Shown here: positions 1 to 64,000 of the stretch, piece by piece | How positions within the stretch are numbered: the first letter of the stretch is position 1 | Layout of the letters: each line of letters starts with the position of its first letter | From: Yuukianura sp. NJ FZ-2021 | Lineage: Eukaryota | DNA length: 64,000 bases | Assembly (NCBI GenBank): GCA_046563655.1 | Contig: CM102290.1 | Location: 5,456,001-5,520,000 of the forward strand | Direction: 5' to 3' | Notes under the pieces: model-generated | The model's database searches: none | What the model was told of the DNA's origin: nothing | What the model saw: the letters and a program-made list of their open reading frames with translations, nothing else | Made by a program: the position numbers and the translations under genes

Positions 1-465
1 ATCCTATTCAGTTGAACTGATTTCAATTGATTCCGAATTCTAAGAGTAAACGTGGGAACCAAAAAATTAGTCCGAGATTTAGTCAACCCCCAGGAAAAAA
101 AAAACTAAAATTCTCCGGGACTTTCTCAGGTCAAAACATTTTCAAAAAAATCTTAAAAACTAAATTTTGAAAAAAAGTCATTTTTTTTTGTTTTTGATGA
201 ACATGTGGGTGAATTTGAAAGTTATGTTTTCGTGCTAGCGTTAACATTGAGTCTAATCTGATGATCTCCTCATCATATCCTGCTCCACTGACTCCATCCC
301 CCTCCCCAAGAAAAGTGAGAGTTGTTCTTTGTTGTGTTTGAGAAAGTGAGAGAATCCGACGATTCGGATGTTTAGTCACTCTCAACTTCCGGTCAACGGC
401 TCAACACACGAGACTTTAGTGGAATGAATGAAGGCGGATGACCCCATTACCTCATGACTCCGTTA

Positions 466-562
466 CCGTAAAACTTCTAAATAAATCCCCGGGCTGTATT
501 CAAAATCTGCACTTTTACTGCCGGCGTTTAACTGAGACAGGCGTGTATTAGAAGTTTTAGGG
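466..562. mobile_element. Tiny Tc1/mariner(pogo)-like MITE
   Basis: Imperfect TIRs CCGTAAAACTTCTAAATA (466-) and TATTAGAAGTTTTAGGG (-562), flanked by TA at 464-465 and 563-564. Confidence 0.55.
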
Positions 563-804
563 TAACTTAACCTGTAGTAATCGTGGCCAGTGGACCGTGG
601 CTATCACCCATCACAGCTCCACTGGAAATAAGTACTTCCAGGCAGCTGCTTCCTTCCAGGAATTGGACTCACACTCCATCTGTGTCTCTGTCCAAGTTCA
701 TTACACTTGAAAACATCAATTACAACTCAGGTTGAGCATTCAGGAGCATGTAAACCTTTGTCTCCAATCAAAAATTACAAAAAAAAAGAGAGTAATTTTT
801 CTTG

Positions 805-1120
805 GATTTGCAGGGAATAACTATTTTTTCTCAGTCTTTGACAGAGTGACTGTCTTTTTCGGTCTTCGGAGGGAGTAACTATGTTTTTCAGCCTTTTGGA
901 AAAAGTAGCTACATTTTTTGGTTTTTGGAGGAAGTAACTATGTTTTTGAGTTTTTGGAGGGAGTAACTATGTTTTTCAGTTTTTGGAGGGAGTAACTATG
1001 TTTTTCAGTTTTTGGAGAGAGTAATTATGTTTTCCAGTTTTTGGAGGGAGAAACTATGTTTTTTGGATTTCGGAGGGAGTAACTGTCATCTTTGGTCTTT
1101 GGAGGGAGTAACTATTTTCC
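805..1120. repeat. ~29-30 bp minisatellite (GGAGGGAGTAACTATGTTTTTCAGTTTTT) in cyclin D intron
   Basis: About 10 degenerate tandem units. The GGAGGGAGTAACT core recurs at ~43610-43790, ~52720 and ~59645. Confidence 0.9.
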
Positions 1121-1335
1121 TTTGGCTAATTTCTTCCTTCCGACTGGGTGGAAATGCAGAAGATGAGGGGAATTGGGTGATGAATATCGCTGACGCATGC
1201 CAAGGAAAGAAGCGGAAAGTGTAATTGGGAAAAGGGTTCCCAGCACCACTTGCACTTTAAGTTACGCTACTTAAGTTAGAAACTAAAGTAGAATATAACT
1301 ACTCAAGAATTAGTAAATTTCAAAAACTGTTTTAC

Positions 1336-1959
1336 CATGAGTGTTTGTAGTGAGACGCTGTTCTCCGTGTACCAAGACAGAAGTTGGAGAGAAAAGTGAC
1401 TTTCTTGTCTAGTTTTAGAAGCGAGCAGAAGACAAACGCAGGCGACGAGCTGCAATTGCTGGGCTTTAATTTTAGAACAGCCAAGAAACTGATCCAAAAT
1501 GGCCACTGACAGAGGAAACACAGTGTCCTCGCAACTCTGCTCCTCGCACACCTTCAAAATTCAAAATTTTAAAAAATTTTGAAAAAAACGTTAGTGTTTT
1601 TGTGCCTGGTTCTAAAAAGTGAAAGTGTGAAGAAGAAGGTGTGAAAGTGACAGTTGCTGTACCTCGAGCATCCACATGGAGACTACTTTCCTCATGTGAG
1701 GCAGAATGTGCTGGTTGGGTGGCTGGAAGTAGTCGTTTGGCTGTCTAGTTTCACGTTCCAGAACCTTGAGTTGCTCCAGCACTTGGGGATGGTGGAGCAC
1801 TGCTGGGTCAAAGTACGACTCAACCGAAGTTCCGCTCGATTCCGAGGATTCGTCAACCTCTTCCGACGATTCGTCAACCTCCTCCATCGGAGACTCCGAG
1901 CACAGCAACTCTGACAACACTCCCATTTCTTCTCTGTGCAAAGCCACTTCCGGTTGCAT
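1336..1959 (-). CDS. CycD: Cyclin D (G1/S-specific), first two coding exons; gene continues toward/beyond the left edge
   Basis: Exon 1: ATG at 1959 (or 1926) to 1663, then GT; LxCxE motif LLCSE and MRKVVSMWMLE. Exon 2: 1551-1336 (ttttgaag|VCEEQSCEDTVFPLSVAILDQFL...QLQLVACVCLLLASK...YTENSVSLQTLM|gtaaa), 72 codons, typical cyclin D box and exon boundaries. Exon 3 not found within 1-1335. Confidence 0.9.
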
Positions 1960-4900
1960 TTTCACTTGGCCTTTGACACTTTTTATACTTGACCTTTGAC
2001 CTTTCGAACTTTGTTCACTTGACCTCTGACCAATTGATTTGAAGAATTACGAGGTTGCTAGGTTACGTAGAAGACGTCCGTCCGTGGTCAGTGTGGGCAC
2101 ACGACTGAAGTCTACCTTTGGATTGACGATGATCCACTGAGGGGTGACTCGGCTGAGGTAAAATCAGCTGCCACTCCAAGGGGCCCTTCGTCTACCTTTG
2201 GGCTTTTGAGTTTCAAAGGGGGGCCCTTTGCATTGTACTACCACAAAAGACCAGGTGGTACGAAGGGCCCCTACACTTACACGTAAAAGTTCTACGCTAA
2301 GGGATTCCCCTGCCTCATGTCTTTTTTACTACCAAAAACATAACCCCTTCGCTCAACATTGTCCACCACTAAACTATTTTGGACAAACCTGATTTTTTCG
2401 ATTTTAAAATTTTGCATTTTCAAAAAAAAAAAAATTTAAAAAAAGAAGAAGTTTTTTTTTCCTTTTTTGTTAAAAATTAAAAAATTAACGGTAGAGTGTT
2501 CCCAATTCAACTTGAATATTCAATGGATTTCATTTTTCAGAATTGTGTAAAAAAAAAATTTTTTTTTTAGTTTTTCTTTATAACGTTACTTTGACTTTCT
2601 AAAATTTGTTAAGCATTTGGAAATTGAGGCTCTTGGTAACATTTGTCATATGAGTGTCCCTGTTTGCAAAGTGTGGAACTGCCTAATGCTGAGAAAGAGC
2701 AGATTGGAAGTGGGGGCCCTTGGACGTGTTTGCAGAAGTGACCGCAGAGGTCAGTGGATGAGACTGCCATGTGGCATGCGCAGGAGCAGGTCTGTCCTAA
2801 GTAAGTCGTAAGAAGGTCAATGTCTTCAGTTGGACTCGTGCCTCTTTTCTTTCCAAGGCCCTTTAAATCCTCACTTCGTCCAAGGGCCCTCATCAAGTGT
2901 GTCGCCCTAGGGATCCTACCAGCTGTCATCCACTCATAACATATACCTTACATAGTAAAATATACACTACTAATGGAACATAAATACTACGGCCCTTAAG
3001 GGCCCCCAGGCTCACTCACTCCTTTTCCGTCTTCGCTCTTGTTTTGGTTCTGCCAGTTGCCTAATTGCCACTTTTGCCCATTCCCATCCTGACACAAATT
3101 CAAAAACCACAGGTTCCTAAGGGGAAGTGACCAGTCGAGAATTAACATATTAAAATGTATTAATTAATTTATATATTTTATTAATTTATATTTTATTAAT
3201 GTATTTATTTCTCCAACGACTATCAAACCCACCTGGTGTAAACTTATTCTTAGCGACAATTGAATAGACCAAAGAATGTCACGCATTTTTTCAGAGGACA
3301 GACGAAGGGCCCACTTTGTGTCTGGAAGATTAAGGGCCACGCGTCCCTTAAGATCCAACTTTTCTCTGATTTTTGAATTGTAAGGGTCCCTTTGATTTCT
3401 TTTCCGGAGAGACCAGTTGCATCTTCCAAGACGTTTTGGCCACAGCTTCCCATTTGAGAAGAATCACAAAAGAGTCGTACGCTTGGATCCAGAGGGTTTT
3501 CAAAGGGCCCCCTCTCAGCTCCAGTTCCAAGGGCCCTTTCATTTCGTCAATTGAAAACTATCCCTTAGTTGGTTGGGACCCTTAAACTAACCTTATCCAT
3601 GGAAAGTGGACTTCGGCAAAAGTCAAGGCACGTAGCAAATCCCTTTGTGCTCAATCAACGTTTTGTTGACTGCAATTCCATTGGCCACAGCCACCTCCAG
3701 AATAATAATGGAGCCAAAGCCACCCCAAATTTCCAAAAAATTTCAAAAAAACAAAAATTCAATTTCAATTTTTGAAATTCAAAAAGTATTTAAAAAAGGT
3801 CAGAATTTCAGAAAAGTTAAAAATTGACTCCAATTGTGTGCTTCCAATTTCTTTACTTTTTCTTGGAATTTTTGTTTCGTGGCTAAAAATAGTTTTGTTG
3901 TTTGGGTGACTTGAAGTCCCCTCCTAAGGCTGAAGTGCTGCCATCTAGGAACAGAGAATTGAATGTTTATGAAAAGGGGCCCTTAAGTCCCCTCAATAAC
4001 AACATAATAAACAGTTTCCCGTCCAGGTGGACCCCTTAAAGGCAGAAGGTGGGGGAGATGTTGATTTTGGGTGAAAGTGAGTGAAAGTTTGGTTGTATGC
4101 CAAGAACTGCTGAAGGGGTTTTTGGCTAGAAAAAGAGGGGGCCCTTGGCTGGTGAATGTCACCGTGGCCGGGGGCCCTTCCAGTCGACTGGTTTAAGCAC
4201 AGGAGTGTAAGTTGATTTGGTCCAATTCGTTAGTTGTCCAAACAGAGGAGAAAGGAGAACTTTCTCCGCTTTCTCTCCCTCCCTCTCTCCAAACACTTCT
4301 ATAATTGACTCCCTCTGAAAAAAAAACGAGTGGAGGGGGACTCGAACACACTGCCTCTCTCGCACCACCACACAAACACACCCGCTCAATTCAAATCCGT
4401 TGTCTCCTCCATCCCACACACAAAACACTCCTAAAAAAGAATGTTATGTTGTCTAAATTGAGCAGAAACACAAAAGTCACCCCAGGGGGAAACCCACTAA
4501 TCCCCGGATTCAGCGGATTTGTACCTCACTAAAACGTGGAATTGGTGAAAACACAGAAACAATCAAACAGTTGACAGTTTATGGAAAAATGAAAAAATGA
4601 GGTGAAAGTAACACACACACACACACACAAAAACAAGTTTATAAAAGAAAGTAATAAAAACTTGAATCGATTATTGGAAATTTTTTCTTAAAAGTTAAGA
4701 AAACAGGAAAAAGTTTATTAAAAAACTAAACACAAGAATTGGTTGTTGTTTTTCTAAAAGTTAAATTTGTTCGAAAAAATGTAAAAACTGAAGTTGTAAA
4801 GTGTATTTTTGGTTTGACTTTTGTTTTTGGAGAAAGTAGAAGTGAGATTTGGTGGAGAGAAAGAAGGTTGCCTTGTGTTCCTTGTTTGGGGGAGGGTGAG

Positions 4901-5388
4901 TGAGTGATGTCGTAAATTTTGAATGAGCTGCTCTCTCTCTCCGTTGGATCTTAATTACAAAATGGTCGTGAAGCGGGGTTTTTTGAATCTTCCCGCCAAA
5001 ACCCCCTCTGACTTTAATAACAGTTATGGCGGAATCCCTCAATAAGAAATGGTCCACTCCCAGAAATTAATTTATCAAAGTCCCCCTGCCTCAGTCCTCA
5101 CTTTCTCCGCTCCAGCCACCACACATTCCCCTTCAACAGTCACAAAATAATCAAAAAACAATCAAAAGAGGACGTTTATGCATTTTCCCGAAGTTTCAAA
5201 ATTTCCATTTCCCCTTATTTTGAAAAGCATGGAAAGTTTTTTGGTGATAGTTTTAAGCTTTTTTCAATTTCCAAATTTTTTTTAGCATTTTCTAGAGAAA
5301 GTGTTTTTTTTTAAACTTTTTTTTTTGTAGACTTCGTGAAACCTTTTAGGTAGCCGCAATTCATGTGGAAATTTTCTTTAGTGTAAAC

Positions 5389-5535
5389 TGCGTAGTGTAA
5401 ATTGTTTAGTAAAATTTAGAATGTAAACTGTAAAATGTAGAATATAAAATGTAGAATGTGAAATTTAAAATGAAAAATATAGAATGTAAAATGTAAAATG
5501 TAGAATGTAGAATGTAAAATGTAGAATGCATGTAG
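5389..5535. repeat. 7-bp unit tandem repeat (AATGTAG/AATGTAA)
   Basis: Directly visible tandem array; explains the spurious ILHSTFY-repeat ORF. Confidence 0.9.
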
Positions 5536-6732
5536 AAAAGAAAGTTAGTGTTAATGTAGTGAGGGCAGAAGATGGAAGTGCCTAGTAGGCTTGTGTTCTT
5601 TTTCTGGAGGCTGGTTGCACAGATCAATGAGATTGGAATCTCTTGGGACTGGAGCAGACGTCTCCAAGAAACGAAGAGTCCGGGCGATCGAATCCAGCCA
5701 GCCTCATCCTCCCCAATCTCTGCTCATTTTGTTCAAATCTCATCCTGCTACACGTGACCTCCAACATTCACTTCTACTCTCAATTCCCACTTGACCTGAC
5801 CTCTCTTCCAGAGGTCATGGGAATTCAAAGTCAACTTTCACTAGTCATTACGCCAAATCAACCCTTATGCTCAACTTTCCCAGAGAAAACAGGGGGGCCC
5901 TTCAAGTCCTCCTGTGGCCCTTGGGACCATGTTCATTATTCTGGTACAAAATATTGTCAAAGTGGCCCTTCCAAGGGCTCATGTCCACCAAGGGCCTTTG
6001 TCATCTTCTTAATCAATTACAAATAAAACAACTTCTCATCACAACACTTTCGAAAATGAAAGTTTTTTAAATTAGTTTTTTTTAAAGTTGAGCAGAAAGT
6101 AAAAGCAAGTCTGAGTTTTAGTGAGTCTAAACTTAGTTTTTGTTCGGGTTAGATTATGTTTTTGTTGATTTTGGGTTAAGTTGAAGTTATTTTTGTTGGA
6201 GTAGGTGAAAGTGGAGTTGATAAAGTGAGAGTGACTTGTAGTGTGTTTGGGAGTCGTAATAATAATGAGTACGGTGAGTGAAATGGGCGATTTGGGCTGA
6301 AACCTGTTGAAAATATGAAAAATCTTGGAAAAAATAAAAAGTGGATGGAGGTGAGTATGGATTTTTCAAAGTTTTTTTTCTTCCAAAGAGAAAAGAGAGG
6401 AGAAAGTAAAGCTTTTTCTCTGTGATTGGGTGGGGGAAAGAGTGAGGGGCGGAGCTCCAGCAATGCCAAATGGTGGCTAAGCCCCTCCCCCTGCCTGGCC
6501 CCGCCCCCGGGTGGGTGGAGCCTGTGTGAATCTGTTCTGGTGGGTCGGAAGTTGATGTTGTAGGGGAAATGGTTGGAAATTGAATTAGAGACCAAGGTTT
6601 TATGCTTTTATTCAGTTAGTTGCTCTCGTTGTGGATCGTGCAGAGGAACCAGAAACTGGATCCAGGGCCTCCAAATATAATTATCAGTGCAATAATCCAC
6701 TTACTCTCCAGTTATCCAGGCCAAGGCTAAGC

Positions 6733-9700
6733 ATGGACTACAGCTCCTACATCAACCACCACCATCAGACCGGTGGATTCGATCACCAGACCTTCCCCGC
6801 CAGTCTGGGGGTGGGGGTCACGGGGTCAATGGACTCTGCACTCTCCAACTACGCTGACCTCTCTGCATGTGCTCAGGTAACAAACTTCCAACAGCACCAA
6901 CTTTCTCAAAATTTCAAAAAAAAAAAGTTTCAAAATTGTTCAAAACGACGCTGTGCTCTTGGGTTTTTGGAAAGTTCGAAAGTGAAAGTGCTTAAATTGA
7001 TCAAATGGTCAGAAACTAATGAAATTATAACTGATCAAGTCATCAGAAACTGAACTGATCAAATGATCAGAAACTAATTGACTGATCATAGGACCAGAAA
7101 CTGATGAACTGGTCAAATGATCAGAAACTGATAAACTTATCAGAAGCTGATTACCGGATCAAATAATCAGATGCTGATTAACTGATCGGAGGATCAGAAA
7201 CTGATGAACTGATCAAATTATCAGAAGTTGATAAACTGGTCAAATGATCAGAAAATGAGGAGATAATCAAAAACAGATGAGCTAATCAGCAACTGATTGA
7301 CTGATTGATTGCAGGATCAGAAACTGATGAACTGGTGAAATTATCAGAAGTTGAGATCTGATCAAGTGATCGGAAGCTGATCAAGTGATCAGAAACTGAT
7401 GGACTGATCGGAAGGTGTGTTCTATATTGCGGTTGTGTGTTTTAGGTCGGAGGTTACCGTTATGGGGGTGGTAATGTGCGGAGTTGTTACTCTAATTCTG
7501 CGATGGGTCCAGCCTCTCAGTGTGGTGGAATGCGACATGACCAAAGACACCAAACTTTCCCCACCATGAACCTCCAAGGTAAATTTTGTTAAGCAATTTT
7601 TTTTTTTGGAAAAAAAAAACTTGAAATTTTGTTCAATTTTTTTTTGAAACGAGGGAGATAGATATATCGGAGTTATGGGTCTAAACCAAATCTACGAGTC
7701 CGCTAAACTAAATTTAATATAAAAAAACTTTTGATTTTGTGTACGGGTTTTAAAGTTATAAAATTTGAATGTGCTTCTGGAAAATGAAAATCTGGGATGT
7801 TTATGAAAGTTTAACAGTTCCACAAAACCACAAAACCTTTTAAGCTCTGTAGTGGTTGTATCAAAATTTCAGAAATTTAAGATTCTAAGACTTTCTCCTA
7901 ACTTCAACTTTGGATTTTGAAATCAACGTGAATAGAATTTCCAAAATGAAAATCGAAATTTTAAATGAACGTTTCGGCAGAATTTCCAAAGTCAACTAAA
8001 ACTTTAAAAAATGGAACTTTAATAAGAATTCTCTCCATCACAATTTCCAAAGAGAGAGTTAAATTTTGAAAACATGATAAGTGCAAAAAGAATTTTCAAA
8101 TTGAAAATAAAATTTCAAAAATAACCAAATTTCAAAACGCCACTGTTTTGGTAAGAATTGATTGTTTTTGGAGAAAGTGGAGTTGTGTTGAGAAGAAAGT
8201 GTTGTCTGGGGTAAGTTGATAAATGGAACTTCGACTTGTCCATGATCAGAACCAGACGGTCGGAAGACAATTCCGACGTCAACGGAGTCATGGAAACCCA
8301 TTTGTCACGACCCACGAGAGAAATGGCCCCACCGAAACACGAGCCCCACCCAACAGGACCCACCCAACAACATTCCAAACATGGAAGCCTTCTCCACTGT
8401 CAAACTCCTCAATTCAAAATTCCAACTAAAATTTACTACTTCAAAGTCAATGATTGGACAGTTGGAGTTTGTTTGAACTTAAAAATTTCAAATTTGTTTA
8501 GTATCCACTTCCCCGCTTATTTTTTTAATTTTTTTGAAATTCAAAATTTCAGATTCTCCTCACCACCTTTTTGCTGCAGCGAGTTTAAGTTACAAAATGT
8601 ACGGAGGGGATGCAAGTTCTGTGTTGACGGAGAAGCGAAAACAACGACGCATCAGAACCACTTTCACTTCTGCTCAACTCAAAGAACTAGAACGAGCTTT
8701 CCAGGTTAATTAACATACTAATTACATGAATTAACGAAGTAATTAAGTAATTACTTAAGACAATTACATGAACTACTCAATAATTCGTTGTTAAAGGAGA
8801 CGCACTACCCAGACATTTATACTCGAGAGGAAATCGCACTCAAAATTGATCTCACCGAAGCACGAGTTCAGGTGAAAACAAAAACAAAAATTTCATTTTT
8901 ACTTTCACTTTTTCTTAAGTTTTTTTTTTTGTGGTGAAAAATCATTTTGACGCGTTTGATTTTTTGTTCAAAATCGGTGATTTGTGTACAAAATCGCTGA
9001 AAATCGGGACGAATTGGATTAGAACATGCGTGAAACTGAGTGTTAGCGTCGCTCTTGACTTGAAAGTTGCAGCAAAAGTTGTTTCTTGTCCCAGCGGAAC
9101 AATTTAAGACCGTCGCTTGGTCGAGTGTTGGTCCAAACTGAAGTACATGTCCAAGGGCCTCCTTCCAGAAAGTGTCCAGGCACCCTTAAGGGTCCCATGA
9201 CAGAACAAAGGGCCCCCCTTGCCTCTGACTGTCCTAATTTCCCAGTTGATTAACAGTTGATCGCTTCCGCCTCTGTTGGGCTCTCGAGGCCACGTGACTG
9301 TCCGTCCGCTCACGCGCTCGCTCCTTGTGCATATCCAATTCCACTTGGCACTTTCACTTTCCAGTGCTAATCAACACATCATCTGACCTGAAACTTCTCA
9401 AAAAAGAGAGATTAGAGTGAAATAAGCGGGAAAACGTATTTTGGTAAGATTCAAATGCTAAAGGAGATGGTTTGGGAGGGAGTGTGGCTGGAAGTGGATG
9501 CGGCTGTGAAGCACTTAGGAAAATTAAAAGTGTCTGTGCGGTCGTCTATCTCTGTCTCCCCACAAACTTCTCAGAACCACACAAACTTCCACTTCTACTT
9601 CTCTAATTGGTCCTTCTTCTTCCGAAGAACAGCCCCACCCCCGCCCCCTCCTCCCCCCTCCACAAACTCTCATTATCCACATACAAAAGTTACACAACGC

Positions 9701-11479
9701 CTAAACTTTTTCATTTTCAAAACTCAGAATGACTCCTACGGATGAGAAATGGTAGTAATTTGGAAAAGAATATCCGAAAAAGTCTAGGTTTAGACAATCC
9801 CCCATTTTAGAAAAGTATATCCGACAGTATTCTAGGTTTAGACAACCTCCTGATTTAGAATATTCCAGGTTTAGGCCCCCCCCCCATTTTAGAAAACATT
9901 TGGACCGAGAATATCCGAAAGTATTCTAGGTTTAGACAACCCCCCCCCCCTTGCGATGTTAGAAAAAAAAGTCGTCTATGAGAATTGTCTCAATCGTTGG
10001 AAGATTTGTGGGGGGGGGGGGTGATTGTTCTGAAGGGGGTGGGGGGATTCATGATTTTCTAATTTGCGAGAGTTGTTGTGCATTGTGTCCCTTAGAAGAG
10101 GGGGTACCTTAACGAGACTTGACTTTTGAACATGTGGTCATAGAAGGGGGCCCTTGAAAAAGAAGACATCAATATATCGTCGACCTGTCAATCGGCTCAT
10201 GACGTGCTCCTGGAACCGTTACGATACGGTAGTGGACTTGTAGTTGCAGAACGACCAAGGGACCACTCAAGGGTCCTTCAAGGGTCCTTCGTCATGTGGA
10301 CTTTTGTGTTGCCAAAGGGGTGATGCTCATTTGGGAGACGTGATTAGACAGGGGGAAGCCATGTGGCAGGACTTTCTCTGCTTTCTCCAGTCCTTCTCTC
10401 TGCGTCTCTTTTGATGAAGTGTCAATGTTTGGAGAGGGGGTGAATTAGCACTGTGGTCTTCCTGGAGACTGGAAACTGAATCGCTGGAAGCGCTGGAATC
10501 GCTGGAAGCGCGGGAGGGTGTAAATTTGGCAAGTCAACAGTGACAGGTGGCAATAAAAGTTGGTTGTAGTGGAGGGAAATGCGCTGGAACGGAGTAATCC
10601 CATGTATAAATATCACTTCCATTAAATATTCAAACCAACGACCAAACAACTTTCTCCAAACAAGAACTTCCAAGTCCCCCCTTCGGAAGGGGGGCCTTGA
10701 AGGGAGCAGAAGACAAAGAGCAGGGCCACCTCATGTCACATTTGACACAAACAACCATAAATCCTCCCTCCATTGACTCAAAGGCTACAATGCATGGCTA
10801 CTCAACATTTAACATCATTTACAACTACACTTACAAGGGCTCCCTTTGTCCACACTACTTTCACTTTTTTACACGCTCCGTAATTTTTACACGCTTACAC
10901 GTAAATACGTGTAAAACACGTGTACGGTACATGCAAAACACGGACCCTCCATACCTCGTTCCGCAACGTTTCCTCAAAACCCTACCCGCCCGTGCCCGCC
11001 CTGAATTAAATGTTAATAAAATTTGTGTTGTATTTAATTAAATTCGGCATTAAATTTATTTATTTTATATATATTATTTATTATTTATTATTATATATTA
11101 AAATTTAATAGAAATGTCAACTTACAAGTGTTTTGGAATGTTCTAGGTGTGGTTCCAGAACCGGCGTGCCAAATTCCGGAAGCAAGAGCGTCTGTCTCAG
11201 CAGAAGCAGAGTTCGAGCAGCAGCAGTTCAAGTGGCTCCACCGGCTCACAAGCTACAAATGGCAACAACCCCGGTGGGTCCGGCCCCACCGGATCCGAAA
11301 ATGTGACGAACGGGAAGCCACCGGAAGTGAATGGAAAGGCAGTAACTAAAGAAAGCTCTAAGCGATCTGACATGGCCAAGTCTCCAGCGATTCCCTCCAG
11401 CCACTTCCCGCTCCTCCTCACACCCTCCCCCTCCCCCATCTCATCCAACTACTCGCTCGCAGCAAAGGCTCTCTTCTGA
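6733..11479 (+). CDS. Phox2: Paired-class homeobox protein Phox2 (PHDP orthologue)
   Basis: Exons 6733-6876, 7446-7578, 8553 (or 8580)-8704, 8797-8871, 11147-11479; all GT-AG and frame-consistent. N-terminus MDYSSYIN...[16 protein letters not shown] resembles Phox2. Homeodomain [65 protein letters not shown]. Confidence 0.96.
6995..7410. repeat. Degenerate ACTGATCAAATGATCAGAA tandem array in Phox2 intron 1
   Basis: Many TGATCA-centred units visible. Confidence 0.85.
9760..9950. repeat. Degenerate repeat TATTCTAGGTTTAGACAAC in Phox2 intron 4
   Basis: Four related units with C-runs. Confidence 0.7.
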
Positions 11480-11663
11480 AACCAACTTCCATCCACCATC
11501 TTTATTTTTTAATTTACTAACTACTAAGTCAATTAACCACTCCTAGTCACTCTACCATTTAAATTTAATCTTAAACCCGTGTTCTAAACTAACAAAAACA
11601 ATTTTCAAAAAATTTAAACGACAATTTCCAAGAAAAAAAAACAAAAATTATTTTTTGTGTAGT

Positions 11664-12322
11664 TTAAGTTCTCTGATGTTCCAGAAACTGAAAATTCAAA
11701 AACCGAACCCCGTCGCGTTCTTCCTCCAGCATTTCAATTTCTTCGTCGTCAATGGCCATCGGAGCACCAAAACACTGTCGCTTAGCAACACTTGTCGTCT
11801 GGTCTTCCTCTTCCATGTCACAAATTTTCCGTTTTCGATAGGAAATCCTGGTGGAGCCTTCTGCCGGCGGGTAGAAGAGACACAAACCAGCTTTTGGAGA
11901 ATTTGTTTTTGGTGGGTCCACTGGTGGTTCACAAGGTTCCTTGACAACGAAAAGTTAATTTTCCTTAGCAGGTTGGGTACTACCTCGCTTGTTTACAAAA
12001 AAAATAGTACCAATCCAAAAAATTGGTACCAATTTGTATGCAAAATTTAAAAAAATTAGCTGTATTAGACTACGATTCCCCGAAATCAAAAGATACGTTT
12101 TTCCTCTCTTTTTTTTCGAGACAATCGAGAAAAATTGAGATAACATGAGGTATTACCCAACCTGTTAAAGAAAATTAAAAGTAAACAAACCTTGGGTGGC
12201 TCAGGTGTTGGTGGAGCAATTTCCGATCCGGAAGGTGGCACAGTCGATGCTGGTGGGACGGTGGATGGTGGCACGGTAACCTCGTGACCTCTTTCCTTAG
12301 CAGCCATGGCACGCGTCCTCAT
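11664..12322 (-). CDS. Orphan ~135-aa Pro-rich/acidic protein with NLS-like motifs; two exons separated by a MITE-derived intron
   Basis: Exon 1 12322-12191 (accATG MRTRAMAAK...PTPEPPK|gtttgt); exon 2 11939-11664 (ttttcgttgtcaag|EPCEPPVDPPK...YRKRKICDMEEED...AKRQCF...TAA). In frame whether the MITE is spliced or removed with one TSD copy. Minus-strand AATAAA at 11506-11501. No recognisable homology. Confidence 0.55.
11932..12194. mobile_element. CAAGG...CCTTG MITE (P/hAT-like non-autonomous) inserted in the orphan ORF
   Basis: Termini CAAGGTT/AACCTTG, subterminal CAGGTTGGGTA...TACCCAACCTG; 9-bp flanking duplication GGTGGTTCA/GGTGGCTCA. Closely similar to copies at 41652, 47159 and 49846. Confidence 0.93.
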
Positions 12323-13034
12323 GGTAACAACAAAATTTACTACCTTCCGAGACGGAATATGACAATGGACTAATTGGCTTTTTGTTGGATTTTGAATTTT
12401 GGACTAATTTTTTGTCCATAGTTGTTGATTACTCGATTTTACATAAAAATTTAAAAGTTTGAAAAAACGTTTTAGAGTGAATGAAATCCGAGGATTTCAT
12501 TTTGTTAATGTTGATCCATAATCCTTTGTTGGATTAATCCAGCATTCTTCCATCAAATCCATTGATTGGAAAATGGGGCTAAAACAATGAAATGTTTGAA
12601 TGATAACAAATTAAGAAGCTTAAAAACATCAATACACGATGCATCACAGTTTAAAACAGAAACCTAAACTTAAAAATTTCAATTGCAGGTTACTTTAGAA
12701 TTTCAAATTCTGAAAAACGTTAGAATTACGTAAATTGTTGTGTCAGTGGGTCACTAGAACGAACTTTGATGCTAAACTACGTTGGCTAGGTTAGTAATTG
12801 CTTCATCAGAATTCAAATTTACAGGTTCAAACCATGACTAATGCCAAAATTAAAATTCCTGCCAAAATTCAAAAACATAAAACTCAACCGGTAAATCCAA
12901 ACGACACATAAATGCACAAAGCAAAGGAAAGTTTAAAATTATTGACCTAGGATTTCCTAAAACGCAGGATTTCGTGAGACCTAGATCAACTTGAAAGTAC
13001 ATTTAGGAAAGGTCAAGGGTCAAGGTCACAATTA

Positions 13035-13040
13035 TTTATT
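13035..13040 (-). terminator. Probable polyadenylation signal of ovo/svb
   Basis: AATAAA on the minus strand ~500 nt downstream of the stop codon. Confidence 0.4.
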
Positions 13041-13204
13041 ATTTGATTTCATTATTTGAATTAACATAAAGTTCCGTCTCTACCAGAATGAAGATCGACA
13101 AACGCATTGGATTCCTAGGGGGTATATGTACATAATACGCAACAATACAAATCGTCAGTCCCGTGCTTTCAGCATAACCGTACTTGTCCCAAAACGTATA
13201 TAAA

Positions 13205-13470
13205 AGAAAACACTCAGTGTTTTCGCAAAACACCGAGTGTTAAACACAGTGTTTTTCGAAACAGAATGTCAAACACACTGTTTCCAGAAAACCGTGCGTT
13301 TAACACACTGTTTCCAGAAACCGTGCGTTTAACAGTGTTTCCAGAAAACCGTGCGTTTAACACACTGTTTCCAGAAACTGAGTGTTAAACACAGTGTTTT
13401 TAGAAACTTAGTGTTAAACACAGTGTTTTTTAGAAACGGAGTGTTTTTCGAAAAGACGGAGTGTTAAACA
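13205..13470. repeat. ~31-bp tandem repeat (AAACACAGTGTTT core) in the ovo 3' UTR
   Basis: About 8 units with quasi-palindromic cores. Confidence 0.88.
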
Positions 13471-13537
13471 CCTACTTGTGATTGTATGAATTAAGAGTGA
13501 TAGTCTTAAAAACAGTTGCTTATGATTGTTAATTGAT

Positions 13538-21877
<8,340 letters not shown>

Positions 21878-22399
21878 CGTGGAGCACTTAAGTCCTCCAA
21901 GGAGGATCAACAGTCACTGGATTCCCAGGGCGCTGGAAGTCCCTGTAGCACGTGGTACACTGTCTAATGTTGCCACAACTATGTTGCCACAAGTATGTTG
22001 CCACAAATGTGTTGGTCCTTGGTGTGAAAGTACTTGTGATCCGAGTGGACTCCAAGGATGAACTGACGGGAACAGGTAGGATTCATTGCCAAGGCTAAAC
22101 AGTTAGGCTCTCCTCATCACCTCACCCTCTTCTCAAAACTACCCCACACTTAAGAGCGCCAAAAAAAAAACATCACGTCGGCCTCCCTGTCCCGGCAGAA
22201 ACAATTTGGCCACGTCCAAAAATTCAATAAAAAGTCAAATTCAAATTCACGTCGCGGATAAATTCAGCCAATATTTCCTTACTGTGCATACTAATGCCAG
22301 AAATCGACGGAGATTTTTAACTTTTGAACTCATTTTCATACTGCCTTAATTATAACGAACATAAATAAAAAAACAATCAAATAATTTATAATAAAACCT

Positions 22400-22590
22400 T
22401 TTGAAATCCATTTCAAACGCCTACAGCTACAGTTCAAACGTTTTTAAATACGTTTTAAATAGTTTTAGCTACATTTCAAACGTTTTAAATGGTTTTAGCT
22501 ACATTTCAAACGCTTTAAATAGTTGTAGCTACATTTCAATCGTTTTAAATTGTTTTAGCTATATTTCAAACGTTTTTACATATGTTTTAA
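22400..22590. repeat. 30-bp tandem repeat (TTTAGCTACATTTCAAACGTTTTAAATAGT)
   Basis: About 5 units. Confidence 0.88.
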
Positions 22591-23974
22591 AAGTGAGTTT
22601 TTTTGTAGCGGTGCGTGATTTCCTTCTTGGTTTGTTTCGTCCAAGCCCAGTGGCTGAATTGAGTTAGTTTCTGCCGCCAGATTTAGTTATGACCGGCTAA
22701 AATGTTTCCGCGGCCGAAACTGTGGCAGAAAGAGTTACGGAGGAGGGAAGAAGAAGCTTTTTGATTGTTGTGCCACTTGTGGATTATTTAAGCACACTCA
22801 TCGCCCTCCCTTAATAACTGTACATTTCATCTCCATTTCGTTTTCATCCCGCCAGTACATGAAAAGTGGACTTCATAACCCAATCTCAAATTGCAATTCC
22901 ACCTACAACTTTTTACAAAACATTTCAACAGTTATCACACTGAAAATAAAAGTTACACTTTTCAAAATTACCAAAAATATCAACTTTTTTTTGAAAAGTT
23001 GGTCTTTGAACTCTGGAGTGGACCTCGGCTGTAATCAATGTGTTTATCTTAAGTGTAGAACTTAGCTTAAGGGTCAACGACCTGCCAAACATTACCCCCA
23101 AAATGAGTTTTCCAAAATAGAACTTTTTCAAAAAGTAGATTTTTAGAAAATGTCACTTCTGTCGTCAGTTGAATAGTTTTGCTAAGGGCGGAAGAATACC
23201 GTTGAGACACAGAAGGGGTGAGGACCCTTAAGGTCCCTCAAACCATAAGAACTTTAAATTTAGAAATTTGAACAAAAGAAGGCCCTTTTCCTATCACTTT
23301 CTGCCCATCAACTTCCTTCAAAATCCATTTTCTAAAATTTTGAAAGCTGTTCAAATGGTTTTTTTGGAAATTGGTTTATTATTTTCCTTGTACTTTGGAG
23401 AGAGAGAGTCGTAAAGAGGTTTTGAAGGAATCCAAGGTCAAGGAACCCTTGAACAGAGGATGTCCAGGTTGGATTTCACTTTTCATGAGCCCTTCAAGGG
23501 CCCATCGCTAGTAATTCGATCACCTTCTATTTAGCCTAATGACAAGCCTCTTTCCGCTTCTCAAATGCACAATAAACAGCAAAAGAACAAACAAAACTAA
23601 AAAAGCGGAAAACGTTTGAATTTTTTTTTACAATTTTGGAATAGTAAAAAATCCTTTGTACATTCAGGTTTCAATGAGCAGCATTTTTTTTTGTGAAAAA
23701 AAAATTTCTCAAGGCTAAACGGGAATTTGAAAGCGAACACTTGAGCTTTTTCTTTCAAAATCCTTCAAAAATTTCATTTTTCATTACAACAAGGAAATCC
23801 AAATTTTGATTTTAGTGAATCAAAAAGTGGAATTTGCAGAATGGACTTTTGAAGGCTTAATTTTTTTTGAAATTGCTGAAACTTTTTAAATGAAACTGAA
23901 ATTTCTAACGGATTTTTGTTATTCTTTTTTTTTTTTGGAGTGCGTCGTCTTGGATGGAGCTGGAATGTTTTAGT

Positions 23975-24193
23975 CAAGGTTCGCAAAAAAAAAACTTTTT
24001 CTATACCAGGTTGTCCAGTAACTCGAGGTTTTAAACTTTGTTTGAAAGTAGGAAATCTGCCTTTCTGTGGTAATTTTTTGCATGTATGGAAATGGGATTG
24101 TTGCAGAAAGTTTGAAATAAATTTTTTGGAAACCCTGAGTTATTGGACAACCTATTGTAAATTAGTTGTAGATTGGTTGCTATAGCAACCTTG
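23975..24193. mobile_element. CAAGG-family MITE (CAGGTTGTCC subterminal type)
   Basis: CAAGGTT...AACCTTG; perfect 8-bp TSD GTTTTAGT. Confidence 0.92.
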
Positions 24194-25305
24194 GTTTTAG
24201 TGAAGCAAATGGATTGGGTTGATGATCAGAGGGAAAATCCAGGTTAATTGTTGAGTCCGCCGAGTCCTTCCGACTGCGGACTCGTGAGTTTTGAGTGTGG
24301 TGAGTTTTGGTCGGCTGGTCCATTGTTGTGTCCCATTGTTGTTTGGAAGTCAGAAGTTGTGAGGAAGAGGACTTGTGTGCCCGCGAGGCGTAGCCGGCCA
24401 ATGACCCCTCTCTTCCCTCCACTTCCTGGTTCGGATGCGGAAGAGATCCCGTTCCAAGTCCATGCACAAACGACGTCACCACAACATCCACCCACACCCA
24501 CCCTCCCCCTCCATCACTGACACAATGCAACAGTCACAGGTCAACTCCATTCATCCACGCTTCAAACCAACACTTTTTATGCTAATCAACAGACTTCCCA
24601 AAAATATTTTCTTAAAACAGGCCAAATATTTAAATAGGAAATATTTTTAATCAAAAACCTCAAAATATTTACTTAATTAGCATTAAGGGTATGGGAAAAT
24701 TCATAAATATTTAGTAGATAATAAAAAAACCGAAATATTGATTTCCCTAACATTACGGAAATGGAAAATAAATATTTTTTCCATGTGCAGGACTCACGCC
24801 AATCAAACATTTTTACAATCTTTAATTTCAGGTTTAATTTTTCAAGGAGTTATCGGACTCTCTTTCTTTGTATGGTTTCCATTTTTTTTTCAGTCTTTAA
24901 CAATTTTTACCTTGGTTTTGCCCATTTTATTTAATTTTTGGGACAAACACTAAAAAGGGAGAATAAAATTTATAAAGGGTGGCAATATATTTTGTAGTTT
25001 TTTAGTTTGTTTTTCAAAATGTTTTTTTGAAAGTAGTTTTTGAGTTTTTTGAAATTGTGGAAGGTCAGTTTGGAGATGTTGGTTGTAAAGTGAAACTGAA
25101 AGGGACTGTGAGTTGAAGTGCCAAAATGTTGTTGGTCCGTGGTTTATTGCTGACGTTCTTCTCCCAACACCTAAAATTCAATTTCCAAAAAAAAAAAAAA
25201 AAAAAATCAAAAAAGTTACCTCCAATTTGAAATGAGTTTATTACGACAACATTTACTGCTGTTCAGGTGAGGTCACTCATCCATCACCATCCACTCAGAC
25301 AGCAT

Positions 25306-25543
25306 CAAGGTTGTTAAAGCGCTCATTTATACAAATGCACAGGTTATGCCATAACTCCGATCTCAGGAAAAGTGATGCAATCTAGCTAAGTCTCAGGAAA
25401 AGCTTAAATTTCTATTTGATGAAATCTAGCTGTCTCAGGAATATCTAAAATTTGTTCTTGATGCAATCCAGCTATGCCTCAGCAATACCTAAAATTTGAT
25501 GAAATAAAGTTAAAGAAATAGTATTTCTTGTTTATCCACCTTG
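25306..25543. mobile_element. CAAGG-family MITE, degenerate
   Basis: Ends match those of the copies at 35943 and 44793; TSD not recognisable. Confidence 0.65.
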
Positions 25544-26587
25544 GGTCAATTCCTGACAGGTTGAATTTTAAGCCAAGTCAATCGTTATTGGTAAGTTAAA
25601 TTTTTTTAATCCAAGTCAATTGGACAGAGTTTAAATTCACTTTTATTAAAGTTCAGTTAAAAAGTTTAGTTTTAACACAACGTAGTGTTGTTTCACAAGA
25701 GATTACACTTGCAGAAGCTTTTGAAGCGGGAGAAAGTTGTTTCGACGGATTCCCGGGAGCGGGACTTTTGTTGATGCGTGTGTAATCCGTTGTGTACTGT
25801 GCATTTTTGAAGAAGTGGAGCGTCCTCTGTGTTTTGTAGGCACAACTACAGTTGTTTTGTGAGTCAGCCAACAGGAAGTGTCACACCGAGGCGTTGGAAT
25901 GTGAGTGAATTTCAGTTTTTAAAAAAAGTACTGTGGAATGTAAGCAACTGGGTTTGTAGGTCCCCGGGTATTTTTAAACTTTGAACTTTTGGCAACATTT
26001 CCAATGTTTCTCTCGCACCCTTCACAACTCACCAAAACTGCAACATTCCTCTGGATTAAAAAAAATCCAATGTCTCAATTCTAAAAAAAATTCAAATAGA
26101 ATTTGAAACTTAAAAAAATGTGAAAAAGGAGGTTAAACGGTGAATCTCACAAATTGATTTTAATTCAAGTGACACAGGAAGTGTCAGATTTTCTTGGAAA
26201 CGTTTTTGACATTTTTTTTTGAATTGTTCGAAATTTTGAAATTTTGAAAATCAGAGTTTATTAAATTTAGAGTGGTGGAGTGAAAGTGGGTTGCGTCTGC
26301 TCTTATTTTGAGATGGTGATCTTTTGTCTCAGTGGATGACGCAGACAGAAGGAAAGCCAAAGTGCATCATGATCCCAATTCTTGTTTATGCGTAAGCAGC
26401 TTACATGTCACATTCCCCACTTCCGCATAAACACACATTTTCAGCCTAACTTACATCATTGTTAGAGTTAAAGTTAACATTAAAACTAAATTTCTTAAGG
26501 CCAAGGCACACTCCGTCGCAAAACGTACAAAATTCATCGCGAAAAAAAAAGAAAATAAAGGCCCGCGAATACCCAAAAGGATGTGAC

Positions 26588-26975
26588 CATTGTTGCTGGA
26601 TATCCACTTCTTCGACATTTCTTCCACGGCTGGATATCCAGTGGAAGAAATGGATGAATCCAAAGGGATAGAGCTTTGCCCGCGGTTTTGAATAAATTAA
26701 ATACGAAAAACTTAAACAATTCAATATACCGTACAAAGACGAAGAAAATATAATTTTTTATGAGTTTTAAATAAATAATTAATATTAATGATAAAAGAAA
26801 CTCTTTTGGATATTATTTTGTAATTTGAAGTTTTAATTTTTTGAATTTCGTGCTAAATTCTTAATTTCTTCCATCCACTAAAGTTTCATCCATTTGGGGT
26901 GCATTTCTTCCAGTGGATATCCAGTGGAACTGGCAATTAAGCCACTACTGGACGTTTAGGCGTCCAGCAACACTG
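26588..26975. mobile_element. hAT-like MITE (CA(G/T)TGTTGCTGGA termini)
   Basis: TIRs CATTGTTGCTGGA / TCCAGCAACACTG; 8-bp TSD GATGTGAC/GTTGTGAC; internal TGGATATCCAGTGGAA repeats; two more copies in the window. Confidence 0.9.
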
Positions 26976-28438
26976 GTTGTGACCTTCCGTAGGAATGTTG
27001 TGACCTGCGTTTGCGTTTGAGGTGATGAATGAGTGGATTGTTGCGTCGGGTGGTGCGTGTGACGCATGGAGCTGTGCTGGCTACTGGCCAAGTAGGGAAC
27101 GGCACGTGGCGAAGCGTCAATCAATTGGTGCTGACGTCAGTGGAGCCCCATTCAGCGATTCCCTTTCATTCACAAAATGCCCATTGAGGAGAGCCACATT
27201 CAGTCCCACCACAAACACACGCACCAACGCACGCACTTTCTCCACCAAAACACTCCACCCAACACCAGAACCAACGCAGTCTGCTCCCACCTTCACCCAC
27301 GACCGGACGCACTTCCTTCACTCCCGCAATGTCACGCAATGTCGCCACAAAACTTAACTGTGTTTAACTTTAACTTCAATGTTCAACTCATGTGACCTTC
27401 AGTTCTTCGGAAACCAAAAGGAAACAGCCGTTTCACGAAAAAGTTTCACGTCGTTCACGAATAATTTTTTTCCAGGTACTCAAAAATTCCGTTTTTTTTT
27501 AATTTCACTAACGTTGGTGTGGATTGGGCTTAACAGAATTTCCAAATTTTCAAAGTCATACTTCCGCGCCGTTTAAAAAAAAAAGTTTCAAGGAATCAAT
27601 TTTTTGTTGCGGTCGAAGACATTGTTAATTTTTGGTTGTTAGGAAAATTTTTCCAATATTGTTGCGGTTTTGAAATTTGAAAATTGAAATGTTAAGGGCT
27701 TAGGCAAGCTAATTTAAAAATTGTTTCAAAAACGTCCTGAATCAATTTTGTCATCTTTGAAAATTGTCAAATTGTCAAAATTGTCAAATTTTGAATCAAT
27801 TGGATCAAATTTGACGTTGTGCGACCTTTGCTTGGAGGTCAAAGGTCACTCGATCAGGGAATAACATCGACAATGGCGTGAGAAGGAAAAGTTTGCAAAG
27901 GAAGGTGGAAGTGATAGCGTCTTAATTGATTCTGCCAAAGTTTGAATTAGTGTCATGTTGGCACCGCTTCTTCCGAGAATTTTTGAATTCTTTAGGACCT
28001 CAACACGTTCTGATCTTCATTGAATTTCAACTCATCAATTTTCAAATTTCAAAATCAAAACCACAATTTCGAAATTCGTTTCATGGAGCTACAAAATCTT
28101 TGAATTCGTTTTGCGCGAATATGTTGGACGGTACATCCGAATTTTTGAAGTTCATGTGTTCGTTCCCGCTCTTTCGAAAATTTTGACACCGTCATACTGC
28201 GATTTCAAAAAAAAAAGTGAAAGGTCAAGAGTAGAGTGTGAAAAAAAGCAGTGTATCTTTTGAGTGTTGACAGAATTCTGTTGACGCAACGCATTCCTAA
28301 GTGTAATTGAGATTGCTTGGAAGTAAGAAACAACAGGCCAATCGGCATGTCACTTTGGCGGATCACCGGAAGCATCTTGGAATTGTCGGAACTTGATCAT
28401 TTCCAATATTCCGTAATTTTAAATGAACGTCTTTTACC

Positions 28439-28460
28439 ATCGGTTGCCATGGCAACCGAT
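28439..28460. promoter_or_regulatory. RFX X-box within a perfect 22-bp palindrome ATCGGTTGCCATGGCAACCGAT
   Basis: Exact consensus and palindrome. Confidence 0.5.
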
Positions 28461-31400
28461 ACACACTTTATAACCTGCTCCAGCTCCGTTTTATGTAGAA
28501 ACCAAGCGTCTTTTCTTTTAGTCTAATTTTCTCTGGCCTAAAAATTGAATTCACTTTTTCGTTCAAGTTAAAAAACATTTCGCTTCCAACGGAATTTTGA
28601 ATTTCAAAACCCATTTTTGGAAAAATTTCTGAAACGATGGTTTCCTTTGTGAAAAATTGTGTGAATGCCAAAAGAGGAAAGTGTTTACTGCTAGCGAGAT
28701 TTGCGGTGAGGCTGCTGTTGGTTTGTGCCACCGGTGACCCCGTGACCTTTGGATTTTCGGAGTCTGAGTTGGGAGGGTTTGTGAATCGATTCATTCATGT
28801 GAGGGGTCGGCTGGAGGGGGCGAGGGGTCGGCTGGGTGGGGAGGGTGGGTGGTCGGGAAGTGCGTAACTCTCTTACGCACTTCTTCTAACTTTCTCCTGA
28901 GAATTGGCTCCTCTTCGACCTTTAGCTTCATTCTTTATGCTCCACGCGCCGCTCCCTCCGTCCCCAATTCAAGCCTATGACGCAAACCCCCCCCCCACCT
29001 CAACCCCCCCCCCCACCCTAAAAATAGAACCACCACTAATAATAGATCCGCTGCCTCAGACTCATTCACCAAACGCAGTCCACGCACTCGCACTCCACGC
29101 ACTTTCTCTCCTCGCACTTCTCTCCTAGGACTTTCTCTCCTAGCACTTTCCGGTATATACCCAGTGCGTCACGGAGAAAGTCCATTATGGGAATACTTCA
29201 GGTCTCAAACTTTCAAATTTAAAAAAAAAACAGTTTTCTTTAAAATAGTTTCCATTTAAAAAAAATTAACAAAAAAAATTATTTGAAACGATTGTTTTTT
29301 ATTTAGTTTTCCATTGTTAAAAACTTAAAAAAAAATGACAGCTTTTCCCAGAAATTGAGTTTCACGTTATGTTTTCTTCCTTTGTAAAATAATGATGTTT
29401 TTTTGAAAAAATGAATTGAGCATTTCTGATTTTTTTTTTCGAAATTTTGAACCAGTGTTTTGTATTAGTTTTAGGTGTGAGTGTGTTTTGATTGGAAAGG
29501 TGAGAGGAGAAAGTGGTTGAGTGAAGTGATTTTGTCACCTCGCGAGTCAAATCCCGTCTTTCCATGAATGCTGAATGAGGGATGGGTGAAAGTCCTTGTC
29601 CTTCCCATGGCAGCTTGACCTACTTCTGGAGGAGGAGGAGGAGGGGGAGGAGGAGGGAGGAGGAGGAGGGGAGTGCGTAGGGACTGGGGCAGTGGAGGGG
29701 TGATGACGTGCGTGGGGTTCATTGGCCTGGATCCACGTGGGCCAGGAGAAAGTTCCTTTCTCTCTTCAACGCACTCTTTTGACGCATGTCAGTTCGAACG
29801 CAGCTCCCGCTGACCCACTTTCTCTTTTTTTTTGCTAAAAAGTTCTGTGTAGCTCTTCCAGCAGCCCCTTGACCTTTCGCCTTCACACGCACAGAACGCA
29901 GCAGAACAGACATGAATGGAGACCTCAAACTACTTTCTCCATCCTACGCAATCACAAAACTAAACTCAATTTGAAAAAAAAACTCTTATTTTAGTTTTTT
30001 CAAAATTCAAACAAAATGGATGCAATTAATAAAAAAAGAAGCGTAAAAAATATTTTTTTAAATCAACTTCAAATATTGTTAAACCAGCTCCCACGACCGT
30101 GTCAGTTTAAAAAAAAAGGTGAATTTTTTTTCTTTTTCTTTTCTTTTTCTTTTTTTTTTTTTTTTGAAATTTTGAATTATTCAAATTTCTCCGACTTTTC
30201 TGGGAAATGGAATGTCGTGAATGAAATTGAGTTGTTATTAAAATGGTTAGATGCGAAATCCTCTGCAGTTAATTTCTATCGTTTTCGTTTTAACTTTTTT
30301 CTCTTGCAAATTTAAAATTTCCCGGATTCTGACGCCTTTTGTGCGAAATGGAGTGTGTCAAAGTTTGAACTCTGAGAAGAACGTTGGGTTTTCTGTAAAT
30401 TGGAAGTTTTTGAGTTTGAATTTGAGTTTGGCGCCCTTCGACCTTTTGCTGCCACGAGCTTGTGGTCAGAGATGAAATCAAATTAGAGTAGTCTCTCAAT
30501 CAACAACTCAAATATCTCCCACCGTCAAACTCAAATATTTCCCGCTCTCTTTTGAATTTGGCGTAATTAGGTAAAAGGACGGTTGGATAGAGAATGATCC
30601 GAAAAGAGCCTCTTTGGAGATGCTCATTGAGAGGACGTATGAATTTGTGAATGGAGTTGGTGTGACATGTGGGTCATTGATTTGGACATGGCAGGAAGAA
30701 TGTTGAGTGCGTCAGAGACTGGATTTGGCGCACTTCCGCCCAAAACGCACCACGCACTTTCGCACACAACGTGAATGGCAAAGGTGGATGTGAGAAACCC
30801 AGGCCTCAATCTCTCCCGCAGCCTCCTCAATGAACAACCTCCTCAGCCTTAATGAATGAAAACATAACAGGTAAGCAACATACACTTTCAAAAACACCGC
30901 CAAAAAATATTTTCAAAATTTAACGCTCAAAAATTCACTCACTAACTTTCTATTCCTCTAGCTGCGTCGTAAATCACATTTTAAGGTTTCAATTTTTTCC
31001 GGTTTCAACAAAATCCAAATTTTTCCGGGTTTTAATAAAACCCAGCTTTTTGTTTTAATTTTCCGCTTTCCGTTTTGGAATTCTGCTAGTTAAACAGACA
31101 AATTTTTCTATTAAATTTTTAGCTTTTTCAAATTTGGAATTCTGCTTGTTAAACAGACTTAAATGTGTTTCTATTTCTAAAACTTTGGTGTTTCAATTTC
31201 TAAAATTTTTGATTTTTTTTTGGGAAACGGATTGGAGAAAGTTTGGTGCTGGTGAAATGTGATTGATGTTTGAACTGGTTTCAGGTAAAGGCAAAGGTCA
31301 CTCCGAATTATAGACGTGAGACAATGCCGAAGCGGAGCCGTTGGACTGTTGATGAATTGTCGTTGATCAAAATGTGGTTGGTATGATTACACGAGCTGAG

Positions 31401-31517
31401 CAATTGGTTGTTGATGAAGTTGGAGGAAGTGAAAGTTGATCCTGTTGATTCCTCATTCCTGTAAGGATTCCTGTTGTCCTCCACATCCTCTCACCTGTCC
31501 TAATCAGCCTCTGGAAT

Positions 31518-31650
31518 CCAATTATGTCCAATCCCATGCCTATAAATACTGGCTCCACCCCAGCCACTGCCACTGACCACGCAACCACTGGACAAGCAGC
31601 ACGGTGACCTCTGACCTCTGCCCAAGCAGCACGGTGACCTTTGACCTCTG
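31518..31650 (+). promoter_or_regulatory. Candidate proximal promoter of mir-210: CCAAT boxes, TATAAATA, duplicated DR1 elements
   Basis: TATAAATA 31541-31548; 30-bp direct repeat carrying TGACCTnTGACCT at 31605-31617 and 31635-31647. Confidence 0.45.
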
Positions 31651-31675
31651 TCAGCCCCCCACTCGCTCCGTTGTC

Positions 31676-31746
31676 CATAACAGCCGCTGGACATTGCCCA
31701 AGACAGACTGATTGTGAGGGCTTGTGCGTGTGACAGCGGTTATTCT
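31676..31746 (+). ncRNA. mir-210: microRNA mir-210 precursor
   Basis: 3p arm CTTGTGCGTGTGACAGCGGTTA (31721-31742) differs by one base from the protostome miR-210-3p as I recall it (CUUGUGCGUGUGACAGCGGCUA); 5p arm AGCCGCTGGACATTGCCCAAGA (31682-31703) pairs with it and resembles miR-210-5p. Confidence 0.93.
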
Positions 31747-32809
31747 GGCTCAACCAAGTCATCGGGTGGTGGGGCTTAGTGGGTTCCTCTTTGGTGGGTT
31801 CACGTAAGTGGCTTTAATCTTCTTTTTTTGGAGTGTTCCTAAGGATGTGGTTCATTTCCAGCGTCTTACAGTCGGAGTCGTTTAGAGGCCAATTTGGACC
31901 AATTTGATTTGTGATAGAAAATAGGAATTCAGGAATTCTGGGAATAAAGAAAGGGAGGGGGGTGATGCAAAGAGGGGGGGGGGTTAGGAAGAGAGGGGAG
32001 GGGTGGAAGTAGTTGTCGCTTGTATGGCTTCCGGTTGCCGTTTTCGCTTCAGCGGATGACACCTTACCTACGGCTTCTTTTACACTGGAACACTTCTTCA
32101 CGAAATCGCTAAAGCTACGGCATCATGCATCCAAATCCACCGAAGTTCAAAAAAACTACTTCTGAATTAATTAGAAAATGAATTACTTCGGAATTACCCA
32201 AAATATACTTGGAAAACATATTTAGGCTTTGTTTTTTTTAACTGTCAGCCTACATAGTAATTACTTTAGTATACTCAAAAGCGTATTCTTAGTTGGTGTC
32301 ACAATTTCAATGTTTCGTCAATCATCCCCTAGCAAACTCTCTAAAAAAAAGCGTCTCTAACAATTTTAAACAAGTTTAAATTTTAAACAAGTTGTATCTG
32401 TTTTTTTAAGGATTATTTACTAAATAATATTTATTAACACAACAGGACTGGATTTGTAATGATCTGTTTGGATCTGTGTCTGTTCTATCTGGTTGGATTC
32501 AAAAACGATCAAAAAGCTTCGAGTTTTTCTCGAATTTGAAAAAAAAAGAAGTTGGATTTGGAATCATGCGTGTGACAATGAATTGAATTCCTGTTTTGTC
32601 TGGACTATTTTAATTGCCAATTGTTTAAAATGTTGATACATTTGTTAATTATGTCAATTGTGAGTAAAGTAGTGTCTGAGTTTAATTTCTAATTGAAGTT
32701 AGAGTAAACCGAGATGGAATTAAATTCCAATTTGGAAACTTTTGTTCATGGGAAAGGAGACATAAAAATGTGATATTATTAGTAGCCAAAGCTACTTTAT
32801 GGTTTGGGC

Positions 32810-33165
32810 CACTGTTGGTGGATGCTTAAACGTCCAGTGGCATAATTCCCACTTCCACTGGAAGAAATGTGCCCCAAATGGACGAAACTAATAGTGAATG
32901 GAAGAAATCAAAAATTTAGCGCGAAATTAAAAAAAAAAAACTGATATCGAAAAACTTTCCTTTCACCATTGAAATTAATTATATATTTAAAACTTATTTA
33001 AAAACGATATTTTACTTCGTTATTGTACTAACTTTCATGTTTTTGGCCTTTTGTATTTAAATAATTCAAAGCTCCGCCCCTTTGGATTCATCCATTTCGC
33101 CCATTTCTTCCACTGGATATCCGGCCGTGGATGAAATGCCGAAAAGTGGATATCCACCAACACTG
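32810..33165. mobile_element. hAT-like MITE, inverted copy of 26588-26975
   Basis: CACTGTTGGTGGA...TCCACCAACACTG termini; internal sequence colinear; TSD decayed. Confidence 0.88.
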
Positions 33166-34001
33166 GTGGCGTCAAATGTCACACCATAGTTGGAACTACG
33201 GCTTCGTTAGTCACTCTTATGCAAACCCTTCTCAACTAACGGACTCTAATCACCATTTCGCTCTGTGTTCTAAAAATTGTGCTGCGATGTGCAAAATATT
33301 TGCAACAACTTTACCACTTTCGTCATCTTTCCAACTGATAAGAAGAGTAAATGCATACAAGAAACCACATAAAAATTACTCATACTAAATGTACTAAATA
33401 GAAATTCCAAAAACGAAAAATTAGGACAAAACCAAAACTCAAAAAAAAAAAAAACTTTGTAAAAAATCGTTTCACTGTAATGTTTTGAAGTAAACCTACG
33501 TCAATTAAAAATAATAAAAAAATAAATGACGTAAAAGTTTAAACTTGGGCGTGTGAAAGGTCACAAAAGTTCACGTTTTAAACTATCTACTTCTTAGTAG
33601 TGATAAATTTCGTTTAATTTCGTTTTTTAAGTAAATGGCGCATTGCCTTTTAGCCTTTTGCCCTCTCATCGTCCTTGTAGTTTTAAAAAACCCAAACCAA
33701 GTAAAACTTGGGTTAAAACGTTGTGTTAAAAGTTAAACTTGTTGAAAATTAAAATGAAAAATTTCCCAAATAAATTGAAAATTACGTAAAAACAACAAAA
33801 GATGAAAACTTTTGTTTAAATTTTGGAAACTGAATCGTTTGAGGGCTCAATCTCGGTAATTCCAATGAAACCATCGATTAATAACTAATCAATCAGTCAG
33901 TTATTGACCAACTGCAGCCTATTTTTAACAACAAAACATTGATATTACGTTTGGCATGAGTCATTTTGGGTACGAAATAAAATGTACAATGGATGTGTTG
34001 T

Positions 34002-34015
34002 GTTTCCATGGATAC
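34002..34015. promoter_or_regulatory. X-box-like element GTTTCCATGGATAC upstream of the ferritin long-isoform ATG
   Basis: Near-palindromic RFX-type motif ~130 nt upstream of ATG 34142. Confidence 0.4.
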
Positions 34016-34141
34016 TGTATAGTGTCCATTCACTTCTGTTGATGTACTAATTAGTATCAGTAAGCAGTCCAGCAGCATTAAGTGATGAATTGGTTAATTG
34101 AATGACTAATATTAATTGTCACGTTGTCATAGTTCTGGAAG

Positions 34142-35230
34142 ATGTACCGTTGTATGAGACGCCTATTCCGTTGTCCGATGGGTGGGGGTTGTCTCTATAG
34201 CCTGTCCGAGACATCTTGTGAGAAACTGTTCCCATCCAAGACAAGATATAGTCCGTCCCATGTCCAAGTCGCACTTGGATCCTCTTCAAAAGTAGCACGA
34301 CTCTTTGGACACTTCAGTAAGTCACAAATCGTCAATCAGTCACTACCGAACTACATTCAATTACCCAACACTCGACTACTGTCTACAACAATCAAGAGAA
34401 CAATGGCTCAACAACTGACATGCCGACAGAACTACAGTGAGGAGGCAGAGGCCCATGTCAACAAACAGATCAACATGGAACTCTATGCCAGCTACGTCTA
34501 CTTGTCAATGGTAAGTCAACGACAGCCATCTTGGAAACTTTCCACTCCGTTCTTGGTATTGTCATTCGACTTAATTACGACATCTCTTTAAGACTCATTT
34601 TCCAGAAGTTACTAGTCATGTGATTGTTCTCTACGTTTTGACACTGGTTGTATGTTGTAATAATCGACGATTACAAGTCGTCGTGACTGATGCTAGATGT
34701 TAATTTTACATTTTTGTGTTTTAGGCATACTACTTTGACCGTGAGGACGTCGCCCTTCATGGATTTCACAAGTACTTCAAGAAGAGCTCAGACGAGGAAC
34801 GTGAACATGCTGAGAAGCTGATGAAGTACCAAAATCGTCGTGGTGGAAGAATCGTTCTTCAACCGATTGCTAAGCCAACGCGAGACGACTGGTCAGGACC
34901 ACTGGAGGCAATTACAGCCGCCTTGGAACTGGAAAGAACCGTCAATCAGGTAAGTCATCCTCAATTGAACAAACAATGAGATACTACATTAAGCCTCAAG
35001 TTAAGGCATCGTCATGAATACGTTTTTGATTATTCCAGACTCTGCTTGACCTGCACGTTGTGAGTGGTCGGAACGGTGACCCGCATTTGGCTGACTTCTT
35101 GGAGACAGAGTACTTGGATGAGCAGGTCAAGTCCATCAAGGAACTGAGTGATCATATTACCAATTTGAATCGTGTCGGCAAGGGTCTTGGAGAGTTTACC
35201 TATGACAAGGAGCTCCAGTCCAATTCCTAA
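34142..35230 (+). CDS. FTH1: H-type ferritin (174-aa core from ATG 34403) with optional in-frame 87-aa N-terminal extension from ATG 34142
   Basis: Exons 34142/34403-34510, 34725-34949, 35039-35230 (GT-AG, phase 0). RQNY...[31 protein letters not shown]...[21 protein letters not shown]...[16 protein letters not shown]...[23 protein letters not shown]...[11 protein letters not shown]. Ferroxidase ligands intact; no signal peptide. Confidence 0.96.
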
Positions 35231-35410
35231 ATCATCAATTGATTACCAATTCATCAATTTCATTACTGAGAACCACAATCATCCACTTAGGCTGGTCTTC
35301 ATGTCACTTCCCACAAAATTATCCAACTTAAATTTCTACTACTTGTGCCCTTAGGCCCCTTAAGTCTCTCTTTTAGTCTCTCTTATACCATAAACGTCCG
35401 CGTCTCTTCA

Positions 35411-35416
35411 AATAAA
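35411..35416 (+). terminator. Ferritin polyadenylation signal
   Basis: AATAAA 180 nt after the stop codon. Confidence 0.65.
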
Positions 35417-35942
35417 CATTTATGTGGGAACTTACGGTAACATTTTTACTTCATGTTCAATTGATTGTTGTCTGGGTTGAATTAAGTGTTGTCTGGAGCC
35501 ACTTTGGCATGATTATTCCAGGTGATTGGCCATCCACTTTGGAGTTCTGGAGAGGACTTGGTGTCGCTTTATCTCTTAAGGAGTAAAAGTTTACTCTTGA
35601 CCAAAGTGTCACTTTTGTAGTGATAAGTGTGTAGTTATCACTTTGGACGTGGGGTGACGAGGTCATGTGACATGGACAAGGAGTCGGGTGAGTGGACATG
35701 GCCAACCTTTGGACCGTTGTCAACTCACTTGTGGATCCGTGCTTCTTGACATGGAGTCATGCGAGTGAAGTCGAGAGCAAATAACATTTTGGAAACTGAA
35801 GTGTGTTAATCTAATTCATTTCAAATTACGACGACGCTTGGGTAATTATGGAAAGTGGAGGGACATTTTGAATTTGTGTACATGGATATAGAAGTGAAGA
35901 GGCTCTTGAGATTTGTACTTAACCAATTCATTTCATAGAAAC

Positions 35943-36229
35943 CAACGTTGTTTAAATCGAAATTTTGTTTGTTTTTTCTTAATAGGTTATATCATTACTC
36001 ATTTTTTCAAATTTTCAAATTCTTTGAACCGTACATGTGAAGCGGCTCCATTACTTTTCAATTCGAAATCAAAACCATGAGAAAGGGAAAACTAAAAAAT
36101 TTCAAAAAATTTTCGTGAAAACAAACAAAATTATTCCAAAAGTTGTATTTTTTTTTGTATTTAAAAAAAATCGTAGTTATTGCATAACCTGTTATTTCAT
36201 TTGCATAAATGGGCGCTATAGCAACCTTG
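35943..36229. mobile_element. CAAGG-family MITE
   Basis: CAACGTTG...CAACCTTG; perfect 8-bp TSD ATAGAAAC. Confidence 0.85.
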
Positions 36230-36885
36230 ATAGAAACATAGTATTTTTCTAAATTTAGAAACGTTTGTCTGGAAGTACTAATCGTAAGTAGAGTCTTCCT
36301 GTTTCGTACAAAACTGACACAAAATAGAGCGGGAGTGAAAGTCATCTTGCAAACAATAATGTAAAAAAAAGAACTTTCTCCCGACGTCCCAAAAAGTTGA
36401 GATTTTCAACCCCTCGATGTCGCTTTTCACTCATTCGCCAAACCCAACCTTACTTGTTTCAAAATCCAAAATATCTGAGACTCCAAAAACGTTTTTCAAA
36501 AAGCACACAAAATTAAAACTCAGAGTTGGAAATTGTTAAATGTATGAGAAAAAAATAAACATGAAAGAAACTTTCTGAAAACTAGATTTTAGTTCTGAGT
36601 TGGCTCAATTTCATTCAAAGATTCATGCAAAGAACTGAAGCTAATTTTTGTAGAGATATTTTTTTGGTTTGTTTTTGGGGCAATATGAGAAAGTCAAAGC
36701 CTTTTCCCTAAGATATGACTTTCTCCTGTACTTTTTAAAAAATGAATTAAGGAATGCGGCACGTCCATTTTTCTCTGAAATGGAATCGGAAGCAGTGTGT
36801 TGATGATAATTAGTGCAGAAAGTAGTTCGGGAGAATGCGGCGAAAGCGAGGGTTTTTATGACAGAATGACACGAGAGGATGTGAC

Positions 36886-37214
36886 GGTTCCTTGCCATTG
36901 TTCCGAATGAACTGCTGCGAAAGGCATATTCCTCCGAACGATAAATTGCTCCGAAAATACTTTTATATTATACATCTTATAATATCTTATATCTTATATG
37001 TTAGATATTATATTATACATCATTATATATTATCATTATTATTATTTTATGTTTATATGATATGTTATAATGACCAACCATGCCTACCTTGTGATTTTTA
37101 AGGTAAATTATTTACTTACTCTAAACACGTTTATGTAAATTGAATTAATTTCGGAGCAATTGGTTTCGTAGGAATTTATTCGCAGTATTTCTTTCGGAAC
37201 AATGGCGTGCTACC
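36886..37214. mobile_element. Mutator/Merlin-like MITE
   Basis: ~70-bp imperfect TIRs (GG...GCCATTGTTCCGAA...TTGCTCCGAA), GG/CC ends, 9-bp TSD GGATGTGAC/GGCTGTGAC, AT-rich core. Confidence 0.85.
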
Positions 37215-38705
37215 GGCTGTGACTATGGTGGCAGAGATGGGCACCTAACCTTAGTCCAATTATCCTATTTTCCCTACCCAACCGAACAGGAAATTATGTT
37301 CACTCCTTAGCACAGCATTAATTATTCACGTAGAGAAAAACTTTCTCCCGCCATTTTTTAGAAAGGAAATAAAAGACTCCATTCCAAAGTGATTATTACC
37401 TCAGTCGGGACAAGGGGGGAGACTATGTGACATTTAATTAAGTGCAGAGAGAACTTAATGCTAAGTGAGACTACTAGGGGACATACCTTGCCTCCATTTA
37501 AAAAAATAAAAAAAAAGCGTGGGGGGAGATTCGACCCCGCAACGCTACAATCCCAACTCCCTGTCACTTCCACTTCGCTGAAGAAAAAAAGAGAAGAAAA
37601 AAAAATTAATTATGGATGTCAATAATATTTTAATTAAAATTTTGGAGGAAGGGGGTGGCGGGGGAAATTAAAAAGTGAAAAAATGTCGTCATTTATTAGA
37701 GTCTAAAATGTTTATGTAACAAAGTAGTAAGTAGAAGGGGGAGCACGTTCATTAAGATGACATAAATATTAATTTCCGAGTCGGGATGGGGCAAAGTGCG
37801 ACTGGATCTAAAAAGGCTCTCTTTTAAATTTTACCGCACTTTCTTCCAGCAGCCTCCTTCCAACAATTTCTCACTTCCGTATTAATTTCCTCCCGTTTTA
37901 CTCTAACAATTTCCCATTCTCTCCTAATTAACTCATTCCCCCAAAAACCCACGTCTCTTGACCTCCCTTTTTTAATAAAAATTAAAACTTTCGCGCCGAA
38001 AGCGCGTCAACTTTCTCCTCCCTTCTCTGCAGGACCGGAACGCTTTTTAAAACGGCCTTTAGTCATTTTGGTGGATTTTGTGACTTTGTCTGTCTTTTGT
38101 GTTCAAATTTTGAATTTGTGCAGTGTGAAAGTGTGATTAATTGGGCTGAGAGAAAGCGCGGGATTTGAAAGTTTGAATTTTGGGCGGAAGTGAAAGTTGG
38201 CTGATAGTTTTAATTATAAGACAGAAGGATTATTATTCCAAACTTCTCACTTTCCCTAAATTTGTACACCATGGCCCAAAAGTCAGGTCCAATTTATCCC
38301 TTCCTAATGCACAATCCATGTTACCTCCTAATCTTAAGCATGGTGGGCCCCACCGAAAGTTTTGGGCCCACCAGTGACCTTGAACAGCCCCACGTGACTT
38401 GACTGTTCCCGTGGTGGGGATGTAAGGTGAAGTTAATTGTGAACGTGAAGTGGCGGGAGATTTGAAGCGACGTTGATCCTGTCCTAATCTCTGCAACTTT
38501 CTCACAAGATCCGCAACAAGCAACAACCGGCAAAACAACAACTTCCGAGACACTCACAGATAAACGCCAAATCCCCCTCAACATCCACTCACAACGACCA
38601 ATCAGACCTTGAAACTTAACACATCACTTTAACTCGATTAATAACACCGGGTTTCATTATCAACACATATAGTACTTGGATTTGAGCAAGTGACAAGTTA
38701 TGTTT

Positions 38706-39050
38706 GCCACTTCCACTGGATACCCACTGGAAGAAATCCAACCGAAATGGATAAAACTTTTAGTGGATGGAAGAAATTAAGAATTTAGCGCGAAATTCAA
38801 AAAAATTCAAGTTTAAAATGACAAAATTATATACAAAAGAGTTTCTTTTATCGTTAATATTAATCATTATTTAAAACTATATTTCCTTTGTTTTTGTACG
38901 GTATTTTGAATTGTTTAAGCTTTTTGTATTTAATTAATTGAAACGCCGCTGGCAAAGCTCCGCCCCTTTGGATTAATCTATTTCGTCCATTTCTTCCACT
39001 GGATATTCAGCCGTGGACAAAATTTGAAAAAAGTGGATATCCAGCAACTG
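38706..39050. mobile_element. hAT-like MITE, truncated inverted copy of 26588-26975
   Basis: Colinear with 32810-33165; left terminus missing. Confidence 0.85.
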
Positions 39051-41651
39051 TGTGAGTGTGTTGGTGTATGAGGCGAGTGTTAAAAAGAGAACGTGAGTGT
39101 AGGTATGTTGAGGTTGTTGGAGGTTGTAATTGACTTCTAAAGTGTAATAGAGATAAGTCCTCTGGTAATCATTTGAAAAACTAACACCACTTCCCCTTAT
39201 CTCTTTTTCTAAATCCCGCATTCCCTCCGTGTGTCCTGGAATGTGCCAAGTGCCTCCTCAGCTACTTTCTCCACCCGCATAATCACCAACATCATCCACA
39301 ACTACACTTACTCCAAACTACTTCCACCCTCAGACATCACCACTCGCACAATGCCCAACATTAACAAAGGTTACTCAGTTACAGTCACAAAGAGCAGTTA
39401 CACTCTCAAACCCCAGTTAAAGTCAAAAACTTAAGTGTGGCTCACAAATTGAAGTCAGAAAATGGTCAGAAATTGAAGTCAGCAGTCAAAAAGTGGTCAG
39501 AATTTGAAGTGATAAGGACAGAAACTGAGGACATTAAAAAATATTGCAAATTTTTAAATTTTTGCTTAACTCATTTCACAAAACTTTAGCCAGAGAGTTA
39601 GGAATTTTCGTTTTTTTTTTTAAATTTTTAACTAACTTTTAACTAATCTATAAATATCGGTTTCCGAAAGTTCAAAAATTACGAGAACCTGGATGAATTT
39701 CTAGGAGGTGAATAATCTATTATGTGGATGAAATGCAAGCTTAAACATGAGGAATTGATTGTTTGCAATTTGAAAATGGTTTGGCGGGAAATGAATTGTG
39801 TTTGAATGTAATTGTGTTAGTGGAAGTGCGGGTAATGAGTGTGAGGGAGCCTAGTTAGCCTAATCCTTGGGGTTGATGTTTGGTTTTGACTGTGGACTTG
39901 GCATAAAGTGCGGTGTTGGGGTAATCAGGGGAGAAAGTGGTGGTTGGAGCGCAGACGCCAGAAATGAAAGACTATTTAGTCAAAAGACGAATCTGATACT
40001 CCAACAGTTACATCTCAACTGCTACAAAGTGAAAGTCACTCCAACCCCCGCACTATGGCCAAGTACCCACCTCACCCCCACCCCTCAACCACCTAACACT
40101 CACCCCCAATCAAGTCCATCTCTCTCCAAACACCAAGTACCCACACGTAAGTCACAAATTTCAACATTTCAAACATTTTTTTTCAAAATTTTCAAATTTT
40201 CTGCTTTTTTTGATTTTGAAAAGTTAGATTGAATCGTAGGGGGGGGGCCTGTAGAGAGGGGGGGAGGGTTAGCTCATAAGGGATTCCAATGTCGTCTATC
40301 CCTGATTGCATGTCATTATCTCTGTGAAGCCGATTTGGCGGAGAAAGCCACTTTCTCCTTCAAACTTTCCCGCTGCGGCCTAAGGGACTCCCAATAATTT
40401 CTCAAAAGATCCAAATGAGACTTCCAACCCCCCCCCCCATCTAATTACTTTCCACCTCACACCCCCCCCCTCCCGTTGGGGGGGGGGCAACTAATCCACC
40501 CCCTCCACCCAATTATTAATTAGTTTCAATCTCACAACTCCCTTCAACTTCCACAAGGCCCATTAAAACAGAGGGCACGCGGGACTCATCTGCTTTCTCT
40601 CCTCCAAAAATTAACTACTTTCTTCCTCCCGCTCTTTTTTTTCCAAAAAGGAACAAAAAGTTTTACGTTTTTAATAACGTAATTTTGAAGTTGTGAAAGT
40701 GGAGAAATTGAGTCCAAAGAAAAACTTGTTCAATTTTTCTAGTTTTTAAGAAATTGATGTTTTCTCACTTACACTTTCAGTTTTGAAGAAAATTGAGAGC
40801 GGAGAGTTTAATTTAATACTTTTTTGACTTGTGGCGGGAGTAACTAATGTGCCAGGAAAATTTGAAATTTGTGCTAAAAAGTTGTTCAACGTGTCGGTTT
40901 TTCCAAGGCTTCTCCACTCACTTTATTAAAGTATCAAAAACTTCGTCATTTTTCCTCGACTTTTTTTTTGAGAAAGTTATAAGCATAAATGAGGTCCAAA
41001 TTGAATAGAGTGCTCCAAACTTTGAAAATTTTGAATAAGAAAATTTTGAATTTTCAAATGCGTCATTTGTGTCCGATTCCCGCTCTTTTTAAAAAGATTT
41101 TTTTAGAGTTGCCTGTCATTAGGAAGTCTTGTGCTTCGTCAGCTTCTGCGAATATCAATGTCAATGGACGACCGTCCATAGTGTCCGTCCATCAAAAAAG
41201 TTGGAAAGTCTGAATTTTAATGATGAGTCCTTGGGAGGAAGACAGTTTATTGTCAATTTCCCTCTGGCCTTATTCTTATTTACAAAATTTCCAAAAAAAA
41301 ATTTTGGAGGGAGATTTTTTTTTTGAAAAAGTCACAGTTAGGCTCGTTAGGCCCGTACTTGAGATGCTTTCCCGCTTCCTGTGTAATGGTCATCTCAAAA
41401 CATCATTAGACTCACCTCAAACAACGCTTCAAAGGAACTCAAAACTCACATTTCAAATTTTCCCTCTCTCTCCCGATACCAGCCTCATCATTAGCCTTCC
41501 CTCTCAACAAGAATCCGTTTCACGGTCGATCCCCACTGACCTTTCATTTTTTTTATAAACTTGGAAACAGGTGATTGGACCCAATTTTGAAAAAATCCGA
41601 ACACTTTTGAAAAAAGAGAAAGTTTGATTTTCAATTTTGGACGCTCTTTAG

Positions 41652-41896
41652 CAAGGTTTGTTGAATTTTATTTTCTTTAACAGGTTGGGTAATATCTCAT
41701 GCTTTTTCGATTTTGCAAAAAAAGAAGTGTCTTTTCGTTTCATGGTATCGTAGTCATAACAATATAGCCGAATTTTTTAATTTTTGCATACAAATTGGTA
41801 CTAAAATTGGTACCAATTTTTTTTCGTTTTTCTGTATATTTTGCGCGGTAGTACCTAACCTGTTACAGAAAAGTTTTTTGTTGTCAGGGAACCTTG
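41652..41896. mobile_element. CAAGG-family MITE (inverted relative to the 11932 copy)
   Basis: Perfect 8-bp TSD CTCTTTAG. Confidence 0.93.
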
Positions 41897-42557
41897 CTCT
41901 TTAGTTAAAAGTTTTTGTAAAATCCATTTAGTTGACAAAACTGAAAAGTTTTTGAAAAATAATGAAAAGAGAAAGTTGTTTAATTTTTTGTTGTTAAAAA
42001 CAAAGCTTTTGTGACAAAGATTCAATTTGACAGTTCTATTTCCGGCGGGCGGGTGAAAGTTTGAATTTTGAAAGAGCGGATTAAATTTGAAGGGAGAGTC
42101 CTTAAAGGGCCCTCTTTAAGGCAGAGCATTTAAGAGGAGAGTGAGGGGGGTACTTAAGGCCCCCCACCCCTTCACCCCCCAAGTGCGGGATATGACGGAA
42201 GGCGTAATTGAGCCTTTGTTTCTTGCGAGGCGGAGGAAGGAGAAAGAAGAGAAATTATTTATTTCATTGTGAGAGGATGAAAGTCTTAATTATGATACTT
42301 GGAAAATAATTTATTTATGACTTCCATTGTGTTCCAAACGGAAGGGAAACTTTCTCTTTTGTCTCCCGCCAAAACTTCCCTTTTGAACTCTGGGCGCACT
42401 TTTGTTTGTACACTTTAATTTCAGCCCTAATTTGATAAGAACTTTCTCCACTCAGCCACTTTCTTCCATTTACACGCACAAAGAATCTCCACTTTCCCCA
42501 GTCACAGGAATTCCCACCAATTCCCACTCTCTCCCTCATCTCTTCCTTTTCACATCA

Positions 42558-42685
42558 AAAAACTAAACTAACTTTAAAGTTAGGCTCAAAAACTAGCCTA
42601 ACTTTAATGTTAGGCTGAAAAACTAGCCTAACTTTAATGTTAGGCCAAAAAACTAACGTAAGTTGAAGTTATGTTCAGGTTAGGC
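42558..42685. repeat. 30-bp tandem repeat AAAACTAGCCTAACTTTAATGTTAGGC
   Basis: 3-4 units, each with an internal GCCTAAC/GTTAGGC inverted repeat. Confidence 0.8.
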
Positions 42686-43903
42686 CAAGAAGTGAAAGAG
42701 AAAGAAAGTTTGGAGAAAGTTGTTGCAACAGTTTGCGGAGAACAGAATGGTTGAAGTTGCATATTTGCATATTTTTGGTCCATTTACTCAAGGAATTAGC
42801 GGAAAACAAAGATGAGTTTCAAAAGTGAAAGTTTGAATTCTGGTGCTCTTTTGTTAAAAAGCGAAGCTGTGGAGCCGAAGGCGTGACACCCAGAATTTAT
42901 TGACCTTGGGAGGGGAGGTCATTTTGTCGAAAGAGTTTAAGGAAATGTGCTGAATTTGTCGGAAATGGAAAAATTACACAAAGAAAGTGGCGGAGTAAGT
43001 GGAAACCCTGAGCATGTATTTTTTTAGCCCAGAGGAGTAGCGGTCATTGCCGGAGCAAAAGAAGAGAAAGTGTCCCTTATCTTTTTTTTCAAAGTTTAAC
43101 AAGGAAATTCCTTCTGAGAAGAAACAGAAATAGGCGGTTGAAAAAATGTTTGTCACCTCGACTCAATTTGATTTTTATCAGGAAAAATAGATGGGCAAGT
43201 TTTCTTTTTGTGCGGAACTCTTTACACACCTTGGAAGAAAAGAGAGAGGGGCTGGTTGGGAGAAAAAGAGAAAGTTTTGGTCTTTTCCCAATTCTGCTCG
43301 TGCCACTGAGCACATCAACAATTTTAACGCCATTCAACGCCGTTTCTCCCTCCGCCTTCATCCCAAGTGCAGAAAGCAATACCTTTCTCAGCACAGCGGT
43401 CTGGGTGCAGATTAAATCTTTGGCTGCTATTGTATACACAAAATCCCATTTTTCCTTCTGCTTCCGAACAAGGACCTCAAATTCCAATTTCTTTTGGGAA
43501 TCGATTATGCCTTCACCCATTCAAGATTGCCCATTTCCAGTTACTCCCGCCACCCAAACTCTCCCGCTCCTGCCACTCTCCTCCTTTCGGCCACTGACCA
43601 GTTTGTTTTTGGAGGGAGTAACTATTCCTTATGGCACTAACGAAATGACCAGTTTGTTTTTGGAGGGAGTAACTATTCCTCATGTCACTAAGGAAATGTC
43701 ACCTCGGAAGTTACCACGTTCCTTTTGGAGAGAATAACTATATCATTGGCCACCTCTAAAATGAGCATTTTGTTTTGGAGGGAGTAACTATTTCAATGTT
43801 TTAGTAGAAAGTTTTCTGCAGTAAAGAGAAAGTGACAACAGCTCATTGCATAGAGGATGAAGAAAAAGAAACAATTTACTTTTTTTTTCACTTTGCAGAC
43901 TTG

Positions 43904-46757
43904 ATGGAGATGATGATGAACGTCAAGTCTGAACCTACGCAAAATATGGATGTGCCCAAGGACTGTGCAGGGTGCGGCAAAAAAATTACAGACAGGTTCG
44001 TTTTTCAGGATTTATTTTGTGTTTTATCTGCTTTGCACTTTTGGCGCGAAAATTTCCCGTTTTCTGGAGTTTCTCCAACGCTTGCCATCAAGGAGATTGA
44101 CAATTCCGCGGCAGAAATGATTTTATTTTTGCCGGCAGAAATGATTTCCTTTTTGCCGGCAGAAATGACTTCCTTTTTGCCGGCAGAAATGACTACCTTT
44201 TTGCCGGCAGAAATGATTTCCTTTTTGCCGGCAGAAATGACTTGCAATATTCTGTTTTGCGTAGGTTTCTGTTGAAGAGTCTTGAGCGATACTGGCACGA
44301 GTCCTGTCTGCGATGTTCCTGTTGCCAGTGCTGCTTGGCTGAAATCGGGAACACGCTGTACACTAAGGCATCACTAATTCTCTGCAAACGGGACTACTTA
44401 AGACTCTTCGGAAGTACTGGGTACTGCGCAGCATGTTGCAAAGTACTGCCAATACTTTTAAAAAATTTAAACAAAAGTTGAATCTGTTCAGCAACACTTT
44501 TTTAAATTATTAATTTGGGAACTATTACTCTTTCCAGGTGATTCCGAGTTTCGAAATGGTGAGTTCCAAAATTTTAGTCTTAAAATTTTGAAATTTTAGT
44601 TTTCAAGTTTTGAAATTTTTTGAAATTTAGATGAAATATGAAAACGATTTTGAATAATCGTTGCAGGTGATGAGAGCGCGGTCAAATATTTACCATTTGG
44701 AGTGCTTTGCTTGTCAGCAGTGCAGTCATCGGTAAGTGTACATTTTCCAAAATTTCGAAATTTCAACTTTTTCTTTTTGAGAGCAACTCAATCAAGGTGG
44801 ATAAAAAAGAAATATTTTCCTTTAACAGGTTAGGTAATAACTCGAGCTTTAAGTTTTTTGCCAAAAATTTTCAAAAGTGAATTTACCTAATTTCAACCGC
44901 GGTTGGTATGGTAAACGGAATTAAAAATTCGGAGAGATGGCTTTTAAATTGGCAAATTCAAAGTAGAAAAAAGTAAAAGGTAGAAAAAATTGTTTGACTC
45001 AAGATTTTTCGAAAAGAAGACTTACTGCCTAACCTGTTAAAGGAAAAGTATTTCGTTGCTATAGCAACCTTGACTCTAGTTTTAAGTTGAAACTAAGTTA
45101 ACAAAGTGCCTAACGTAATGTGAAGTGTGGTTAATGCGTGGAGTGTGTTGGTTAGGAAGTGGCTGTCGCACCCTCTGGTCCCTCGAGGGTGAAAGTCAAC
45201 TGGAGGGAAATTAAAATTGAAAATTTGATTGTTATCAGATAATGAATCACGTGCGACGAAGGGAACGCACATCTCTGCCCAACACTCGTCGTGGGATTAG
45301 AGTCCCACCCACATTTAATAACTTCGGCCCCACCAAAACCAACAATAAGCCCCACCTAACACAACTTCTGCTTCGGATTTGAATCTCATAAATTTATTCC
45401 CGCTCTGTATTTCGGCCCAACCTAAATCATTTCTTTTGACACAAAGCTTCCAATTGACTCTGGTCACTTCCAACCCTCAACTTTCACAAAAAAAAATCAA
45501 CTTTTTTTTAAAAAGTAGCCCCCTCAACTTTTTTTTTGACTTTTTCTAAATCACTTTCTTGCGTGGGAGACACACGTTACGGAGGCAATTATGCACGCAA
45601 ACGGAACAGAAAAAAATCGGTGAAAGTACAAGTGTGGACGGAACATTCAAAAAAACGAACAAAAAATTGACTTTTGGAAAACACATTTTTCCGTTCCGCC
45701 CAAAACACAATGTAACTTCTCACCTTCAAACTTTTTTTTTACTTTTTACGCGGTCTTTTCAAAAAGTAGTTGAAAAGGTCAACTTTTTTAAAATTGAATT
45801 TTAAAAATTATGAGAAAAAAAAGCTAAAAATTAATGAATTCCAGTTGAGCAGTTTTTATGTGAACGGAGAGTGTAAGCCTTGACACACTTCTGGTTGTTC
45901 GATGATCGCTGGATGTGAAGGGTCCCCCTGGCAAAGGGGACCCTTAACAACGAAAGGGGGGCCCTTTGAAACGGAATAAAGTGGCGAACTGTGATTCCAT
46001 TGATACACAATCATAAATCAGTTAAGTCTCATTCATGGCCAAATCGAGCACTCAAGCGTCCCTCAACCATTTCAAGTCACGTCAGTTCTTTGAGGCACCG
46101 AACTGACAAAATCAAATTGAAATTTAGCCGCTTTCTCCCCACTAAATTTTCCCGCCAAAATCAAAAACATGTCCAGACATGACATGATTTTGACCAAGGT
46201 TCCTTGACAACCGAATTGTATTTCCTACATCAGGTTGTCCAATAACTCGGTGTATTCAAAACTCTTGCTTCGAACAGTTTTTCACTACATTTTTTGTTGG
46301 TATTCCTCAATTTTTTCAAGCTAAATTGCAAGGGAATATAAAAGAAGTGGACAAAAGTCAAAAATTTTCATAGAAGTGGAGGTGAAGTTTAACCGTTTTC
46401 AGTTTTCAAAATTTTTGCACAAACTAGAAAAACTCGAGTTATTGGACAACCTGGTGTAGAAAACGAAACATTTTCTTTGTTTACGAACCTTGATTTTGAC
46501 CTTGGCATGTTTTTAACTCTTAGATTCTGCATCGGAGAGAACTTTGCAATTTTTAACAACCGAATTCTGTGTGAACAAGACTACCAAAACTTAATTCTGA
46601 GCAGCGACGAAACGACGACGTACAAACAGCAGCAACAACATCATCATCGCCCGGAAGCCGTAAGTTTTAAGAACCTTGCATGTTCAACTATAGTTTTCAA
46701 AAGTTAAAATTGGGTTAAAAAGTTAAAACATTTTTAACATTTTAGTTTCTGAGGTGA
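43904..46757 (+). CDS. Bx: LIM-domain-only protein, Beadex/LMO1-3 type (paralogue A)
   Basis: Exons 43899 (ATG 43904)-43995, 44265-44442, 44538-44558 (21 nt), 44667-44731, 46524-46659, and a tentative last exon 46746-46757 (FLR*). CAGCGKKITDRFLLKSLERYWHESCLRCSCC...CKRDYLRLFGSTGYCAACCKVIPSFEMVMRARSNIYHLECFACQQCSHRFCIGE...ILCEQDY. First and last exons uncertain. Confidence 0.93.
44108..44242. repeat. 24-bp tandem repeat GCCGGCAGAAATGATTTCCTTTTT in an LMO-A intron
   Basis: 5-6 near-identical units. Confidence 0.93.
44793..45072. mobile_element. CAAGG-family MITE in LMO-A intron
   Basis: CAAGGTGG...CAACCTTG, subterminal TTTAACAGGTTAGG/CCTAACCTGTTAAA; TSD decayed. Confidence 0.8.
46195..46492. 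mobile_element. CAAGG-family MITE ending 31 nt before an LMO-A exon
   Basis: Perfect 8-bp TSD ATTTTGAC; subterminal CAGGTTGTCCAATAACTCG/CGAGTTATTGGACAACCTG. Confidence 0.93.
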
Positions 46758-47158
46758 GGTCATTAAGTTTTGCGATTTGATCGAAAGAAATTAAACTGGG
46801 TCAGAAGTTGAGTTTTTTTGGAACAGAGTTTTTATGAGGCTATTTAAAAATCCAGTTTTTAGAAAAAGAAAGTTTTTGTTTGAACACAGGCTACAAATGG
46901 GGAAAGTTGTGAGTAATTCCTTTGATTTCAGATCACGCAAAACTGAGCTTAAGCATTTGGGGGGAGGAAGGAGGTGCGGAGCATGAGGGGGTGGTGGGGG
47001 GTGTTCCTTTGACACCGTGACGTGCCGTTTCCACTCCTTTTTCAAGCGGCAAAACATTCAAATTCAAAATTCATCAAGGTTTCTCCCGCCACGACTCAAG
47101 CTATTCGGAAGTCAAGGCCGCCTGACCCCTGAACCCCCGAACCCCTTAAACCATCAAC

Positions 47159-47412
47159 CAAGGTTCCTTGACAACGAAATTATTTTCTTTAACAGGTTTG
47201 GTACTACCTCACTTGTTGACAAAAAAACGAAGAAAAACAAAAAATTAGTACAAATCCACAAAATTGGTACGAATTCGTATGCAAAATTGAAAAAAATTGG
47301 CTGTAATGTCATGACTACGATGCCCCAAGTGAAGAGAAACTCTTTTGTTCAAACTCGTAAAAATATGAGGTATTATTACCTGTTAAAGAAAATCAAAAGT
47401 CAACAAACCTTG
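47159..47412. mobile_element. CAAGG-family MITE
   Basis: Colinear with the 11932 copy; 8-bp flanks CCATCAAC/CCCCCAAC. Confidence 0.9.
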
Positions 47413-49845
47413 CCCCCAACCCCCTCGATGGGGGTGAGAACTTGTGTTGTTACTCGTTTTTAGATTTTTAGATTAATGTCAATTTATTGTTAACTTTTGA
47501 GGAAACGATTCTTCAAAAATTAGATTTTAGACTTCCAAAAAAATTTGGAAAAAAGAAGAAATTATCCAAAATACTCACACTTCCATCTCGTTTACTCTCG
47601 TTTTTATGGAATATACAAAGTACTCTGATGTATAAAAAGAAAAACGTACTTATAAAGACTTGGAGAAATAAAAAAAAGCGCCAGTGAGATTCGAACTCGC
47701 AACTTCCTTTTCATCTTCATTTTGAGTCCGTTTGGAAGTAGTGGCATAAGGCTTGGTCAGTATTCACATTTCTCATGAATTCAAATTGGAATGAAGGGGA
47801 AATATTTTTCAAAAAAAGTGGTACTATCAAAATTTTATTTTTCAAAAAAAAGTTGAAAATGCGGGAGAAAAGTGAGATTCATGGAGAAAGCTGGAGACTG
47901 GACTTCACCCCTCATCATCTTTGTATTCAGAGGAGTGACAAGGAAAACACAAGTTTCCATCTTACTCCAAACGGAATTGGATTATGAATATTTGAACAAA
48001 ACTGACCCGCCAAAAAAAAAATTCAAAATTCAAACAGCTTTTCAAATGTGACTCTCAATGGAAATGGATCACCCTAAACCTCTGACCGCCATGATTCCAC
48101 ATTCTGCATGAGCCAAATTACAAAATTTCTTCGTTTTTGTCAAAAAAGTTTACTTTTACAAAAATTTAGTTTTAAAATTAGGTTTGTTAGGTTAATGTTT
48201 GCTTATGCAGCACTGCAGCTCTTTTTCCAGGGTGCGACTAAATTTGGGAAAAGCGGAAAGTCTGAATTCTTTTGTGTTGAAATTTACAACCCCAATGGGG
48301 AAAGGTTGAAAGATATTCGTCAGATCGGGATTCAAAAAGGACTCGCACGGACCATAAATACTCATTTCCAGGGACACAGAAGAGGAACAACCTAACGCAA
48401 GTTAGGCTAACAACCTAACCATGGAACAACCTTGTTCAAGCCCAGTTGTCACCCGCCAAAATACGAACAAGAAGAACACGGTTTCCAGGCACCAGACGTC
48501 GCAAAGAACCCAGAAGACAGGTAAAACACTCTGTCACTTCAGAATTTGAAAGTTGTGGTGCCATTAAGAATAGAAAAGGAGTTTGGCACGTGGAGCAAGG
48601 TAGCCTAGTGGTCGGTGATTCGGGGATTGAAAAATGGGACGGAGGCACTAATCCCACCGAAGGGAATTTTTTTTTGAAATAAGCGGGATGAGGATTATGA
48701 TTAAGGGGCTATTGGACGTGTCACGGGCCCTTGGGCTGCGGATTCCAAAAGTCGGCTGGACTTGATTGAGTTGAGGGATGATGATGATTGGGGGAGTGAG
48801 GGGGGCCCTGCGAAGGGCCAGATAAAGTGCCCCCAGTTTCCTTTATGGGTTTCTAATAAGAGGAGAAATGACCAAGGCAGTTAGATAAGAGCAGAGACGG
48901 CGGAAACTGCGGCCAAAACGAAAACCAGAGTCGCTGGGCCTTATTTTTCTTCCTATTTTGTTGGAAGGGGCCGTCGATCATAAAAGAAGAAGCGATTCCT
49001 TGTGGGGCTTCTTATCTCTGACATTCTATCATTTCCCTAATAATTCACATCAACTTTCTCTCTCCGGCCACGGGCCAACTTCCTTTCTTCCTGGCCTTAA
49101 GTACCCCCCGCCCTAACTCCAAGTACCCCCCAACTTTGGACAAAGTACCCGGCCAGGGTCCATCCCAAGTTCAAACGGGAAATTAAGTTGACTTTTGGGC
49201 CAATTCAAAACTTTTGAACATTTGAGCCAAATTTGAGGGAAATCCTAACTTTCCTTTTGACTTTCCTTTTGGCCCATAACTGGAAATGGGGGCTTCGTAA
49301 TATTGTTATTGCATATTCCAGGATTTCCTTTATCTTTTACTCTCTCTCAAGACTACGTTTTATTGTCTACTTTTTTCAAAAAATAAAGTTTTTGAACAAC
49401 AAAAATAAAATGTTGAACTTTTTTGAGCTGATTCACAGTGACATGAGTAGGATGAAAGTTTTGTGGAATTAAATTGCCAAAAGTAATTAGGTTTGTGGAG
49501 TAGAGTGGATTTGGTGAAGTTTGTCCAGTGGGGTGGTGGGGGGTTCGGAAGAAGAGGAGTGGGGTGGGGGTGTGATAGGATCTAAATTGAATGGTGGTGG
49601 AGGGGGACTGAGAGTTGCTTGCGGTTATAATATAATAATGTGGCTCTGAATAAGCTTATCTGATCATTCCATGCAGCCAAAATCCACCCGAGCTTCTTTT
49701 GAGCACCCAGATTAACTTCCATAATTTTATCCAAATGAATAGCTACTCGTCACTCACTCTCCCAAATAACACAACTTAATCCAAACACTTTCACTAACCT
49801 AACACAAACAAAGTTCCCAAAAGCCTAACCTTAGTCAGTCGTAAT

Positions 49846-50114
49846 CAAGGTTCCTTTACAACTAAAAGTTAGTTTTTTAACAGGTTGGGTACTACACGTC
49901 GCTTGTTGACAAAAAAACGAAAACAAGAAAATAGTACCAATTTAGTACAATCCGAAAAATTGGTACTTAATTCGAATGCAAAATTAAAAAAAAAAATGGC
50001 TGTATTGTTATGACTACGATGCACAGAAATGAAAGGATACTTTTTCTTGCAAAATCAAAAAAACATGAGGTATTACCCAACCTGTTAAAGAAAATCACAA
50101 TTCAAAAAACCTTG
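49846..50114. mobile_element. CAAGG-family MITE
   Basis: Colinear with the 11932 copy; 8-bp TSD GTCGTAAT/GTTGTAAT. Confidence 0.92.
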
Positions 50115-53100
50115 GTTGTAATTGAGAACTAACAAAATGACGGTTGAAGTGAGCCTGACTGCGGAGCTTTTTGTCCAGAGTTGTGACTGTTTTTAAAAAG
50201 CGGTTGCGGTTGAAGTTGGTTTTGTATCCAGAGCACGCTCTCCAAAATACTTTTGAATTTGAGTTTAAATTGAGGATTTGTCTATTCAGAACCCTTGTTT
50301 CCATTAGGTTAGGCCTAAGTTACGTTGTTTCATGTTTCTTATTTCTGCCGTCTGATGTATATTAAGATGAGCATCAGTCATTCCACGCACATCCCAGCTC
50401 CCATTTCCCAACAACCAACAAAGAACTTACAACCTTAAGACAAACACAAGGAATCACCATAATTTACAACCCACCGAGCCCCACCATCTCTCTGCCCCAC
50501 CACCTCCACCGTGGGAGTTGGCGGGGGAAAGTGGAGGGGGCCTTGGAGGGCTCTAAACTCTCCTCCCTCTGATTACTTTCATATTCCAAGTCCAACTTCA
50601 TAAATTCCTCGAGTGATTTATGATCATCTCGAATTGTGAAACAAAATTTGGCCTCTTTTTCAAATGTCGCTTACGTTAGCATAATGTATCCATCACAAGG
50701 TGGCTCAAACGGTGGGATTTAGCCACCAGAAAAAGAAAAAGCCGAGCCACCAAGCCACTTGAGCCCCACCACCAACCGTGGTTTTTCTCAAATAATCTCC
50801 TAAACAATACAAATCTTACAAAAGAGAAAGTTAACCTTGGAGGATTTCTGAAATTTTATTTTCTTTGCACAAAAGAATTTCAAGTCATTTCAAAAAAATC
50901 ATTACCAAGAATTTTTTTTAAATTATACTTTGTAAAACCGCAGTTTTTTTCAAAATTACTTTACAAGAACAGATTTTTTTCAGAGAAAGTGAGAAGATGG
51001 AGAGAAAGTGTTTGGGATGAATAGGAAGCGGGAAATGGAGAGTTTGAGAGATTTGGTTGTGGGGTGGGTTTTGGTGGGGCTGATGGTGGGGCTTCTGTTG
51101 TTGTGTGGAAGTAATCCGGGGGAGGAAGTGACGGTGGGGGTTTTGGCGGGAGATAAACGATGAGATGAGGAGGGGAATGATGATTCTTTGTGTGGAGAAA
51201 GAGCCTCTTCCTTAACTGACTTTCGCTTCATCAATGCAACGACGAAGGTAATCGAGCATACGAACGACAATCCAGCACAAACCCACCTCCAAATTACCCC
51301 ACCAAATGCCAACTCCATTAATCCACCCACCACTCCATTTCACAAACACAATCACATCCATCAACTTAGTCAAACCACCACAACTTTCACTCTATTCAAT
51401 TAACTAACCTAATCTGAAAAAAAATTCAAAAAGTTATTCAAATTTTTTAACTTCACTCCAAATTTTGAAAAAAGTCTAACCTGAAAATAAGCCTGAATTT
51501 ACAAATTCTAGCTAATCCGAAATTAAACCGGATTTTCAAAATCCGGGATTTTCGATGAAGTGAAAGTAAAAGGGCCAGGATTCTTTTCTGAAATGTTGAA
51601 AATTTAGAAAATTTTTAAAATTTTGGCGCCGAGGTATTGTTGAAATTTGCAAATTTAGAAGGGGGGTGCGTTTTTGAGTTTTTTGAGGGGGGCCTTGAAG
51701 TGCCTGTTTATAAATGGCCTTGAGACTGTAATTAGTTGGGAAGTGCTTGTGCTGGAGCAGGTGTGGATTACGACTAGGATTATCTCTGCTTATTTGCATA
51801 GTTTCCAATCTATTCCCCATTAGTAGTCCCACCCTATCTCCCACGGACCCACCACCAGGCGCAACACGGGCCCCACCACGTCCCTCCTGCCCCACCACCA
51901 CTGTCACTTCCACATTGTCCCACTTTGAATTACACATTAGACGCTCTATTATTTCCAACATCCGCTCCAAACTCAAAACTTTCTCCCGCCACAATCAAAA
52001 CTTTCTCAACTTTGAATCCAAATGGGCCCAAAGTATTTCCAGCAGTTGTCACAGACCGTTTCACTCCAAACTTTCAAAAAATTTCAAAAAAAATTTCCCA
52101 CTCAAAATTCAAAACATAAATCAAACCGAAAAGCATTTTTTTTAATGAGTCTTTACTTTTTAAATGTCCCCCAAAAATCAGTTACTGTCAAAATGCCAAC
52201 GGAATTGACACTTTCTGTAAAAAAGCAACGAAGCATACCAATTCAAACAAAAAAAAAACTAAAAAAAAAATGTTAAAAAAAATCTTTCTTTTTTTTTGAA
52301 AAATTGAATTTTTTTAATGAAATTTATGTCATACGGACTGTCACTCTCTGAAAAAAAGAATTCAGAAAACTATCTCACCCAATTTTTTCTTTTCTCTTTT
52401 TTGTAAAAAAAAAAAGTTTAAAACTGAGGAACATTTTGAGAGTTTGGACAGGTAGCGATAGTAAGTGTTGGGAGAGAGGGGGGGGGGTGTAAATGTTGAA
52501 GGGGGGGTTGCGGAAGTGAAAGTTAGGTGGGGGGGGGGGGTCGGGTGAAAGCGGAAGAAGCCCTTGTGTCCACGTAGTAATGTTGGGTCTTAGAGACTCA
52601 ATTCAATTTGAGAAACCTAACAAAATATTGTCCATTCGGAATTACTTTGTGCTCTCTCTTGGACTTTTTAGAGAGAGAAAAAAGAGAAAGAGAGAGGAAA
52701 AGTTCAATTTGAGTTGGATTGGAGGGAGTAACTTTGAGAAGGAAATTATGAACTGATGATTTATATTATACCATTTAAACCTCTTTCTTCCTTCTTCTAT
52801 GAAACTCAAAATTACATTTTCTCATCCTTCCTTCTGTCCACCAATCCAATCTAATTTCAACAAAGAGCTTTTCTAATGGACCACAGTGTGTCTTCTGGAA
52901 GTCCCTTGGAAGGGGGAGGCCCTTGGCAAAGGGGTCCCTTAGAGCGTGTGAACTGGCAGTGAAGGGTCGGTTTCAGTTTGGCTTTTGGCAACTGTCGCAC
53001 AGATTAAATGATTCCTGCTAAAATCCTTTTGAGATGAAAGCTCTATGGGGGGAAAAGAGTGGGAAAATACAAACAATGGAAATGACACACGTAACCCCCC

Positions 53101-54964
53101 CCCCCCATGTCAATCCCATCACACTTTCAAAAAATCAAGGTCAGAGGTCACATGACTTGAATGGTTTGATTTGATTGGCTGAGAGTAAGAGGGGGGGGGG
53201 GGTAAAGAGATGGGGGGGGGGTTCCGTGGCGGCGGGTGATGGAGGGAGATAAGGTGGATTTGTGGGAAATAATTCGAGAAGTGGAGTTTGAGAAAGAAAG
53301 AAAGTTTTGGTCGTTTTGAAAGTTGCTGGGGGGGGGGTCTGGGAGGGGGGGGGGGTTGCGGATGGAGTCATTACTCTCTGCGTCTAATTGTGTTTCTGGG
53401 GGTGGTAGGAAAACAAATTATAAGTTAGAAGCTCATTTTCTCCAGCAATTACCTCCTGGTCCCCTCAGCTGACTTTAGTTGTGGAAGTTGAGTCTGGAGT
53501 TTCCGTCTTATCAGGGGAATGGTCTGTTCTGGAGAAAGCGAGAAGCCTAATGGCTGCCTAGCCTCGCGGCCAGTTGGCGTAATAGACTTCCACTTTAAGT
53601 GCACCTCGGTGAATCGTTTCATTGTCCCAACTCATCAAAATCATTACGAACTTCATTACAACAAGCCCCATCAACCCACAATAACACCAAAACGCCACTT
53701 ACACTCAAATCTAACTTAACTTTTACGTTTTCATTTAAATTTAATCACATTTAAATATCTCAACTCTAGAATCCAAATTTAAATGAATTTGCAACATTTT
53801 TATAATTTATAATTTTATAATTTTTGTGTTTTGGAAAGTTTTCATCGTTGTTCGTACTTTTTCGATTGTAAAAATTGTTGCTGTGTTTCTCGGTTTTTTT
53901 TAATTGTAAAATGGAATTAGGTTATGTTTTAGTTTATGCGTCGTGTATAGTTTTCTAACCTGACAAGGAGAAAGTAATTGTGAGAGTGGAGTCTGACAGA
54001 CTCCATTCTCTGTCCATTTAGTTTTTTTATGGAAAAGGAATTAAGGAGAAAGTGGAAGAGAAAGTGCCTTGGGCCCTTTGGCCAATCGATTCTCAAATGA
54101 TTTTCATAAGGTTTTGGACCAGTTGAGCAAATAATTTAGTTACTCCCTTCAGTTGATTCAAAGTGGTCCACAATACATTATGTTAACATAACCTTCACCA
54201 CAAACACTCCCGTGTCAACGTGAATCATGCCAAGTGCACAAGTCTCCACTGGAGGTCTTTGTCTCCACACAATCACACAAAACTAACTTCATTAATTAAT
54301 AGAAACCGTCTCCCTCGCCTCTCCTCAACGAATGGGCTACACTAATCCTCAACAAAGTCACATTTCATCTTCTATCAAACAATTTTGGATTAAAATGTCA
54401 ATGTGAATTGGCTAAATGTTAAACCGTATTGCGTTAAAATTTTAACATATCAGATTTTATGTAGAGTTAAAAAATTTGCTCAAAAGTGAAAGGCCGAAAA
54501 TTTCAAAAATGGAAACTCCGAAAACACAACTACTCAAAATGTATTTTTTTTTTTTACAAATTATTTAACTTTAGAATTTTTTAGCTTATAGATAATTTGG
54601 AGCTAATTTTTACATTTGCGACCTCGTGACTTTTTGTCCAAATTAGTTTGTCCAAATTTATTTGACCAAATTATTTTGACCAAATAATTTTGAACAAATA
54701 ATTTTGACCAAATTATTTGAGTGTAGTACATTCAGATGTTAGGAAATGTTGGGTTTAGAGTGATGGATGTCTAGTACAGATAGTTTATTGTTTCTAATTA
54801 GCCCCAAAAAGGGGGGTTGAGGGGGGGGGCAGCAGTCGCCCATTTGATAAGATTGGTGCTTAATTCCGCTGGCTTTAGTTGGTGGCGTATACAGAGTAAT
54901 TGGGTTGAGTAACAAACGGGGGGAATGAAGGGGGTACTTAAGTCGTATACAGAGACAGTCTGCG

Positions 54965-57900
54965 TCAGTTGTAGTCTGCGTCCATGCGGATGCCCGAGTC
55001 AGGACTTCCGTAGCCACAAGCACCTTCGTCTGCGTTGTTGTTCGGGAGGTTATTGTTGGGGAGGGGGAATGTCTTCATCCGAACCCCTCCACCCACTTTG
55101 TCCAGCAGGAGATTGTCTTGTGGGGGGAGATGACCTTCAGGGGAGTGTTCAAGGTCAAGGGCCCCTGGGGGTCTCGTTTGATTGTACGGTTGGTAGGGCT
55201 GACTGTGGGGGTCCTCTCCAGAGCTCCCGGACTAAAATTCAGAACAAAATTTTAGTTAAAATTTAAAAAAAAAATTATTATTATTTTATATTTGAATTTT
55301 TTGCTTGGGAAAATTCCTGACCTGGCTGACTTGCCTTCGGAGTAAAGCGAGGTTCGGACTGTGGGCCATTTGCTTGAAGATCATTCTCTCCTGATGGTCG
55401 TACTCACAGAGGATCTTTGTGTTTTCAATGTAGTACCTGGATTAGGGTGTTAATTAGTTGATTAATTGAGTTGATTAATTAAAAGGTGTGACTTTTCAAT
55501 TAGTGTGTCTCACCTGTCCCCAACACAGAAGCGGTAGTTGCAGAGAGAGCATGAGAAACAATTAAGGTGGAACACAAGGCTGGGTTTTGCTGATCGCATG
55601 ACGAATTCATAAGGTTGGATTTCCTTGTTGCAGGCGGAACAGAACCCAGAACTCCCGAACATTCTGCAAAAAAGTAATCAAACGAATTAATCAACTCCAA
55701 TTCTACACAAACAAACAACTTTCGCACTCAAAAGTACAGAGCTGCCCTCCGAAAACGCAAAACGAAAGTGCACAACTCTAAAATACTTTCTCTTTTTACT
55801 CAAAACTTAAAAGAACCATGTAGGACGTTGGAAATTAAAAATACAACGTGGAAAAAAAGAACGAACCGAGTGGGACTTGAACCCACATCTTTCAATCGAA
55901 GATGAGCTCTAACCATTGAGCTATCAGGCTCTAATCAAACGTTGTTGCATTTCACTTGCGTTTCCGACGTTTCCGAGGAATCGTCTGTCCATTTTTAGAG
56001 CTGGATGCTCTGTGTGGTTTTTGTGAGAGAAACAATGGGGATTTACATAGTAATTGGTGGGGATTTTGAATTGAATTTGGCTCTGCACTTTCCATTTTGG
56101 AGTAAAAAGCGGGAGAAAGTGGGTTTTGAGCTGGTTTTGACATGTTGAGTTATTGTGCCCTCACTTTTTTCAATTAGTTTTGTTTACGTTCCGTAAAAAT
56201 GGTAGTTTTTGGGTATGGCGGGAGTTTTAATGAAAGAATAATAATAATTAAGCTCTTTACAGCTTGATGAATCCCCCTCCAACACTCATTTTTCTCAAAC
56301 TAATTCAACACAGTCTCCAATTCCCCCAACAACTTTCTCCTCCTAAGCCCCTAATATTTACATTTTTAATTACCAGCCTCCCGACCCCCTCCTCCTCCCT
56401 TCACTCCCGAATTCAATTACAAAGCTACTGTGTCGTAAAAACATAAATTTAGTAAAACCTTAAAATTTTTAAAAACTTAAAACCGTAAATTATTGCAAAA
56501 ACGTAATAACTATAAAAAAAAAAGTAGAATCGTACCCATTTTAAAAATCGGAAAATTGTAAACCGGAAATAAATAGTAAAATAGTAAATAAATAAAACCG
56601 TCGATCTGGGAAATTCTAAATGCTGCCGTAAAACGGTAAATCCGGGAACGAAATTTTGTAACCCGGGAAATATTGTAAACCGGGAAATATTGTATGTGCA
56701 TAAAATCGTAAAAGTGAGTGTATTTGAAGTTTTACGGTAAAGTACCTGAGATAATCTCTGCGACATAGGATGAGTCCTGCTTTGAAGTAGAGGGAAGAAC
56801 CGAGTTCGCCTAATTTGGCAGAACAGCAGTTGCATGTGAGGCAGTCGGCGTGGAAGAGTTTGTCCATGGACTTGAGTAGGAACTTATCCTTGATGCTTTT
56901 ACCACACCTTATTACAAATTAATTAATAATTATTCATTAATTAACACTTTCATCTTTAATTACTTTCAACTAACCCTGCACATTCGTTTGAGGACTGAGG
57001 GGGTCCTGTCACTCCGACGCTGTCTCCACTCGACATCTCTCCGTTCGTGATGCCCGTCTCTGCAAAGAGTAGAGATTAGTTTCCTTTTGTTTTTGCCCAT
57101 CTCTGACACCAAAGTGGGCCTCAAATGCCCAGTTCTGGCAGTGATAAGGGTCCACACCGGAAATGGGCCGGAGGCTCACAGTCTCATTGATACTAAAAGG
57201 CAATATCCGCTCTAGACAACTCAATCTCGCGCCACAGCTAGGCTTGGTCACGTGGACAGAGTTGTGGACGCACAAGATGGGAGCGTGGGATCGAATCCTG
57301 CAAAAAGAATGATTCGGAATGTCTTTTTTTTGTGTGGGGGGATGTCCTTGAGAAATCAGGGGGTTAATGCGATTAAGTTGTCTTGGACTCTTTTTTTTAT
57401 TGGAAAAGTGATCTCGTCCACCTCAGTGTCTTTATTGCCTCCCGCCAAACTTTGAAACTTCAAAATTGTTTTGTCTTTGGGAGAAAGCATGGAGAAAAGA
57501 GTCTATTCAGGGTTCGTAAACAAAAAAAAAAGGTTTTTTTCTAAACCAGAGGAAAATTGGGGGGAAAATTATTTGAAGTAAAATTTTTGCAAACCCTGAG
57601 TTGTTGGACAACCTGTTGTAGGAAATGCAATTCGGTTGTCAAGGAACCTTGGAGTCCATACAGACTGCCCCCCCCCCACTAAGTCTTCATTAGGAATTGA
57701 GCAGGATGACAAATGTGGTGGGGGGGGGGTTGTAAATTGGTGGGATTCCGGAGTAAATTGGTGGTTGAGGATGGGAAATGAGTGTTATTTGTACCCGGAC
57801 CTTGTCCCACCAACTCCATTTCGTGTTCGGTGGGTGACAGGAGTGGGAAGGGGAGTTATCATGCCAATTAATCACATCACAATTGTCTTTCTCCTTCACT

Positions 57901-60900
57901 TTCTCCATTTAATTAACACTCTCCCTACTTTGTCTCTGCACGCATAACCTAACAGTAGCCTAACTCGAATAACATAACTTTATTTTAAACCAAAAACATA
58001 CAACAAAGTGAGTGAAAACTGTGATTTTACGGAGGAAAGCTCAAGTGCCCTTCAAAGTGAAATTTTCAGAGAAATTTTGAAATTTGGAGCAAGGAATGCG
58101 GTGTAGAATTCCGGCTGAAATTTGCGACTTCAAATGCGACTTTTCATGGGAGGGGGGGGGGGATCCTATTAATTAAAGAGTAGTTTGGGGGGGGGGGCTA
58201 CTTTCCGCCCCCTCAGAGGTGAAAATCTGAGGAATTTTGTTCATTACACACTCAACGCTCTTTGTTCCTCATAAACGAGAGTGGCCCACTGAGGAATGCC
58301 AGTTTCTACACACACTCAAAATCTCCCGCCAAAACACTTTTTAGCAACGGATTTCAAAAACAGGCATTTCAACTTGAAATTTTCAAGCCCAAATCAGTGA
58401 AATCCGACGCTTCTGGCGAAAAGGTAGACTAAAATTTCAAACTGACTAAAACATTTTTTAAACTGATACTAAAAACTATGACTTTTCAGTAGTTTCAAGG
58501 TCAAAGGTCAGATTATGTTTGTACTTGAAAAAATGTTGGATTATAAAAAAAAATGTTAGTGTATGAAAAAATGTTGTTATGAAATTTTAAGTGAGGTTGA
58601 GATTGAAATTGAATGAGGGGGAATTAGTTTGAAGTCCTCTGTGACCTGGGCAGAACTGGAGATTAATTGGACTAAAACTCTAGAGACAGAAATTAACATG
58701 GTTAAGGGGGAACGGTGATTAAAAAATTAATTTTTCATGGACCCACCAGTCCCACCACAACATGCCCCACCACGACTTTCTCTACCCCCCCCCCTTCTCT
58801 GAACCCCCACTCCCCCCTTTGGATTCACTTAATTAGGACCATGAAAGAGAAGGGGACTTGAGGATGTGTGGTCAGAATTAAAGTTTCACAACTTCAAAAA
58901 CTGGCGGGAGAAAGTAGAAGGAAAACTTCAAAGGGAAATCTCATTTTATGAAATACTTTCTCCAACTATTCCCTTGGCTTAAACTTCAAAAACTTACTTG
59001 AATTCCAAAAATTTTTTTTTTAAATTCTTACTTTTCAGAAAGCGAAACTCTGAGAATCCAAATTCCGGATTTGTGTTTTGTAAACAAATCTCACCAATTC
59101 AATTCAAGAGGTGAGGTTTTATCTGAGTTTCAAAATTTTGAATTTCCTTTAACCCGGGAACTTTTGAACTGATTGGGCGATTGGATCTTTTCAAAACCGT
59201 TTTCGCTGATTTTGAATTTTTTCACGCTTTTTTTTCTCCTGCCGCTCCACTTACTTTATTACAAATCAATTTCTGATCCCATGTAGATTTCGTGCGCGTG
59301 AGTATTTATTAGTCGCATCTAAAACTGATATGGGTGAAAGTGATTTGTGTGCCAACTTTCAAATTTGAGTCTCCGTTTCCCGCTTTAGTGAAAGCGGCGA
59401 GTAAAGTATTAAAAGTGACAGGAAGAGAGAAAGTTTGTTGGGAGTGCTGACTAAGGTTTGTTTTTGGGCGGGAGAAAGCATTTTTCCCAAATCCCGCCTG
59501 ACGGAATGGAGTTAATCAAAAGTAAGCTTTTTGTGGACCCCCCCCCTCCTCCCAGGGGGAGGGGTTGGAGTGAGGGGGTGCCTATTAGGCTGCATTAACT
59601 GATTCGGATGTCTCTGTGGGTGAAGTGGGTTCCTTTGGAAGTTGGAGGGAGTAACTTTTCCATCTTGTGAGACTTGTATTAATGCAAAATCCATGTTACT
59701 TTCTAATTGAGAGAAAGTTGGTCCAAGAACTAAACGCACAAACTATTTTTGTTTTCTTCCAAAACTAGGGCGGAACACGACAAATGAATTAAAAGTAAAG
59801 TCGAGTCAGTCTCTCTAACTCATCATTATAAATTACTCAGACGCAACTACATCTTTAGTCACTTCACTTTCTCCAAAAAAATAAACAAAAATTTATACTT
59901 TTCAAGAAGCGAAAAAAATTTATACCTTTCAAAAAAAAACTGAGAAGATCAAGTATACAGCACATAAAATTCTCATATGTACAAAAATTAAAATTTTAGC
60001 TTTAAAAACATAAGTTTTGAAAAAATAAAATCCGAATCACAAGAAATTGGAAGCTCAACTTTGAAAAACGGAACAAATGAACGCTCTTGTTTGAAAATGT
60101 GAAAACTTTCGTTCAAAATAAGTCCAAGTTTTTTTCAGTTTTTTAAAACAAAGTTTTTTTTTCAGTTTTTTCTTTTAAAGTAAGCCCGCGGTATCTCATG
60201 AGGCGACTGAAATTTATTGGTGTCCGAAGTGACGATGGATCCTTTACGAGGCCACAAAGTCTGCTAAAGGTGAGTTTGATCCCTGGCTCTGCCGCTGCCC
60301 GTCTCTGGTGACCAGAGAAGCTTAGTGCCCACCTCTGCACAGCCCATCACTATCCCCTAATGCAAATAAATCTTCAGCACCTTTGATCTCCTCCTCCATC
60401 ACCATCTCCTACCATTACAATTTCACGTTGACCCCCAAATCCCCCTAACAAGCCCCCCACCCACTCCCTCCCCCTCCAAGGTTTATGGAAGAACAGGAGC
60501 ATAAATTTGGACGAATCCTTTTCATTAGGCCCCTTCTAATAGGTTCCCTTGAAAGTGAGATGTATGGGCAGGCTGAAGTGGGCTTGAGAGGGGGGGGGGG
60601 GTCTGAGAGGGGGGGGGGGTTGAGAGGGGGAGGCCAAGAAATGAAAATAAATTCCCCCGCCTTAATTCGAAACATGAATTTGCTCTCTTTGGGTCGAGAT
60701 CAGTAAACAGTATAATGCACTTTCGGAGCCAACTTTTTTGTGAATCTCCACTTTCACTTTGGAGCTTTCAGTCTGAGCTCTCTCCAAAGAGCTTGTCCAC
60801 TCCAGCTCCACTTAGCCTTCTACCTGTCCAAAAACAGTGAAACATACTTCCACCTTGTGCAAAGGAATCAATGGACCCTGTCATTGGCCCTTACACACAC

Positions 60901-61088
60901 ACAAATGGGCTCCCTTAAGTGCCCTAACCTTTCCCCGCCCCTTTTTCCTCTAAAACTTGTTGAGGGGTGACATTTGAGAGCTGAAAGGGAAAGTGGCATT
61001 TGCACAGAAAGTAATTAGAGGAGTTACCGTCAGAAGACGAACTGCTGCTGGAGTAGTGCACAGTTTGCCCCTTGTCTGGATTGTGCAT
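54965..61088 (-). CDS. Bx: LIM-domain-only protein, Beadex/LMO1-3 type (paralogue B)
   Basis: Exons 61088-61028 (MHNPDKGQ..., less certain), 57059-56975, 56907-56746, 55663-55514, 55436-55322, 55231-54965; all GT-AG and phase-consistent. CAGCGKSIKDKFLLKSMDKLFHADCLTCNCC...CRRDYLRMFGSSGFCSACNKEIQPYEFVMRSAKPSLVFHLNCFSCSLCNYRFCVGDRYYIENTKILCEYDHQERMIF...GYGSPDSG. Confidence 0.92.
55863..55931 (-). repeat. tRNA-like Pol III element (SINE head/pseudo-tRNA) in LMO-B intron
   Basis: GAGCCTGATAGCTCAATGGTTAGAGC (A box)...GGTTCAAGTCCCAC (B box) followed by a T-run; anticodon arm non-canonical. Confidence 0.7.
56440..56740. repeat. Degenerate AAACCGGGAAATATTGTA-type array in LMO-B intron
   Basis: Low-complexity tandem units. 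Confidence 0.65.
57508..57651. mobile_element. Short (internally deleted) CAAGG-family MITE
   Basis: CAGGGTTCGTAAAC...GTTGTCAAGGAACCTTG; flanks GAGTCTATT/GAGTCCATA. Confidence 0.82.
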
Positions 61089-61300
61089 TTCGGAAAACCG
61101 GGAATTACCCGGGTAATACCCGCCTCACGACAACAGGAACCTGTGAGACAAACCAGAGTCAATTAGCAAACAACTTTCCCCGAAATACTTCCAAGTACAG
61201 ACCAAATTTCTTTAAGAACTGTCACTATTTTACTAAAAGGTTTCTCTTTTTGAATCTTTAGAAAGTTGAAACATTTTAGCACCGAAATTCAGTTTCGGTG

Positions 61301-61812
61301 GAAGGTTGGTTGATTTAATTTTCTTTAGCAGGTTGCGTAGTAAATAACTCCTATTTTTTTTAAATTTTACAACAAAGTTCAGCTGCAAGCCAGGGTATAA
61401 CCATAACATTATAGATGATTTTTTTAGATATTTTACATAGGAAATTGCAAGGTTCCTTAATCCTCGATTTGTATTTTTTACAACAGGTTTTCCAGTAACT
61501 CTGGGTTTTCCGTCTGACTTCAACCAATTTTTGGCGCCATTTAGCACCAATCCGATTTATGTTACACACAAAAATTGACATAGGAAGGAAGTGTTGCTAT
61601 TTTTAAACAAAAAAACTTCGAGTTACTGGACAACCTGGTATAGGAAAAAACATTTTCTTTGTTTATGAACCTTGGTACCAAAATTTTTTTATTTTTTCAA
61701 ATTTGTACTTTATGCACACCGTTTTTTTTTGTTATTCTCATTTTTTTTTGGTAAACAACTGAGGTATTACGCAACCTGTTAAAGAATACTAAATGGTTGT
61801 CAAGGAACCTTG
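61301..61812. mobile_element. CAAGG-family MITE with a second family member nested at 61448-61674
   Basis: Outer element flanked by GTTTCGGTG on both sides (9 bp); inner element CAAGGTTCC...GAACCTTG with no clear TSD. Confidence 0.82.
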
Positions 61813-63944
61813 GTTTCGGTGGCGGGAAAGCAACGTGTGTAAAAATTCAAAGCTTCGGTGGCGGAACTTTTGAGAAAGTGGTTTGTGTTGTCCAGTGAGA
61901 GGCAGGTATTTCCGGGGTTTTTGACTGGTGCGGACTTAGGAGCGTCCAGAAGTGACGAAGTCCGTCAAATGGGCTGCCTGACTGACAATGGCCTCTCACT
62001 TTCACTCTCGTGTCCAAATGGACCTTTTCAATTTCCAGTTTCTCCCTGGGCGGAATTTAAAAGTACAGAGTGTATTCTGTACCTGGTCCAAACATTCATC
62101 ACGTCTCTCTCCTTGTTGGAAAGTGAAAAGAGCATTGGAAAGTCGATGAAAGGGGAACTCCATTGGATTATTCCGCTGCATTTCAAATATCCGGCATATC
62201 ACTCCTCCTCCCAACCACTCCACCAGCCTAACCCTAATGCTCACAGACTTTGGACCAAAAAGCTTTTGCCCAAATTGCTTTTTTCCTACTCTGTTCCCAA
62301 TGTGCTAAAATTTTCATGGACTTTCCTCAACCATCATCTCAAGTGGAGCAGCTCCAGACGGCGATAAATGTCATCTTTGTTTTGGAGGTGGGGCAGGAGA
62401 GCTGAGAGTGTCAACGGTGAATGAATCATTCCGCCCCACCAAAACTTCCGCCCCACCAAAAAACTTTGGCCCCACTCTGGATTTGAAAGAATTGGAGAAA
62501 GTAATTCCGGAGAAAGTCTTTTGAAAAGTGAGGGATTTCTCAATAAATCTCCAATTTATCGAGAGGATCCTAATCAAAGGGAGGAACTTTTTGAGCAGAC
62601 GGGACTTTTGGACCCACCGAAGTGGAGTGAAGGAAGGGTGGCTGTTGGTGGGGCAGAGGAGGGTGGGGCGGGTGGACGTGCTCTGGAAGTAATTGAAGTT
62701 GGTTTGTCTTAAGACCACTTTCCCTGATCACTTACTGTGAAATTAAAGTTAGGAATGAGGAGACAAATGAGCTCTAATACCTTCCCCCCTCCTCATCGCC
62801 CAAATAAATCTCAAACTTCCGCAAACACATTTTCAAAAAGTTTGGAAAAAAAAAGTTTTCGAAAAAGTTTTTTAACTTTGAAAAAAAAAACGTTTAGCCA
62901 TGAAACTGGAATTCTGAAATTTAGTTTCTAATTTGAAAATTATGCTTGTGGCTTTATTTGATGATGGGAGTTTGATTAGGCGTCCTTGACATTTGATGTG
63001 ACATGAAAGGGGGGGGGTTCAGAAGATGAGTTGGAGGGGGGGGGGTGAGCTCAGCCGCACCATTACGGGTGCGGCAACATTCAATAAAATAATGATTGAA
63101 AAGTAATCAGGCGGAAAAGGCAAATTGATTTTACGCCAAAACAGCTCCTAAATCTTGGTCGCATCCCAAACCTAATGTCATAGAAACCTAACCACGTGCC
63201 TCTTAGCCTAACCTTAGCCTAACTCCAAAACTAACGCCATAAATACCAATCTCTTTCATTACTCAACCAAAGACACTGAAAATGCACCAATCATCTTCCA
63301 AGAAACATTTGACCTTGACCTTTGACCTCCGGAGATCAAAATTAAAATAAACATCTAGTTACAAAAATTGAAGTGAAAATATTCAAAATTATTTTTTTAA
63401 AAAGTTATGTCTAATTGTCGAATTCAATTTTTCAGAGAGATGAGTTTGAAAATCAGGAGAAAGTTTTTTCTTTCTCCCACTCTTTTTTTTTCTGTTGTGC
63501 GATGATGTTTTTTTGGAAAGTGAAGGGAGCAGAGGACTTGTGGGATCAAAAGTGAAACAAAGTTTTGTTGCGAGTGTCAAGAGATGAGAATTCCATGGAA
63601 AATTTGTTTTCAATTTGATAGTATGGGTGGTCCCCGAAGGAGAGGCGCCTCCAGCCACCTCCTGCCTCCCTCCCCCTCCTCCCTCCCACTCCCCCTTTAA
63701 TATCGGAAATGCTTTCTGGAGGATCAAAAGACTACTTTCTCCAAATATCACTTTCACCAGATGACCCCTCGCAATTTCCGTAAATTGGACTTCCATTTCC
63801 GTCTCTCCTCCACACTCCGCCTGCCCCTCTGCTGTCACGAGGACACAAACACTCAAACCTTAATAAATATTCACAAATCCAATTCCAATCCTCCTGCTCT
63901 CCCCACTGACAAATCCCTCCCCTCCTCCCCCTAAAAAACTAACT

Positions 63945-64000
63945 GGAGCAGATAGCTCAATGGATAGAGCCTCTGTCCGGTTTGAGAGCGATGTGGGTTC
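63945..64000 (+). repeat. tRNA-like Pol III element, same family as 55863-55931, cut by the window edge
   Basis: GATAGCTCAATGGATAGAGC...GATGTGGGTTC. Confidence 0.65.

What the first reader, a model, noticed from the sequence alone, without database searches (positions are those of the whole stretch)
11664..12322. A MITE that appears to function as a spliceosomal intron (Introner-like event)
Seen in sequence: a CAAGG-family MITE (11932-12194) splits a minus-strand ORF. Its own termini supply both splice sites: CAAG|GTTTGT (donor, 12190) and TTAAC...ttttcgttgtcAAG|GAACCTTG (acceptor, 11940). Splicing the 251-nt intron leaves 4+8 nt of element plus the 9-nt duplication, i.e. 21 nt, joining two open frames into a 135-aa protein (PEPP-KEPCEPP-VDPP). 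Most sister copies have 8-bp TSDs (23975, 35943, 41652, 46195, 49846), which would leave 20 nt and frameshift; this copy is in the rarer 9-bp class (also 61301). AAG acceptors and GTT-type donors are used by conserved genes in this window (CycD, Phox2, LMO-A, LMO-B). Established: Introner DNA transposons create introns by carrying or co-opting splice sites. Inference: this abundant family could generate introns genome-wide, with survival depending on TSD length.
Basis: partly seen in the sequence, partly recalled or inferred. Interest (0 to 1): 0.82.

Follow-up and report, generated by a model that had tools for sequence, protein, structure and literature searches.

The report
Transposon inside small gene, possibly spliced
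A small mobile DNA element sits inside what looks like a small protein-coding gene of an animal, and its own ends could let the cell cut it out of the RNA as an intron, but no RNA data were available to show that this happens.

Summary
A 263-bp inverted-repeat element (11932-12194) with a 9-bp target-site duplication (1 mismatch) splits a minus-strand ORF. Removing the element and one duplication copy restores one frame of 128 codons. GT at 12190 and AG at 11940 give a 251-nt intron that retains 21 nt (135 codons).

The ORF looks coding. It is a GC island like neighbouring exons, its codon-usage score beats 70 of 71 control ORFs, and its 3-periodicity matches known exons. It has no detectable homologue, but a control search shows the databases lack this lineage.

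AAG acceptors (3 of 11) and GTT donors (2 of 12) are used by conserved genes here. The element carries about 5% private substitutions and 4 private indels, yet the ORF is intact (neutral expectation roughly 0.003-0.14), which hints at tolerance.

Against: there is no RNA evidence. The donor scores below all 12 known donors, and a stronger competing donor would shift the frame. The element ends fold into a strong hairpin. The family's usual 8-bp duplication would leave 20 nt, so the family is not built as an Introner.

Verdict: a plausible but unproven single case of a hAT-like MITE acting as an intron (about 0.4). The genome-wide Introner claim is untested.

The parts
11932..12194 (.). Non-autonomous inverted-repeat element (MITE), 263 bp, 32% GC. 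End A (CAAGGTTCCTTGAC...) lies at 11932 and end B (CAAGGTTTGTTTAC...) at 12194, so the minus-strand ORF reads B to A.
11923..11931 (.). Target-site duplication, left copy (GGTGGTTCA)
   Evidence: 1 mismatch in 9. The mismatch is GAG versus GAA (both Glu) in the ORF frame.
12195..12203 (.). Target-site duplication, right copy (GGTGGCTCA)
12191..12322 (-). Candidate exon 1: ATG at 12322 and a second ATG in a gccATGg context at 12307. 44 codons, proline-rich, 59% GC.
11940..12190 (-). Candidate intron, 251 nt, lying wholly inside the element. Donor AAG|GTTTGT at 12190, acceptor TTTTCGTTGTCAAG|G at 11940, TTAAC about 15 nt upstream of the acceptor.
   Evidence: Not observed in RNA.
11664..11939 (-). 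Candidate exon 2: 91 codons plus TAA stop, 47% GC, with a basic RKRK patch followed by an acidic tail.
11505..11573 (-). Poly(A)-signal-like hexamers (ATTAAA at 11568, AATAAA at 11512 and 11505), 96-160 nt downstream of the stop
41652..41896 (.). Core sister copy, 8-bp duplication CTCTTTAG
47159..47412 (.). Core sister copy, 8-bp duplication with 2 mismatches
49846..50114 (.). Core sister copy, 8-bp duplication with 1 mismatch
61301..61812 (.). Diverged copy carrying a nested sister-family element (61448-61674). Its duplication is 9 bp, or 10 bp if the first base was lost.
44793..45072 (.). Diverged copy with no clean duplication
46195..46492 (.). Sister-family copy (inner repeat CAGGTTGTCCAATAAC), 8-bp duplication ATTTTGAC
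23975..24193 (.). Sister-family copy, 8-bp duplication GTTTTAGT
35943..36229 (.). Degenerate related copy, 8-bp duplication ATAGAAAC

Best explanation
A hAT-like miniature inverted-repeat element inserted into the proline-rich, probably disordered part of a small single-exon orphan gene. The gene had 128 codons before insertion and lies tail-to-tail with Phox2, about 1.2 kb downstream of the Ovo stop. The gene reads the element from end B to end A. Its pre-mRNA therefore presents AAG|GTTTGT four bases inside the element, and TTTTCGTTGTCAAG|G eight bases before its far end. The most likely outcome is that the U2-type spliceosome removes these 251 nt. The mRNA then keeps 4+8 element bases plus the extra 9-bp duplication, which is 21 nt or seven added residues (KEPCEPP), and the protein stays in frame at 135 aa. 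Shown: the insertion, the duplication, the restored frame, the coding-like character of the ORF, and the use of such splice-site types by conserved genes here. Inferred: that the gene is expressed and that this junction is used. Both splice-like motifs are family-consensus features, not changes private to this copy. This would therefore be a lucky by-product of the element's ends and an unusual 9-bp duplication, not an adapted Introner.
For: (1) Excision restores one frame and the proposed splice keeps it. Of 125 GT-AG pairs spanning the element, 11 keep the frame to the native stop. The proposed pair ranks 1st of those 11 and 5th of all 125. (2) The ORF looks coding. It is a GC island of 47-59% in a 25-35% background, like the Phox2 and Ovo exons. 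Its codon-usage log-odds is +0.10 bit/codon, the best of six frames, and only 1 of 71 control ORFs of 90 codons or more reaches that value. The method picked the true frame in 16 of 17 left-out known exon pieces. Its training-free 3-periodicity is 0.173 chi2/codon (p=0.0007), against a known-exon median of 0.178 and a control median of 0.06, and 4 of 71 controls reach it. (3) AAG acceptors occur at 3 of 11 hand-placed introns and GTT donors at 2 of 12, all in conserved genes. The acceptor scores 4.7 bits, against a leave-one-out median of 4.8 for known acceptors. (4) The four core copies form a star-like set: 59 private changes against 5 shared. This copy has 11 private substitutions in 225 columns (4.9%) and 4 private indels. 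Under neutral decay of that size the 135-codon ORF would stay intact with probability about 0.003-0.14. (5) The one duplication mismatch is synonymous (GAG/GAA) in the ORF frame. (6) Poly(A)-like hexamers lie 96-160 nt after the stop. (7) There is precedent: Aureococcus Introners carry both splice sites and add 4+8 = 12 nt (PMC9860276, passages).
Against: The junction has not been observed in RNA. The ORF has no homologue in any search, so selection cannot be measured by comparison. Exon 1 alone has a negative codon score (-0.13), although that is still the best of its six frames. The donor scores 3.2 bits, below all 12 known donors under leave-one-out (3.9-13.6), and 10.8% of all GTs in the window score as high. 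A stronger donor-like site (CAG|GTTGGG at 12161, 6.9 bits) paired with the same acceptor would shift the frame. This scoring matrix rests on only 11-12 hand-placed sites. The element ends pair into a long hairpin (-88 kcal/mol, z = -7.3) that buries both proposed splice sites. The age argument assumes that private changes arose after insertion, and it borrows an indel rate from AT-rich element DNA. The case was picked because the frames were open, which is an ascertainment bias. The first canonical poly(A) hexamer after the Phox2 stop on the plus strand is at 12174, so the region may also be Phox2 3'UTR.
Confidence: 0.4

Rival explanations
1. The ORF is or was a real gene, but the insertion disrupted it. 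The element is not productively spliced, and the locus is a young pseudogene, a null or polymorphic allele captured by the assembly, or a producer of a truncated product. Read-through hits a stop at 12086-12088, 35 codons into the element.
For: This is the default fate of transposon insertions in coding sequence. The donor is weak and a stronger out-of-frame donor competes with it. The strong terminal hairpin may hide the splice sites. If the indel rate in the GC-rich ORF is a quarter of that in the element, or the insertion is younger (d = 0.02), an intact ORF is not unusual (P = 0.14-0.45). hAT elements normally make 8-bp duplications, so the 9-bp state needs no selective explanation; a second copy shows 9 or 10 bp in non-coding DNA.
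Against: The ORF is intact on both sides despite about 5% private divergence and 4 private indels in the element. The only difference between the duplication copies is synonymous. The rare duplication length is the one that keeps the frame with the best available splice pair.
Confidence: 0.3
2. There is no gene. The open frames are a by-product of a GC-rich, CCA-rich non-coding stretch, for example Phox2 3'UTR or a regulatory island, and the element simply sits in non-coding DNA. The frame match is a 1-in-3 coincidence.
For: No homologue was found in 1.84 billion representative proteins or any other search. Several frames are open across this stretch: the antisense frame has 166 codons open, and a second sense frame has 98 aa over exon 2. 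Exon 1 is low-complexity with a negative codon score. The window has 49 ORFs of 110 aa or more, most of them surely non-coding. The nearest canonical Phox2 poly(A) hexamer lies beyond this region.
Against: The codon-usage score exceeds 70 of 71 control ORFs and is best in the proposed frame. The 3-periodicity is exon-like. GC-rich control ORFs (0.50-0.56 GC) score negative. A long open antisense partner frame is what real coding sequence typically shows (established knowledge). The absence of homologues carries little weight: the control search with the Phox2 last exon found only the 20-residue homeodomain part (18-19% coverage), so neither this organism nor close relatives are in the database.
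Confidence: 0.2
3. The gene is real and the element is removed or bypassed, but not as proposed. One option is a different donor/acceptor pair. Another is that exon 1 is untranslated leader and translation starts at an internal Met of exon 2 (about 50 residues).
For: Ten other GT-AG pairs also keep the frame. Exon 2 carries most of the coding signal (+0.14 against -0.13 for exon 1). Ds1 is reported to be alternatively spliced from exon sequences (title seen in the reference list of PMC3260210).
Against: The alternative frame-preserving pairs score much lower (4.3 or less, against 7.9). The frame continuity of exon 1 and exon 2 after excision would then be a coincidence.
Confidence: 0.1

Closest known systems
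Aureococcus Introners (DNA-transposon Introners that carry both splice sites)
   Same: A short non-autonomous DNA element with a target-site duplication. Both splice sites lie just inside the element ends. After splicing, a few element bases plus the duplication stay in the mRNA and add residues; there it is 4 + 8 = 12 nt, or four residues (PMC9860276, passages; preprint version).
   Different: In that case the arithmetic is frame-neutral for the family's normal duplication, and hundreds of copies are introns. Here the normal 8-bp duplication would leave 20 nt and shift the frame, and only this 9-bp copy fits. Only one candidate intron copy is known, there is no RNA evidence, and the host is an animal.
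Maize Ds/Ds1 (hAT-family non-autonomous elements) spliced out of exons
   Same: A hAT-type non-autonomous element inserted in an exon and removed from the message by the host spliceosome, using sites in or near its termini. This is a by-product, not an adaptation. [quoted passage not shown] The mechanistic details are recalled; the papers themselves were not held.
   Different: Those cases are in plants, are experimentally shown, and are usually leaky mutant alleles. The present case is in an animal, is unverified, and appears older (about 5% divergence).
Fritillaria borealis MITE-derived introns
   Same: An animal genome in which MITE-like elements with inverted repeats and duplications at exon-intron borders form species-specific introns (PMC11282704, passages).
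   Different: Those introns are mostly non-canonical (AG-AC, AG-AT) and need a modified spliceosome. Here the proposed borders are canonical GT-AG, and conserved genes in the window use ordinary GT-AG introns.
Micromonas pusilla Introner elements
   Same: MITE-like DNA transposons that become introns on insertion (PMC11282704, passages).
   Different: Those have a 3-nt duplication, carry one splice site and co-opt the other from the duplication, and leave mRNA length unchanged. Here both sites are internal to the element and 21 nt are added.

Membership tests
hAT-superfamily non-autonomous element (MITE) | Terminal inverted repeats | tested here: met
   The two ends share CAAGGTT plus the TTTCTTTAACAGGTTGGGTA core about 25-30 nt in. 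The RNA/DNA hairpin has z = -7.3.
hAT-superfamily non-autonomous element (MITE) | 8-bp target-site duplication (8 nt for hAT: PMC8721813, passages) | tested here: inconclusive
   The family meets it: 6 of 10 elements have 8 bp. This copy has 9 bp (1 mismatch), one other has 9 or 10 bp, and two have none recognisable.
hAT-superfamily non-autonomous element (MITE) | Terminal motif of YARNG type and nTnnnnAn target preference (both motifs recalled, from no call) | tested here: met
   CAAGG fits YARNG. Among five of the six 8-bp duplications (35943's ATAGAAAC was not counted when this tally was made), T is at position 2 in 4 of 5 and A at position 7 in 4 of 5, read.
hAT-superfamily non-autonomous element (MITE) | Small, with no coding capacity, and multiple dispersed copies | tested here: met
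   Elements are 245-298 bp, with 10 in 64 kb. ORFs inside the element have no Pfam family above cut-off.
hAT-superfamily non-autonomous element (MITE) | A related autonomous partner encoding a hAT transposase | not testable with these tools
   No genome is held for this window.
Introner (sensu Worden / Huff / Gozashti) | Many similar copies that are introns of unrelated genes | not testable with these tools
   There is no genome or annotation. In the window, only 1 of 10 copies lies in a candidate coding sequence.
Introner (sensu Worden / Huff / Gozashti) | Insertion plus splicing leaves the reading frame intact as a property of the family | tested here: not met
   The same consensus sites with the usual 8-bp duplication leave 4+8+8 = 20 nt. 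Only the 9-bp copy gives 21 nt.
Introner (sensu Worden / Huff / Gozashti) | Removal from mRNA shown by transcripts | not testable with these tools
   No RNA holder was listed.
U2-type GT-AG spliceosomal intron | GT...AG borders with exon-side AG|G context | tested here: met
   AAG|GTTTGT and CAAG|G. Seven of 9 donor positions match MAG|GTRAGT (consensus recalled).
U2-type GT-AG spliceosomal intron | Site strength within the range used by this genome | tested here: inconclusive
   The acceptor (4.7) matches the median known site. The donor (3.2) falls below all 12 known donors under leave-one-out. The matrix was built from only 11-12 hand-placed sites.
U2-type GT-AG spliceosomal intron | Pyrimidine tract and branch-point-like motif upstream of the AG | tested here: met
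   TTTTCGTTGTC precedes the AAG, with TTAAC about 15 nt and CTAAG about 25 nt upstream. The branch-point consensus is recalled.
U2-type GT-AG spliceosomal intron | Splice junction observed in RNA | not testable with these tools

The most novel reading that the evidence does not exclude
An abundant hAT-like MITE family of an animal carries a working 5' splice site in one end and a pyrimidine tract plus AAG acceptor in the other; the two ends are consistently asymmetric across copies. The family has therefore seeded new canonical GT-AG introns in coding sequence. The rare 9-bp duplication acts as the frame filter that decides which coding insertions survive. This would be an Introner-in-the-making, caught before it is optimised.
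Probability: 0.12. Interest if true: 0.7.

Novelty: new member of a known kind. Interest (0 to 1): 0.4.

Why it matters
Transposon-derived introns are the best-supported route to rapid intron gain. [quoted passage not shown] A canonical GT-AG intron made by an ordinary hAT-type MITE in an animal would show how a non-specialised element can create an intron by accident, and how duplication length filters which insertions survive. As it stands this is one unverified case in an orphan ORF, so its value is as a cheap, well-defined RT-PCR or RNA-seq target rather than as a result.

Tried and rejected
- RNA evidence: no RNA holder was listed for 11400-12700.
- Whole genome: none is held, so the genome-wide census of orientation and duplication length could not be done.
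- Homologues of the ORF: Pfam found none for either exon. The word-index search found none at near lengths or longer lengths. HMMER against 1.84 billion representatives gave 0 hits. The ESM Atlas gave no usable hit. In JGI metagenome contigs, 164 pattern matches included no relative. There is no paralogue in the window (tblastn).
- Control for those searches: the Phox2 last exon hit 5 proteins, but only over the homeodomain part. The negatives therefore say little.
- More family copies from metagenomes: a 20-nt inner-repeat core gave 4 loci (L001-L004). All were bare 20-27-nt chance matches without the CAAGG terminus.
- Phage collection search with the element: no match, and irrelevant in hindsight.
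- Earlier scan notes: nothing by place, by words or by sequence.
- Rfam over 11300-13600: 9 sub-threshold miRNA-like hits and none near its gathering score. The element hairpin scored 28 bits against 211 needed.
- ORF as an alternative last exon of Ovo: rejected. Ovo ends with its own fourth-finger exon and a stop near 13540, and the phase of its exon 3 donor does not fit the ORF frame at the AG at 12318, by reading.
- Private changes in this copy that improve splice signals: none seen. The donor core and the last 20 nt before the acceptor equal the family consensus.
- Literature string search for the termini: only unrelated primer matches.
- The Ds papers were not held.
- Supplementary tables of the Introner survey (family lists, animal taxa) were not consulted.

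Full report
**What is in the sequence**

On the minus strand an ATG at 12322 opens a frame that runs to 12191. There the termini of a 263-bp element begin (11932-12194). After the element the same strand is open from 11939 to a TAA at 11664-11666.

The element ends in CAAGG...CCTTG. Its flanks, GGTGGTTCA and GGTGGCTCA, match at 8 of 9 positions when compared at length 9. They show 5-7 mismatches at lengths 7, 8 or 10.

Removing the element and one flank copy gives a single 128-codon ORF reading ...PEPPVDPP.... Joining 12191 to 11939 gives 135 codons with KEPCEPP inserted. The proposed intron is 251 nt, starts GT and ends AG.

**The element family**

A blastn search and a terminal-motif scan find related elements across the window. 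There are four core copies (11932, 41652, 47159, 49846) that are 80-84% identical pairwise. There are two diverged copies (44793, and 61301 with a nested element). A sister family shares the CAAGGTT terminus but has a different inner repeat (23975, 46195, the nested 61448, and a degenerate 35943).

Duplication lengths for the 10 elements:

| Duplication | Elements | Count |
|---|---|---|
| 8 bp, 0 mismatches | 23975, 35943, 41652, 46195 | 4 |
| 8 bp, 1 mismatch | 49846 | 1 |
| 8 bp, 2 mismatches | 47159 | 1 |
| 9 bp | 11932 (1 mismatch); 61301 (9, or 10 if it starts at 61302) | 2 |
| None recognisable | 44793, nested 61448 | 2 |

An 8-bp duplication is the hAT hallmark (PMC8721813, passages). 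CAAGG fits the YARNG terminus that I recall for hAT elements. I therefore call this a hAT-like MITE. No transposase partner could be sought because no genome is held.

The two ends are consistently asymmetric in all core copies. End B reads CAAGGTTTGTTGA.... End A reads CAAGGTTCCTTGACAACGAAAA..., whose reverse complement is TTTTCGTTGTCAAG|GAACCTTG. The donor-like and acceptor-like motifs are thus family-consensus features. They are not changes private to this copy.

**Is the ORF a gene?**

No search found a relative:
- Pfam
- word-index searches at near and longer lengths
- HMMER against 1.84 billion representatives
- the ESM Atlas
- JGI metagenome contigs
- tblastn within the window

A control search shows this is uninformative. 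The last exon of the neighbouring Phox2 gene finds only five proteins, and only over its 20-residue homeodomain part (18-19% coverage). Neither this organism nor close relatives are in the database.

Internal evidence favours coding:
- The two ORF halves are 59% and 47% GC in a 25-35% GC background. That is the same contrast as the Phox2 and Ovo exons nearby.
- I trained a codon-usage model on 1,356 codons of Ovo, Phox2, cyclin D, ferritin and two LMO genes. It picks the true frame in 16 of 17 left-out pieces.
- The spliced ORF scores +0.10 bit/codon, the best of its six frames. Only 1 of 71 control ORFs of 90 codons or more outside known genes reaches that score.
- Exon 2 carries most of the signal (+0.14). 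Exon 1 is low-complexity and scores -0.13, though this is still the best of its six frames.
- A training-free test of nucleotide composition by codon position gives 0.173 chi2/codon (p = 0.0007). The median is 0.178 for known exons and 0.06 for controls, and 4 of 71 controls reach the ORF's value.
- Poly(A)-like hexamers follow the stop by 96-160 nt.

I put the chance that this is, or recently was, a coding gene at about 0.8.

Context: the Ovo gene upstream on the same strand ends with its own zinc-finger exon and a stop near 13540. The ORF is therefore not an Ovo exon. Phox2 on the other strand stops at 11479. Its first canonical poly(A) hexamer lies at 12174, inside the element, so antisense overlap with a Phox2 3'UTR is possible.

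**Are the splice sites credible?**

I placed introns in conserved genes by hand. I used Pfam hits and conserved motifs that I recognise (cyclin box, homeodomain, LIM, ferritin, Ovo fingers). These placements are inference.

- Of 11 acceptors, 5 are TAG, 3 CAG and 3 AAG (Phox2 homeobox, cyclin D, LMO-B).
- Of 12 donors, 4 are GTAAG, 1 GTAAA, 3 GTAC, 2 GTGA and 2 GTT (Phox2 GTTAAT, LMO-A GTTCGT).

A crude position matrix built from these sites gives the following:
- The element's acceptor scores 4.7 bits, equal to the leave-one-out median of known acceptors (4.8). That places it in the top 6.3% of all AGs.
- The donor scores 3.2 bits, below all 12 known donors (3.9-13.6). 10.8% of all GTs in the window score as high.
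- By U1 complementarity, 7 of 9 donor positions fit (consensus recalled).

Among 125 GT-AG pairs that span the element, 11 keep the frame to the native stop. The proposed pair is first of those 11 and fifth of all 125. A higher-scoring donor at 12161 (CAG|GTTGGG) paired with the same acceptor would shift the frame.

The transcript would also fold its element ends into a long hairpin (-88 kcal/mol, z = -7.3). This hairpin pairs the donor with the retained 3' end. That could bring the sites together or hide them.

**Has the gene survived the insertion?**

Among the four core copies, 59 substitutions are private to one copy and only 5 are shared two-and-two. The copies therefore look like a burst from one source. 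This copy has 11 private substitutions in 225 ungapped columns (4.9%) and 4 private indel events.

If the ORF had decayed neutrally by the same amount, it would keep its ATG and stay free of stops with probability 0.46. With the element's indel rate, or a half or a quarter of it, the whole ORF would be intact with probability 0.003, 0.04 or 0.14.

The single difference between the two duplication copies is a synonymous Glu codon change. The rare 9-bp duplication is also exactly what the best splice pair needs to stay in frame.

These points favour tolerance of the insertion, most simply through splicing. They rest on four copies, on a borrowed indel rate, and on a case chosen because its frames were open.

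**Comparison with known systems**

The proposed mechanism is not new in kind.
- Aureococcus Introners carry both splice sites and leave 4 element bases plus the 8-bp duplication in the mRNA, adding four residues (PMC9860276, passages; preprint).
- Micromonas Introners and Fritillaria MITE-derived introns are further examples (PMC11282704, passages).
- The closest analogue by element type is maize Ds/Ds1, a hAT-family element spliced out of exons. I saw only the titles of those papers, in the reference list of PMC3260210. The papers were not held.

The difference from true Introners is important. With this family's normal 8-bp duplication the same sites would leave 20 nt and break the frame. 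The family is therefore not built for neutral insertion into coding sequence, and only 1 of 10 copies here lies in a candidate coding sequence. The Introner-family reading fails that tested feature. The reading that it works like a Ds-type accidental intron remains open.

**Verdict**

| Reading | Confidence |
|---|---|
| Insertion in a probably real orphan gene, tolerated because the element is spliced out at 12190/11940 | about 0.4 |
| Disrupted or null allele | about 0.3 |
| No gene at all | about 0.2 |
| Another splice pattern or gene model | about 0.1 |

No RNA or comparative data could be obtained, so the claim remains a hypothesis that a single RT-PCR would settle. If true, it is a new member of a known kind. 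It would be mildly notable because the large survey found Introners in only two animal groups.

Noticed in passing
window 8705-8796 (+): The Phox2 homeobox carries a 92-nt intron between ...ELERAFQ and ETHYPD..., in addition to the usual one before VWFQNRR. It uses a GTT donor (CAG|GTTAAT) and an AAG acceptor. Its acceptor context TTCGTTGTTAAAG|GA resembles the element's TTCGTTGTCAAG|GA. blastn did not link this intron to the family, and no extra residues are present in the homeodomain, so this is probably coincidence or a shared acceptor taste.
   Followed up: partly
window 13215-13445: A tandem array of a 29-nt unit (7.8 copies, 79% matches) lies just downstream of the Ovo stop, presumably in its 3'UTR. 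It draws several sub-threshold miRNA-precursor-like Rfam hits.
   Followed up: no
window 21613-21913 (-): A 97-codon ORF has the highest codon-usage score of all 71 control ORFs (0.32 bit/codon) and strong 3-periodicity, but no Pfam family. It may be an unrecognised exon.
   Followed up: partly
window 61301-61812: A diverged family copy contains a nested sister-family element (61448-61674). This shows that the related families were active at overlapping times.
   Followed up: partly
window 43995-44262 (+): The first intron of LMO-A starts with a GTT donor (ACAG|GTTCGT). It is largely a tandem repeat that stays open in frame (AEMISFLP-like units).
   Followed up: no
window 12174 (+): The first canonical poly(A) hexamer downstream of the Phox2 stop (11479) lies inside the element. 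The insertion may therefore also have changed Phox2 3'-end formation.
   Followed up: no
window 46987-47463 (+): A 158-codon open frame runs straight through the sister copy 47159-47412. Elements of this family can be open in one frame by chance, which is a caution for ORF-based arguments.
   Followed up: no
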